The notes under the pieces: generated by a model
What the model saw: the letters and a program-made list of their open reading frames with translations, nothing else
What the model was told of the DNA's origin: nothing
Databases searched by the model: none
Shown here: in pieces, positions 1 to 64,000 of the stretch
Position numbering within the stretch: position 1 is the stretch's first letter
How the letters are laid out: each line of letters begins with the position of its first letter
Program-made: the position numbers and the translations under genes
DNA from: a virus
Lineage: Duplodnaviria; Caudoviricetes
Length of the DNA: 64,000 nucleotides
IMG/VR virus record: IMGVR_UViG_3300028805_000057
Location: 1 to 64,000 of that record
Reading direction: 5' to 3' (one strand)

Positions 1-9232: not shown

Positions 9233-9359
9233 TAGAATAGCCCTACAACGCTCTATTTTGCCTTTTAAGGCCTGTTTGGTATATTCCAGGTATATTTTAT
9301 CAAGGAAATATGAAATGGGCCTAAATGGGCATTCTGGTGCATCTGAAGGGTATTTCTAG
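9233..9359. repeat. ~120-bp palindromic repeat, copy 2
   Basis: same core GCCTTTTAAGGCCTGTTTGG...GGGCCTAAATGGGC. Confidence 0.9.
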
Positions 9360-9619
9360 AAAGGAGAAAAATAAATGACAGAAGATTTTGAAAATGAAGA
9401 ATATGGAAGAGGTGAAATTCATACTACATATAATTTATTATCAGATGGTTTCTTTGGTTTTTTATTATCTAAAGACATGGAAGCAGAATCATTAGAAGAT
9501 TTAAGTGCATGGATGGAAAAGAATAGGCCTTGGATTGATGATGTTGTCAGACATACATGTGAACGAATAAAAATAATTAAAAGAACAGAAATTATTGCAG
9601 ATAAGGAGATTGGTGAAAT

Positions 9620-9949
9620 ATGACAAACGACGAAAAAATTGAAGAGATATTTAGAGAGACCGATGAGTTTTTTAAAAAGAAAGTAAGAGAAACATTTGGA
9701 CTTGGCGAGCAGGCTAAAATAGTAGATATTTGTGATGGATCTATTACGGATATTTATGATGTATTGAACGATTGTTACTTTGACGAAGATGACGAAAGAT
9801 GTAAAACATGCTCCGGTTTTAAACTTTGCCAGAAAATGGAAGAATTAGGTTATGATGAATGGAATGAACTTGAATATGAAGAACCTGACGGATATGCAGA
9901 TGAAATGGAAACTACAACAACAATATCAAATAATGGTATTTCCTGGTAA
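9620..9949 (+). CDS. acidic protein with C-terminal GISW tag
   Basis: ends NNGISW*; CxxC motif. Confidence 0.75.
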   Translation: MTNDEKIEEIFRETDEFFKKKVRETFGLGEQAKIVDICDGSITDIYDVLNDCYFDEDDERCKTCSGFKLCQKMEELGYDEWNELEYEEPDGYADEMETTTTISNNGISW

Positions 9950-10364
9950 ATTAAAAAAAGGTGATAATAAAATATGAATAAAGTAACATTAGAAGAAGTT
10001 TTAACATTTTATGAATCTAAAACAAATGAAGAACTCTTACAAGAAGTTCAAGATATTTATTATAGCTATCCAGTTTCTGGCGGAATTAGAAGAAGGAATT
10101 TCTATAATAGAATAAAAATGAATGGTAAAACTGTTAGAACAGTTGTTGCTGGTCATTATAAAAGAATTAGTATGGAAATATACATTAAATTCTTACTTGT
10201 AGGTCCTTGTCCGGAATGGTTGATACCAGAGCATACTGTAACAGAACAAGAAAAATTATCCAAGAAACAAAGAAATAAAGAAATTGCAATAAAGAATAAA
10301 AAATTGTACCAGCATATGTATTATTTAAATGTAACAAAAGAGAAACGTAGACTTCAAAAAAATT

Positions 10365-10388
10365 CGCAAAATAATTCCTTTATAATAT
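10365..10388 (+). promoter_or_regulatory. CGC-N15-TAATAT motif heading the 10406..10621 cassette
   Basis: AGGAGGT RBS starts 2 nt after the hexamer; terminator hairpin at ~10633-10660. Confidence 0.75.
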
Positions 10389-11576
10389 AGAGGAGGTGAC
10401 AGCCTATGAGTAAATATAAGGGAAATAAATACCTTGTGGATAATGAAACAGGTCGTAGCACTTTGGTAGACGATGATATAGAAATCATTACAAATGATCT
10501 AGAGGAATATATGTATAATAAACAATATTTCCTTTTAGGTAAGTATGACGATAATATAGTCTATACCAAAACAGACTATAACAAGAATATTCACAGGAAA
10601 TATATTCTTAGATTAGTTTAAAAGTTACAAAAGGAGTATCAAAGATATTTGGTACTCTCTTTATTTTCAGATTGAATGAAGTAAAGTGAGGTAATTATGT
10701 TAACATTTATAACAGTAATGGTTGTCTTTATATTTTTTATAGGTTGCGCAATATTTAATAAAGTATGCAGAATGTTTAATATTATGATGGCAAACCAGAG
10801 AATTATAACTGACAACCAAAAAGTAATTATGGAAAAGATAAAACAAATAAATGGAGGTAATAAGAATGGAACTTCTAACAATAATACTATTAACACTGAC
10901 ATTTAGCATTACTATTGTAAATTTAGTAGTATTAAAATGGATTTGGAAAGATATTGATCATATTGATAATAAATGCTATGCAACTATGTCGATAATCCAT
11001 GACGAAGCAGAAAAGACTAGAGAATATTTAAAAGCTGAAATAATAAAGTCAGAGAATGGATATGTATACTATGAACCAAATGAAGAAAACGAAACTAGTT
11101 GATGCAAGATGCATTAATTGTAAATTTTATGTTAAATACAAACAATATTGTGAGAAACATAAAATGCCAACAAAAAAGACAAGTATGTGTCTACAAATTG
11201 AAAGGAAAGATATTTAATGGCGTATCGAGTTGAAGAATTTGATTCTCAAGGAAGATTTCTTATATGCGAGATATATGATACTATTGAAGAAGCTAGGGAT
11301 TTTAATAGAGTACACCTAAGTAGAAATCCTAGTCATTATATCAAAACATATAGATGTAATAGTAAAGGAAATAGTTACACACATAAGGAAGTTGTTTTAT
11401 AAGGAGGTATTAACATTGGTTTACAATGATGATGAAATAAAAAACTTAATGAAAGAAAAGAACTTAACAGAAAAACAGGCAAAAAGAAAGATATATTGTC
11501 GAGAGTGGTATAAGAACTTTTATAGTGAACACCGAGATGAACGGTTAGAATATTATAAACAACATAGAAAGGAGAA

Positions 11577-11712
11577 AAAGGAGAATAAAATACTAAACAC
11601 TTTGCTCTAAAATCTGAGCAAACTGAAATCTCATTTTAAGAAAGGAGAATAAAATACTAAACACTTTGCTCTAAAATCTGAGCAAACTGAAATCTCATTT
11701 TAAGAAAGGAGA
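11577..11712 (+). repeat. 64-bp tandem duplication including an RBS
   Basis: AAGGAGAATAAAATACTAAACACTTTGCTCTAAAATCTGAGCAAACTGAAATCTCATTTTAAG twice; partial copy near 12195-12232. Confidence 0.9.
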
Positions 11713-11719
11713 AAATTAA

Positions 11720-11992
11720 ATGAAAAAGATATTTTGTTTAATAATGATTATATGTATTTTAGTTTTTACAGGATGCGATGATTATAAAGCAAAAATTACT
11801 TCAGTTCAGGAACAAAATAAAGACAACACAAGTATGTTTATACTTATTGAATCAGCAGATTATTGCTATGACGTAGTTTATCATAAGGATACTAAAGTAA
11901 TGTATGCTATAAGCAGAGGTACTTATAATCGTGGAGTATTTACACTATTAGTTAATCCCGATGGTAGTCCAATGATATACGAAGAGAATTAA
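11720..11992 (+). CDS. DUF6440-like lipoprotein
   Basis: lipobox FTGC; VYHKDTKVMY...TLLVNPDGSP. Confidence 0.7.
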   Translation: MKKIFCLIMIICILVFTGCDDYKAKITSVQEQNKDNTSMFILIESADYCYDVVYHKDTKVMYAISRGTYNRGVFTLLVNPDGSPMIYEEN

Positions 11993-12572
11993 ATTAAAGG
12001 AGGAAATTGATTAATGAAGAAAAAGCTTAAAGATTGTACAATACAAGAACTATTTGATTTATGTAATGAATTTGGTAAATATTGTTCTTCAGAATGTCAG
12101 TTTGATGATATATCATTATGCCCAACAGATGGCGGTTGTCCTATTGCAAGATTAATGAACTATGAAGATAAGGAAATAGAAATAAAATAAATAATAAACA
12201 CTTTGCTTTAAAATCTCATTTTATGAAAGGAGTATAAAATGCCATTTTTAGTTGAATATTTACAAGATATTCCAAAAGATTGTGGAGAATGTCCTTGCAG
12301 TATACATATAACACCAAAAGAAGTATATTGCAATGCAAGACAAAAACACTTTGAAGTAACTGATGGAAGACCTGAAGAATGTAAAATAATTGATTGTAAT
12401 GAGAAAAAAGAAGCAGACCCTTCAAAATATCATATTTGTTTAAATTGTATATTTAATAATGGTGAAGCAATGCATAATAAGATCATATGCGGTTATATTA
12501 AAGGTAATCATACAACTATGTATAAAAATGAATTTGATACTTGCGTAAATTGGTTTTATAAAGGAGAAACAA

Positions 12573-13127
12573 ATGCCAAATTGGATTGAAGGAACATTAA
12601 AAATTCGTTCTAAAGATATTAATGATATTAAAAATTTTTTAAAAGAAGCTGTTGGTTATAGTTGCCATGCTTGTCCATTGTCAAGAGAAGAAAAAGCTAA
12701 ATGTTATGAAATAAATTATAAAGAACGACCTTGCGAAACTAATAACGAAATTAAACCGTTTAATAAAAATGTTAAATATGATGAGTCTTATGACGATGGA
12801 GATTATGTAATACTAAAAGATTTATTATTTGTTAAAGATGGTCCAAGTAGAGCATTTATTAATAAAGAAGACGAAACAAATGAAGAATATATAAATATTG
12901 AATCTCCTATATTAGTAATGCGTGTACAACAAGCTTGGGGATTTGATGCTGAAGGTTGGCTTGAATTAGCAAAGAAGTATCATATAGATATTCGTTTATA
13001 TGGTATTGAACAAGGTATGCAATTTGTACAAGAATTGGAAATAATTAATGGCGAAGTAACTATTGACAGAGAAATACATTATAAAGATTGGGATTGGGAA
13101 TGTCCTTTTCCAAGAATGGGAGGTTAA
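12573..13127 (+). CDS. phage protein with MPNW start (DUF1281/ferredoxin-like family suspected)
   Basis: MPNWIEGTLKI N-terminus; AW and E.GM.F motifs. Confidence 0.5.
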   Translation: MPNWIEGTLKIRSKDINDIKNFLKEAVGYSCHACPLSREEKAKCYEINYKERPCETNNEIKPFNKNVKYDESYDDGDYVILKDLLFVKDGPSRAFINKEDETNEEYINIESPILVMRVQQAWGFDAEGWLELAKKYHIDIRLYGIEQGMQFVQELEIINGEVTIDREIHYKDWDWECPFPRMGG

Positions 13128-13336
13128 TATGAGTAATGAAGAACATTATTTTGAAAATTTAATTCATCATGGAAGCGATGAAGTTGCGGGTAATTGTAAT
13201 AAAGATAATATTAAACCGGAAGTAAGACAAGCTATAGAAACATGTTATTATTATGTTTTATTTAATTTATTTAATTCAAGAGAAAATTTAGATGAGTTTT
13301 TAGAAGATCGCAAATGGTAAAGGAGGCTATTACAAA

Positions 13337-13576
13337 ATGAGAAAGGCATTTGCAATATTATTATGTGTATTGCTTTTATGCACAGGTTGTGGCAATCATC
13401 AGTTTATCGATACTACTTGGACATATAATTATGCGATCATCGAGTTGCCAAATGGTGAAATTATAGAAGGTAAAGTAGAGTCTTGGAATGATTATGAAGG
13501 AGAACAATTACAGGTAAAGATAAATGGAGTAACTTATCTTACAAATTCATTCCATTGTGTTTTGATGCAAAAGTAA
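13337..13576 (+). CDS. small phage lipoprotein
   Basis: lipobox-like CTGC; LPNGEIIEGKVESW. Confidence 0.7.
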   Translation: MRKAFAILLCVLLLCTGCGNHQFIDTTWTYNYAIIELPNGEIIEGKVESWNDYEGEQLQVKINGVTYLTNSFHCVLMQK

Positions 13577-15888
13577 GGAGAGAATAATATGAACGACGAA
13601 GTAAATATTCAAACTGAAGGTTTATGCAAAGAAGTAACTACTTGTGTTATTAATGCTTATGAAAAAGGATACAAGCAAGGATATAAACGAGGTTATAAAG
13701 AAGGGGAAGATATAGAACAATCAAATGCTGCTATTACAAAAGAAGAAGTTGCAAAGCTAGAATATGAGCATGGATTAAATGATGCTTGGGAGTGTGCAAG
13801 GAAAATATGGAGAATGTCACCTTATGAAAGAGCAGAGATATTTCATGATAAAAACTGTATGCTTGAACATACCGCATCTAAAGCAATTCAGATGATTAAA
13901 GAGTATGAAGAAAAGAAAGAAATAGGGAATGATATTAAGATTGGTGATGAAATTGAATATGAATCTCATGGTAAAGGCATCGTTACTCGTATATATGATA
14001 ATACACTTACAATTACTTGGCTTGAAGATGGCACATTTAGCATAATTCATAATTGTATGGCCAAGAAAACTGGTAAGCATTATGATTGTATTGCTGAAAT
14101 ATTTAAAAATGGAAAGGAAAATTAAAATATGCCAAAAATAAATGTAGAAATGGAAATTGATGAAGGGAAAGCATTTCGTATATTATTAGAAGCTTTACAT
14201 GCAGATCTAGATGAAGATATTAGAGAAGATGCTTTTGACGTAGAAGATGGAGAAATTGTAGTAAGAAATTATGATGATAGAGGCGAACTTTACCTTGCAT
14301 TATATCATCTAGCTACAAAGATATTTCCTAATACTTATTTTAGAAGTATGTTTGACGACCCAAGGAAATTGATGACTAAATTATATAAAGAAAAAGAAAG
14401 ACAGGCGAACTAAATGAGAGAATTTAAACGTGGAGGCATTATAGTTGATACATGTAATCCAAATGATGACACACATTATTTAATACTCAAAGAAAGAAAA
14501 AATAGTTTCTATTGTCTTGACACTATAGATTTTGAACCAGTTACTATTGGTAAAGATTGGATCAATCAGTATACAATTGTCGATAGTATAGATATTAACA
14601 AGGTCATAGGTTTTCTAAAGGAGGAATAAATATGGCAAGAATTCAAGTAATAATTCCAGACGAAGATGAGAATATTACATATATTGTTAGTGATGATTTT
14701 GCTAACTATATATGTCAAGAAATTGAAGAAAAAATCAATAAAGAACATCGAATTGATTTTATAAGAAAATTAGGAGAAATAAATGACTAACAAAATAAAA
14801 TTTATTCTAAATGGATGTGATATTTCATTTATAGCAGAAGCACCAGAAGATATGACGGTAAAACAACTTGTAGAACAAGCAAATCGAATACAACCATATT
14901 GGTGCGCTTGCGGAATTTGTAGAGCAGAAGATGATGACAAAGTTGAAATAAGTTTTGATTATAATGATGTTATAAAGGTTAATGATCTTGTTGCTTGTAG
15001 TATAAAGGAGAAAATAAATGTCTAACATAATAGAAATCTATAACAAAGAACTAGAAAAACAAGCAATGCAAATAACTGAAATATTTCTAGATGTCGCAAA
15101 TAAACAAAATAAAACTTTAGAAGAAGTTGTTGAAATTTATTATAATGTTATAAAAAATAAGAAAGATAAAATAAAGGAATTAGAATTAAAAAATAAGATG
15201 AAAAGGAATAAAATAAGTGAATGAAATATATAAATTGAATCAAGATTTAAAAATACATCATGAATCATATGGTAATATTCTTGGTTATGGAACTTATTAT
15301 AAAGGAACATTGTTTAAAATTGTAGGTGAACCAAAACCAGAAAAGAAGAAGTATAAATTAGAATGTTTAGATAATAAATATGAACATAATCCATTGTATA
15401 TTAGAAAAAGTGAATTAAAACGATTTTTTGAATTGGCAACAAATGATGAATTACAAGAATTAATAAATGAATAAAAAATAGAAACGCTAAAATTGGAAAA
15501 GGTAAAAGAGGTGAAGTAAATAAGAAATGAAAAATCCAATAAAATGGATACTTGACAGGGTTAAACAAGAACGTAAAGAAGAAATAGCAAACAAATATAA
15601 TTGTAAAAATTGTATGCATTATGGTAATTTTGAAGCATTTTATGGAGAAGTATATGCATGCAAACTATATGAATGCCATTATAAACAGAAGGAGCGAGCA
15701 AATGACAGCATTTGAATTAAGTGAAAGTAAAGTTAGATTTCAAAGAGTTTATGAAGCATTTTTTATAAAAGAATCTAATGATGATACACAATATGTTTTA
15801 ACACAGGAAGAATATAATATTTTACTTAATAAACTTCAAGAAGGAATAGAAATAATTAATGAATATTTAAAAGAAAAGGGGTAAATAA

Positions 15889-16371
15889 ATGCAAGAAATA
15901 ATGACTAAATTAGTAACTAAAATGATAGCCGGAATGTATATGGTTTTAATTTTAGAAGGATATATTACAAGTCCAGATCAAATTCCTGGAGATGTTGATC
16001 CAAGAAATTTACAACAACTTGCTGGTGTAATTATGTGTGAAAATGGTAGTTGCCCGGAAATTAAATGTCAATTTTTAACGGGAGTAGTTCCATTAAATAG
16101 ACTGCATTCTAATCATTGGGATGGTGATAGTATTGAAGAAGTTATAATGGCTAAAGATGGTGGTTATATACAATATGCTTATCCTACAAGAAATAATTTT
16201 AAAACCGTTAAATGTAGTGATTTATCCTTAGCTATTGCAAAGTATTTATTATTATACTACGAACCAGGACTTCAAAGCCCTAAAAACTTAATGTATCAAG
16301 GGATGAACAAATATGCAGGAAGCGAAGTATATTGGCCTGATGGACATGGTGAATACTTTTGCTTGGAATAA
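15889..16371 (+). CDS. SleB/Hydrolase_2-like cell wall hydrolase
   Basis: LAGVIMCE (catalytic Glu position), V.LNR, SIEEVI...QY pattern. Confidence 0.65.
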   Translation: MQEIMTKLVTKMIAGMYMVLILEGYITSPDQIPGDVDPRNLQQLAGVIMCENGSCPEIKCQFLTGVVPLNRLHSNHWDGDSIEEVIMAKDGGYIQYAYPTRNNFKTVKCSDLSLAIAKYLLLYYEPGLQSPKNLMYQGMNKYAGSEVYWPDGHGEYFCLE

Positions 16372-16866
16372 AATAAATAAGGAGAAATAATATGGGAGCA
16401 ATATTTTATAAACAACCTAATGGAAGGTATTGTAGATATTCTACAGTAGTTGATTGTGTTACAGATTATAATATGAATAAATATGATATTATTAAAATGT
16501 TTGTAGAAGACGCAATTGATAATGCAGAAAAATTTATTAATGATGAAAAGAATTTTCATAAGTTTGAAGAATTAACTGAAAAATATGAAGACTTAGGACC
16601 TGATGAATGGCCACTTGGTGATATGTCTGTTGAAGAATTTGAAAAAATACGAAAACGTATGGAAGAACCTGAAAGCTTTAGAACATTTTGGGAAAGGACC
16701 TAAAAAGGAGAACATATGAAAAAAGTATATTCAGAAATGATAAAACCTGGTGATCTTAGTCATGAATTATATTTACTTCAAGGATGTGGTTATACAATCA
16801 TTAATGTATTTCAGGATCATATAAAAGATTTTGCAGATAAAGAAGTAACAACATACACAATTATTT

Positions 16867-17289
16867 ATGAAAGGGATGAATAAAATGACTAATTGTGCAG
16901 TATTTTGGATATGTTTTGTAGTTTCCTTTACTATATCATTTATAACAGGTATAATCGTAAAAATAAAAACTGAAAATAAATACCGTGAAAAATTAAATCA
17001 ATCTAAATCTTATAACGATCGTATAAATAATGATGATGATTTTCCTGGTTTATTATCATGTCCAAGTTGCAAAAATGTAAAAATAACTTTACAAAGTTCT
17101 ACATATGTACCAAATGTAAACATATATAATGGCAGAATAGAATTTTCAGCATGTGATATTGCTACAAAATATAAAGTAATATGCCGGCAATGTGGCATGC
17201 AAACAAAGGACTTTAAATATGCAAGTGAAGCAATAATAAACTGGAATGGTAGAAGTGAGAGCACTGAAATAGTTAAAACGGAGGAATAA
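16867..17289 (+). CDS. Lar-like restriction-alleviation zinc-finger protein with N-terminal TM
   Basis: CPSC...VICRQCG...EAIINWN. Confidence 0.6.
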   Translation: MKGMNKMTNCAVFWICFVVSFTISFITGIIVKIKTENKYREKLNQSKSYNDRINNDDDFPGLLSCPSCKNVKITLQSSTYVPNVNIYNGRIEFSACDIATKYKVICRQCGMQTKDFKYASEAIINWNGRSESTEIVKTEE

Positions 17290-17854
17290 TAATGGGAACA
17301 AGTGCAGCTATAAGATTTAAATATGAAGGAGATAATACAATTTTAGTTAATGTATATCATCATTATAATGGTTACATCGAGGGAGTTGGACATGACTTAG
17401 CAGAGTTTTTATTATCTAAAAAGATAGTTAATGGAATAACATGTTTTGATGATATGAATACAATTGCAAATGGTTTTTCATGTTTAATAGCACAATACAT
17501 TAGTAATGTAAAAAAGGGTCCCGGTAAGATATATATTTATCCTCAACATTTTAAAGGAGATTACAATTATGATGTAGTATATAATGGTTGTAAAAATGAA
17601 ATATATATAAAAGTTACTACACATTATGGCAAAGTCCTTTTTGAAGGTTCTCCTAAAGAATTATTAGAATATAAAGAAGAATCAGATGAAGATGAAGGTA
17701 TAACACAAACTAAAAACAAAAAAGATCTTAAGTTATTAGATATTGTTAATACTGCTATTTCAATGTGTGAGAATAAACTAGAATATACTCTAGAAGATAT
17801 TATATCATATGTAAAGAAAAGTTTAAAAGAACTTGAAGAAAGTGAGGAAAATAA

Positions 17855-18217
17855 ATGAAAGCCGTTAATGCTGATGATGTATTAAAAATACTGCATAAAT
17901 ATGGCAAATACATTTTTGTGACGGATGAAAAAAGGTATTTCTCTATGGTCGATGAAATAGCAAATCTCAAAGCATTAGAGGAAAAGATAGAGTGGATTCC
18001 ATTAAAATGGGAAAATGATTCAAAAATGGTTTGTGATTTTCCGTACGAATTAGATGGAAGTTGGGTTTTTGTAACAAATGGAAAACTTATAAGCGTTGAA
18101 CGAATTAAAAAAGATGCTTATGATCACTTCTTTCCAAATGGACGATGGTTTGAATTACCTGATGTAATTGCATGGGCGCCATTACTAGAGCCGTATAAGC
18201 CAGAAAGTGAGGAATAA
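17855..18217 (+). CDS. DUF551-like protein
   Basis: EWIP ... VIAWAPLLEPY C-terminal motif. Confidence 0.55.
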   Translation: MKAVNADDVLKILHKYGKYIFVTDEKRYFSMVDEIANLKALEEKIEWIPLKWENDSKMVCDFPYELDGSWVFVTNGKLISVERIKKDAYDHFFPNGRWFELPDVIAWAPLLEPYKPESEE

Positions 18218-21200
18218 ATATGGCAGATGAACTTAAACAATGCGAGTATGACAGAGGCTATAACAAGGGCAAAGCAGATATTCTGGAAAAGGTAAGGGCG
18301 GAAATTGAAGCGTTGTACAATACAAAAAACTACCTTGATGGACGAGGAATTACAGTATTAGATTGCTTAAATATTATTGATAAGTACAGAGAGGAATAAT
18401 TATGGCAGAAATAGAATTAGTAATCAAAGTAGACGAAGATGAATATAAAGCAAGGCAACGTTGGATTGCTAATCCAAGAGTATTAATAAATGCAGTAGAT
18501 AAAGCAATAGCTAATGGTACTGTACTCCCAGAAGGGCACGGAAGGTTGTTTATTCTTGATGAAGAATTAGCAAAGAAGTATTTTACCGAATTTAGTTTTA
18601 GTTGTCAAAAATGGATAAGTGAAGTTGGTATATCTAATGCTACTTTAAAAGTAATTGAAGCAGACAAAGAGGTAAAAGAATGACAATAGAAGAAGCAATT
18701 AAGATAGTGCGTGGAGAATCTGTTGGCTATCCCGTTTCATGTGACGAACAAATAAATGCTGCTAAATGTGTTGCTAATTATGCTGAGAAGTATTTAAAGC
18801 AAAAAGAAGTGTTAGAAAAGATAAAAAAAGAGATAGATGACTCAATTTTAATTTGTCGAGAATCTGCTCAAAATAATACTTGGTGTGACGGTGAATTGGT
18901 AGGCTTTTTACAGAGCAAGGATATAATTAATAGAAATTTATCGGAAGTGAGTGAATGAGTAGAAAAATAGACAAAAAGAAAGAAGGTAAATAAATGACAT
19001 TAGACGAAGCTATTAAACACTCAGAAGAAATGGCAGAAGAGCAGGAGAAAATGGCCAAAGAATGGCACGAAAATCAGGTTAGAAAATGTGAAATCATCCC
19101 TTTTGCTGTAATGGATTATACACATGAAAATAAGTGTAAGGAATGTGCTTCTGAACACAGACAACTTGTAAAATGGCTTAAAGAGTTAAAACTATTGAGA
19201 GAACAATGTACTTTATGCAAAAAAGTGTGAAAAACCAGAAAGTGAGAAATAATATGATTATTGATCAAGGTATTGAATATTATATAGAAGATGACAAATT
19301 ATATTCAAGAGAATGGTGGCGAGATGACAAGTTTAATGATAAAGATGCTAAATTTGTTGGTGACAGAAAATTAATACTTACAAAAGAAGCTTTCATTAAG
19401 TGTTATGATGCTTGGATACTTAACAAGGAGGAAAATGATAAAAATGGAAATAGCAGTAATAACACTTGAGTTAATATTTGGTTTAAGTATACTGTATATA
19501 TTAATATGGCTTGGACTTTATAAATTAATAGAATGGTTATGGATTGAGAGGTAAAAGAATGAAAAATGACTTACAACAAATATGTACAAATATTGGTATA
19601 GCAATACTTGCTTTAGTCATGGTTGCATCATTTATATTAACGCCAATATCATTTATATATAATTGGGATGCCTTTTTAAAAACAGTATTTATAATAATGG
19701 ATATACTTTTTTATATTGTTATATATGATTTAATATATGCTAAAAGTTTAGATGGAGGTAAATGAATGAAAAATAAAGAAAAAATAAATGACAAAAAGTA
19801 TTATACTTGTGGAAGATGTAAACATAAATATGGACCTGAAAATGAACGTCCATGTATTTCTTGTATCTACGATACTGATGAAGCCGATTTATGGGAATAC
19901 AAAAAAGAAAAGGAGAACTAAATGAAAATCGGAGAATGTACTCGAAAAAATACTTGTTACGATTGTGATAATAAAGAGTGCTATCTACATGGAAAGAAAG
20001 AATCTGATTGTCCCAAGTATTATTGTGATCGAGAAGGTAATGGATTCCATAATTGTAATCATTGTCCTTTTGTAGATTGGTTCATTAATGATGAAAGACA
20101 AAGATATAAGTCAGAAAGTGAGAACAAAAAATGACAGATATAAAACAATATCTTAAAGAAACTAATACTGTACTACTTACAAAAGAATCATTCGAACAAC
20201 TCAAAGAAAAAGCAAGTGTGCTTGATAAAATTAGGGATGAAATAAAAGAAACTGCAAATAAAATAAGAAATATTAGAAGTGATAATCTATGTTTTTTCAC
20301 AGAACAAGATATATTAGAGATTATTGACAAGTACATAGGAGGTAAATAAATGTTTTTCGATGAATTAAATATAATTATTCAATTACCTTATGTAATAAAA
20401 TCTCAACGCCAACAAGATAAAGCATTAAAAAGAAGAAGAGAGATTGAAAAACAACTTATTTATAATTCATATGGTATTATATGTATAAACATTGATGAAA
20501 ACTATAAGGAGATAAAATAAATATGGAAACTTTTTATTTTAATAATAAACCATTATTTACTGGTTCAATTGAAAGTATTGAATATGAATCTAATACACGC
20601 TCTTTGGATTTGATGGATCGTGGCTATTTATGTCATATGGTGCCAGAAAGGCCAGTAGTTTTTAATATAAAAAATGGAGTATTTAATAAAGATATTATAA
20701 AACTAATGACTAATTCAAAAGAAACAATAGATCCATATATTGATACTATATCATTGAATCAAACAGTAATACCAAAAAGAAAACATCATAAGAAACGTAT
20801 TCAAAAGAAATGGTTGAAGAGATATGGTCATTGGACTGAAGAAGATGTATATAAAATAAAATATATTTCACCAACATTATCTGGTAGTGAAATAATGAAT
20901 TTTAATGCAGAATTGGAATTTCTTGAAAGGAGAATTAGATAAAGGAGGTAATATAATGTGTTAAATCAGTATACAGTATATAATAATACAGATATAACTT
21001 TATATTTAAATAGTAAAGAAATAGCAATGAAACCGGGAGAAAAAAGATGGTTTTATTTCGATGTATTTGATGCAAGATATGTTCTCTCAGCCATTGGTTT
21101 CTTAATAATAGGTCATAAGTATGGAAAGATATTTGTTGAAGGAGATGGACAATTAGATTTTACTATTGATCAAGAAAATGGTACAGTGTATGTAACCAAG

Positions 21201-21386
21201 AAAAATATAGAATGTAATTGTTCAGGATCCGAAAAAACAAAAAATTGTAAAACTTGTAAATGGTATAATAAGAAAGTACCACATATGGCCTATTGTGCTA
21301 AACCAACAGATGAAATAATCAATGAAGAACTCATACCAAATCCAAAGAAATATAGTTGCGATAATTTTGAAGATAAGGAGTAAATA

Positions 21387-21968
21387 ATGAATGAACATTT
21401 TTTTAAAATAAGAGAAGATTTATGCCCTTATGATCCTTATACTGGTAAAAGAAGAAAAAATAAGATAACTCTTCATAAAGGTGATATAGTTTTACAAATA
21501 AGTGAAAGTAAAGAACATATGTTTGGAACATATTATGAAGTTCAATATGGTCTTTGTTATTATGATGTAGAAGTAGAATACCTTATATACATAAAAGAAA
21601 ATACTGAAGACTATAACAAAGCATATGAAGAATATCATAAAGTTTTGGACAAACAAATTAAAGAAAGGGATAAAGAAATGAAAAGATTTAACTTGGAAAA
21701 AGAAATAGAGAAAAGATGCAAGAAAGATCCCGAGTTTAAAAAGTTGTGGGAAGAGAGTGAAAACTATTATGATCTTATCTTTGAATTTACTGGATTAAGA
21801 AAGAAAAATAAGATTAGCCAAGGTGAATTAGCAAGAATATCTGGAGTTGATCCGTCTGCCATATGTAGATATGAAAAAAGGGAACGTATTCCAAATATAT
21901 TAAACTTTACAAAGATATTAAATGCAATGGGTTATGAACTTTGTATAAGAAAGAAGGAAAAAGAATGA
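21387..21968 (+). CDS. protein with C-terminal XRE HTH (HigA antitoxin-like)
   Basis: LRKKNKISQGELARISGVDPSAICRYEKRERIPN...ILNAMGYEL. Confidence 0.75.
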   Translation: MNEHFFKIREDLCPYDPYTGKRRKNKITLHKGDIVLQISESKEHMFGTYYEVQYGLCYYDVEVEYLIYIKENTEDYNKAYEEYHKVLDKQIKERDKEMKRFNLEKEIEKRCKKDPEFKKLWEESENYYDLIFEFTGLRKKNKISQGELARISGVDPSAICRYEKRERIPNILNFTKILNAMGYELCIRKKEKE

Positions 21969-22454
21969 CAAAAGAAAAATATCTTAGAGCAAGTGAAATA
22001 CATTCAATGCGGAGTTGTTTAGATAGATTATATGGTGCTATACATATGCCACATCCTAGAATGTTAGCTAGAGATAATGATATAGTAAGTTTTATTGGTC
22101 TTGGAGAAAAGTATGAAAAAGAATTAAGGGATTTAATTGTGAACTTTATCAAAGAAAAAGATGAAGAATTAGATAGGGAGTTTAAAGAGTTATGATAATT
22201 TATAAATTAGAAGTAATATATAATAAGGAAACATATAAACAAGAGTATAGTGATGAAATAGATATTACAAATGTTCTAATTGCATTACTTGAAGAAGGAT
22301 ATATTACAGATGATGCTTTCAATGAAATAAGAGATTTTCTTGCTGAAATGTCAGAGACAGATTTATTTACTAATGCAATGATTCATCCAGTTAATAATAT
22401 TAAATTAGAAATAGAAAAAATAGATGATAATGATGATCATACTATTGATGCTCT

Positions 22455-22900
22455 TTTAAGGAGGTAATAATGAAAATCTTATGCACTCTGCAAGCAGACT
22501 GTCATCTATTTTATGGAGGTAATAATGAAAATATATGAAATTCGTGAACATTTAACAAATGATGATTCATGCAAAATAAAAAGATATTTTTGTAGAAATA
22601 TTGATGAACTAAATCAATTTATTATGAAATATTCTAATAATGCTTTAGAAATAAAAGAATATGATAAATCTTGTGATTTATGTAATTCAGTACATAAAGG
22701 AAGTAAAGAATGTTTAAAGAATCAGAAAAAAGAAACTAACTCAACAATAAGTCCATGTCAATATTTTGAAATAGGAGAAATAATATGAAAATCTTATGCA
22801 CTCTGCAAGCAGACTGTCATCTATTTTAAGGAGGTAATATGAAAATCTTATGCACTCTGCAAGCAGACTGTCATCTATTTTAAGGAGGTAATATGAAAAT
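22455..22900 (+). repeat. 54-bp RBS plus mini-ORF repeat, three copies
   Basis: ATGAAAATCTTATGCACTCTGCAAGCAGACTGTCATCTATTTTA(A/T)GGAGGTAAT at ~22470, 22785, 22839. Confidence 0.9.
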
Positions 22901-23603
22901 TTATGAGGTATTTTCTTGGCCAGTAAAAAATAATGTACCACAGAAACCTAAAAGATATTTCTTTACAAATAGTAAATCTGCAAATAAATTTGTGGAGTTT
23001 CTTAATAAAATAGAACCCGATTATCCTCATTATGGTATGGAATTAACAGTATATGATCAATGTAATGATTATATCGATGGTGTATTGTTAGCAAATAAAG
23101 ATAATGAAGGTCTAATAGTTTATCCTGATGAAAATGATGTGGAAATGAGACATGATTGTCATTATTGTAATTATAGACATAGCATGTGCGAATATGGTAA
23201 AGCTCGTAATGAAGATATGGATAAAAAATACAATGAAGACAATGATATTCCAAAAGAACATTACTTTGAGTTTTTAAATGAATATTCTAAAAGATATCCT
23301 TGTGAATACTTTGAAATTGGTAAGTGTATGATTTGTCCACGAAATGATACTAATAATGAAGAATGTAAATCTCATCAGGCAGCATTCGATTGGGAAGGAT
23401 GTGATAATTATATAGCAGCATTATACCAAGCTCGAAAAGAAAGGTATTACAAAAAGCATAAAGAACAAATCGGTATTCAAAATAAAAAATATTATCAAAA
23501 TAATAAAGAGAAATATAGAGAGCGTAGTAAAAAATATGAAGAGGAACATAAAGAAGAAAGAAAGCTTTACAAACAAAAATGGTTCCAAGAAAATAAAAAA
23601 TGA
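22893..23603 (+). CDS. Cys-rich phage protein with basic helical C-terminus; partial paralog of 22525..22788
   Basis: shared MKIYE, KRYF, PCxYFEIG. Confidence 0.7.
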   Translation: MKIYEVFSWPVKNNVPQKPKRYFFTNSKSANKFVEFLNKIEPDYPHYGMELTVYDQCNDYIDGVLLANKDNEGLIVYPDENDVEMRHDCHYCNYRHSMCEYGKARNEDMDKKYNEDNDIPKEHYFEFLNEYSKRYPCEYFEIGKCMICPRNDTNNEECKSHQAAFDWEGCDNYIAALYQARKERYYKKHKEQIGIQNKKYYQNNKEKYRERSKKYEEEHKEERKLYKQKWFQENKK

Positions 23604-23653
23604 ATAAATGCTAAAATTAGAGAAAAAAGAAGAAAGAAAAAGGAGGAATCTGA

Positions 23654-24079
23654 ATGATATTAATTATAATATTCTCGATGCTCTTTTTGCACATAATAGC
23701 TGATTTCATTGTTCAAAATGAGTTTATGGCAAAATTCAAACAAAAATCAAAATGGAAAGATGCTTGTTTAGATGAATTTATAAAATATGAAAAAGCTAGT
23801 AAGATGCACAATAAATACAAACATGATTACATACCAGTATTATTTGTTCATGCATTCTCTTGGGCATTTATTACATATTTACCATTATTATATTATGTAT
23901 TTTATTCAAAGATATTAATGCCAGAAACATGGTGTATTTTTGTATTAATTCAAACATTTGTACATATGTATATTGATGATAAGAAGTGTAATAAATTTGA
24001 GATTAATTTAATAGTAGATCAGTTATTACATTTCTTACAAATATTAAGCGGAGAATTACTTATATGGATGGTGAATTAA
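23654..24079 (+). CDS. DUF3307 membrane protein
   Basis: LHIIADFIVQ...H...D..K...DQLLH. Confidence 0.8.
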   Translation: MILIIIFSMLFLHIIADFIVQNEFMAKFKQKSKWKDACLDEFIKYEKASKMHNKYKHDYIPVLFVHAFSWAFITYLPLLYYVFYSKILMPETWCIFVLIQTFVHMYIDDKKCNKFEINLIVDQLLHFLQILSGELLIWMVN

Positions 24080-24839
24080 TTGCAGAATATAGTGTAAGAG
24101 ATGCTGTAACAGATGAAGGTATGTTTTTTTATTGTCATTCTTGCAAAAATAGAATGTATAGTGTAAGGAAAGATAAAATGTTATATAATGGTGCAGAATG
24201 TCCTAAATGTAAAAAGATATTAAAATACAAGGAGGATTAAAATGGGAAAAGTAAATATGGTTAGAAAATCTAAAAACTCAGATTCTTTGTGTAGAACATG
24301 TCCTCATATAAATGAATGTGATGTATATCGTAAGTTTGGTAGTACATTTGATATATTATCATGTCCATTTACAGGACCTCAACCAGAAGATAATGTTGAA
24401 GAGTTTAAACCAAGGAAAGGAGAATAAAATGGTATTAGGATTATTTTTATTTATATTAGCATTTATTGGATTACTATTTACTGGTTTTATGTTTTGGCTA
24501 ATGATAAAAGTTGCTAAAGGATTACTCGGTGGTATTATATCATTTATTATTTGTATAACTGGTTTCATATTATTGTGTATAGCAATATACTTCTCCTTTC
24601 GTGATTCTATTACCAGTGATTATCGTAGTTGTGATGTTATTGCTACTTATGATATTTTTGATATGACCAGTATTGATGAAGATACAACATTAATTAACTA
24701 TGTAGATGATAATAAGGAGTTAAAGCATATTAAATCAGATAAAGTAAAGATATTTTATGATTTGAATGATGACAAGGAACCATATCTTAGGAAAGTAGAA
24801 TATTGGAGATGGTTTATTTACTGGACCGAAGTAGAGGTG

Positions 24840-24946
24840 CATATACGAGAGTAAATGGAACTATGTAATGAAATGGAATGGTAACATATACAAGAGTAAA
24901 TGGAACTATGTAATGAAATGGAATGGTAACATATACGAGAGTAAAT
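24840..24946 (+). repeat. 45-bp tandem repeat (2.4 copies)
   Basis: CATATAC(G/A)AGAGTAAATGGAACTATGTAATGAAATGGAATGGTAA. Confidence 0.9.
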
Positions 24947-25999
24947 AGTTATTCATTTGGTTTTGCGATTGTTTTAAGGAGGATTAATTATGTTAAGTTT
25001 AGAGTATATAAAAGAACACAATAAAGATATTGAGCAGGATAAATTCCTTGATGCAAGATGGACTAAGAGAATTCTTGACTTTTTACCTTATGAGGAATGG
25101 GAAAAGTATGGTTTTAAGGCAAGTGAAGACTTTGATCCTTCTACATATAAACCTAAAGAGTGGACAGAAGAAAATCTCATGGCTCAGCTTGATGAAGATG
25201 TGGAATTTGCAATTGAAAAAGCAAGAAATCATAGAGGTATTTCTGCTAGTTTAATGAATGATGTACTTAGGTCTTGGTGTATTGTTCTTGAGAATGGATT
25301 AGAGAATACTGAATATGGTTGGTATGGTGACAAGTTAATTAAAGCATTAAATGAAAAGTATAATCTTGGTTATAACACGGATGAGATATTTGATGAAGAA
25401 TTCTATGAGGAATGGTAATAAATATGATCGAAAGATGTAAAGAATGTCCGCATTGTCAAACAAATAATGTTTATCCTTTATCTAATAGAGAATATTGTAA
25501 TAAATGGCATTTTGAAGTGGAACCAGAACGCAATGCTTGTAAATATGCCGAACAATTTTTAAAAACAGAAGACAAACCAAAATTAAAAAAGAAACTATTT
25601 GATTGTACTATACAAGAAATTTCTGAAATGTGTGCAAAACATAATAATCATTGTAAAGATGAAGAAGGTAATTTCTGTCCTTTGATGTCAACAAATGATC
25701 CATTTAATGAATGTATGTTAATGTGGTTGGCTAAGAATCCGTCACATTGGATAAATTTTGCAGATAAGGAGATATAATATGTTAGGAATTGATAAAACAA
25801 CATTAATAGAAGCAATTAAAAATGCAGATGCAAAGATATTTACAGAAAAAAATTTAGAAGATTTGATTTGTAATTTAGGAAGAGCATGTGTATATGATCA
25901 TGGTAAAGTTGTATGGTATAATAAAGAAGAAGACGAAGACAATAACTATGACTTTGATAAGGATCATATACCTAAAGATCCTAGACATTAAAAGATATT

Positions 26000-26023
26000 C
26001 GCGAAATTGTTTGGTCGTACTAT
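26000..26023 (+). promoter_or_regulatory. CGC-N15-TACTAT motif
   Basis: heads 26064..26432; small leader hairpin immediately after. Confidence 0.65.
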
Positions 26024-26063
26024 AGGAGCGGTGGCTCTAATATTTTTAGTAGGAGGAATAGAG

Positions 26064-26432
26064 ATGGCTGAAGAAACAAAAGAAACTAAAGTAACATTCA
26101 AGGAAAAGTTTAAGAAAGCATTTCCCTGGATTGCAGGTATCGGAGTAACTATTGGTGGAACTGTTTTAGGTTTCAAAGTTGGAAAGTTAGTAGCAACACC
26201 TACTGGACATGAAAACGATGACTACATTAACAAGTATTTATTAAATGTTGTTAATGATGTTAAGCGTGGTGAAAAGTTCGGTGTTGGTATTATTGACGAA
26301 AATGGCAAGGAAACTTATGCAGAACTTAATGTAGTTGATGAAAAACCTGAATGGTGGGATAATTCGTATGAGGTTACTGATGAAAGTTTTTTCTGTAACA
26401 CAGTAACTTCAGTTAGTACTAAGACAGACTAA
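26064..26432 (+). CDS. single-pass membrane protein, paralog of 42078..42545 (start moved to 26064)
   Basis: AGGAGG RBS; KKxxxxIAGI TM and PxWW motif shared. Confidence 0.75.
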   Translation: MAEETKETKVTFKEKFKKAFPWIAGIGVTIGGTVLGFKVGKLVATPTGHENDDYINKYLLNVVNDVKRGEKFGVGIIDENGKETYAELNVVDEKPEWWDNSYEVTDESFFCNTVTSVSTKTD

Positions 26433-26613
26433 AAAAATATTTAGAAACAAATATGAGGAGTTGATAGAAATATTGGCTTCTCTTGTTTCTTTTTTAAAAA
26501 ATAACTAAAAAGAGAAGATATAAATTTAATGAAGATTGTTTGTAATGAAAATATTTTTAATAAAGGCCATAATACTAGAATTAATTCATAAATATTAAAA
26601 AGGAGACGAACAA

Positions 26614-26889
26614 ATGACAAATGGAGAAGTATTTATACAAGTTATGAATAACACATTTGGCATACAGGTTGCTCCTGAATTCTTTCAGAATCGGGCATAC
26701 TGTAATATGTTCAAATGTGATATGAAATGTCATACTTGTGAGTACGACAAGTTTTGGTTAGCCGAATACAAGAAACCAACACTAGAAGATATGAATCGAG
26801 AATTGATTGATAACTTAGTTGGCGATTTGGATCGAATTCTTCAAAAAGAAGAAGAGAAGAAAAATTCTGTTGACGGCATCTCATGGTAA
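26614..26889 (+). CDS. hypothetical protein with C-terminal GISW tag
   Basis: ends VDGISW*. Confidence 0.75.
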   Translation: MTNGEVFIQVMNNTFGIQVAPEFFQNRAYCNMFKCDMKCHTCEYDKFWLAEYKKPTLEDMNRELIDNLVGDLDRILQKEEEKKNSVDGISW

Positions 26890-26905
26890 GGTAGGTGATA
26901 TTTTT

Positions 26906-27142
26906 ATGACGATTGATTATGTATATTTTAAAGATATCGATAAAAAGATTATACTGCCATTTAGTTTAGAAGTTCCGGATAATTTAAAAGGAATCGAACT
27001 ACAAGCATATTGCTTCAGTAAGATTATAGAGAAGTATAATGAGATGCTTGGTTTTACTGAAGAAGAGGCTCAGTATCGTGATGCTTATATTCAGGGTTGT
27101 AAAGAAACTGTAGCGTTAACAATGGATGAAATAAGTTGGTGA
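26906..27142 (+). CDS. hypothetical protein with C-terminal EISW tag (start moved to 26906)
   Basis: ends MDEISW*; LPFSLEVPD resembles FPFSIDIPD of the next gene. Confidence 0.7.
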   Translation: MTIDYVYFKDIDKKIILPFSLEVPDNLKGIELQAYCFSKIIEKYNEMLGFTEEEAQYRDAYIQGCKETVALTMDEISW

Positions 27143-27153
27143 GGTGATCTGAT

Positions 27154-27612
27154 ATGAAATTCGATAATATTAATGCTACAGGATTAGGATATGGCAGAAT
27201 ATATTTTCCATTCTCAATAGATATACCGGATGAAGAATGTCAGAGATGTTCTGAAGCTGATAGAAATTATATAATTTTAGTTGAAGCAGTGTTGAAGTTT
27301 AAAGAAATTTGTGAAAAACAAAAAGAATCTATTGAAAAGAAGAAGAAAATAATAAATAATTTCTATGGTTCTAAACATGTTTATGACGAAGCAATTGATA
27401 CATTTAGAAATTATGTAACATCAGATAGTGCTCGTGATCGAACATACAAGGATTATGTAGCAACATGGGAAAATTATGATTACACAAAATGTTGCAATAG
27501 AATTGATGTAAAGAAAATAAATAAAAATGATACTGAAAGTACTGAAAATAATCTTAAAACAGAAGAATCAAATGAAGTAACGGCATTTACATCAGGAGAA
27601 ATCTCTTGGTGA
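27154..27612 (+). CDS. hypothetical protein with C-terminal EISW tag
   Basis: ends SGEISW*. Confidence 0.75.
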   Translation: MKFDNINATGLGYGRIYFPFSIDIPDEECQRCSEADRNYIILVEAVLKFKEICEKQKESIEKKKKIINNFYGSKHVYDEAIDTFRNYVTSDSARDRTYKDYVATWENYDYTKCCNRIDVKKINKNDTESTENNLKTEESNEVTAFTSGEISW

Positions 27613-27649
27613 TGCAAATAAAAAAAATAATTTTAAAGGAGACAAAAAA

Positions 27650-28348
27650 ATGGACAACATGATTAACAACACAACAAGTTTTATGAACGGAATGTTCGGT
27701 AAGTTAGGTAGCGGAATGTGCAGGATTACTGCAAACGGAAACATCGCTGTAAAGGCAGGTAAGGATTACAAGTATTATAATGTCAAGACAGGTAGACTTA
27801 CTAACTGTGCAAACTTTGTATTGCCGGTAAGCGATGACTTCTTCTTTGTTGTTCCTACAAGTAAGGTAAATGTAGGTGATGTAATTCTTGTAGATGATCA
27901 TGGTATCAGAAAGCCAAGATGTGTAAAGGAAGTAAAGGGCGATAGCATCACAGTTATTAACTACGAGACCAGCACCATTGAAACAATCCTTCCCGAAAGG
28001 CATATCTTCATGGGTAACGTATACTTCTACGGTAAGATCGTAAGCATCTTCGGCCAGAATCTGAATGGAAAGAAGAGTGGTAACAACATCTTCAAGTATA
28101 TGATGATGAGTGAAATGTTCAAGGGAATGTCGGGCAATAATACTAATGCTGGAAATGGCTTTGGTAATATGCTGCCTATGATGATGCTTATGAATGGTGG
28201 AAATGGTTTCGGTGATCTCTTTGACTTTGATCTCTTTGGAGAGGGTGCTCTTCCTACAGATATTCTTGAGGATGCAGAGGAAGAAGAAGAGGAAGAGGAG
28301 ACAATTGATGAGCCTGCTCCTGCTCCGGCAAAGAAGAGCAAGAAATAA
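27650..28348 (+). CDS. phage protein with Met/Gly/Asn-rich and acidic low-complexity tail
   Basis: AAGGAG RBS; C-ending codon bias suggests high expression; terminator at ~28364-28395. Confidence 0.8.
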   Translation: MDNMINNTTSFMNGMFGKLGSGMCRITANGNIAVKAGKDYKYYNVKTGRLTNCANFVLPVSDDFFFVVPTSKVNVGDVILVDDHGIRKPRCVKEVKGDSITVINYETSTIETILPERHIFMGNVYFYGKIVSIFGQNLNGKKSGNNIFKYMMMSEMFKGMSGNNTNAGNGFGNMLPMMMLMNGGNGFGDLFDFDLFGEGALPTDILEDAEEEEEEEETIDEPAPAPAKKSKK

Positions 28349-28468
28349 TTAAGATCATTCTATGAGGGTAGCTAAAGATATTTTGGTTACCCTCAAATTT
28401 TAAAAAAAGCATATTGAACAAAGTGAGATATGAAGTTTACTACTGAAAGGAGTAAAGTTTAGATTAAT

Positions 28469-28645
28469 ATGGGCGCATAAGCATTTAACCAGGAAGAACT
28501 TCAGGAATACGTAGAAAAGAAAGATGCTAAAGCAATAACTATTGACAATATTAAAACTGCAATTAAGGAACTTAGATCTTATGGATATGAAAACGATGAA
28601 ATTGTAGATCTTGTTAGGACACTTACAAAGGAGGCGAATGTTTAA
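28469..28645 (+). pseudogene. 58-codon frame with in-frame TAA at codon 4, coupled to the vWA gene
   Basis: ATG GGC GCA TAA GCA TTT ... GTT TAA; final stop overlaps the vWA ATG. Confidence 0.4.
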
Positions 28646-29508
28646 TGGGCGGAGGAAGTTGGACAAAAAGAGATTTTGTAAACTATACTTGTGCAACTAA
28701 GAGCACTGCAACTATTGATCATTTAACTGGTTCTTATACAGTCTCAAGTCACCAAGATATTTACAAGTCAAGAACAATGGCGGCAGAGCTTAATCCTAGA
28801 AATGTTACCAGGGAATGCTGTGATTCTGAAGAGCATCCTAATACAATTCCTGTAATCTTAGCTCTTGATGTAACTGGTTCTATGGGGCAGACAGCTCAGG
28901 AAGTGGCTCAGAAGCTTAATGTCATCATCACAGATCTTTACAGCAAAGTTAAAGATGTTGAGTTTATGATTATGGGTATTGGTGACTTTGCATACGATGA
29001 TTGTCCTCTTCAGGTAAGTCAGTTCGAGTCGGACATCAGAATTGCAGAACAGCTTGACAAGATATTCTTTGAAGGTGGCGGCGGTGGAAATAGCTATGAA
29101 TCATATACTGCCGCTTGGTATTTTGCATTAAAGCATACAAAGCTTGACTGCTGGAATAGAGGAAAGAGAGGAATCCTGATTACTTTAGGAGATGAGAATC
29201 TTAATCCTTATATTCCTTATAAGTCTTTAGCAAAAGCAACTGGTGACACACTTCAGGGAGATGTAGAAACAAAAGATATTTATCCTGAGGTTATAAAGAA
29301 GTATGATGTACATCACATTTATGTAGATCATCATGGATATGACTATGCGGACTTTAATACTTGGACAGAGTATCTTGACGGTCAGCATTTCCACAAAGCA
29401 AAAGTAAATGACATTGCAGCATTGATTACAGACATCGTTACATCTGCAGATACTAATGCAGGATTTGAAACAAGCGATACAACAAATGATGGAGGAATTA
29501 CATGGTAA
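28645..29508 (+). CDS. von Willebrand factor A domain protein ending GITW
   Basis: MIDAS motif LALDVTGSM; GGGG..ESY; LITLGDE. Confidence 0.85.
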   Translation: MGGGSWTKRDFVNYTCATKSTATIDHLTGSYTVSSHQDIYKSRTMAAELNPRNVTRECCDSEEHPNTIPVILALDVTGSMGQTAQEVAQKLNVIITDLYSKVKDVEFMIMGIGDFAYDDCPLQVSQFESDIRIAEQLDKIFFEGGGGGNSYESYTAAWYFALKHTKLDCWNRGKRGILITLGDENLNPYIPYKSLAKATGDTLQGDVETKDIYPEVIKKYDVHHIYVDHHGYDYADFNTWTEYLDGQHFHKAKVNDIAALITDIVTSADTNAGFETSDTTNDGGITW

Positions 29509-30692
29509 AAGATGTGAGTATTATTATCGGAGCAAATTACGGTGACGAAGGTAAGGGCCGTATGTCCGATTATCTCGCCAACAAAGCTATACAAGCAGGA
29601 CAGTCCACAATCACAATTTTGTCTAATGGCGGAGCACAAAGAGGTCACACAGTAGTGCTCGATAATGGTTTTACACATATCTTTCATCATTTTGGTTCAG
29701 GTACACTGACTGGGGCGGATACATATCTTCCCCAGTCATTTATCGTGAATCCGATGATATTTATGAAGGAGTATAATGAACTATTGAATAGTCCACTTGG
29801 CAGAGATACAAGTTTATGGCCAAAGATATTTGTGGATCCAGCATGTTTAATCTCTACTCCTTTTGATATGATGAACAATCAAATTATCGAAGAACACAGA
29901 ACACATAGACATGGTTCTTGTGGTGTTGGTATCTGGGAGACCATTTTAAGACAAGGTGCAAGTTTTCATGATTTTTACATGATGACTAATGAGCAGTTGT
30001 TTACCTATCTTAAATGGGTTCGCGATACTTACTCTGCAAAAAGACTGTCTGATAAGAACATAAAGTCATTTGGTGCATGGAAAGATATTTACTTCAATGA
30101 TAATATGATACATAACTATATTAAAGACTTTAGACAAATGTCAGCACTTATAAATGTGGATATGACCGGTGGAAGTTTCTTAAAGTCATATGACCACTTA
30201 ATATTCGAAAATGGTCAAGGTCTATTAATTGATTATGATTCAGATCCCGTTTATAGTACGCCAAGCTATACTGGATTAAAAGAACCATTAAAGATAATTA
30301 ATAGGCTGAAAGAGAATGATTATAATGTTAATGTTGAAGCATACTACATATCAAGAAGTTATTGCACAAGACATGGCATGGGTAATCTCCGGTTTGAATA
30401 TGATCCTAAAGATATTCGAGGTTTACAATTGAATTTGAATTCGGAAACAAATAAATTTAATACAAATCAGGGCATATTTAGGTATGGTAAAATTGATAAC
30501 TTTGATGATGTTAGAGCTTCTATTGAACAAGATTTATATAAGAATAATTATGTTGTAGACAATAAGAATGCAAATGTTGTTATAACGCATTGTGATGAAC
30601 TTGATGTACCATTTAATAAGATATTTGGACTTGGTAAGACATATAAAGTATATGGTCCAAAGAGAAATGATCCTGTAAATATAGTAAATTAA
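29502..30692 (+). CDS. purA: divergent adenylosuccinate synthetase family protein
   Basis: GANYGDEGKG, GGAQRGHT, HGSCGVGI, FENGQGLLID, TRHGMG. Confidence 0.8.
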   Translation: MVKDVSIIIGANYGDEGKGRMSDYLANKAIQAGQSTITILSNGGAQRGHTVVLDNGFTHIFHHFGSGTLTGADTYLPQSFIVNPMIFMKEYNELLNSPLGRDTSLWPKIFVDPACLISTPFDMMNNQIIEEHRTHRHGSCGVGIWETILRQGASFHDFYMMTNEQLFTYLKWVRDTYSAKRLSDKNIKSFGAWKDIYFNDNMIHNYIKDFRQMSALINVDMTGGSFLKSYDHLIFENGQGLLIDYDSDPVYSTPSYTGLKEPLKIINRLKENDYNVNVEAYYISRSYCTRHGMGNLRFEYDPKDIRGLQLNLNSETNKFNTNQGIFRYGKIDNFDDVRASIEQDLYKNNYVVDNKNANVVITHCDELDVPFNKIFGLGKTYKVYGPKRNDPVNIVN

Positions 30693-31613
30693 AAGGAGAA
30701 AATATGACAACTGAAGCATATGATGCGAAAGGTACAAAATATAAAGTAGGAATGGAGGTGTTGTTACCAGGTGGAGCGGACCTGTGGTATATTACAAAAA
30801 TTGAACTTGGACAGGATAATAAAGTTGGAAAACTATATTTAATAAATAGCAAATTTGATATGTTTGAAGAGATTCAAAGTATGAGACATGTAACTTTAAC
30901 AGGATATTTTAAACCAGAATTTAGTAAGATGGCTAAAGAACTTGATAAAAGAGATTATTGGGAGGTTAAAAAGAAATTATGATTAAATTTGATAGTGAAA
31001 AAGGAAGTCTTGAAATAAGTGGTAATGTTATGGAACTTTCTGCTGAGGCGCTTGCTTTGGTAAGAAGTATATATGTATCTATTGGCAAAGAAAATGAACA
31101 AGCTGCAGAAGCATATAAAAATTTCTTTGAAGAAATGATTGAAAGTGCTTTCCTGTCGAGTGAAGAACTTAATAAAAAAACTGAAGAACTTGAAAAGCGA
31201 AATTTTGAAATGATGAATTCTCTTGAAGAGCTTCTTAATGGATTGAAAGAAAAAATGGAACACATGAAAGACAAACATGATAAATCTAAAAATAGTAGTG
31301 ATACACTTCATGATGAATTTGAAAGATTTTTACATGGGGAGGAGTAAATGCTGATAGATAGATATATAAAAGAATTAAGTAAAATGGATGATCTTGTAGT
31401 ATCTGTAGATATAAATGACAAAATTACTGTAACTTTTGAGAATTTAGTTATAAAAGATGGACCTGGATTAAAAGGTGTTGTCGGACGAGGCATTGATTTA
31501 GATAAAGCGGTTGCAGATTTTATAGAACAAATCAACGGTCAATTATTAGTAAATGAAAAAGATCGTGAAATTCAATACAAAATATTAATACTTACAAAGG
31601 AGACTTAATAACA

Positions 31614-32213
31614 ATGGCAGAATTAAAAGATTCAGGTGCTAGAAGAGAGTTTGCTTCTGGTGCAGTCAGAGATATTGCAGAAGGAAAAGGCAGATGTGAT
31701 TTGCTGCCCTTAGATATTGTTGCAGAATTATTGAATATGTATCACATAGATAATGAAAATTCTGATGAACTTCATGATATTGCAGGTGATGCACATGAAA
31801 TATTAAAAAGCATAAATGAATTCGTTCGAAAAGGTAATACTCGAGATATTTATAATGCTATAGGTTATTTTATAGAGATTAGTGGATTCAAAACTATTCC
31901 TATAGCAATGATGGAAGTCTCTAAGCATTACGAAGATGGAGCAAGAAAATATGCAGAGCGTAACTGGGAGAAAGGAATTCCTTGTCATTGTTATGTTGAT
32001 TCAGGCGTAAGACATTTTCTCAAATGGATTGACAAATGGGATGATGAACCACATAATAGAGCATTTCTTTGGAATATGTTAGGATTACTTTGGACTGTAA
32101 AACATAAACCTGAATGTAATGATCTTCCTTATGTATTATTACAAAAAGAAGCTAGTGAGGCCGAAGACAAAGAATGGGGTACTGTTGAAGAAAGATTAGG
32201 CTCATTAAAGTGA
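31614..32213 (+). CDS. dATP/dGTP diphosphohydrolase (DUF5664-like)
   Basis: GAVRD..GKGRCDLLP, GARKY..RNWEKG, DS..RH, H...WN. Confidence 0.8.
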   Translation: MAELKDSGARREFASGAVRDIAEGKGRCDLLPLDIVAELLNMYHIDNENSDELHDIAGDAHEILKSINEFVRKGNTRDIYNAIGYFIEISGFKTIPIAMMEVSKHYEDGARKYAERNWEKGIPCHCYVDSGVRHFLKWIDKWDDEPHNRAFLWNMLGLLWTVKHKPECNDLPYVLLQKEASEAEDKEWGTVEERLGSLK

Positions 32214-32246
32214 AGATTTAAAAAATACTAAAAAGGAGAGCTAAAT

Positions 32247-34151
32247 ATGTATTTATATTTTGGACTGGGCATTAATGACTTAGAAGATTTTTGCCAATTG
32301 ATGGACAAAGAAGAAAATGAAGCATACACTGTTAATGATAGAGTTTTTATAAATAAAAGAGATGGCGTATTTATAAGAACATTTATAGCTAAATTAATTC
32401 ATTTGACTGAAGAAAATTTTGTAATAATTGGTTTTGATGATAGATCTCAAGCGCTTAGATCATTAGATTTAATAACTTTAAAATCATTTAAAGATTGTAA
32501 TAAAGAGATTAGAGTAAAGTTATTTGATGCTGTATCAAATGTTAATATACGTGATAATTTTAAATACACTGTGCGTAATGGTTCAACAAAGTCAGAGGAT
32601 GATACAAAAACTAATAACAAACAAACATATTACTTTACTTTGACTAAAGATGATTATAATCGTTTTGTATACAACAGATATGATGGTACCAAATCAATTA
32701 TAACTGCTATTTGGAATGATGATCATACTAATTTTACTTTAGAGAATGTTCTAATTGAACCAGTTATAACTGTTTCAACTTCTTCAGATTTATTAACGTT
32801 TCGTATCGTAGATTTTGATAGTAGGAATTTCCATATAAGTAGAAACTCACATAATGCATATGAAAAACAAATATATTTTTATGAGAGACAATATCCTAAA
32901 ACTGTAGAATTCTTTACAGATTTAGATGATTGCATTCGCTTTACAAAATCTAAGAAAGAAAATCCTAAAATAACAAATAAACTGGAAGAACAATGTAGTT
33001 GGGATTGTAAACCTTTAAATATGTCAAAAAAGGAGACTAAAATGATTGAAATTAAAGACATTAAGTTAAATGGACCTGCAACTATCTTATTTATAACTGA
33101 TGACAAGAAAGTAGTTGTTAAGTGTAGACCTGGGGATAATTATGATCCTGAAAAAGGTATTTTAATGGTTTTATGTAAGTATATTATTAAAGGAGCTCTT
33201 CATTGTCAGAATTGGACTGAAATATTTGATATTCCTTATTCCGATGAAATAGATGTTGAAAAAGTTATAGCAATGTCTATTGTTAAAGGATATTTTTATA
33301 AAAAGGATAAAGACTGGCATTATAACTATGTATTAAAATATATGTATAATGCTGTAAATCTTCAAACTGAAGATAGAGTAAAAGCATTAAAAGCTCTTAA
33401 TTATTCAGTTGAGAGAATTTCAAGATGTCTTGGCATCACCAAAGGTGAAGTTAAAGATATTCTTGAGTCCAAAACTATTTTAGAAAAGGCAAAAGAAAGT
33501 TTATTATCCTATTTAGATGATTTAAAGAAATCCACTAATAATAAATCAAAGATTACTATTACTGGAACTAAGGATCCATATATTGAGAGTTTGTTAAAAG
33601 AGAAACCTGAACTTAAAAATAATACTAATCCTTATGAAGTTCCTGATCGTAATCCTGATAATAAACCTAAGAAACAGAAAGATGTTGTATCTGATCAGGA
33701 TATTATTGAGTTATTTAATAAAGGTTATTCCATTAGCAAGATTTCAAAAGAATTAGGATTGACTGAGTATTTTGTAAAGAAGTATCTTGATGCATATACT
33801 AATCCTAAGACTGAAAAGAAAGCCGCAAGAATTCTTAAGAAAGCTACAAAAGAGAAGATAGTTCATAAAAAGCATGTATTACGTACTGAGATAGATTTTC
33901 CCGATTACTTGGAAAAGGAAGAATGCGAAAAGATATTAGCTGCAACAAAGTTAAAGTATGCAGATAATCCTAGAATTAATTGTATGTCAGAACTTCAGAA
34001 ATTCTTTATTAGAGAATGTAAGATCTACAAGATTAAGCAGTTATATGGTAAGAATGGTTATTCAATGTATGAAATTGCACAGATAATTGGAACTACTGCA
34101 GCTGGTGTTCAAAAGATGTACAATGCTCATAAAGAGGAAATAGAGTCATAA
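32247..34151 (+). CDS. multi-domain protein with repeated HTH-like segments
   Basis: YSVERISRCLG, YSISKISKELG, YSMYEIAQIIG; central PATI...VVKC...D.EKG domain; internal RBS plus ATG near 33030-33044. Confidence 0.7.
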   Translation: MYLYFGLGINDLEDFCQLMDKEENEAYTVNDRVFINKRDGVFIRTFIAKLIHLTEENFVIIGFDDRSQALRSLDLITLKSFKDCNKEIRVKLFDAVSNVNIRDNFKYTVRNGSTKSEDDTKTNNKQTYYFTLTKDDYNRFVYNRYDGTKSIITAIWNDDHTNFTLENVLIEPVITVSTSSDLLTFRIVDFDSRNFHISRNSHNAYEKQIYFYERQYPKTVEFFTDLDDCIRFTKSKKENPKITNKLEEQCSWDCKPLNMSKKETKMIEIKDIKLNGPATILFITDDKKVVVKCRPGDNYDPEKGILMVLCKYIIKGALHCQNWTEIFDIPYSDEIDVEKVIAMSIVKGYFYKKDKDWHYNYVLKYMYNAVNLQTEDRVKALKALNYSVERISRCLGITKGEVKDILESKTILEKAKESLLSYLDDLKKSTNNKSKITITGTKDPYIESLLKEKPELKNNTNPYEVPDRNPDNKPKKQKDVVSDQDIIELFNKGYSISKISKELGLTEYFVKKYLDAYTNPKTEKKAARILKKATKEKIVHKKHVLRTEIDFPDYLEKEECEKILAATKLKYADNPRINCMSELQKFFIRECKIYKIKQLYGKNGYSMYEIAQIIGTTAAGVQKMYNAHKEEIES

Positions 34152-34869
34152 AAAGCGAGGGAGACCGAACTATGTGAGGACTCAAGTCTGAATGAAATGA
34201 GGAGTGTTTTTTTATGCCTAGTATAGTAATGATAGTTATAATAATTGTATTATTCGTTGTCTTAGCTTCTCTAATGGAATGGAAAGCTGACAAGGATAAA
34301 CGATTATATGAATGTTACACAAAAATGATATTTGAAAGTCGTGCAAGTGGCTCGGGGTGTACTGGAAAAGGTATGCCCCAATGCCAACACTGTTACTACC
34401 ATAAAGTTTATTTAAAGAAAGGTGGTTTATAATGCTAATACATCAAGAAGCAGATGATAATGTATGTGAAGGTTTTATTAATTTGGATAACATTACTTAT
34501 ATAAGTAAACATGAGTATAGTGACGGTACTGTTATTTACAAATGTTATTTAGTTGGTGATGATGATCCATTAACTATAAACCAAAAAACATTTGATAAAA
34601 TTACAGCAGAGAAAGGTGTTATATAATATGGTAGCATTAAATGAACATCAGGTAAGAAAACTTCGACCTGGAGATTTTGTTTATTACAAGGAAAGAGATG
34701 GACAATTAAGTACACATTTCTATGAAGCAACAGTTTTAGAAAAATATCCTAGATTTATTTTGCTTGAATGTTTAGCAAATATTGATGGAACAACTTTTAA
34801 AACTTGTTATAATTATAATGATACTGTAGAATATAGTGGCTATAGATTGTATCAATAAGGAGAAACTCT

Positions 34870-35244
34870 ATGAATATTAATGTCTTCTTATCTACCAAGA
34901 TTAATGGTATTACTGAAGAAGAAAAGAAAGATATTTATGAATTTGTTAAGATTACTATATTGAATGAATTTGAAGATGTGTATGAAAAAGATAATATTAT
35001 AATTTATAGTAATCTCGATGAAGGACCTGCACCGGTTGAAGTAAAACATAAGAAATTATATCATTTAGAAAGGGCATTATCTAAGATGTCTAATTGTGAT
35101 GTATTTTTCTTACTCAAAGAATTAGATAATAGTATTAAACCTGGATGTATGGTAGAAATGAATGCTTGGTTGACTAGTTGTAATAATGCAATAATTGTAA
35201 GAAATAAAATTGAAATGAAAGCATGTCTTGGTTTAAAGAAATGA
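34870..35244 (+). CDS. DUF4406 / nucleoside deoxyribosyltransferase-like protein
   Basis: VFLS...G; CDVFFL; GCxxE. Confidence 0.55.
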   Translation: MNINVFLSTKINGITEEEKKDIYEFVKITILNEFEDVYEKDNIIIYSNLDEGPAPVEVKHKKLYHLERALSKMSNCDVFFLLKELDNSIKPGCMVEMNAWLTSCNNAIIVRNKIEMKACLGLKK

Positions 35245-35251
35245 TATTTGC

Positions 35252-35412
35252 AGAATGCCTCTCAAACGCTCTATTTTGTTCCACTACTCAGTACCTTCGT
35301 AGACGCTCAGATTTGCCCGTAAAGGCCTGTTTGGTATTTCTAGGTAGATTTATACTACTTTATACCCAAAAAGCCGAATATGGGCATTTTGGTGCGTTAC
35401 AGAGGTATTCTA
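35252..35412. repeat. palindromic repeat, copy 3 (extra partial left arm)
   Basis: GCCCGTAAAGGCCTGTTTGG ... TGGGCATTTTGGTGCGTTACAGAGGTATTC. Confidence 0.85.
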
Positions 35413-35424
35413 GAGTTTGAAATT

Positions 35425-35448
35425 CGCGAAAATATTTAATTGTATATT
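35425..35448 (+). promoter_or_regulatory. CGC-N15-TATATT motif followed by a tiny hairpin and T-tract
   Basis: CGCGAAAATATTTAATTG-TATATT-GGGACGGTATAGTCCT. Confidence 0.65.
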
Positions 35449-35477
35449 GGGACGGTATAGTCCTGTATATTTTTTAG

Positions 35478-35561
35478 TTTGAACGAAGTAAGAACTACAG
35501 TCTGTGATTGGGTTTGAACAAAGTGAGAACTACAGTCTGTGATTGGGTTTGAACAGAGTGA
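35478..35561 (+). repeat. 35-bp tandem repeat of the TTTGAAC..AGTGA motif
   Basis: TTTGAAC(G/A)AAGT(A/G)AGAACTACAGTCTGTGATTGGG, 2.4 copies. Confidence 0.85.
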
Positions 35562-35585
35562 TAAATGCGAAAGGAGTTAAATAAA

Positions 35586-36431
35586 ATGAATTTACAAAAG
35601 ATATTTGAGGACGGTTTTAAAGATATGAAAAAGAACAGTCCTCTAATTCTTACGGGTCTGGCATGCTTTGGTGTTGCAGCAACTTCCGTAGTATCAATCT
35701 TTGCAGGAAAGAAGTTAGCTAAGAAAGAAGAAGTAGTAAAGCAAAAGATTGAAGAAAAGAAAGCAAAAGGAGAAGTAGTAACAAAGAAAGATAGTATAGT
35801 ATTATATGTAAGAGAGTACTTCCCTCCGATTGCTCCAGTTATTCTTAGTGTGGGTTTAACAAGTGCATGTGCAATATTCTCATATAAAGAAAGTGCAAAG
35901 AGATTATTGGCAGCAACAACTATAGCAACATTAGCTTCTTCAGAAAGAGATATGTATAAGAAACTTGCTGAGAAATTAATGGGCGAAAAAGAATTAGAAA
36001 GAGAAAAGTTAAAGAAACAAATCGAAGAAAATCCTATGCCCAAACAGATCGAAGACAAGGTTAAGAAAGAAGGAGCTAATAATGTAGACCAAGTTTATAA
36101 TACAACACAATCTTGGTATGAACCTACAACGAATCAGTATATTGCATGTACAGAAAGTGAAATAGTTAAAGCATTTGAAGAGATTTCTTCAAGAGTTAAA
36201 TTTGGTGAATCATTTGTATCATTTGATGAATTCTTATGGGCATTGCCGGTACAGGTAAAGCATCCAAAGATTGCAGAAACATTTGGTTGGCCTTATGAAA
36301 GATGTAAACGTGGTATTGTATATGATTTAAGTGATGGAGTAAAAGCAGAAAATGGATTATTTGTTGGTAAGATAGGTTATCAAGCATATGTAGAAACAAC
36401 AGAATATCCTATTGACACAATACATAGTTAA
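35586..36431 (+). CDS. DUF6353-like phage protein, paralog of 48853..49821
   Basis: KKNSPLILTG N-terminal hydrophobic helix; second hydrophobic helix; FGW motif. Confidence 0.65.
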   Translation: MNLQKIFEDGFKDMKKNSPLILTGLACFGVAATSVVSIFAGKKLAKKEEVVKQKIEEKKAKGEVVTKKDSIVLYVREYFPPIAPVILSVGLTSACAIFSYKESAKRLLAATTIATLASSERDMYKKLAEKLMGEKELEREKLKKQIEENPMPKQIEDKVKKEGANNVDQVYNTTQSWYEPTTNQYIACTESEIVKAFEEISSRVKFGESFVSFDEFLWALPVQVKHPKIAETFGWPYERCKRGIVYDLSDGVKAENGLFVGKIGYQAYVETTEYPIDTIHS

Positions 36432-37436
36432 GCTGTCTCAAGGAACTTGTCTGGTCAGTAAAATGGCTGGATGAGTTCCTTTACATTTTATGAAAGGAAA
36501 CATATGTATATAGCTTTAATTATATTAATGATATTAACTGGATTTATATGGTTTACAGAACATTGTGTAGAACAGCAAAGAATGTATGAATTTTGTAGAG
36601 AACATCGTAAAGGTGTATGTAAAGATATTTTAATTGATAAGAAATGTAATAGGTGTCCATATTTAAATAAAGGAGAATGATTATGAGTTCACCTGATGAA
36701 TTAATGACAAAAGAATGGAAATATGATTTTAGAAATAGTTGGGAACAAGCTACAGCTGATTTAAGATATATATCTTATATGAAAAAGATTGATTTAAAGA
36801 AAATTGGATTTACTAATGAATTATTAAATAATACATATATTAAAGTGAAAAGGAGAAAATAATAAGATGAGAAGTTGGAGTTTTACATTTGAGAATGAGG
36901 AAGATGCAAAGAAGGCTTTTGTTGGATTTCAGAAGATGTTTAAGGATTGTGAAGATTTTGAAAAGAGAAAAATATTCTACTGTTCAATGAAAGATAAAGA
37001 TAAAACATATAAAATATTTTTAGGAATTGAGGATACTGTTGCAGGTGCATTTACAATCACAACAATGAATGCATTTGATAAGTGTCTTAAGAATGTATTT
37101 ACAGTAACTAAAGCAGATTGTAAAGATATTAAGGTTGAGTTCCCGGAAAATTGCAAGATATCAAGTTGGTGGGAAGCAGATAAAGTTCCTAATAAATCAA
37201 AAGAGGAAACAAAAGATGGCAAAACAAATTGATTTTATATTTTTAGAAGAAAACGATCCTGCATATCCATACAGTATGGAAGCTTATGAATATGAGAAAC
37301 CATCTGGCGGATGCAGGACAAGAAATAAAGAAGACTTAAAAGCAATGTACCAGCTTTGGAAAGAAACATATGGTACAATTAATTTAAAGTATATTTTTAA
37401 AAAGAATGAAGAGGTATTGAAAGGAGTAGATTAATT

Positions 37437-37742
37437 ATGGTACAGCGTGATACAGAGTATTTAACAAGAGAAGATGACAGGGAATTAAATGAATTCCTTG
37501 AAATTATGCACAATAGTCAAATGATATTTGAAAATTGTGTATTTAGTCTTTGCACAAATAAGCAGTTTAGAAATTGTACATTTACAAATTGTATCTTTGA
37601 TCATGTAACAAAGGAAACATATTTTACAAATTGCACATTTGATGCTCCTACATTTTATGCAGGATTCCATGGCAAACTTGATAACTGTAATATTACAAAA
37701 TATTCAGGAGTAATTGGAGAGTTAAAGGAGAGAATGCCATGA
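37437..37742 (+). CDS. pentapeptide/beta-helix-like repeat protein
   Basis: FENCVF, FRNCTFTNCIF, FTNCTF. Confidence 0.55.
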   Translation: MVQRDTEYLTREDDRELNEFLEIMHNSQMIFENCVFSLCTNKQFRNCTFTNCIFDHVTKETYFTNCTFDAPTFYAGFHGKLDNCNITKYSGVIGELKERMP

Positions 37743-38749
37743 GTCAACACTTAGTGGAATTTGAAAATTGGTGCAAAACCTGTAAATTTGGTAAGCAGGA
37801 AGAAGAAGATCATCCTTGTTATTTATGTCTTGATGAACCGGTAAATATTGATAGTAAGAAACCGGTTTATTATGTGGAAGGTGAAACTAAGAAGAAAGAG
37901 CGTTATGGCAGAAAGGAGAAAACTGATGCAAGGCGCCGTTGAAAATTTTTATAAAGCATTCGATGAACTTAGAAGAAGGCATGTAAATGTTGAATTTAAG
38001 TTAAATTACAAGACATATTGGATTATGGAATTACTTGTAGATAATAATGTAATCTTTAATCTCAAAGGAAATGATACAAGTATATTATTTGATAATGCAG
38101 CAAGTAAATTATTAAACTTCCTGAGAAAGTAAAGATATTTAGGAGGTAAAATAATGAGTTTAAGTCAAGCATTAGTATGTGCAAGTGTATTTATTGCAGG
38201 TATCATTATTGGTATTGTAATACATTCAATTCATGTAAATAAAAGAGTGCCTTGGGCAGGTAATGTAGTAATTGATACAAGAAATCCTAATGGTGATACA
38301 ATTAGTATCGAATCTCCAAAGAATATTACAAAATGGGATAAGTACAAAGAAATAAAATTCACTGTAATAGCTTTGTGGGGAGATAAGAAAAGAAAGGATA
38401 AGTAATATGCCAAGGAAGCATTATAGTCCTATTAATGTTCCAATGAATAAAACAACAGATCCTGAAGGAAGATTAGTAATCGATTCAAGAGGTGTACAAA
38501 CAACATTTGATCCAGATGGAACATTATCATTCAATGTAAATAATGGAATATTAACTTGGAATTCAGGAGATATAATACATCTGAATTTTACAAGTGATGA
38601 TTTTTCAATAATGTATGATGCTGAGAGTAATTTATTAACTTTAACAGCAGGTGATAAGAATATTTATTATCAGCTAGATACATTAAAAGAATTAATACAA
38701 GAAAAAGGTTATACCATTGAAGAAATGGAAAAAATATTGGAGGAAAAGA

Positions 38750-39298
38750 ATGAAGCAGAACATGACGAAACTCTTAGTGATAGTGGACATGCAGAATGAT
38801 TTTGTAACTGGTTCGCTTGCAAATCCCGATGCTGAAAAAATAGTTCCTGGTATTGTAGAACTGATTAAGAATTGGGATGGAAATATTGCAATTACAATGG
38901 ATGTACATGCTTCTGATTATCTAAATACACAAGAAGGAAAAAGATTACCGATAGAGCATTGCATTTGTGGTACTAAAGGATATAAACTTGTAAAAGATAT
39001 TCAAGATGCTTTAGAAGCTTTTGATGAATTACCAGAAACAAATCTCGATTCATTTTACAAAGAAGATACTTTTGGTAGTGATCGTTTAGGTTGGCACGTT
39101 GAAGATTTTAAATATGATGAAATCTACTTCTGTGGAACTTGTACAGATATTTGTGTAATAAGTAATGCAATAATCTGTAAATCATTTGCTCCAGAAACAA
39201 GAATTATCGTATTAAAAGACTTATGTGCTGGAACTACACCAGAGAATCATGAGAATGCACTTAAAGCTATGAAACAATGTCAGATTGATATTGAATGA
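38750..39298 (+). CDS. pncA: isochorismatase-family cysteine hydrolase (nicotinamidase-like)
   Basis: VIVDMQNDF, DVH, HC, K..FGS, GTCTDICV. Confidence 0.8.
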   Translation: MKQNMTKLLVIVDMQNDFVTGSLANPDAEKIVPGIVELIKNWDGNIAITMDVHASDYLNTQEGKRLPIEHCICGTKGYKLVKDIQDALEAFDELPETNLDSFYKEDTFGSDRLGWHVEDFKYDEIYFCGTCTDICVISNAIICKSFAPETRIIVLKDLCAGTTPENHENALKAMKQCQIDIE

Positions 39299-39782
39299 CA
39301 TCGAATGAAAAACCATTCACAAATCCGAATGGAAATTCATTTTGTAAACAAAATAAAATTAAAAAGGAGACGAAAAAATGGCAGCAAAGAAGAAAGTAAC
39401 TGAAGTAGTTGAAGAAGTAAAGAATAATGTTGAGGAATTTGATGAGAAGGGCATTGTTGAAGAAGTAAAAGATGATATTGCTCTTGTTGACGAGAATGAT
39501 GAAACAAAAGAGGAGACACCTGGCGAGACATTAAGTAATTCAATTGATAAGCTTGTAAATGCTGTAGCTGATAAGATTAATAAAGATGTAAATACACCTA
39601 AGCCTACACCTGAGAAGAAACCTTGGAAGTTAGGTTTCTGGGGTTATCTTGGTTTAGCAGTAGTTGTAAAGGGTGCTGTTGAGATTGCAAGAGCTATAGC
39701 AGATTCAAAGAAACCTAGACGCTAAAAAATTTAATCGCTTTATGAGCGGAATAGGGCTCGTACATTTTCGAAAGGAGAAAAA

Positions 39783-40331
39783 ATGGGCAAAAAGAAGGAA
39801 TATGTCGAGACCCCTGAAAATGGGGATGAGTTTGAGTACTATGAGGAAAATGAAGAGACCGAAGAGACAGCAGTAGAAGAACCTAAGAAGGTTGAGAAGA
39901 ATGATAAGAAACTTGAAGTCGAGTTGTTAAAGGCTCAGAATGAAGCAAAGAAGCTGGAACTTGAAACTAAGAAATTAGAATTTGAAACTAAGAAGCTTGA
40001 GAATGATCAGAAGAATGCTGAGGCTAATAGAGATCTTGAACTGAAGAGAATCAATAATGAGAAAGAGATTGAGGATAAGAAAGTTAAGATTGAAGAAGGC
40101 AAAGCAGAAGCTGAAAAGAAAGCATCTAAGAGAGATCTAATAGCAAAGTGGGGAACAGCAGGCATCGGTCTGATTGGAACTGGCTTGGGTATCTATTTCT
40201 CAAGAAAGGCATTCTTAGAGTCAATGTTGTTTGAAGAAAGCGGTTCATTCAGGACTTCAGTAAGTAAGAAGTCTCAGGCAATGACAGACAATGTTGCCAA
40301 GAAATTGGAGAATGTAAGAAAAGATATTTGA
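39783..40331 (+). CDS. coiled-coil protein with C-terminal TM
   Basis: KKLE heptad repeats; WGTAGIGLIGTGLGIYF. Confidence 0.75.
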   Translation: MGKKKEYVETPENGDEFEYYEENEETEETAVEEPKKVEKNDKKLEVELLKAQNEAKKLELETKKLEFETKKLENDQKNAEANRDLELKRINNEKEIEDKKVKIEEGKAEAEKKASKRDLIAKWGTAGIGLIGTGLGIYFSRKAFLESMLFEESGSFRTSVSKKSQAMTDNVAKKLENVRKDI

Positions 40332-40354
40332 AATTCATAATTTGAATTGAGAAT

Positions 40355-40388
40355 GGGGATCAGAGAAATCTGGTCCTCTAATCTTTTT
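40355..40388 (+). terminator. terminator-like hairpin, duplicated at ~46805
   Basis: GGGGATCAGAGAAATCTGGTCCTCTAA plus T-tract in both places. Confidence 0.7.
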
Positions 40389-40992
40389 GTAGGGACTGAC
40401 ATTGAATAATGGTGGTTCCTCTAATCTTTTTATAGTAAAAACTATAAACTTAAAATTATAAAAAATACTAAAAAGGTTACTACTTTGCAAAATGCAAACT
40501 AGGTACCATTTTTAAAAATACTAAAAAGGAGACCACAATTATGACAAAGCAGGAAGCATCAAAGAAGGCACTTAATGTTATGGAAAACCACATTATCAAT
40601 GTTCACAAGAAAGACAGAAATGTTACAGACTTTGTTACAACTGTTACTACAATGGTAAGTATGGTTGGTGTTGGTATGATTATTGAAATGTTCCTTCATG
40701 GCAGACATTGGAATAAGGAAATGGATAAGGCTAAGGGTGAACTTGAGGGCATATTAAAGGAAATGGAGCCTGAAGAATCTGAAGCTGAAGTTAAAGAGGA
40801 GGCCGTAAATGAGCAGGCAGAGTAATTATGCAAAAAAGAATTTCTTTAATGCTTCTATGCAAAGAGCACAGTTACTTGCAAAGAAGAAAAAAGATATTCA
40901 ATCTATAAAGAATGGCAATTTTGTAGAACCAGATCCTAAGAATGTTGTACTTGAAACTGAAGATTCCGTTGAGCAGGATTTGGAGGTTGTTG

Positions 40993-41418
40993 ATGAGTGA
41001 TATTGCTTTAATGTTGGAAGAAATCAGAAATAAACTTGATGAACTTGATCATAAGGTTGATATAATACATCAGAAAGTCGATCGATTAAAGATATTTCCT
41101 CAAATGTCTGTTTGGAAAGATTATGATATTGTCGATAAACCAACAGAAAATTTTCCACGTCAAATCTCAGAAGATGAATATGAAGAAGATGGTAGATATG
41201 CTAAAATAGAAATAATATATTATGAAGTAGATGGTGTATTTGCTACTTTTGATGGCAAGTTAGTTGAATATTTGAATGAAGAATATTTTGGTATTGACAA
41301 TTTAAATTTATTCAATGAATATTGTAATATTTGTTTAAGAGATGAAACAATACATGTGGACTATCATATGGTTTATGAGGGATGTGCTAGTTATTTTGTA
41401 GAACATAAAGGAGAATAA
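40993..41418 (+). CDS. phage protein, paralog of the C-terminal domain of 54505..55281
   Basis: shared FP..I, IYYE..G.FAT.D, EY.G.DNLNLF, LRDE..H.DYH. Confidence 0.75.
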   Translation: MSDIALMLEEIRNKLDELDHKVDIIHQKVDRLKIFPQMSVWKDYDIVDKPTENFPRQISEDEYEEDGRYAKIEIIYYEVDGVFATFDGKLVEYLNEEYFGIDNLNLFNEYCNICLRDETIHVDYHMVYEGCASYFVEHKGE

Positions 41419-41736
41419 AACACACACATGAACAGAAATGGTAAGGCAATAGAAAAGTTCTTAGCTTTAAGAGAAGTTAAGAGAGATGCGGCAGCAAATG
41501 CAGCCGGTAAGAAGAAAGAAAATGTTGTATTTAGTTCAGTACCTGCAAGAAGAAGACAGAGAAAAGGTTAATTATGAATATCACTTTGCAAAAATTCAAA
41601 CTGAGACCTAAAAATTCGCTAAATTCTTTACAGCACACTTATCAAAGATAACTGATGCTCGGAGAACCGCGAAAATCTCCATTCATATTATAGCACGGAA
41701 TGAGTAGTGTTGTACGAAAATAATGGAGGTAGAAAA

Positions 41737-41967
41737 ATGATTATTTTGTTGGTGTTACTCTTCTTGGCAATAGCAATGATTGCGATAACATTCGTATCAT
41801 TTGGCATATGGGTAGTAATCCCGGCCTTATGTATATTCGGAATTTATAAAATCATAAAGCTGTGTTTCAAGAAGAAGGAGAAACCTGACCTTGTAATTAT
41901 GGACAGGAAGTTATTTGAAAGTCAATATGAAAAGAAACCGGAACAAACAACTGTAGCTCAGCAGTAA
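41737..41967 (+). CDS. small membrane protein in a cassette (motif at 41668)
   Basis: GGAGG RBS; long hydrophobic N-terminus; hairpin at ~41987 identical to ~43399. Confidence 0.75.
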   Translation: MIILLVLLFLAIAMIAITFVSFGIWVVIPALCIFGIYKIIKLCFKKKEKPDLVIMDRKLFESQYEKKPEQTTVAQQ

Positions 41968-42077
41968 TAATTGAGCAAACTTTAAAGGGGATTGAACAAA
42001 TGTTCAGTCCTCTAAGTTTTTTATAACGAACACTTCGATTTTTAAGTGTAATTAAAATATTTAGGAGGAATATAAAA

Positions 42078-42545
42078 ATGGAATGTATTGATTGCGCAAA
42101 GAATGCAAATTGTACAAATGAAAAAACTGAAGTATGTAATGATTTTAAAGCTAAAAAGAAGTCTAAACTTAAAAAGATATTAACTATTGCAGGTATTGCA
42201 GCAGGCACAGGTATTGTTACAGGTGTTTTAGCATATCTCAAGGGTAGACAGGATGGTAATGAAAAAGGTTTTGAGAAAGCATTAACCAGTCCTGAAGTAA
42301 AATTAATCACAAATACTAAAGCATATGATGCTATGAGTGATTATAATGAAAAAGTACTTTATATGGTAGAAAATGGCAACTTTGCAACAGAATTCACAAA
42401 TGATGATACTGGAGAAAAGAAATATATGACATATACAGTATCAAATGAAGCTCCTGATTGGTGGGAGAATGATGATACACAAAGATTTGATTTAAAAGAA
42501 ATAGTAGTAAACGATCTCGAACCAAAAGAAGATGCAAGCCTATGA
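42078..42545 (+). CDS. single-pass membrane protein, paralog of 26064..26432
   Basis: IAGIAAGTG TM; PDWWEN. Confidence 0.75.
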   Translation: MECIDCAKNANCTNEKTEVCNDFKAKKKSKLKKILTIAGIAAGTGIVTGVLAYLKGRQDGNEKGFEKALTSPEVKLITNTKAYDAMSDYNEKVLYMVENGNFATEFTNDDTGEKKYMTYTVSNEAPDWWENDDTQRFDLKEIVVNDLEPKEDASL

Positions 42546-43196
42546 GAATCGATTGGTCCGAATTTCAAACAAAAGTGACGAATTGGGCAGAAAAAGAAAC
42601 TAATGAATTATCTTTCAAATTTACTGTTAAATTCTTTGATGATCATGTGTTAATAATTTCAGAAAAGAATAATAAAATACAAAAAATAAAATACAGTAAA
42701 GAGAAATATTATAAAGATAGAAACAAGTTTTCAGATAAAGATATTATTCCAATATTGTTCCAGATACTCAAAGAAAAGTATAAAACTGAAGTAAAATGGT
42801 CAGTAACTGGAGCAGGAAGGAGAAAGAAGTATGCAGGATAATATTATTAAAATAGATCTCACAAATATGGAAAATGCTAGAAATTGGAATACTTTTGTCG
42901 AGAAATGTTTTAATGCTACAATTAATAGGAATGAAGATGGTGCTATAAAGCATAGTAAATATTTATATACATTTACTTATGCACCTGATGAAGTAACTAT
43001 TACAAATCATGAAGTAATAAATGATATTCCATTTGAATTAAAATCTATTACATTAGGTATTGACGAGTATAATCAAGGTAATAAATCTGATAAAGATATT
43101 ATTGAAGGATTATTTAATTCGGTTGAACCTAGTCGCTAAAATATTGTTCTCCTTAATGCAGCGATAAATGTATATTAATTGATTGGAGGTTAAAAA

Positions 43197-43376
43197 ATGG
43201 ATAGAACTGAAAGCAAGCTTAAGATATTTGGATTTATTGGAAGTGCAATTGTAGGTATTAGTGGTGCAGCAGTAGCAACATGGAAGACTTGCAAGGAAAC
43301 TGACAAGTTACATCAGGATAAGCTTAAGCAGAAGGAACTGGAAGAATCTAGTAATAATGAAACTTCTGAGAAGTAA
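43197..43376 (+). CDS. 59-aa membrane peptide in a cassette (not in ORF track)
   Basis: motif at 43134; GGAGGT RBS; IFGFIGSAIVGISGAAVATW. Confidence 0.7.
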   Translation: MDRTESKLKIFGFIGSAIVGISGAAVATWKTCKETDKLHQDKLKQKELEESSNNETSEK

Positions 43377-43495
43377 TAAGATTAAAATGCAGGATTTTGG
43401 GGATTGAACAAATGTTCAGTCCTCTAATTCTTTCGCGTAATTATATGACCTCTTTATAGGTAATAACAAAATATTATTTATATGGAGGTAGCAAA

Positions 43496-43654
43496 ATGAA
43501 TAATGGTTTTGAGAAACAGGAATGCATCTTAAGAATTGGACAGAATGTCGGACAGATAGTTACAGGATTATGTATGACGGCAGTTGCAATATTAGGTGTA
43601 ATAAAGTTTATGAAAAACATTAAAGAAATAAAAAACCGTAATAAAGATATTTAA
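43496..43654 (+). CDS. 52-aa membrane peptide in a cassette (not in ORF track)
   Basis: motif at 43434; GGAGGT RBS; IVTGLCMTAVAILGVIKFM. Confidence 0.7.
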   Translation: MNNGFEKQECILRIGQNVGQIVTGLCMTAVAILGVIKFMKNIKEIKNRNKDI

Positions 43655-44566
43655 GTAATACCAGGTTTAGGGGAGTCTAGAATTTAGGCTTCCTTAATTT
43701 TTTCAGTTCCTAATTTATAGGAAAGTGAGAATAAGTGAGTGAGGTAATCACATGGACGACAAAACATATAACGATATACAGCTGTTATTACGTAAAGGTA
43801 TGGAACCTAAAGATATTGCATATGAATTAGAAATACCTGAACGTTTAGTATTTGCTGTAATAAGAAAGAAGGGATCTAATGCCGAGAGTAAGAATAGACA
43901 GACAAACAATTAAAGTTCCATGTACAAGATGTGGAAAAGAATATAGTAAAATGCTTGCTGGTTCAAGTGATATATCGTCATTTAGATTTCCTCAATACAT
44001 GATACAAAGATATCGTGATTTTGACTCTCCACCACGAGAAATTAATTTGTGTGAAGAGTGTTGTGACAAACTGGATAGATTCCTGTACATCTATACTGAA
44101 GGACAGGACTATTATATTAATGAAGAAAATTTAATGAATGAAGGAGAAAAAAGTAATGAGTGCTGAAGTAATGAACGATGTTTCAACTGTTGAAAAGAAG
44201 ATTGAGAGTATTGTTTTTAAGATATTAAAGGATAAGATTAAGGGTCGTATCTTTGTTAAGATGGAAGATAAGGCTGAAGGTGAAGTAGATACTCTTTATA
44301 TTAAGATTGAATCAAATAATTTGATTTATACAGAGTATTTACAGTTACCTGGTAATACTTTCGAGATGGTATCAACAAATGAAGACTTTGCTAGTACTCT
44401 TGGATTGATTGTATTTGACAACTTTAAGAAATATGTAGATAATAAGTTCTATGTACAGGATAAACCTAAGAGATACTTTAACAAGCGTGAAGCTAAATAA
44501 CGCGAAATTCTACAGGCATATCATAGACGGAATAGTCCGTTGATTTTGATGAAGGAGGAAAGTGTA

Positions 44567-44884
44567 ATGACAGAGAACGAGAATGTAGTAGATGACATTA
44601 TTAATGACGATGTTAATGATACCCCGGAGACAGAGAAGAGAACAGTTGATAAGATTCTTGACTGGGCAAAGGATCATAAGAAGGAATTGATTGTTGGTTC
44701 GGTGGCAGGAGCTATTGGAACAATTTTAGGAGCTAAAGCACTTAGCAAGACTGAAATTAAGGAAGTAGAGAAGCTCCCGGATCCGACTATCATGGACAAA
44801 TATGATCGTGTCCCGGTTGAGGAGCATTCTTATATTGATTATAAGTATGTTCTCAAGCCTGAATATAGGGAAGATGATGATTGA
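44567..44884 (+). CDS. single-pass membrane protein in a cassette (motif at 44501)
   Basis: AAGGAGG RBS; LIVGSVAGAIGTILGA; terminator-like hairpin at ~44911-44948. Confidence 0.75.
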   Translation: MTENENVVDDIINDDVNDTPETEKRTVDKILDWAKDHKKELIVGSVAGAIGTILGAKALSKTEIKEVEKLPDPTIMDKYDRVPVEEHSYIDYKYVLKPEYREDDD

Positions 44885-46168
44885 CACGTGATGGTCATCC
44901 AATAACATTTGGGGGAAGCTGAAATATATGCTTCCTCCTCATTTTTTTAAATCAAAAAACTATTCAATACATGGAGGTTAATATGTCGGAATTTATAGTA
45001 TTCTTTGAAAATGGCGTTACGACTAAAATAGAAGCAGATAAGATAGTCGATAGCGACAATTATATTAATTTTTATAATAATGTTAAAGTAAAAGATACTA
45101 ATGTAGATAGTTTAGTTGCACAATTCTTAAAATCTAAAATTGCTGGATATGGTAAAAGTTCAGCTATAAAAGAGGTGTAATTATGAAATGCACAATTGAA
45201 TGTTATGACAAGAATAATAAACTTGTAGAATATATTGGTGCTAAAGATGAAAAAGCAGCAATGGAATTTATGAAAGAGCATCAAGATATTTTTCCAAAGA
45301 TTAAAATAATACATGGTTTAAAACCCGATTGCACACAGATGCTTGAAGGATACTGAGAACATCAGTCCAAACAAAGTGAAGAGTGCCAAGGGAAAGATAT
45401 TAAGGAGAATTTATGAGAGAAATTAAGTATTATTGTGATATATGTGGTAAAGAAGCAAAAAATCCTAAAGAAGAAAAGAGTTGTGTTAAATTAGATTTAA
45501 ATTACGTACATAATTGGGAAACAGCTTTACCTTTATCAAAGAAGCTACAAGATTTACAATTATGTAAAGAATGTGGCGAAGAATTAAATAGTATTATTAA
45601 TCTTGCTATTGATGTAAAAGGTTTTACAAAAATTAGTTATAAAGGAGAAGAATGTATATGATAATTATAGCATATGATAACGGACAGAAATTAGAACTTG
45701 GTGATGAGTTTATACATGATAATAGAAAGTGGGTTATAACTCATTTTGATTTAGATAAGAAAGATAGATTAAAATATTTTTATGCAATTGATGAAGATTT
45801 AGCAGAGATTGCAACATTTGATTCGTTTGATGAAAATGCTATTCAGTTAACAGGAGTAAATCATAAGGAAGTATATAATCTTAAAAAGATATTAGGAGGT
45901 TGACTTATGTCAGAACCTATCAAGAAAAAGATTAAAGATATGACCAAAGCAGAAGCAGAAAGATATTTTTGTGATAAATATCGAACTTGTGAATCTTGTC
46001 CTTTAGATAGAAATAAAATAGGTTGCAAGATGGATGTTTATAACAAACAATATGACAATGAGATTGTAGAATTACAACCTTAACTTTATCCATTTCATGT
46101 CTAATTGATTCGCGAAAATATGTCTTTATATAATGACACGGTGACGTTTCGAAGTGAGACAAGTCACC

Positions 46169-46197
46169 TTGACATAAAAATTGACATAGATTAAAAT
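46169..46197 (+). promoter_or_regulatory. canonical SigA-type promoter
   Basis: TTGACA-17 nt-TAAAAT upstream of 46217. Confidence 0.55.
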
Positions 46198-46216
46198 GAG
46201 AAGAAGGAGGACGAAA

Positions 46217-46318
46217 ATGGGTTTAGTAATTGTAGGTTTTATGATGTTAGGTATAGGAATAGCAGGTGTCGGTTTGATAGTGAAAGGATTTAAATCGATA
46301 TTTGGCGACAAAGATTGA
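46217..46318 (+). CDS. 33-aa hydrophobic peptide (not in ORF track)
   Basis: AAGGAGG RBS; MGLVIVGFMMLGIGIAGVGLIVKGFKSIFGDKD; motif at 46111. Confidence 0.65.
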   Translation: MGLVIVGFMMLGIGIAGVGLIVKGFKSIFGDKD

Positions 46319-46452
46319 TGACTAATAATTAAAAAACACAAGAATTAGAGGACGAAAATATAGTCCTCTTCTTCTTTCGCGAAAATTAATGATAATATAA
46401 TAGGTGGGAACATCTAAAATATTATAATTATATAAAATAAGGAGGAAATAAA

Positions 46453-46782
46453 ATGGCAGATTTTAACGTGGACCTTAGTGAGGTTCAGCAGGCACAGGAA
46501 ATGGTAGCACAGAAGGAGACTAATGAAGTTGTAGAGTCTGATGATGATGAAGAAGAAGGTAACAACATCGTATTCTGGATTATAATGGGCGTATTAAGCG
46601 TCTTTACAATCGGAGTACCGATTTTGGTATACTTCCTCGTAAAGAACGTTAAGCAGAAGAAGCAGCTTCAGAAGCAGATCGATGATGCAGCTAAGACTGA
46701 TGATAAGTCAGCTGAAGAGACCAAGACTGAGGAAACAAAGCAGGAAGCTGTTCAGGAAGAGAAGAAAGATCCTGAGAAGTAA
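46453..46782 (+). CDS. acidic single-pass membrane protein in a cassette (motif at 46378)
   Basis: AAGGAGG RBS; central TM helix. Confidence 0.8.
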   Translation: MADFNVDLSEVQQAQEMVAQKETNEVVESDDDEEEGNNIVFWIIMGVLSVFTIGVPILVYFLVKNVKQKKQLQKQIDDAAKTDDKSAEETKTEETKQEAVQEEKKDPEK

Positions 46783-46859
46783 TATTTAAGTAACACCAAA
46801 AAGGGGGATCAGAGAAATCTGGTCCTCTAAATTTTTTATAGAAAGGAGTTGACAGTTAG

Positions 46860-47540
46860 TTGGTTGAGAAAGTGCAAGGCGAAGTTGTGAGCATTGGTAA
46901 TAAGAATGTTAAAGATGAAACATTAGCACCAGTTATCTCAAATGCAGCAACAGTAAAAAAGACAAGTGGATTAAAGAAATTATGGAGAGGATTCTTTGCA
47001 GAAGACTTTAAGACAGTTCGCGGTAGTGTAATGGAGACAGTTATTAAGCCAAGTATTAAGTCAGGTATAGCAAATGCAATCACAAGTGCAGTATATATGT
47101 GGTTATTTGGTAAAAATGGTTATAGTAATGCTCCAGGAGGAATATTTAGACCATTATTGTCAGGTGGTGCAGTATCTTATAATGGTATCACAAGAATCCA
47201 AAATGGTCAAGTTGTAACAAGTCCTAAGGTAAGTATTGGTAATGATGCAAATTTTGGAAGGTATACGGCAGCTGAAGTATATGATCCTGAATATATAAGA
47301 TATGCAAGTTATCAAGATGCAGTAAATGTTCTTGAAGGATTAAGAGAACGTATTGGTAAGTATCAGGTTGCAACAGTAAAGAACTTATTTGATTTAAGTG
47401 GTCAAATTGGATATGAAATGGTTCTTCAGAATTGGGGTTGGTATGGTATTGAATGGTATCGTATTGTTCCAGTAGGAGATGGTACATGGATTCTTAGATT
47501 GCCACAGCCGACAGCTTTGAATGGAACTATGACTAAATAA
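46860..47540 (+). CDS. phage protein of unknown function
   Basis: GAAAGGAG RBS with GTG start; C-terminal NWGW...LP.P motif. Confidence 0.7.
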   Translation: MVEKVQGEVVSIGNKNVKDETLAPVISNAATVKKTSGLKKLWRGFFAEDFKTVRGSVMETVIKPSIKSGIANAITSAVYMWLFGKNGYSNAPGGIFRPLLSGGAVSYNGITRIQNGQVVTSPKVSIGNDANFGRYTAAEVYDPEYIRYASYQDAVNVLEGLRERIGKYQVATVKNLFDLSGQIGYEMVLQNWGWYGIEWYRIVPVGDGTWILRLPQPTALNGTMTK

Positions 47541-47571
47541 AGATATTTAAGGAGAGCTAAAGGCATATTAA

Positions 47572-48507
47572 ATGAAAACATACAAGTATACAGCTATTAG
47601 AAAGCGATTCTTACAATTTTGTAGGAGATATAAGGTTAGCCCTGAAGAAGTGCTCGGTTATTGCGAGGGAAGACTGAGTAACTTTCCATATTGGTACGTA
47701 GATTATTTAAATTATACAAGAGCTGAAATAAGAAATAGAGTTAAGACAGGTGTAGTGCATGAAATCAAGTTGTGTGATGTATGGAGTTAAAGATATTTAT
47801 GGAAGAATTGTATAAAGAAGCAATGTTTATGGCAGAAATTTATGGTATTCCAAAGATTGTTGTAGATGATTATTTTGAAATGTTTGTCCAATTCGTTCGC
47901 GAGGAATTGAACTATAGAATTAAATATGGTCGTACAAAGTTTGATATACGTCCAGAAATATTTATGACAATCTTATTGCAACAAGCAGAGGTAAGTTAAA
48001 TGATGGATGAAGCATGCGATAATGATTTAAGAGATTTAACCATGATAACTACAATAAATGGAGAAAACATTATAGATATTCTCTCAACAATGGGTGATTC
48101 TGAAATGGCAGATTACATTTGGTGTTGGAAACAGAGAATTAGAGAAGAGATTCAAACAAGAATTGAAACAGGTGTTGTTACTCCATTAAATGTATTAACT
48201 TGGTGTATTAGAGGAATCGGATGGGAGACATTGCAGGAGGTGAAAGCATTTGAAGAAACCACATCAGGAATTTAGAAATATTATTAAGTATTGTAAGTTA
48301 ATGAATTATGATGTAAATGATATTCTTGAAATGTCTGACCATGAATTAAGATTATGGTATAATAGAGTATTAAAGATGACTGAAAATGAAACTGAATTTA
48401 GAATTAAGACAGGTTTAAGTATTGATGAACAAGGTAAAGAACATAAGTTATTAAGTATAGTACAAACTAAATGGCATTCAAAGGAGAATCGTTATAATGG
48501 AAAATAG
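47572..48507 (+). CDS. four tandem small paralogous ORFs (47572, 47781, 48000, 48250)
   Basis: shared E...R[IV][KE][TY]G motif; overlapping starts and stops. Confidence 0.65.
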
Positions 48508-48852
48508 TGATATTAGGTTAAAAAGTGTGCCTAAAAAGTATTTGACAACTAAACAAAGACGAGCTGCTTTGAAATTAGTTTATAATGGTCCAGATTGGTC
48601 GGATAAAGTAGATAAAATGTCAAATGCTCAAGTATATGCAATATTCGACAAATTTAGAAAGAGCGGCCGAATAAGTTACGATGATTATGGTAATCTCATC
48701 TTTAGGAATGAAGATGAAGTAAGAAAATTGCAAGAAGCGCGCAGTGGTGTTCATCAAGTAACTTTAGATGAATACTTAAAAGAACTCGAGTTCAAAGAAA
48801 GAGAACAATCAAGAAAAGCAAAAGATATTCAGAAAGGAATGGTTTAAAATTT

Positions 48853-49821
48853 ATGGGAAAGTTTGCAGATTTTCGTGAGAATTTTATGCATAATTTTAAC
48901 GATATGAGAAATAATCTTGAGTCTAGAACAGGATTATTAACAGGTATCGGTGTTGTTGCAGGTTTAGCAGGAACTGTATTAGCTTGTAGAGCAACATTAA
49001 AGATTGCAAATAAAGCAGAAGAGCATAAGAAACTTGTAGATGACACAAAAGCAAATTGTACAGAATTAGCTCTTGATGATAAGGCAACACATAAGGAAGT
49101 AATGAAGGCATATCGTCATATTGGTGTTGATTATGTAAGACAGTATTGGCCTGCAGTAGGTTTATTAGCTGTTGGTTATGGATTGATTATTAGAGCACAT
49201 TGTATTGAAGTTGCAAAGAATGAAGCTTTGATGACAGCATATATCGGTCTTGAGCAGCTGTTTAATAAGTATCGTACAAGAGTTGCAGAGCAGGTTGGAG
49301 AAGAAAGAGAAGCTCAGATCTATAAGCAAGCAAAGATTGATCAGGCAGAAGAGAATAAGATTGGCCAGTATTCCGGCGAATTTAGAAATGGTTCATATTT
49401 ATTGTTTAATGATTCTTGTAGAGATTATCAGGAAGGTTGTCCTCAGGCAAATGATTTCTTGATTAGTACAATTGAGCAAGAATTAAATATGAAATTTGAC
49501 ACATTCACACCAGTTTATTTGAATGATGTAATGAGAGCATGTGGTCATGAAGAAGTAAATGGTGGATGGAATTGGGTTAAAGCAAAAGGTTTGACTGATA
49601 AGATTGATTTTAAGATTCATGATGTAGACTTCAATCCTGAATTTGCAAAAGGATATGGATTTGTAAAAGGTCAGGAACCGATTGCAAAGTTATATCTTGA
49701 TGGTTTCGTTCATGTATCAAAACTTTATAGTGCAGAATATCGTCAGTATCTGAAGAAAGATAAAGCTGATGGTGGTATTATGGGTGGCGAGATTGGAAGA
49801 GATCAGGTTTTAATTGGTTAA
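48853..49821 (+). CDS. DUF6353-like phage protein
   Basis: G.V...GTVLACRATLK; YWPAV; AY..L...F..YR.RV; VYLNDV. Confidence 0.7.
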   Translation: MGKFADFRENFMHNFNDMRNNLESRTGLLTGIGVVAGLAGTVLACRATLKIANKAEEHKKLVDDTKANCTELALDDKATHKEVMKAYRHIGVDYVRQYWPAVGLLAVGYGLIIRAHCIEVAKNEALMTAYIGLEQLFNKYRTRVAEQVGEEREAQIYKQAKIDQAEENKIGQYSGEFRNGSYLLFNDSCRDYQEGCPQANDFLISTIEQELNMKFDTFTPVYLNDVMRACGHEEVNGGWNWVKAKGLTDKIDFKIHDVDFNPEFAKGYGFVKGQEPIAKLYLDGFVHVSKLYSAEYRQYLKKDKADGGIMGGEIGRDQVLIG

Positions 49822-49918
49822 ATGATATTTGGGGTTTCAGTAGCTCGTTACCCAAGATATCTTTAACATAGAGGAGCTCGGCGGGTCTGATTAACCACTC
49901 GGCTCGCTGAGTTTCTTT

Positions 49919-50056
49919 TATTTAATTTTATAATAGGGCTCCTAAGAGAAAAATATACCCCAAAAATAAAATACTCATAAAAAATAGACTCCTGGTTTTA
50001 TGACTGTTCAAAAATTACACTTATCACTCTTAGGAGTCCTGTTATGAAATTAAATA
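49919..50056 (+). ncRNA. 30-bp stem enclosing a loop antisense to an RBS and start codon (element 1)
   Basis: ...ATAATAGGGCTCCTAAGAG / CTCTTAGGAGTCCTGTTATG...; loop contains CAT and ACTCCT. Confidence 0.5.
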
Positions 50057-50365
50057 GGAGGACTACAAATAATGGAAGAAAGTACTGCAACAAAGATAAT
50101 TGATAAATATATAGAAATGTATGATGAAATTATAAATGATAAAACATCTACAAGAATTCGTAAATCAATTGCTGAAAGTAATAAGAATTTATTAGAGAAT
50201 GTAAAAGGAGATATAATAAATGCTGAAGAAGGTAATTAAGTATTGGTTTAGATTTACTTTAATAATAAATATTTTATCTTGGATAACCGGTTTAGCAAAT
50301 AATTTAAAAGAAAATAAAGATATTGTTAATTTATATTATGATGATATAGAAATTTAAATATGTAT

Positions 50366-50489
50366 TCTAAGTCTCATAGTAGGGCTCTTAGATTATCCGT
50401 CTTTTTGATGCTTGTGGTCTTTAATGACATGTGGACTCCTTTCTATGATAATATTTTTCCTATCTAAGGGCCCCATTATGAGACTTAGA
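50366..50489 (+). ncRNA. 28-bp stem enclosing a loop antisense to an RBS and start codon (element 2)
   Basis: TCTAAGTCTCATAGTAGGGCTCTTAGAT / ATCTAAGGGCCCCATTATGAGACTTAGA; loop contains CATGTGGACTCCTTTCT. Confidence 0.5.
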
Positions 50490-50510
50490 GATTATATTTG
50501 GAGGTAATTT

Positions 50511-51632
50511 ATGAATACACCTTTAGTAACAGTAATAATGCAAAATTATAATACAAATAAAGATATTCTTGACATTGCAATTAATTCAGTAATTAATCAA
50601 ACATTTAATGACTTTGCTTTTATTTTTATTGATGATTGGTCCACAGATTATGATGTTTCTTCATTTTTTGCTGAAATTGAGACTAAATGGAAGAATAAAA
50701 GGCCTGATATGCCGATACATCTTATAAAGAAACCACAAAATGGTCCTTTAGATGAAAGAGATCATAATCATGGTCATTCATTTTGTAGGAATTGGGGATT
50801 GGATTTAGTAAAAACAGCAAAGATATCTGATTATGTCTTTTTTATGGATTCAGATGATGAGATTATGCCTAATTGTCTTGAAATATTATGGTCAAAGATA
50901 GAGAAAGATCCTGAAGTTGAAATCAGTATAGGTAATTTTATAAGAGATGAAGTAAGATGGTGTCAGTTAAAGGATACTTATCATGATGCAGAAGTAAATG
51001 AAGGTACATTAGGTCCTCATGACAATAAGACTTATACAAATCTTGAAGCATTGGATATATTATGTGATCCTTATATGATTCCTGGTCATCATCCTACAAT
51101 GCCGAGTGTTGCTTTTTGTGCCACATGGAATAAGATATTTAAAGTAAGCCTTTTTGATAATGTCAGATTTCCTGATTATCGTACAAAAGATGATAACTTC
51201 ACAGCACATAGATTATTGTGGAATGCTAAGAAGATAGTTTTTACATTTGAGATAACCTACTTCTATCGTCCAGGTGGAAAGTTAGCAGACGCCAATCTCT
51301 ACAAGACAATGGATATAATAGATGCGCATCGAGATAGAGTTGAATTCTTTGAAAAGATATTTAACGTGTATGACAGAGAACACTATTATAATGAAAATAT
51401 TGACTTTTATAAAGAAGAATCTGAAATAAAGATATTCTACAATGAGTATTTAGTATTCTTGTATACTTTTATGAGAGTTATTGATGCTTCAAATGATAAC
51501 TTTAGAAAGAAACAACTTGCAAATTTATTAAATGAAAAACTTATTACTGAGTTATCTCATATAATATTAATCGATCCAAAATTTGTAAAAAGCGCGTATG
51601 AATTTGCAAGGAGGATTAGAAAAAATGAGTAA
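50511..51632 (+). CDS. glycosyltransferase family 2 (GT-A)
   Basis: VTVIM..YN, SVINQTF, IDDWSTD, RN.GL, FMDSDD, WNKIF. Confidence 0.9.
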   Translation: MNTPLVTVIMQNYNTNKDILDIAINSVINQTFNDFAFIFIDDWSTDYDVSSFFAEIETKWKNKRPDMPIHLIKKPQNGPLDERDHNHGHSFCRNWGLDLVKTAKISDYVFFMDSDDEIMPNCLEILWSKIEKDPEVEISIGNFIRDEVRWCQLKDTYHDAEVNEGTLGPHDNKTYTNLEALDILCDPYMIPGHHPTMPSVAFCATWNKIFKVSLFDNVRFPDYRTKDDNFTAHRLLWNAKKIVFTFEITYFYRPGGKLADANLYKTMDIIDAHRDRVEFFEKIFNVYDREHYYNENIDFYKEESEIKIFYNEYLVFLYTFMRVIDASNDNFRKKQLANLLNEKLITELSHIILIDPKFVKSAYEFARRIRKNE

Positions 51633-51812
51633 GTTAAATATTGAGTTTCTTTATTCAATCAAAGATATTTGTGATTTTTTTAATAATAATAAAAACTTAA
51701 TTAATGATAATCAAATTAAAATTATTGAAATTAAATACGAAGATTTTGATGTTGGCAAAGCAATGATAATAAAATATAGTAAAGAGAAATCATAAATGAA
51801 CTGTAATACCTT

Positions 51813-51940
51813 CTACAATACCTCTGTAACGCACAGATTTGCCCGTAAAGGCCTGTTTGGGTATTTTATAGTATATTTATAGGGTAAAACATGAAATAGG
51901 CCTAAATGGGCATTCTGGTGCGTCAGAAGGGCATTCTAGA
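51813..51940. repeat. palindromic repeat, copy 4
   Basis: ATACCTCTGTAACGC...GCCCGTAAAGGCC...GGCCTAAATGGGC. Confidence 0.9.
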
Positions 51941-52481
51941 AAAGGAGATAATATGACTTTAGATAAAACAATAAAGATGTTAACACAAGATGATTATGGT
52001 AATTGTGATTGCGGGGATTGGTGTAGAGCATATGATAAAGCAGTTCAAATAACAAAACAATTATCTTTTCTTGAAAGTGAGTATAATGCTTATCATATAG
52101 ATAGTGATTATTGGAAAGGCATAAAATATGCCATAGATGTTTTAAATCATGAATAATATACGGAGGAATTAAAATGAAAGGATATATACATATTGATAAC
52201 ATATATGGATTAATATCGGGACATAGTAACTATCATGGAGACAATATACTTTCGGCATTAACGTGTATTGCAGAAGGTAAAGATGTTACTAAGCCAATAA
52301 TGTCATTGGATGAAGAATATTACTCAAATAAAGAATTTAATAAATTCATTAATGATATAAAAAGTGATATTAATCAAATAATAACAAAGAACAAAGGTAT
52401 AAAAAGTGTTGAAGCTCAGGAAAGAATTAGAACAGCTCAACAAATACTTGATATTATTAACAAGCATACAAAGAGGTTAGT

Positions 52482-53408
52482 ATGAAACAAATAACAATAT
52501 ATATTGATCATATAGTTTATGCAGATGGAATATTTACTTGGATATGTAATTTCTATCAGTTAATGCATAAAGTATATGACATCGAGGTTATGACAAAAGT
52601 CATCAAACCTGAATTAAATGATATTTTTGAAAGATATAGTATTCCGGTAGTTAAGTGGAATGCTAATGTAAATTATGATACTGATATTTTGATGCTAATG
52701 TTGGATTTTGTTGTATATCCTACTAATTTCACTTTCTGGAAAAAGTATAAGATTGTACATTGTAATTATGAGATTCTTAAGTCTGAGTTTACTAATCTTA
52801 ATGATGGTAGTGAATTTATTGCAGTATCAAAGCAAGCAGCAGATGGCTTTACAAAGCGTTTCAATTTACCTTGTAAAGATATTTCATCATTTGTCATACC
52901 ATACACACCAAGACCTGTTATGAAGATTACTTCTTGTTCAAGAGTATATAACAATAAAGGTTTTGAGAGAATGTTTCATTTAGCAGATGACTTAGATGAA
53001 TGTGGTGTACGATTTCAGTGGATTAATTATAGTGAAATTGATCAGAATGGTGTTAAGTATCTACAAAGTAAAAAACATAACTTAATAACTTTCTTACCTG
53101 CATTGGAGCATCATCATTTAATGGATATGATTGCTGCAAGTGATTACTTAGTTCAATTAAGTGATAGAGAGGGTTATTGTTATGCAGTTCATGAGGCTTT
53201 AACTTTAGGTACTCCAGTCATTGTTACAGACATAGACGCATTTAAAGATATTGTCATAGATGGCCAGAATGGTTATAAGTTGCCTTTGGAGATGAATTAT
53301 AAGGAAGATACATTATTAAATATTATAAATAATGTTCCATCAAATTTTGAATTTAAAGAGGATTTGTCAGTAATTTATAGGCAATGGACTACGATTTTAG
53401 GACATTGA
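52482..53408 (+). CDS. glycosyltransferase family 4 (GT-B)
   Basis: SR...KG; SDYLVQLSDREGYCYAVHEALTLGTPVIVTD (EX7E motif). Confidence 0.88.
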   Translation: MKQITIYIDHIVYADGIFTWICNFYQLMHKVYDIEVMTKVIKPELNDIFERYSIPVVKWNANVNYDTDILMLMLDFVVYPTNFTFWKKYKIVHCNYEILKSEFTNLNDGSEFIAVSKQAADGFTKRFNLPCKDISSFVIPYTPRPVMKITSCSRVYNNKGFERMFHLADDLDECGVRFQWINYSEIDQNGVKYLQSKKHNLITFLPALEHHHLMDMIAASDYLVQLSDREGYCYAVHEALTLGTPVIVTDIDAFKDIVIDGQNGYKLPLEMNYKEDTLLNIINNVPSNFEFKEDLSVIYRQWTTILGH

Positions 53409-54504
53409 GTATCGGTTTATAACAAAGTTGGAAAGTGATTAAAATGGAAGGAAGTGCTTGGTTAATGAGAGATTTAAGAAGTGAAATGTACGCAAGTGGT
53501 ATTAATGATGACGATAACAATGTGCTTGGTAAAACAAAAGGAATGGAAATAGAAAATATTACAAGAGAAGAATTTAACCGAAAAATTAAAGAACTTGAGA
53601 GGAAGATTGCTTTATTAGAATCTAAAATTCAGAATCTTACTATGGTATATTGAAAATAAATGAGGATGATTATATGAAAGCTTTATTTATTATATTGTGT
53701 ATAGTTTTATATATTATAATCGGTATAATAACTGGAATGATATTTGTATATGTTGATAAGAAACATGGTGATTTTGATCCATATAATGGCGATGCTAATT
53801 TTGCTTATGTACTTGTGGCAATATTTTGGCCAATAGCACTTGGTGTTGTTATAATAGCATATCCTTTTATCAAATTATATGATTTTTTCATGTGGTTTGG
53901 TAAACATATTAACAGTGATGATGAATAGAAAGGAGAGGTAAAAAATGTCTTTAGCAACAACTTATGATGGAAAGTTGAGAGTAATAAATGATATTTTAAA
54001 TAAAATGAGTCCTGATGAGAAGAGGATAGTGCTTCAAAGCCTTATAAAAGAGGATATGAAAACATATTTTGAAGTAATCTGGGATGAACAGAAGCGTCTT
54101 GAAACTGAAGCTGGTGTTGAAGGAGTATGTGAATTTACTTCTGATAAAGCTTGGGTTGATGGTGATGAAGATAAGACATTTGACGATATTGAAGGTAGTA
54201 AAGATTCTGGAATTGAAATAAATTTAGCTGGTAAAGTATCTAAAGAAGCTGAGAATGCATATTATTTAGATGAGAAGATAGATAAGAAACAGGGAAATGA
54301 TAAGTTTGATGGTTTCTTAGGATATGTTAACTCAAGTGCTAGTGATGATAATGAAAAAGAATTAGAAACTGAACAGGAAACTATATTAGAGCCTGGTGAA
54401 TTTATGGATAAAGTAATGGATAAGATTGAAGATAGAATCCAGGAAATTGAAATGAAGAATAAAATGAAAAATGCGAAGTTTCCCGATTTTGGAGGTGATA
54501 ATAA

Positions 54505-55281
54505 ATGAGAAGAAGCACCCAATTTGCAGCAATTTTAGGTACATTTTTTGGTGGTTTACTTGGTTCTACAGGAACTATTTTAGTATTTAAAAAACTTGAT
54601 AAATTAGAACATAAAAAAGATTTAGAAGCTGAAGCAGAACATATTGCAGAAGTTGCTGAAACATATGAAGCAAGAATAAAAAAGTTAAAAGAATATTATG
54701 AATCTAAAGAAATTGAAGAAAAAAATGATATTTCTGAGACTAAAAAAAGTGATGAAATAGTTAATGAAAAAGCTAAAGAAGCACATAAAAGAATTACTTT
54801 AGATAAAGTTATAGAAAATCCTGATGAACCAAAAATACTTAATCCAAAATTTGTATATCAAGATAGACTTGCTGAAGAAGATAATGCAAAACCTACTGAT
54901 TATAGCAAAATTAGTAGAGATAAATATACAGATTTAAAGAAAGAATATGAAAGAGAACCAATTATTGATGAAGCAGTTAAGTTCCCTCATTTAATAACAC
55001 AGGATAGTTATGAACATGCTGGTGGTTATGTCAAAGAAGAAGTAATATATTATGAACAAAATGGTATATTTGCAACTCTTGACGATGATACAATTGTTGA
55101 TCATATAACTGAAGAATATATTGGTTTGGATAATTTAAATCTATTTGGTAGTCAGCAAGCAAGTCTTGATGGTAAGAGTAGTTTGTATGAATTATATCTT
55201 CGTGATGAAGTCTTACATATTGATTATCATATTATTTATAACGGCACCGAAGACTTCGACCATTTAGGCGATTGCAGATGA
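54505..55281 (+). CDS. membrane-anchored phage protein; C-terminal domain paralogous to 40993..41418
   Basis: N-terminal TM, coiled coil, shared C-terminal domain. Confidence 0.75.
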   Translation: MRRSTQFAAILGTFFGGLLGSTGTILVFKKLDKLEHKKDLEAEAEHIAEVAETYEARIKKLKEYYESKEIEEKNDISETKKSDEIVNEKAKEAHKRITLDKVIENPDEPKILNPKFVYQDRLAEEDNAKPTDYSKISRDKYTDLKKEYEREPIIDEAVKFPHLITQDSYEHAGGYVKEEVIYYEQNGIFATLDDDTIVDHITEEYIGLDNLNLFGSQQASLDGKSSLYELYLRDEVLHIDYHIIYNGTEDFDHLGDCR

Positions 55282-55852
55282 TTTAAAGATATTTGATAAA
55301 AAGGAGACGAAATATGTATAAACAATTTGATTTTGATACTTATAATTGGATAAAACAAAATTCAGGTCATGATGATTTGGAATATGAAGTAAAATATACT
55401 GATGGAAATGGAAAATTTGAATATGATGGCTTTATTGATGAAATGATTTATACTAAAGATGGAGAAATAAAACCATTAAAACAATTTTGTAAAGAAATTA
55501 TTCAACAAAATAAAAATGGTACATTATTTAATTATGATAATATGATTCATGAATATTACAAACTTATGAATAGATATATTCCGCCAACAGATAATCCTGA
55601 AGATTTTGCTTATCCAGTATTTTTATGTCAATCTTGTAATTCTCCTGAAGATTCTATTGTTGTAGCACCATTTTATACAATAATTTGTATACCTCGAGGA
55701 GAATGAATGTGACGCGAAAATAATTTATATTATAAAATGGAAGGCCAGGAGTTGGTCTTTTAGTTTGTCCAAAATATGACAAAGAAAGGAGAGAAAAATG
55801 GTATCAATTAAAGATATTATCCTTGTAAATTTTTTAGACAAGGAGGCAAATT

Positions 55853-56419
55853 ATGGATGAAAATGTTTTGATAAAATTATATTATGATTGGTTAGTTGAT
55901 CAGATAGATTATGATTATAAAGCTAGTATGTATGAAGATTTATTAGAGTATTTATTTAATATGGATTTTGTATGGTTGGATACAGTTCCATTAGATGAAA
56001 ATAGAGCAATTGACGGGTTAGAATTAAGAACAAATTATGCTAAAATTATAGGTGAAAATGATGGCGATTTATTGTTAAATTTATTGAATAGAAAACGATG
56101 TTCTATGTTAGAAATGTTTGTAGCTTTTTCTGAAAGATTGACGGGTCTTTCTGACTTAAATGGTGATATGAATGCAAGGGAAAAATTCTTTTGGATGTTT
56201 ATAGATAATTTAGGTTTAAGTTGGGCTACAAAGTATGATTTTGATATAGATATTGTGGGTGAAATTTTAAATGATTTTTTGTCTGGAACAGTACATGGAA
56301 GAGATCCAAAAGGTAATGAAAATCCTCCTGTTTTATTTCCTTGTAGAGAAGTTTATAATAATATGAATTATGATCTATTTATGCAAGCTAATTTATACTT
56401 AAAATCGTACCTTTTGTGA
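55853..56419 (+). CDS. phage protein upstream of the replicase
   Basis: AAGGAGG RBS; DENRAIDGLELR and CSMLEM motifs. Confidence 0.7.
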   Translation: MDENVLIKLYYDWLVDQIDYDYKASMYEDLLEYLFNMDFVWLDTVPLDENRAIDGLELRTNYAKIIGENDGDLLLNLLNRKRCSMLEMFVAFSERLTGLSDLNGDMNAREKFFWMFIDNLGLSWATKYDFDIDIVGEILNDFLSGTVHGRDPKGNENPPVLFPCREVYNNMNYDLFMQANLYLKSYLL

Positions 56420-56616
56420 GGCATTTTTGGGCGATTTTGGTAGTATTTTTGATGGAATTTTTGTCTTATTTTTGTAGGTAAAAATAACATTAAAAAAATC
56501 TTTATGAAAAAGACACTTTTTTTAAAAAAGTTTTAAAAGTATGCTCTAGCACGATGCCAGAGTAAAAAAATGCCAAAAAATGTAACTTTTTCGCGAAAGG
56601 AGGAATATAAAATTGT

Positions 56617-59600
56617 ATGGATTTTTTATCAGTTAGAGCAAAAAGTAATACAAAAAATAGACATACAATTACACTTGAACCACATATCAATTTGGATGAC
56701 TCAGAAGACATCATAATTAAGGGTGGTGGAGTATATGCAATTTATGATGAAAATAAGAAAATTTGGGTCACTGATATGGACAAAATCATGAAGGTTTTAA
56801 ACAATGATTGGGTTAAGAAATATAATGCAAAAGTTAAGGAAATTGAAGAAGCAAATAAACGTCTTCCAGCAGCTGACAGAAAGTTCATTACAAATGATAT
56901 AGAATTTGATAATTATACAAGTGATTCAGGGTATTTAGAGAAGTTTTTACAGTTCACAAAGAAGGTTGAAAAGTATCATGAAAATATTGATTTAAATCCT
57001 CATGTTATCTTCAAAAATATGGATGTAAAAAAAGAAGATTATTCAACTGGAAAATTGCCATATTCTTTAGAAGAAGGAAGTACTGAATCATGGGATCAAA
57101 TGGTTGGTTATTTGTATGAACCTGAAGAGAAAGAAAAGATAGAATGGATGATTGGAAGTATTGTATCTGGTTATAGTACAAAGATACAAAAGTTCTTTGT
57201 ATTTTATGGTGATCCAGGTTCAGGTAAAGGTACAATAATGAAAATCATTGAATCTATGTTTAAACCTTATTATGCACCATTCATTTCAAAGAGAGTTGTA
57301 AGTAATAGTAACTTTCCTCTTGAATGTTTAGCTATGAATCCCTTAGTTGCAATCGATGAAGATGGAGATTTATCTCAAGTACAAGACAATACAAGATTAA
57401 ATAGTATTGTGTCTCATGAAACAATTCCTGTAGAAACAAAATTTAAAAATCCTTATCCTGTAAAATTTAAAACTTTATTAATTATGTCAAGTAATGAGCC
57501 AGTACAAATGACAGGACCACAATCAGGTTTCACAAGAAGACTTATAGATATTAATCCTGTTGGCGGTGAACCAATTCCTACAGATGAATATGATATTCTT
57601 TTAAATCGTATAACTAAATATGAACGTGGAGCTATAGCATATAAGTGTTTAGAAACATTTAATAGATTAGGTAAAACATATTTTAATGGTTATGTTGCTG
57701 AAGATATGTTCTCTCGTACAAATCAGTTTTTTCAATTTCTTGAAGAAAATGTAGACATATTTAGAAAACAAAATTATACATATCTCGATCAGGTTTGGAG
57801 AATGTATAAGATATTTGTAGAAGATAATGGTATTAAACATTTTCATAGGAAAGCTGAAATACGTGAGCAACTTAAAAAATATTTTGAAGAATATTATTAT
57901 GAAACTCGTATAGGTGATGATAATCATAATCATTATCATGTATATAAAGGTTTTATAGTAAAGAAATTTGATGATGTAATTAAGAAAGCAACTAAAAAGA
58001 AAAAACCTAGAAAGAATGTTATAATTAATAAGGAATATGCTGAAGAAAATAATATTGATGTTGTAACTGTAGACGATGATGTTGTACATTGGTTGAAATT
58101 CGATAAGAATTATGGTGAGTGCAAGTCGAAGCTGGATATTTATCTTCAGAATGAGAAAGCACAATATGCTACAAAAGATGGAATCCCTGGAAAGAGATGG
58201 GATAATGTTGAAACTACTCTTAAAGATATTTCTACAAATAAGTTACATTATGTCCAAGCACCTGAACATCTCATAGTTATTGATTTTGATAAGAAAGACG
58301 AAACTGGTAATAAGAGCTATGAGTTAAATCTTAAGGAAGCAAATAAATTCCCTCGCACATATGCAGAATTAAGTAAGTCCGGTGCAGGTATTCATTTACA
58401 TTATATTTATGATGGCGACATAACAGAACTTAGTAGGATCTTTGGAGATGACATTGAAGTAAAGATATTTACTGGTAATGCTTCATTAAGGAGGCAACTA
58501 ACAAAATTTAATGACGAAGAAATTGCAACGATATCTGAAGGTTTGCCTCTAAAAGAAAAGAAGGGAGGTAAAATGTTAGATCAAGAAGTCTTGCAAACTG
58601 AACAAATGATGCGAAGAACTATTGTCAAATGTTTAAGGAATGAGATTCATGGTCATCACAAACCTAATATGGATTTCATCTACAAGATATTGACAGATGC
58701 ATATAATAATGGTATTCATTATGATGTTAGTGATATGTATAATGATATTTTGAATTATGCAATGGCTTCATCAAATAGTTCTGAATATTGTTTAGAGTTA
58801 GTAGCTAAGTTGCCTTTAAAGTCAGACGAACCTAGCGAGGCGGTAGAAAGTGAAGAAAAAGATTATAATAATGACTCAATTGTATTCTTTGATGTAGAAG
58901 TTTGGCCGAATTTATTTATATTTGGTTATAAGTTCTTAGGTGGAGAGAAACATATTTTATTAAATCCTAAACCCGAAGATGTTGAATATTTGTTAAAGCA
59001 TAAACTTGTTGGATTTAACTGCAGAAAGTATGATAATCATATTGTATATGCATTCTTACAAGGTTATACAAATGAACAATTATTTAAACTTTCACAAAAG
59101 ATAGTTAAAGCAAAGAAGGGTGAAAAGGATAATGGAATGTTTGGTGAGGCATATAATTTGTCTTACACCGATATTTATGATTTCTCAAAGAAGAAGCAGT
59201 CATTAAAGAAATGGGAAATTGAATTAGGCATTTATCATAAAGAGATGGATGCAAGTTGGGATGAACCACTTCCTGAAGAGTTATGGGATGCAGCAAAAGA
59301 GTATAACGGTTATGACTTAGACGCGACTGAGGCATTATGGTTATCTAAAGGCATTCAAGTTGACTTTACATCAAGAATGATATTAGCAGATATTGCAAAT
59401 GGTACACCCAATGATACAGATAACACATTGACTGAACGATTAATTCTTGGTCCTAACTATCAGGAAAGAAAAGCAGCAAAGAATTCATTCCATTATAGGA
59501 ATCTTGCAGAACCCGTTTATCATTTGGATGCAGATCAAGAGGAATTCTTAAAGGAAATCTTTCCGGAAATGATGGCTGAGACACATGGTGAAGCGCATAG

Positions 59601-60897
59601 TTTACTTCCTTACTTCCCTGGATATACATTTGATAAGTATGCAAAGACAAGTATATATAAGGGTGAAGAGATTGGTGAAGGTGGATTAGTTCGAGCAATT
59701 CCTGGTGTATATGGTTATTCCAAAACATTTGATGTAACATCGATGCATCCTCATAGTTTAGCTGCAGAGTATTATTTTGGTAAATATACAGAAGGATATT
59801 ATAATTTAGTTAGAGCAAGAATAGCAATTAAGCATGATAATATGGAGTTCTTAGGAAAGTTATTTGAAGGTAAGTTGTTAAAGTATTGTACCGATGATGA
59901 TCAGAAAAAGAAATTAAGTACTGCTTTAAAGACACCTATTAATGCAGTTTATGGTTTGACAGCTGCAGCATTTGAGAATAACTTAAGACATCCTGATAAT
60001 ATAGATAATATTGTTGCTAAGCGTGGTGCATTGTTTATGATGGATTTGAGAGATGCAGTATTAGCACAGGGTTATCAGATATTCCATATTAAGACAGATT
60101 CATTGAAAGTTATAAATCCTGATGAATACATTGAGAAGTTTATATTAGATTTTGGAAAGAGATATGGATATAGTTTTGAAGTAGAACACGAATTTGAAAA
60201 GATCTGTTTAGTTAATGATGCAGTTTATATAGCTAAGGTAACTGAAAATGATGCAGATTGGAAGAAGGAAGCTAAGAAAGCAGCTGAGAAGGGTGAACCT
60301 GAACCTACAAGATGGACAGCAACAGGTGCTCAGTTCCAGATTCCTTATGTATTTAAGACATTATTTAGTGGAGAAGGAATTACATTTGATGATGTATGTT
60401 TCATTAAGAATGTATCTAAGGGTTCAATTTATTTAGATTATAATGAGAACTTAGAAGATGTATCTCAATGGGAATTATTAAAAGAAATGAGATCACAAGT
60501 TAAGAATAATAAAGTTGCATTGTCTTGGGAAGAAGCTAAAGATAAAGGTTGGACTAAGAGAGAATGTGAGTTCTATAATCTTAACTTTGATATGAGCGAT
60601 GAAGAACTTGAATCTAAGATTAATGCAGGACATAGTAGACAGTTCATTGGTAAAGTTGGTAACTTCTGTCCTATATTAGCTGGTTATGGTGGAGCAGAGA
60701 TGTTATGTCTCAACGAACAGGGCAAGTATAATGCAGTGACTGGAACTAAAGATGTTCGTTGGTTAGAAGCATCTTATGTAAAGGAACATCATATGGAAGA
60801 TAAGATTGATTATGGTTATCTTGATAAGATGTGTCAGAGTGCAATAGAAGATATTAGTAAATATGATCCAAACTTCTTTGATAAGATTGAAAAATGA
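56617..60897 (+). CDS. SF3 helicase - AEP primase - 3'-5' exonuclease - family B DNA polymerase fusion
   Basis: Walker A GDPGSGKGT; primase VIDFD and SKSGAGIHLHY; Exo FFDVE, GFN..YD, Y...D; Pol DVTSMHP, K...N..YG, KTDS. Confidence 0.88.
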   Translation: MDFLSVRAKSNTKNRHTITLEPHINLDDSEDIIIKGGGVYAIYDENKKIWVTDMDKIMKVLNNDWVKKYNAKVKEIEEANKRLPAADRKFITNDIEFDNYTSDSGYLEKFLQFTKKVEKYHENIDLNPHVIFKNMDVKKEDYSTGKLPYSLEEGSTESWDQMVGYLYEPEEKEKIEWMIGSIVSGYSTKIQKFFVFYGDPGSGKGTIMKIIESMFKPYYAPFISKRVVSNSNFPLECLAMNPLVAIDEDGDLSQVQDNTRLNSIVSHETIPVETKFKNPYPVKFKTLLIMSSNEPVQMTGPQSGFTRRLIDINPVGGEPIPTDEYDILLNRITKYERGAIAYKCLETFNRLGKTYFNGYVAEDMFSRTNQFFQFLEENVDIFRKQNYTYLDQVWRMYKIFVEDNGIKHFHRKAEIREQLKKYFEEYYYETRIGDDNHNHYHVYKGFIVKKFDDVIKKATKKKKPRKNVIINKEYAEENNIDVVTVDDDVVHWLKFDKNYGECKSKLDIYLQNEKAQYATKDGIPGKRWDNVETTLKDISTNKLHYVQAPEHLIVIDFDKKDETGNKSYELNLKEANKFPRTYAELSKSGAGIHLHYIYDGDITELSRIFGDDIEVKIFTGNASLRRQLTKFNDEEIATISEGLPLKEKKGGKMLDQEVLQTEQMMRRTIVKCLRNEIHGHHKPNMDFIYKILTDAYNNGIHYDVSDMYNDILNYAMASSNSSEYCLELVAKLPLKSDEPSEAVESEEKDYNNDSIVFFDVEVWPNLFIFGYKFLGGEKHILLNPKPEDVEYLLKHKLVGFNCRKYDNHIVYAFLQGYTNEQLFKLSQKIVKAKKGEKDNGMFGEAYNLSYTDIYDFSKKKQSLKKWEIELGIYHKEMDASWDEPLPEELWDAAKEYNGYDLDATEALWLSKGIQVDFTSRMILADIANGTPNDTDNTLTERLILGPNYQERKAAKNSFHYRNLAEPVYHLDADQEEFLKEIFPEMMAETHGEAHSLLPYFPGYTFDKYAKTSIYKGEEIGEGGLVRAIPGVYGYSKTFDVTSMHPHSLAAEYYFGKYTEGYYNLVRARIAIKHDNMEFLGKLFEGKLLKYCTDDDQKKKLSTALKTPINAVYGLTAAAFENNLRHPDNIDNIVAKRGALFMMDLRDAVLAQGYQIFHIKTDSLKVINPDEYIEKFILDFGKRYGYSFEVEHEFEKICLVNDAVYIAKVTENDADWKKEAKKAAEKGEPEPTRWTATGAQFQIPYVFKTLFSGEGITFDDVCFIKNVSKGSIYLDYNENLEDVSQWELLKEMRSQVKNNKVALSWEEAKDKGWTKRECEFYNLNFDMSDEELESKINAGHSRQFIGKVGNFCPILAGYGGAEMLCLNEQGKYNAVTGTKDVRWLEASYVKEHHMEDKIDYGYLDKMCQSAIEDISKYDPNFFDKIEK

Positions 60898-60965
60898 TAT
60901 TTATAAAGTGAGGTGATGCTAAGTGCAGTATTATTCATGTGATAAACAAGTCACCTTCAATGTAG

Positions 60966-61087
60966 AAATACCTCTGTAACGCACAGATTTGCCCGTAAAG
61001 GCCTGTTTGGGTATTTTATGGTATATTTTATATGGTAAAACATGAAATAGGCCTAAATGGGCAAAATATGAGCTTACAGAGGTATTT
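60966..61087. repeat. palindromic repeat, copy 5
   Basis: AAATACCTCTGTAA ... TTACAGAGGTATTT termini. Confidence 0.9.
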
Positions 61088-61231
61088 GACAAAAAAAATG
61101 ATATTTATGGGAACGATAACAAAATCGATATTGGGTGTTATCATATTATAGTTGTATTAGGGTGGGTTTAACTATAATGATATTTGAATACTCGAACAAG
61201 AAAACACGAACAAGAAAAGGAGAAAACAAAA

Positions 61232-61744
61232 ATGGCACAGAAGATTAACATCGCAGGCGCAAGAATTACATTTAAGAACTTTGCAGGAAGACCTACTGAT
61301 TGGAATAAGAAAGGTGGAGCAAGAGACTTTGCAGTTGTATTGGATACTTATGAGGATGTACAGGCTTTGATTGATATGGGATTCTCAGTAAAGTATTTCA
61401 AGAAGAAGGAAGAAACAGATCCTGATGTTCCGTTCTTAAAGGTTAAGGTTAACTTCAGATATAATGATGACGGTAGTGAATTACTTAGTCCTCATATCTA
61501 TATGATTAACAACAATAAGAAAGTTCTCATCACTCCTCAGACAGCTCAGATTCTTGATCAGGCAGATATTGCATATTGTGATATTGTTATCAGACCTTAT
61601 TATTATGAGGTTCAGGGTAAGGCAGGAGTCGCAGCTTATCTTGACAAGATGTATGTAAATATTGAGCAGGATGAATTTGAGAAGAAGTATGAGATGTATA
61701 ATGATCCTGAGGAAGAAGAAGCTGAAGAGATACCTTTTGAATAA
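61232..61744 (+). CDS. ssb: single-stranded DNA-binding protein (start moved to 61232)
   Basis: FKNFAG N-terminus; acidic tail ending EEIPFE; next to the polymerase. Confidence 0.75.
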   Translation: MAQKINIAGARITFKNFAGRPTDWNKKGGARDFAVVLDTYEDVQALIDMGFSVKYFKKKEETDPDVPFLKVKVNFRYNDDGSELLSPHIYMINNNKKVLITPQTAQILDQADIAYCDIVIRPYYYEVQGKAGVAAYLDKMYVNIEQDEFEKKYEMYNDPEEEEAEEIPFE

Positions 61745-61933
61745 TCATTGGATAACTTGTTTAACCGATGCGTGATATAATTGCAGTTTGGCGAAGACAA
61801 AGTGTTTTGAATGATTAAAGATATTCTGTAATATTAGGTGACATGTACAAGCGAAAAGTGTAGTAGCTTAGAGGGTTTCAATTCCTAGTAAGTGATTAGA
61901 CTTACACAGAATAGCTTTAGAAAAATAATATTT

Positions 61934-62100
61934 GTTGGGATGGCGGAATAGACGCAGGAACAGCGGTAAAATAGTAGACGCGCACGGTGTGAAAATACTT
62001 TCACACACTACGTGTGAATGTCCTGAGATGGCTAGAGTTCCTATAAGCCATAAAACTGAAGCAGGATCTTTCATGTAAGGTGCAAATCCTTACTCCCAAT
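61934..62100 (+). ncRNA. expanded tRNA-like RNA (~167 nt)
   Basis: acceptor GTTGGGA/TCCCAAT; Leu-like TGGCGGAATAGACGC D-arm; GTAAGG-TGCAAAT-CCTTAC T-arm; ~120-nt structured insert. Confidence 0.65.
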
Positions 62101-62389
62101 AATATTTGTGGAGATTAACTTATGGATAAAACAATTTATATAGTAATATTTTCAAGTACATATGAAGGAACATATCAGGAACAAAATGTTGCAGCATTTG
62201 ATACTGAAGATAAAGCTAATGCGTTTCGTGAAAAATATGAAAAGATAATATCTGAAACTAATGAGTTTAAATTATTAAAAGAAGATATTCCTTATTTAAA
62301 TGAAGATTATTCTGAAAAACTTATTGGTAGAACTAATTGTCATTATCTTTGTCAGGCAATGCATTTACTTTAAGATATTTTAGATATTC

Positions 62390-62511
62390 TAGAATACCTC
62401 TCAGACGCACCAGAATGCCCGTAAAGGCCTGTTTGGGGGTTTTATGATATATTTATAGGGTAAAACATGAAACCGGTCTAAATGAGGCTTCTGGTGCGTT
62501 ATAAGGGTATA
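62390..62511. repeat. palindromic repeat, copy 6
   Basis: same core; GACGCACCAGAA/TTCTGGTGCGTT arms. Confidence 0.85.
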
Positions 62512-62939
62512 TGAGGTTTAAAGATATTTATGAAAATACAGAGAAAACTATTAACTATTGAACAAAAGCATGAAATCTGTACAAAATATTATGATAATTG
62601 TGAAGAATGTCCTTTATACTCAAAAGTGTTAAATCATTTCTGCATTTATAATTTAGATCAAGTACAATATGCTATTGACGATTATTTAAATGAAGAAATT
62701 GAGGTATAACTATGTTAGCATATAATGTTCATGTAGATAATGATAATGAAGTTTATTGTATTGTTGCACCTACAGAAAAAGAAGCTATTGAATATGCTAT
62801 AGAACTTTATAAAAAAGATTATGGAACTGAAGTAACTGAAGAAGATTGTAAGGTTATTTGGAACTATGATGAAGATTATTAATCAGGAAATGCCCTTGTA
62901 ACGATAACACTTCACAAGTGAACTGTAGTTCGTTACTAC

Positions 62940-63058
62940 AATACCTCTGTAACGCTCTATTTTGCCCGTAAAGGCCTGTTTGGTATAATTGTGGTATAAA
63001 TCTACCCTAAAATACTAAATGGGCCTAAATGAGGCTTTAAATGCGTTACAGAGGCATA
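62940..63058. repeat. palindromic repeat, copy 7
   Basis: ATACCTCTGTAACGC ... GCGTTACAGAGGCAT. Confidence 0.9.
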
Positions 63059-63231
63059 TTAAGGAAAGGAGATAAATATGGATAATGAAGTTAATATAGA
63101 AAGAGTTAACAAAATTTTAAATTTTGCGATATGTTGGGCTGATGATACTGTAGATTTAATACGTAATGGTTATACTGAAGATGAAATAATTGAAGCAGTT
63201 AAAACATTATTTAAAGAAGAAGGTAAATAAT

Positions 63232-63447
63232 ATGAATATAGAAGATATACAAGAACTTTCAACAAGAGCTAAAAATTCATTAATTAGAAACGGTTATTTA
63301 ACTCTTGAAGATATTAATAAAACTAATTTTTATGATATATTTGCTTTACCTTGTTTTAAGAAAACTGTAAAAAATATGAAAATTATACTTAAAGTTATGC
63401 ATGAAAATGGTTATTCTTATTGGGGAATTGGACATCCAATAAAATAA
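63232..63447 (+). CDS. stand-alone RNA polymerase alpha-CTD-like protein (start moved to 63232)
   Basis: IEDIQELSTRAKNSLIRNGYLTLEDI matches the LSxRxxNxLxxxGxxTxxD pattern. Confidence 0.65.
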   Translation: MNIEDIQELSTRAKNSLIRNGYLTLEDINKTNFYDIFALPCFKKTVKNMKIILKVMHENGYSYWGIGHPIK

Positions 63448-63468
63448 TATTTAAGGAGACAATATAAT

Positions 63469-64000
63469 ATGAGAAAAATACCTACATTATTGGAAAGAAT
63501 ATATGAAAATAATAGAGTTGTTGCAATAAAAAGTACATTAAGTGATAAAAGATTACAAGTTGTATTAGATGGTAAATGTATTGCTACTGTCAAGATTGAT
63601 GGTTCTTGTTGTGCTGTAATTGATAATAAATGGTATAAGAGATACGATGCTAAAGCTGGTAAGAAAATTCCAGAAGGTGCAATACCTTGTCAAGATACTC
63701 CAGATCCTATTACAGGTCATTGGCCTCATTGGGTTGAACTTAATCCAGATAAAGCAGAAGATAAATGGTATATTATTGCTTTTAATAATTATCGTGAATT
63801 ATATAAAATTGAAAGTGGCGACAAATGGGATCCAATAACATATGAAGCTATTGGTCCGCATTTCCAAGGTAATCCATATAAATTAGAAAAAGATACTTTG
63901 TATAAGCATGGTGTTAGTGTTATTGAAGAATTATCTAATAAGCCATTAACAATAGATATTCTTAGAGAGTATTTATATAATAATGAAATAGAAGGAATAG
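63469..64000 (+). CDS. RNA ligase, DUF5565/RLIG1-like (runs off the window end; not in ORF track)
   Basis: MRKIPTL; KIDGSCC (KxDG adenylation motif); KRYDAK; GHWPHW; TYEAIGP..QGNP; HG; EGI. Confidence 0.75.
   Translation, partial: MRKIPTLLERIYENNRVVAIKSTLSDKRLQVVLDGKCIATVKIDGSCCAVIDNKWYKRYDAKAGKKIPEGAIPCQDTPDPITGHWPHWVELNPDKAEDKWYIIAFNNYRELYKIESGDKWDPITYEAIGPHFQGNPYKLEKDTLYKHGVSVIEELSNKPLTIDILREYLYNNEIEGI

Follow-up and report, generated by a model that had tools for sequence, protein, structure and literature searches.

We find that five proteins encoded in the 147,894-bp genome of an uncultured gut phage share a C-terminal I-[ST]-W tail, a real protein-level element that is under strong selection and has stayed the same in thousands of related phages. 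The tail probably serves as a docking peptide for some shared receptor, and on balance we favor a fuller reading in which it sits on a flexible linker and brings its carriers to one common receptor, with a co-encoded protein that we refer to as the hub as the preferred partner. Coordinates refer to the window, which is the stretch of 64,000 nucleotides analyzed (positions 1 to 64,000 of the viral record), and all genes described are on the plus strand. The initial annotation had reported five proteins with a common [GE]-I-[ST]-W end, and all five open reading frames (ORFs) and their endings were verified: NGISW (9620-9949), DGISW (26614-26889), DEISW (26906-27142), GEISW (27154-27612), and GGITW (28645-29508), the last being a von Willebrand-type (vWA) protein. 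Exactly these five ORFs carry the ending, and no others of at least 40 aa do so on the coding strand of the whole genome.

Residue frequencies predict only ∼0.03 I[ST]W ends among ∼242 genes, and in 2000 within-protein shuffles the ending was absent from 1933, appeared once in 64 and twice in 3, and was never present three or more times. In the first 69 related loci, I.W is the ending of 81 of the 2210 ORFs on the sense strand and of 1 of the 2229 on the antisense strand. The proposal that conservation lies in the protein rather than in the DNA is also borne out: the tail codons differ between genes and the last 39 nucleotides of the tagged genes share just 15 to 22 of 39 positions in pairwise comparisons. 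The tail is therefore not a DNA repeat, and a repeat or cassette is ruled out as its origin. Three of the small tagged proteins have a longer motif in common, E-T-[TV]-A-Phi-[ST]-x-x-[EG]-I-S-W. Outside the tail the carriers are unrelated, except that the 26906-27142 and 27154-27612 proteins, which have an N-terminal I-x-x-PFS-x-x-x-PD stretch in common, are probable distant paralogues by sequence.

Four of the carriers are small. The 9620-9949 gene, the only tagged gene distant from the others, codes for an acidic, Cys-containing protein of 109 aa ending in ETTTTISNNGISW (tail at 9908-9946), and all seven of its homologues (54 to 85% identical) keep ..TT.[IV]S..GI[SF]W. The 26614-26889 gene is the first after a terminator-like hairpin (26455-26482) and codes for a Cys-rich protein of 91 aa ending in VDGISW (tail at 26872-26886); an identical copy is present in the near-identical contig L139, and a scan of viral contigs found no more distant homologues. 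The 26906-27142 ORF has an ATG start with an AGGTGA ribosome-binding site, and its 78-aa product ends in KETVALTMDEISW (tail at 27101-27139); in a metagenome scan, orthologues of this protein and of the 26614-26889 protein were present in L139 only. The 152-aa product of 27154-27612 has a conserved N-terminal domain, a variable linker, and the tail NEVTAFTSGEISW (27571-27609). Its 22 homologues (53 to 84% identity) all keep NE[TV]TAFTS[GR]EISW, an almost invariant 13-residue tail separated from the domain by an indel-rich linker. Viral-contig scans returned no relatives of the 27154-27612, 26614-26889, and 9620-9949 proteins and the metagenome scan returned one near-identical contig; the four small proteins have no match in Pfam, PHROGs, NCBIfam, or PADLOC, and the 27154-27612 protein has none in the ESM Atlas. 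We note that the four resemble early host-takeover proteins in being small, Cys-rich, and without homologues of known function, and that the tagged carriers sit in an early or middle gene block.

The fifth carrier (28645-29508) is a 287-aa protein ending in DGGITW, with residues 273 to 287 encoded at 29461-29505. Pfam vWA gives no match at an E value up to 0.01, and the assignment to the vWA (integrin I-like) domain proteins, with a Rossmann-like alpha/beta fold and metal site, therefore rests on the predicted fold and the motif. The AlphaFold2 (AF2) model (pLDDT 80, pTM 0.80) has 353 PDB matches in Foldseek at E values up to 1e-3, with integrin I and vWA domains at the top, and the D-x-T-x-S...T...D metal site consists of residues with little or no variation (D75, T77, S79, T180, and D183); a sequence search of the PDB with the vWA profile gave nothing meaningful. 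In the model the tail is disordered (pLDDT below 50) and does not pack against its own domain. The family is large, with no fewer than 7739 clusters at 90% sequence identity, and its orthologues retain the tail in 65 of 69 viral loci, as do those of the 9620-9949 and 27154-27612 proteins. Neither outcome that the initial annotation had named as refuting its proposal, loss of the tail in orthologues or a motif frequency equal to that of shuffled sequences, was observed. Among the best 120 homologues the Trp at -1 is present in all 120 and the Ile at -3 in 118. At -4, 49 of them carry E, 45 carry G, and 14 carry M; at -2 the residue varies among S, A, T, and V, with no case of P. The linker before the tail is disordered and variable in both length and sequence, and the tail is invariant. 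In this genome the Trp and stop codons overlap the start of the next gene (ATGGTAA); most relatives lack such an overlap and their vWA proteins still end in Trp, which rules out the tail as an artifact of it.

The overlapping gene (29502-30692) codes for a divergent PurA-superfamily enzyme of 396 aa with a P-loop GDEGKG and a GHT motif. PF00709 matches at 3e-24 over profile positions 1 to 278 of 416 only, and the best PurA equivalog in NCBIfam, with a cut-off of 402 bits, scores 62.6; by that curated cut-off and the partial Pfam coverage the enzyme is not a PurA (adenylosuccinate synthetase). Nor is it, by the curated cut-off, a PurZ (the 2-aminoadenylosuccinate synthetase of Z-genome phages), as NF038379 scores 27.2 bits against 300 and aligns to residues 5 to 98 only. 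PDB matches to PurA entries reach E values of only ∼1e-7 and none to PurZ entries are found at up to 1e-3, and PHROG 1211, a broad family that bears the PurZ name, matches at 5e-44. In the literature searched, which included the NAR 2026 PurZ paper (PMC12884076), neither the tail nor a vWA partner is described.

The hub candidate (27650-28348; 232 aa) is followed by a terminator-like hairpin (28364-28394), and in relatives its gene is directly upstream of the vWA gene. Its AF2 model predicts a beta-rich region with an SH3/Tudor/KOW-like barrel at residues ∼24 to 132, followed by Met-rich helices (KYMMMS.., MLPMMM), an FD..FDF stretch, and an acidic end that is usual but not universal in the family. 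SH3/Tudor-like barrels and Met-rich segments are features of peptide-binding modules. Fold searches give only generic small-barrel matches (Z up to 7.1), a level typical of chance. Pfam, PHROGs, NCBIfam, and PADLOC give no match, and the ESM Atlas contains the hub only in viral clusters without names. Clustering at 50% identity leaves 1406 representatives of the family, and both it and the vWA family are mostly from gut and rumen phages of Clostridia. A NUDIX::hub fusion also exists (P0257).

These three genes form a conserved module, to which the tail belongs. The hub is directly upstream of vWA in 67 of 69 loci, and the PurA-like gene is 3' of vWA in 67 of 69 loci and in 25 of 28 distant ones; the vWA and PurA-like pair is also present in Vibrio, Rhizobium, and Mycobacterium phages. 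Starting from the hub, 79 of 80 loci have a vWA protein ending in I.W directly 3' of it. The exception comes from a genome of 204,834 bp that lacks a vWA gene altogether and in which hub and PurA-like enzyme are fused in frame (hub::PurA-like), which is consistent with vWA being a bridge between the two.

The tail class tracks the upstream gene family. Hub-A accompanies an [IV]-x-W vWA tail in 147 loci, and within the genome set hub-A goes with IxW in 42 cases, TA[SRK]W in 10, other W-ended tails in 4, and ISW followed by three residues in 1. Where the upstream gene codes for a 115-aa coiled-coil protein (14 locus rows, with two contigs counted twice), the vWA tails end in L or M and are mostly E-Phi-x-L (EEVML, PEIIL, TEEIL, and others); where it is a Met-rich hub-C, seven of eight tails are of the ..AL[FG].. 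type. Hub-C phages such as Vibrio phage Va1 have a hub homologue and no W tail, which counts against the hub as receptor. Among 131 non-redundant vWA rows, 94 have both hub and W, none has the hub without W, 33 have neither, and 4 have W without the hub (e.g., RSRPRW), the last group again counting against the hub. We note, however, that the vWA tree has only three changes of tail state and seven of hub state, so that the hub/W association is confounded by descent, and when hub and W tail are compared over phylogenetically independent pairs the association is not significant, with too few changes on the tree. Mutual information between tail positions -4 and -2 and alignment columns follows one distribution whether the columns are those of the hub, the vWA core, or the PurA-like enzyme, a comparison that is uninformative because phylogeny dominates. 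The initial annotation had named the 27650-28348 protein as a possible receptor. It stands as a reasonable candidate given the 94-to-0 distribution, the barrel, the Met-rich segments, and the fusion, with the reservation that the independent changes are few.

Under the reading that we favor, [x]-I-[S/T/V/A]-W-COOH would be a short linear peptide at the end of a flexible linker that plugs its carrier into a pocket of the shared receptor. It may bind as an added beta-strand, like Phi-x-Phi-COOH ligands, a mode suggested by the way Ile and Trp alternate along the peptide and by its free C-terminal carboxylate. That the tail binds anything, which partner it has, and the beta-strand mode are all points that we infer. 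The ancestral and near-universal carrier would be the vWA protein of the hub-vWA-PurA-like module, acting as an adaptor between hub and PurA-like enzyme, and the four small early proteins of this lineage would have gained the same tail and be co-recruited to, or compete for, one site. Whether the receptor is encoded within the module is close to an even call, and its identification with the hub specifically is tentative. If the docking reading is true, then a new and sharply defined I-x-W-COOH peptide would mark an unstudied protein complex, would provide an experimental handle on a widespread cassette, and would mean that a phage lineage could recruit small proteins to an existing complex by adding four to thirteen residues.

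A more far-reaching and rather unlikely version makes the hub a phage-encoded assembly platform, with a transferable I-x-W-COOH address selecting the proteins that join it. The SH3/Tudor-like barrels would read the tails and a Met/Gly/Asn-rich segment would self-associate; every phage of the clade would have the vWA-bound PurA-like enzyme as a member, and some lineages would add small regulators, with address and receptor paired by clade as IxW with hub-A, E-Phi-x-L with the coiled-coil protein, and ALF with hub-C. Such a system would amount to a modular, evolvable protein-targeting code in a very large family of phage nucleotide-metabolism modules.

Short C-terminal docking peptides organize replisomes, proteasomes, and protein shells. 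The bacterial SSB tip (..D-D-D-I-P-F-COOH) and the acidic, Phe-ended tails of T7 gp2.5 and gp4 dock on partners, and the tails described here are similar: a disordered linker leads to an invariant peptide of a few residues that has Ile at -3 and ends in an aromatic residue. As in T7, several different proteins carry one kind of tail, and in T7 there is one common receptor. However, the carriers here are neither SSB nor replisome proteins, the end is Trp rather than Phe, and PF00436 has no match among the five carriers or in the whole genome; in Pfam the five carriers give only a weak TrfA match. Class II PDZ ligands and the porin ends that activate DegS follow a Phi-x-Phi-COOH pattern (e.g., Y-x-F) that likewise needs a free C-terminus, and beta-strand addition would be the mode, but here the carriers are cytoplasmic without signal peptides and the candidate receptor is an SH3/Tudor-like barrel. 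T4 gp43, gp33, gp55, and RNase H have clamp-binding C-terminal tails, and encapsulins take up cargo through loading peptides; these too are short C-terminal addresses on unrelated proteins, with the one-hub reading only proposed here, and they differ in that there is no sequence likeness, clamp, or shell and that the module is an enzyme cassette.

In an alternative that we regard as unlikely, the receptor belongs to the host: the tail would mimic a host docking signal (an SSB tip, a clamp-binding tail, or a Phi-x-Phi-COOH PDZ ligand) and would either recruit vWA and the small early proteins to some machine of the host or block that machine. The layout, in which an acidic or polar stretch precedes Ile at -3 and a terminal aromatic, as in SSB and T7 gp2.5-type tips, is compatible with this, as are the takeover-like appearance of the four small carriers and the lack of PDZ_2 (PF13180, the one PDZ model searched, in the phage only), OB-fold SSB, or ClpP in the phage genome. 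Tail classes also differ between clades with different hosts, the IxW tails being in contigs whose bins are mainly Lachnospiraceae and Clostridia and the ALF-type tails in Vibrio phages. But the tail class follows a phage-encoded upstream gene as well, the Pro at -2 and the acidic run of SSB tips are lacking (E, G, or M stands at -4 and S, A, T, or V at -2), and vWA, as the universal carrier, is part of an enzyme-linked module and not a typical takeover protein.

A still less likely reading has the tail as an intrinsic ligand of the vWA domain itself, its carboxylate or the Glu at -4 sitting on the MIDAS metal in cis as auto-inhibition or in trans to give head-to-tail oligomers, with the small tagged proteins as competitors that open or cap the vWA protein. 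The classical ligand of a vWA domain is a carboxylate on a flexible peptide; in integrins the beta-I MIDAS has an intrinsic ligand in a Glu that comes after the last alpha-I helix. The conserved MIDAS residues fit this reading, which would account for vWA being the sole universal carrier and for a tail class that changes with vWA clade, and a self-directed role is equally compatible with relatives that mostly tag vWA alone. Against it, AF2, which ignores metals, leaves the tail undocked on its own domain, Glu is at -4 in only 49 of 120 homologues, and both the perfect W-tail/hub-A link and the vWA-less fusion are left unexplained. CbbO, NorD, ViaA, BchD, and TFIIH p44 are vWA adaptors through which an enzyme or ATPase is linked with its target, and the MIDAS-bearing vWA protein here similarly adjoins, and presumably works with, an enzyme, for which it would be an adaptor through peptide contacts. 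Here, however, the partner is PurA-like, no MoxR-type ATPase was seen in reading the loci (without a family search), and the C-terminal Trp tail has no counterpart in any of the five.

A degron role, with a host protease or adaptor reading the tail to give a short, timed protein life, is improbable. Tags of the ssrA type are read as non-polar C-terminal ends on disordered tails, which would suit it, as would the position of the carriers in an early or middle gene block; but known bacterial C-degrons have small aliphatic ends of the LAA type, unlike an invariant Trp with Ile at -3, conservation over 11 to 13 residues and co-variation with a phage gene are unexpected for a host protease tag, and no ClpP was found in the phage genome. 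That the tail has no function, being a product of chance, a relic of common descent (as the 26906/27154 paralogy might suggest), or a consequence of the ATGGTAA overlap, is very improbable and is contradicted by the conservation data, in which the tail is invariant beside scrambled linkers, is kept without overlap, is shared by carriers otherwise unrelated, and never reaches three copies in the shuffles.

Returning to the shared-receptor reading, the proposal that many tagged clients dock on one hub holds only in part. The anatomy is that of docking peptides on disordered linkers, but a many-client system is not general: among four related genomes (three whole and one nearly whole), vWA alone is tagged in three, and vWA plus one small protein in the other. 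Relatives mostly tag one or two proteins, and the five-client set is therefore a local, lineage-specific expansion. A fourth small family, with members 27 to 54% identical, adjoins the PurA-like gene just 3' in relatives, and its proteins also end in x-I-x-W (CITW, EITW, EIIW, EIRW, or EICW).

Five proteins of this phage end in a shared C-terminal motif, x-I-[S/T/V/A]-W, referred to here as the tail, with positions counted from the Trp as -1. The initial annotation had claimed five ORFs ending in I[ST]W, and all are found as described: small proteins at 9620-9949 (NGISW), 26614-26889 (DGISW), 26906-27142 (DEISW), and 27154-27612 (GEISW), named below by start coordinate, and a vWA protein at 28645-29508 (GGITW). 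The virus record is 147,894 bp (31.6% G+C, 100% complete by CheckV), with the window as its first 64 kb and almost all genes on the + strand; a scan of the whole genome yielded no further sense-strand ORFs with an I[ST]W end. About 0.03 such ends are expected from residue frequencies, and against the five observed, within-protein shuffles (n = 2000) always gave fewer than three (≥3 in 0/2000). The likeness is at the protein level and is not a DNA repeat, as was also claimed, because the Ile and Ser/Thr codons vary among the genes and the last 39 nt match at only 15 to 22 of 39 positions. The 26906 and 27154 proteins have an N-terminal stretch in common and look, from their sequences, like distant paralogues; the remaining carriers are mutually unrelated. 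A longer motif, E-T-[TV]-A-Phi-[ST]-x-x-[EG]-I-S-W, is common to three of the small proteins, and its polar/hydrophobic alternation would be expected of a beta-strand or small hairpin. Two other sense-strand proteins end in Trp without Ile at -3 (24990-25418, ..FYEEW, and 13063-13320, ..EDRKW).

The tail is kept in orthologues of every family open to testing (vWA, 27154, and 9620). The relatives are uncultured phages of 100 to 210 kb from gut and rumen samples, and contigs with the same gene module bin mostly with MAGs of Lachnospiraceae and other Clostridia. An x-[IV]-x-W end is present on the vWA protein in 65/69 related viral loci, and among the best 120 of at least 7,739 database clusters of vWA homologues, all 120 end in W and 118 have I at -3, with S (83), A (12), T (10), or V (8) at -2, E (49), G (45), or M (14) at -4, and G at -5 in 72. 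The vWA alignment passes from a conserved domain (residues 1 to ∼270) through a linker highly variable in length and sequence to the tail. All 22 homologues of 27154 (53 to 84% identity) keep the 13-residue end NE[TV]TAFTS[GR]EISW behind an indel-rich linker, and all seven of 9620 (54 to 85% identity) end ..TT.[IV]S..GI[SF]W. Relatives have an additional helical family of 87 to 110 aa (27 to 54% identity), coded directly 3' of the PurA-like gene, with the tail kept as CITW, EITW, EIIW, EIRW, or EICW. No orthologues of 26614 and 26906 were found beyond one near-identical contig. Across the first 69 loci, I.W ends occur in 81/2210 sense ORFs versus 1/2229 antisense ORFs, and L.W, V.W, and I.F ends are not enriched. 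We note that the vWA N terminus is also conserved (28645-28662), with a second terminal motif, MG.G[ST]W/Y, in which M1 is invariant and G2 and G4 nearly so.

The number of carriers differs among the phages. Among the genomes of four relatives (three of them whole, the fourth nearly so), the vWA protein is either the sole carrier (G003, G004, and G005) or is accompanied by one small protein coded 3' of the PurA-like gene (G001). The shared tail on five proteins thus stands for this phage, where it is a local expansion, and many clients as a general picture does not. This census sets aside a 78-aa protein of G003 (162047-162283, ..EYKITW), which is probably unrelated. A G000 protein (145502-145825) with a similar C-terminal sequence has the motif internally (..YYSISWEKANE), and both ends are probably a structural strand and not a docking tail.

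The vWA gene lies within a conserved module, preceded in 67/69 loci by the gene for a protein we call the hub (hub-A; 27650-28348) and followed in 67/69 by the PurA-like gene (29502-30692); a hub-seeded search finds a downstream vWA gene ending I.W in 79/80 loci. The N-terminal half of the hub is modeled as beta-rich, with generic matches only to SH3, Tudor, and KOW barrels at residues 66 to 134 (Z up to 7.1), and the protein has Met-rich helices and, in 83/150 representatives, an acidic end. The vWA model (pLDDT 80, pTM 0.80) matches integrin I and vWA domains, with conserved metal-site residues and a disordered stretch of 15 residues at its end. The GDEGKG and GHT motifs are retained in the PurA-like enzyme. 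We do not call it PurZ, despite a MazG-like dATP/dGTP diphosphohydrolase domain (PF18909; 31614-32213) 1 kb downstream, because it scores far under both the PurA (62.6 bits; cut-off, 402) and PurZ (27.2 bits; cut-off, 300) cut-offs and PF00709 matches its N-terminal two thirds, leaving the C-terminal third unmatched. Between hub and vWA genes is a 58-aa gene (28469-28645), its stop overlapping the vWA start (TAATG), which is intact in a near-identical metagenome contig (L139:2020-2196); in the window, codon 4 is TAA (28478-28480) in place of CAA, a difference that may reflect a nonsense mutation, a sequencing error, or a pseudogene.

The pairing of vWA and PurA-like genes long predates the tail and is present in 25/28 distant viral loci and in Vibrio phage Va1, Rhizobium phage RHph_TM61, and Mycobacterium phage Bxz1. 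In these cultured phages of three other phyla, a divergent PurA-like gene follows the vWA gene; in Bxz1 the vWA gene (gp248) has a kinase-like gene (gp247) immediately upstream, and gp250 carries a PurZ annotation. The distant vWA proteins again end in a short post-linker motif that is clade specific and shifts with the upstream gene. Hub-A accompanies W-ended tails, with [IV]-x-W in 147 locus rows; the genome set has IxW (42), TA[SRK]W (10), other W-ended tails (4), and ISW plus three residues (1). With a 115-aa coiled-coil protein upstream (14 locus rows, two contigs counted twice), which has its own conserved end, KKRY.YLFGG, the tails end in L or M, mostly as E-Phi-x-L (EEVML, EVEMM, PEIIL, EEMML, TEEIL, EIEIL, and others). 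A Met-rich hub-C, distantly related to hub-A (hhalign probability 89%, Va1 protein), accompanies ..[RK][HY]AL[FG].. tails. Post-linker motifs in other vWA clades (L109-L136) are E-Phi-x-L, ..AL[FG].., L-[IV]-E-F, and a basic ..RPRW.

Among 131 nonredundant vWA rows with upstream sequence, 94 have both hub-A and a W tail, none has hub-A without one, 4 have the tail without hub-A, and 33 have neither. The association is perfect but shallow, because the vWA tree has only three tail and seven hub state changes and an independent-pairs test of hub-A versus W tail is not significant; it is compatible with a receptor role for the hub without proving one. We favor a model in which the tail would be a tethered docking peptide placing its carrier on a single shared receptor, with the hub as the favored candidate, the vWA protein as a putative adaptor for the PurA-like enzyme, and this phage's four small carriers as additional clients or competitors. 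Alternatively, the receptor may be a host protein, or the vWA metal site itself, giving auto-inhibition or head-to-tail assembly, or the tail may be a degradation tag. The degree of conservation rules out chance or common descent as the source of the tail.

The SSB tip and the T7 gp2.5 and gp4 tails combine a linker, Ile at -3, a terminal aromatic, several carriers, and one receptor, and are the closest analogues in logic, with Phi-x-Phi-COOH PDZ ligands closest in chemistry. The motif of this phage falls outside the SSB class; its carriers are not SSBs, and it has neither the Pro at -2 nor the acidic run of the SSB tip. For the PDZ class, the PDZ_2 model had no match in the phage. A literature search found no description of this tail or of a vWA partner for PurA-like enzymes.

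Natural fusions also involve the hub. In a complete relative of 204,834 bp (G006), a 536-aa protein (L201:5007-6617) joins the hub barrel and Met-rich part in-frame with a PurA-like domain (PF00709 at residues 172 to 454), hub ..MLPFMM.GGNMG meeting enzyme G..YGDEGKG, and the whole genome lacks a vWA gene. If the vWA protein is an adaptor tying enzyme to hub, direct fusion would make it dispensable, a reading drawn from this one genome. A 495-aa hub relative (P0257) has an N-terminal NUDIX domain (PF00293, E 1e-12), which fits a platform for nucleotide-handling enzymes. Long N-terminal additions are also seen in other hub relatives (P0204, 859 aa; P0212, 576 aa), in which a Cys-rich repeat of ∼90 residues is present in three to five copies, with ..HWEYVD or ..WKYVD at the end of each.

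Follow-up and report, generated by a model that had tools for sequence, protein, structure and literature searches.

Why does a phage carry two very long hairpins, each closing a large loop, directly ahead of a small gene and a glycosyltransferase gene? The hairpins, designated HP1 and HP2, lie in a 64-kb stretch of rumen phage DNA (the “window”). An initial annotation had regarded them as a constant scaffold presenting a variable guide that silences a host or phage mRNA, and had listed type I toxin-antitoxin-like mini-genes and cis-acting switches as alternatives. Judged from their sequences and those of their relatives, HP1 and HP2 are paralogues that arose by an old duplication and represent one conserved plus-strand RNA element. 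That the plus-strand RNA structure is functional is highly probable, and is far better supported than any particular mode of action. The explanation we favor, to which we assign a probability of about 0.45, is a cis-acting post-transcriptional gate in the sense mRNA that would work through RNase III-type processing, occlusion of the ribosome binding site (RBS), or both.

Few non-coding RNA elements of phages have been described, and the comparative support in this case is unusually clean (an alignment of 19 copies, numerous double compensatory changes and a wobble bias of 15:1). The locus would provide a concrete case of large phages of Gram-positive gut or rumen bacteria exerting post-transcriptional control over accessory genes, in this case those of a glycosyltransferase module. 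Should the loop act in trans, it would represent a new phage route to interfere with translation initiation.

Genome, locus and relatives

The window comprises the first 64 kb of a 147,894-bp IMG/VR virus record that is rated complete and derives from an uncultured rumen phage. The genome has a G+C content of ~30% and a strongly positive GC skew, and its plus strand carries nearly all genes, the exceptions being a few near the genome ends. Gene starts bear strong AGGAG-type Shine-Dalgarno (SD) sequences, and the large replicase is 41% identical to its counterpart in Faecalibacterium phage FP_oengus. From this SD usage and replicase match, the host is likely to be a low-GC Gram-positive gut or rumen bacterium. 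Neither tRNA nor tmRNA genes were found in the window. An adenylosuccinate synthetase homologue at window positions 29502-30692 (PF00709, E = 3.4e-24) is a candidate PurZ-type enzyme for 2-aminoadenine DNA. Features of the hairpin locus are listed in Table 1.

Table 1. Features of the hairpin locus, in window coordinates.
Feature	Position	Strand	Remarks
DUF6353 gene	48853-49821	+	
Terminator-like hairpin ACTCGG-CTCG-CTGAGT (49897-49912) and U-tract	49897..49923	+	3′ of DUF6353 gene
HP1, whole	49913-50062	+	
HP1 5′ arm	49913..49948	+	Inverted repeat, fold, and covariation in the HP1 alignment
HP1 loop, 78 nt	49949..50026	+	Anti-SD-like GACTCCT at 49987-49993
HP1 3′ arm	50027..50062	+	Last 7 nt are the orf55 SD AGGAGGA (50056-50062), paired with the upstream U-tract
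Minus-strand mini-ORF, loop 1	49928..49978	-	16 codons after AGGAG; unconserved
orf55, small protein of unknown function	50072..50239	+	
orf45, small hydrophobic protein	50220..50357	+	Start overlaps orf55 end
HP2, whole	50353-50502	+	
HP2 5′ arm	50353..50393 (conserved core 50366-50393)	+	Begins at the orf45 stop codon
HP2 loop, 68 nt	50394..50461	+	GACTCCTTTCTAT at 50434-50446
Minus-strand mini-ORF, loop 2	50374..50430	-	18 codons after AGGAG; SD and ATG recur in relatives, peptide does not
HP2 3′ arm	50462..50502 (core 50462-50489)	+	Outer end touches the glycosyltransferase SD GGAGG (50500-50504)
Family 2 glycosyltransferase (GT2) gene	50511..51632	+	Pfam PF00535, E = 3.7e-15; downstream of HP2

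Relatives were collected by two routes. Searching with the pair of flanking proteins yielded a single IMG/VR relative, L005 (genome G001), and glycosyltransferase homologues led to 11 more contigs with the same gene order. Including the window's own genome (WIN), 13 contigs were compared at this locus; the related contigs derive from rumen and gut metagenomes, and their flanking proteins are 42-85% identical. HP2 or an HP2 variant stands ahead of the same glycosyltransferase gene in 13/13 contigs. HP1 is found in seven genomes (WIN, L005, L132, L133, L136, L137 and L141), which are exactly those with orf55. A homologue of orf45 is located 5′ of HP2 in every relative read upstream, including those without orf55. 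DNA-pattern scans of IMG/VR recovered only the known relative after a hairpin filter of ~120 chance loci, and the locus DNA gave no match to cultured-phage sequences.

Part of the terminator-like hairpin that follows the DUF6353 gene is shared with HP1: its U-tract doubles as the outermost 5′ arm, an arrangement that is the same in L133 and L137. Note that a second small conserved hairpin lies at window 49823-49866, directly after the DUF6353 stop codon (GATATTTGGGG...CCCAAGATATC, loop TTTCAGTAGCTCGTTA), and that its stem carries a compensatory change in L136 and L137 (TGAG...CTCA). Genomes without orf55 (L134, L138, L139, L140:2700-2790) carry a G+C-rich terminator-like hairpin 5′ of the orf45 homologue. 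In the last three of these it is followed by (T)CCTCCT and then by the SD GAAAGGA, another juxtaposition of anti-SD and SD.

The hairpins and the strand that folds

Both stems are real, and longer than the 30 bp and 28 bp originally reported. Counting G-U, the arms of HP1 form 36/36 pairs on the plus strand and those of HP2 form 38/41. When all hairpins with loops of 20-200 nt were ranked over the whole 147,894-bp genome, HP1 and HP2 came first and second, and they are also its two longest inverted repeats. The stem word ATA(A/G)TAGGGCTC(C/T)TA, pointed out previously as common to both, was confirmed and is confined to the HP1 and HP2 stems. Calculated folding energies of the plus strand are -50.8 kcal/mol for HP1 and -52.2 kcal/mol for HP2 (z = -9.8 and -7.2 versus shuffled sequence); those of the minus strand are weaker (-36.3 and -42.2 kcal/mol).

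The initial annotation had noted an excess of G-U pairs favoring the plus strand. This excess is real in the window and rises to 76 G-U versus 5 A-C over 19 hairpins from 12 genomes (by set, 43 + 33 G-U on the plus strand and 3 + 2 A-C). Strand base composition alone would predict a G-U to A-C ratio of only ~1.5:1, and the observed ratio is ~15:1; from a wobble bias of this kind it follows that the sense RNA folds. Pair 26/147 of the HP1 alignment is G-U in 7/7 copies, several other G-U pairs are fixed across genomes, and so is one A/U-C mismatch beside the invariant GGG:CCC core. Because palindrome repair at the DNA level would erase such pairs and such a mismatch, the folded molecule is sense RNA or, less plausibly, plus-strand single-stranded DNA. 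The choice of the plus strand as the folded species was thus borne out by the wobble bias, and by the covariation described below.

Covariation and descent of the two hairpins

In the relative L005 the two hairpins occupy the corresponding sites and carry compensatory substitutions. Alignments were prepared for HP2 (12 sequences, 28 pairs) and HP1 (7 sequences, 36 pairs). Standard pairs are formed in 97% of the cells for HP2 and 95% for HP1, with double-sided changes at 16/28 and 11/36 pairs, respectively, and in each case the covariation score was reached by 0/500 shuffles. As a control, the 3′ partner was slid by 1-3 columns, whereupon pairing dropped to 30-53% (HP2) and 41-58% (HP1). RNAalifold independently arrives at this helix and detects no conserved structure within the loop. 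With a covariance model derived from the full set of 19 aligned copies, two and only two copies were identified in each of the two complete genomes, one or two per locus, and none elsewhere.

Copies of HP1 most resemble other copies of HP1, and copies of HP2 other copies of HP2. The duplication is therefore old, with each copy inherited along with its site, and concerted evolution of the two hairpins within a genome is ruled out.

An element that acts as DNA could share some of these properties. It might be a recombination site bounding the orf55 cassette, the relic of a MITE-like transposon, or an invertible promoter switch, with the apparent covariation arising from quasi-palindrome repair. 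Such an origin would suit a short segment flanked by long terminal inverted repeats, two copies of which bracket a gene cassette lacking in some relatives, and would also suit the mosaic history of the locus, in which L132 has a close glycosyltransferase and a diverged HP2. We nevertheless consider it very improbable, since each complete genome holds only two copies, at one locus, and HP1 and HP2 are each inherited orthologously. Moreover, all 22 loops examined have one orientation, homogenization would erase the fixed G-T wobbles and the conserved A/T-C mismatch, and the phage is without a serine or tyrosine recombinase (no PF00239 or PF00589 match in the 148-kb genome; a host enzyme might serve instead). 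Two specific forms were rejected. An inverton is incompatible with the 22 loops in 13 genomes, which carry plus-strand CTCCT or lack it and are never inverted. A dispersed MITE of the Correia/NEMIS kind would share the terminal inverted repeats around a short non-coding core but would be present in many dispersed copies, which were not found.

The glycosyltransferase of L132 is the closest to that of the window (L132:2849-4146 versus window 50353-51632; 85% amino acid and 83-87% nucleotide identity), yet L132 has one of the most diverged HP2 copies (58-66%), which places a recombination boundary between hairpin and gene. The most distant relatives, L142:2608-2830 and L150:2715-2975, show a tandem or extended form. 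L142 has a hairpin with the GGG:CCC core and a loop resembling that of HP1; beyond it, an HP2-type loop with GACTCCTTTC is clamped by a 12-bp helix. L150 has a ~45-bp helix plus a second CCTCCT-bearing region downstream. Alternative pairing of the terminator/antiterminator type in these two contigs is disfavored in predicted folds.

The loops and their anti-SD motif

The description of the two loops as unrelated and variable had to be abandoned. Both contain GACTCCT, a word with only three plus-strand occurrences in the genome, and orthologous loops are homologous, with 66-96% identity over aligned columns and frequent indels; blocks of the HP1 loop are conserved in L133, L137, L132 and L141. 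Most loops bear a plus-strand CTCCT, which is conserved down to L142 and L150 and is extended to GACTCCTTTCTAT in five HP2 loops. Within it, CUCCUUUCUA is identical to the 3′ end of Bacillus-type 16S rRNA. The motif is the reverse complement of AGAAAGGAG, which is among the most enriched intergenic words of the phage and is its favored SD word. It is predicted to be 60-97% unpaired (97% in the HP2 loop of the window). By inspection of the alignment, changes in the loop anti-SD are not matched by changes in the downstream SD or its spacing. Elsewhere in the genome, intergenic plus-strand CTCCTTT marks minus-strand gene starts or terminator arms, and a role as a genome-wide promoter word was ruled out for the loop motif because GACTCCT occurs so rarely.

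That the loops are antisense to an SD was correctly recognized at the outset, and a CAU often lies 3-12 nt 5′ of the motif. Read on the minus strand, AGGAG is followed by ATG at this distance in 10/15 HP2-type loops and 2/7 HP1 loops, the background at other minus-strand AGGAG sites in the genome being 15%. This enrichment of CAU ahead of CUCCU is genuine.

A rival reading of the hairpins is that the minus strand of the loop is itself functional, providing an antisense start region (promoter-like AT box, perfect SD and ATG) for a micro-peptide, or for an RNA antisense to the genes upstream. The high frequency of the AGGAG-ATG arrangement in HP2-type loops speaks for this, as does the resemblance of (C)ATAGAAAGGAG to the gene-start modules of the phage. 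However, the peptides range from 2 to 28 aa and are unrelated beyond their stem-dictated parts; the ORFs are absent in L132, L141, L133, L150 and 5/7 HP1 loops; no CGC(G/T)AAAA box is found at the right spacing; the genes of the phage are all on the plus strand save a few near its ends; and the G-U bias reflects selection on the plus-strand fold. Function of the minus strand is accordingly quite improbable. The two mini-ORFs read as initially reported (Table 1), and the one in loop 1, being unconserved, is probably not a gene. A type I toxin-antitoxin-like mini-gene finds no support in peptides of this size that are unconserved and have no counterpart in many relatives. A type I toxin gene as such was rejected for want of a conserved toxin ORF of ~20-40 aa, usually hydrophobic, with its own SD.

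The concept of a constant scaffold with a variable guide did not survive the comparison either. Relatives with conserved stems were checked for swapped loops and showed none, each loop being homologous to the loop at the same site; loops are inherited with that site, and genomes carry one or two copies at one locus. Both loops were searched against the whole genome (blastn-short) for antisense targets, which yielded only generic SD words of up to 12 nt and, in a start region near 112154, a single match of 14 nt. Silencing of a specific phage mRNA start, as originally proposed, is not borne out, since only the generic SD word ATAGAAAGGAG, 11-12 nt, is complementary in the phage's own mRNAs. A programmable guide RNA against another gene of the same phage was dropped for the same reason. 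A 20-nt probe of the loop 2 start region had three matches in 185,579 prokaryote genomes, which is about the chance expectation; one is inside a Methanobrevibacter gene and two are in start regions of unrelated MAGs.

RNase III or another nuclease might free the upper helix and loop as a stable RNA of ~100-130 nt, whose exposed CUCCUUUCUA seed would pair in trans with phage or host SDs and dampen translation, in the manner of the CU-rich-seed small RNAs of Firmicutes. This excised small RNA is the main rival to the cis gate, and we regard it as unlikely. In its favor, the motif is predicted to be unpaired, is conserved and is common to both paralogues; it is perfectly complementary, over 9-12 nt, to the ATAGAAAGGAG-type SDs at 11563, 46838, 53925 and 110940; CAU is enriched 5′ of it; and the HP2-type loop of L142 is held by another helix, of 12 bp, as might be expected were the loop the payload. 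Yet the element is without its own promoter or terminator, its complementarity in the phage is only to the generic SD and extends to no longer target, and the 20-mer scan gave chance-level matches. The element is, moreover, always at a gene start, a position unnecessary for a trans-acting RNA. A more elaborate version, which we consider doubtful, is an initiation-site trap: a helix-clamped copy of the 16S tail (CUCCUUUCUA), often with CAU just 5′, that once excised would bind SD/AUG regions in trans and redistribute ribosomes in the infected cell; mRNAs with long AGAAAGGAG-type SDs might, for instance, be silenced. HP1 and HP2 would on this view be sibling regulators whose synthesis requires transcription to enter the glycosyltransferase module.

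Position relative to downstream genes and promoters

The distance from the end of the 3′ arm to the next start codon is 8-29 nt in 16/17 copies scored. HP2 of L141 lies 43 nt from the start codon, and L134 has a longer spacer. In 5/7 HP1 copies the orf55 SD AGGAGGA is within the HP1 helix, where it pairs with the U-tract of the preceding terminator and is predicted to be 1-3% unpaired. The glycosyltransferase SD is predicted to be buried by HP2 in WIN, L137 and L139. Several other HP2 copies have the SD 5-20 nt beyond the helix, where it is predicted to be open. In L005, L132, L136 and L141 the predicted fold leaves the glycosyltransferase SD open, and pairs it with the loop anti-SD once the 5′ arm is removed. 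Pairing probabilities calculated with and without the 5′ arm fit no single on/off rule, and a uniform SD switch was rejected. Of the ideas put forward initially, a cis switch acting at the downstream GGAGG fits best, although the expected occlusion of the SD is not uniform across relatives.

No promoter of the phage's recognizable class, CGC(G/T)AAAA-N10-TATWAT, is found between the terminator and the glycosyltransferase gene, and sigma-70-like matches in the loops are no commoner than in shuffles. These observations bear on a temporal switch of the kind described for T4 e, soc and I-TevI, in which a later-class promoter within the loop would give late RNAs without the 5′ arm, and early read-through RNAs would contain the full inhibitory helix. 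Such a switch has a precedent (PMC3014915) and would supply the promoter that is “missing” beyond the terminator, there being none of the CGC(G/T)AAAA type before orf55 or the glycosyltransferase gene; loop 2 contains a sigma-70-like ATGACA-17-GATAAT, and the SD is within the helix in the 5/7 HP1 copies noted above. Against it, the promoter-like matches occur at shuffle frequency and by inspection are unconserved across relatives, the conserved CTCCT would land in the promoter spacer, and in most copies removal of the 5′ arm does not free the SD. We rate this switch as improbable.

Three other intergenic motifs were observed in the course of this analysis. A promoter-like motif, CGC(G/T)(A/T)AAA-N10-TAT(A/T)AT, is present in ~25 copies 5′ of small gene cassettes (window sites include 1810, 3495, 4198, 4872, 35425, 41668, 43134, 46111, 46378 and 55713); at the left end, about 600-2750, it is on the minus strand with very short leaders. 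The 9-mer A[AT]GATATTT occurs 89 times on the plus strand and 2 times on the minus strand of the whole genome (G000), compared with expectations of about 11 and 7. Many occurrences overlap a stop codon and directly adjoin the following SD (examples at window 38132, 47540, 49822, 55286 and 62521). The 9-mer also lies immediately 5′ of HP2 in 8/12 relatives, and is a candidate promoter, start or processing signal. Finally, a ~130-nt repeat built around the core AAGGCCTGTTTGG, flanked by AATACCTCT...GCCCGTAAA and ...AAATGGGCCTAAATGGGC, has seven copies, all intergenic and on the plus strand (window 265-400, 9235-9370, 35290-35420, 51815-51950, 60965-61100, 62390-62530 and 62940-63070). One copy is just 3′ of the glycosyltransferase gene, and L142 has one 5′ of its glycosyltransferase.

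Proposed mode of action

For the cis-acting gate, the relevant structure is a helix of 28-36 bp that clamps a largely unstructured loop of 45-100 nt and would expose the CUCCU(UUCUA) anti-SD. RNase III cuts duplexes of about 20 bp or more. Measured against a substrate of continuous double-stranded RNA of at least ~20 bp, the helices span 28-36 bp and are 95-97% paired across relatives; long, near-perfect helices of this type could therefore be cut by host RNase III, the phage itself encoding no RNase III gene. We infer both this cleavage of HP1 and HP2 and any influence on translation. Once cut, a read-through transcript would release the downstream cistron with a defined 5′ end. In RNA that remains uncut, the base of the helix (HP1 and some HP2 copies) or the loop anti-SD (other HP2 copies) may hold the downstream RBS closed. 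The helix would in this manner form a barrier between units of transcription and translation. Note that a plain gate needs neither a loop of 45-100 nt nor the conserved CAU 5′ of CUCCU.

Comparison with known systems

No description of an element of the HP1/HP2 type was found in the literature searched, and it is absent from Rfam, which gave nothing at gathering threshold in the window and, at E up to 10, only chance-level matches in the region (E of at least 4.7). Its parts, namely an intercistronic helix, an anti-SD and a module boundary, are familiar. Their combination is unfamiliar: a helix of ~30 bp clamping a large open loop with a word like the 16S tail, in one or two syntenic copies. 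Ribozymes, retrons, attC sites, phi29 pRNA and single-strand promoters (Frpo) were considered and dropped, no defining motif or partner gene being present.

The nearest precedent for a cis gate is found in T4 genes e, soc, 49 and I-TevI, where helices that sequester the translation initiation region (TIR) silence these genes in long transcripts (PMC3014915). As in T4, a sense RNA helix located immediately 5′ of a phage gene can bury the SD in read-through RNA and is conserved across related phages (PMC3014915). Unlike those of T4, the HP1/HP2 helix is two to three times longer and encloses a loop of 45-100 nt with a conserved anti-SD. The SD is within the helix in some copies only, and the internal late promoter is represented by just weak, unconserved sigma-70-like matches.

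Processing helices for RNase III, such as the early intercistronic sites of T7 and the leader-trailer helices of rRNA, resemble HP1 and HP2 in being long intercistronic sense duplexes, the cutting of HP1 and HP2 being putative. The T7 sites differ from them in being shorter hairpins with internal bubbles and small loops. In pre-16S rRNA, a helix flanks RNA whose 3′ part reads ...CCUCCUUUCUA, as in HP1 and HP2; beyond this 10-nt word, no rRNA homology was found in either hairpin.

The Correia/NEMIS elements of Neisseria, which are MITEs, fold within mRNAs, where RNase III cleaves them, and they occur as hundreds of dispersed copies with target-site duplications. Like these, HP1 and HP2 measure about 100-150 nt, have terminal inverted repeats of ~26 bp or more and would be co-transcribed as long hairpins 5′ of coding regions. 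They differ in having one or two copies at one syntenic locus and in showing compensatory change.

The CU-rich-seed small RNAs of Firmicutes (RsaE/RoxS and LhrC) are encoded by independent genes, each having a promoter and terminator of its own, and form short hairpins. They share with HP1 and HP2 an unpaired C/U-rich motif that is complementary to SDs and present in sibling copies. In HP1 and HP2, by contrast, the motif is in a giant loop inside an mRNA leader.

The PeSLs of T4-type phages are numerous in each genome and consist of a sigma-70 promoter and a short terminator hairpin (PMC2839356, PMC4122927). Identity with PeSLs was rejected: HP1 and HP2 have no U-tract after the arms and no conserved or consensus promoter, and are only two in number. 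They are nevertheless like PeSLs in being repeated, structured intergenic motifs that bound small accessory-gene modules and coincide with the gain, loss and mosaic exchange of those modules.
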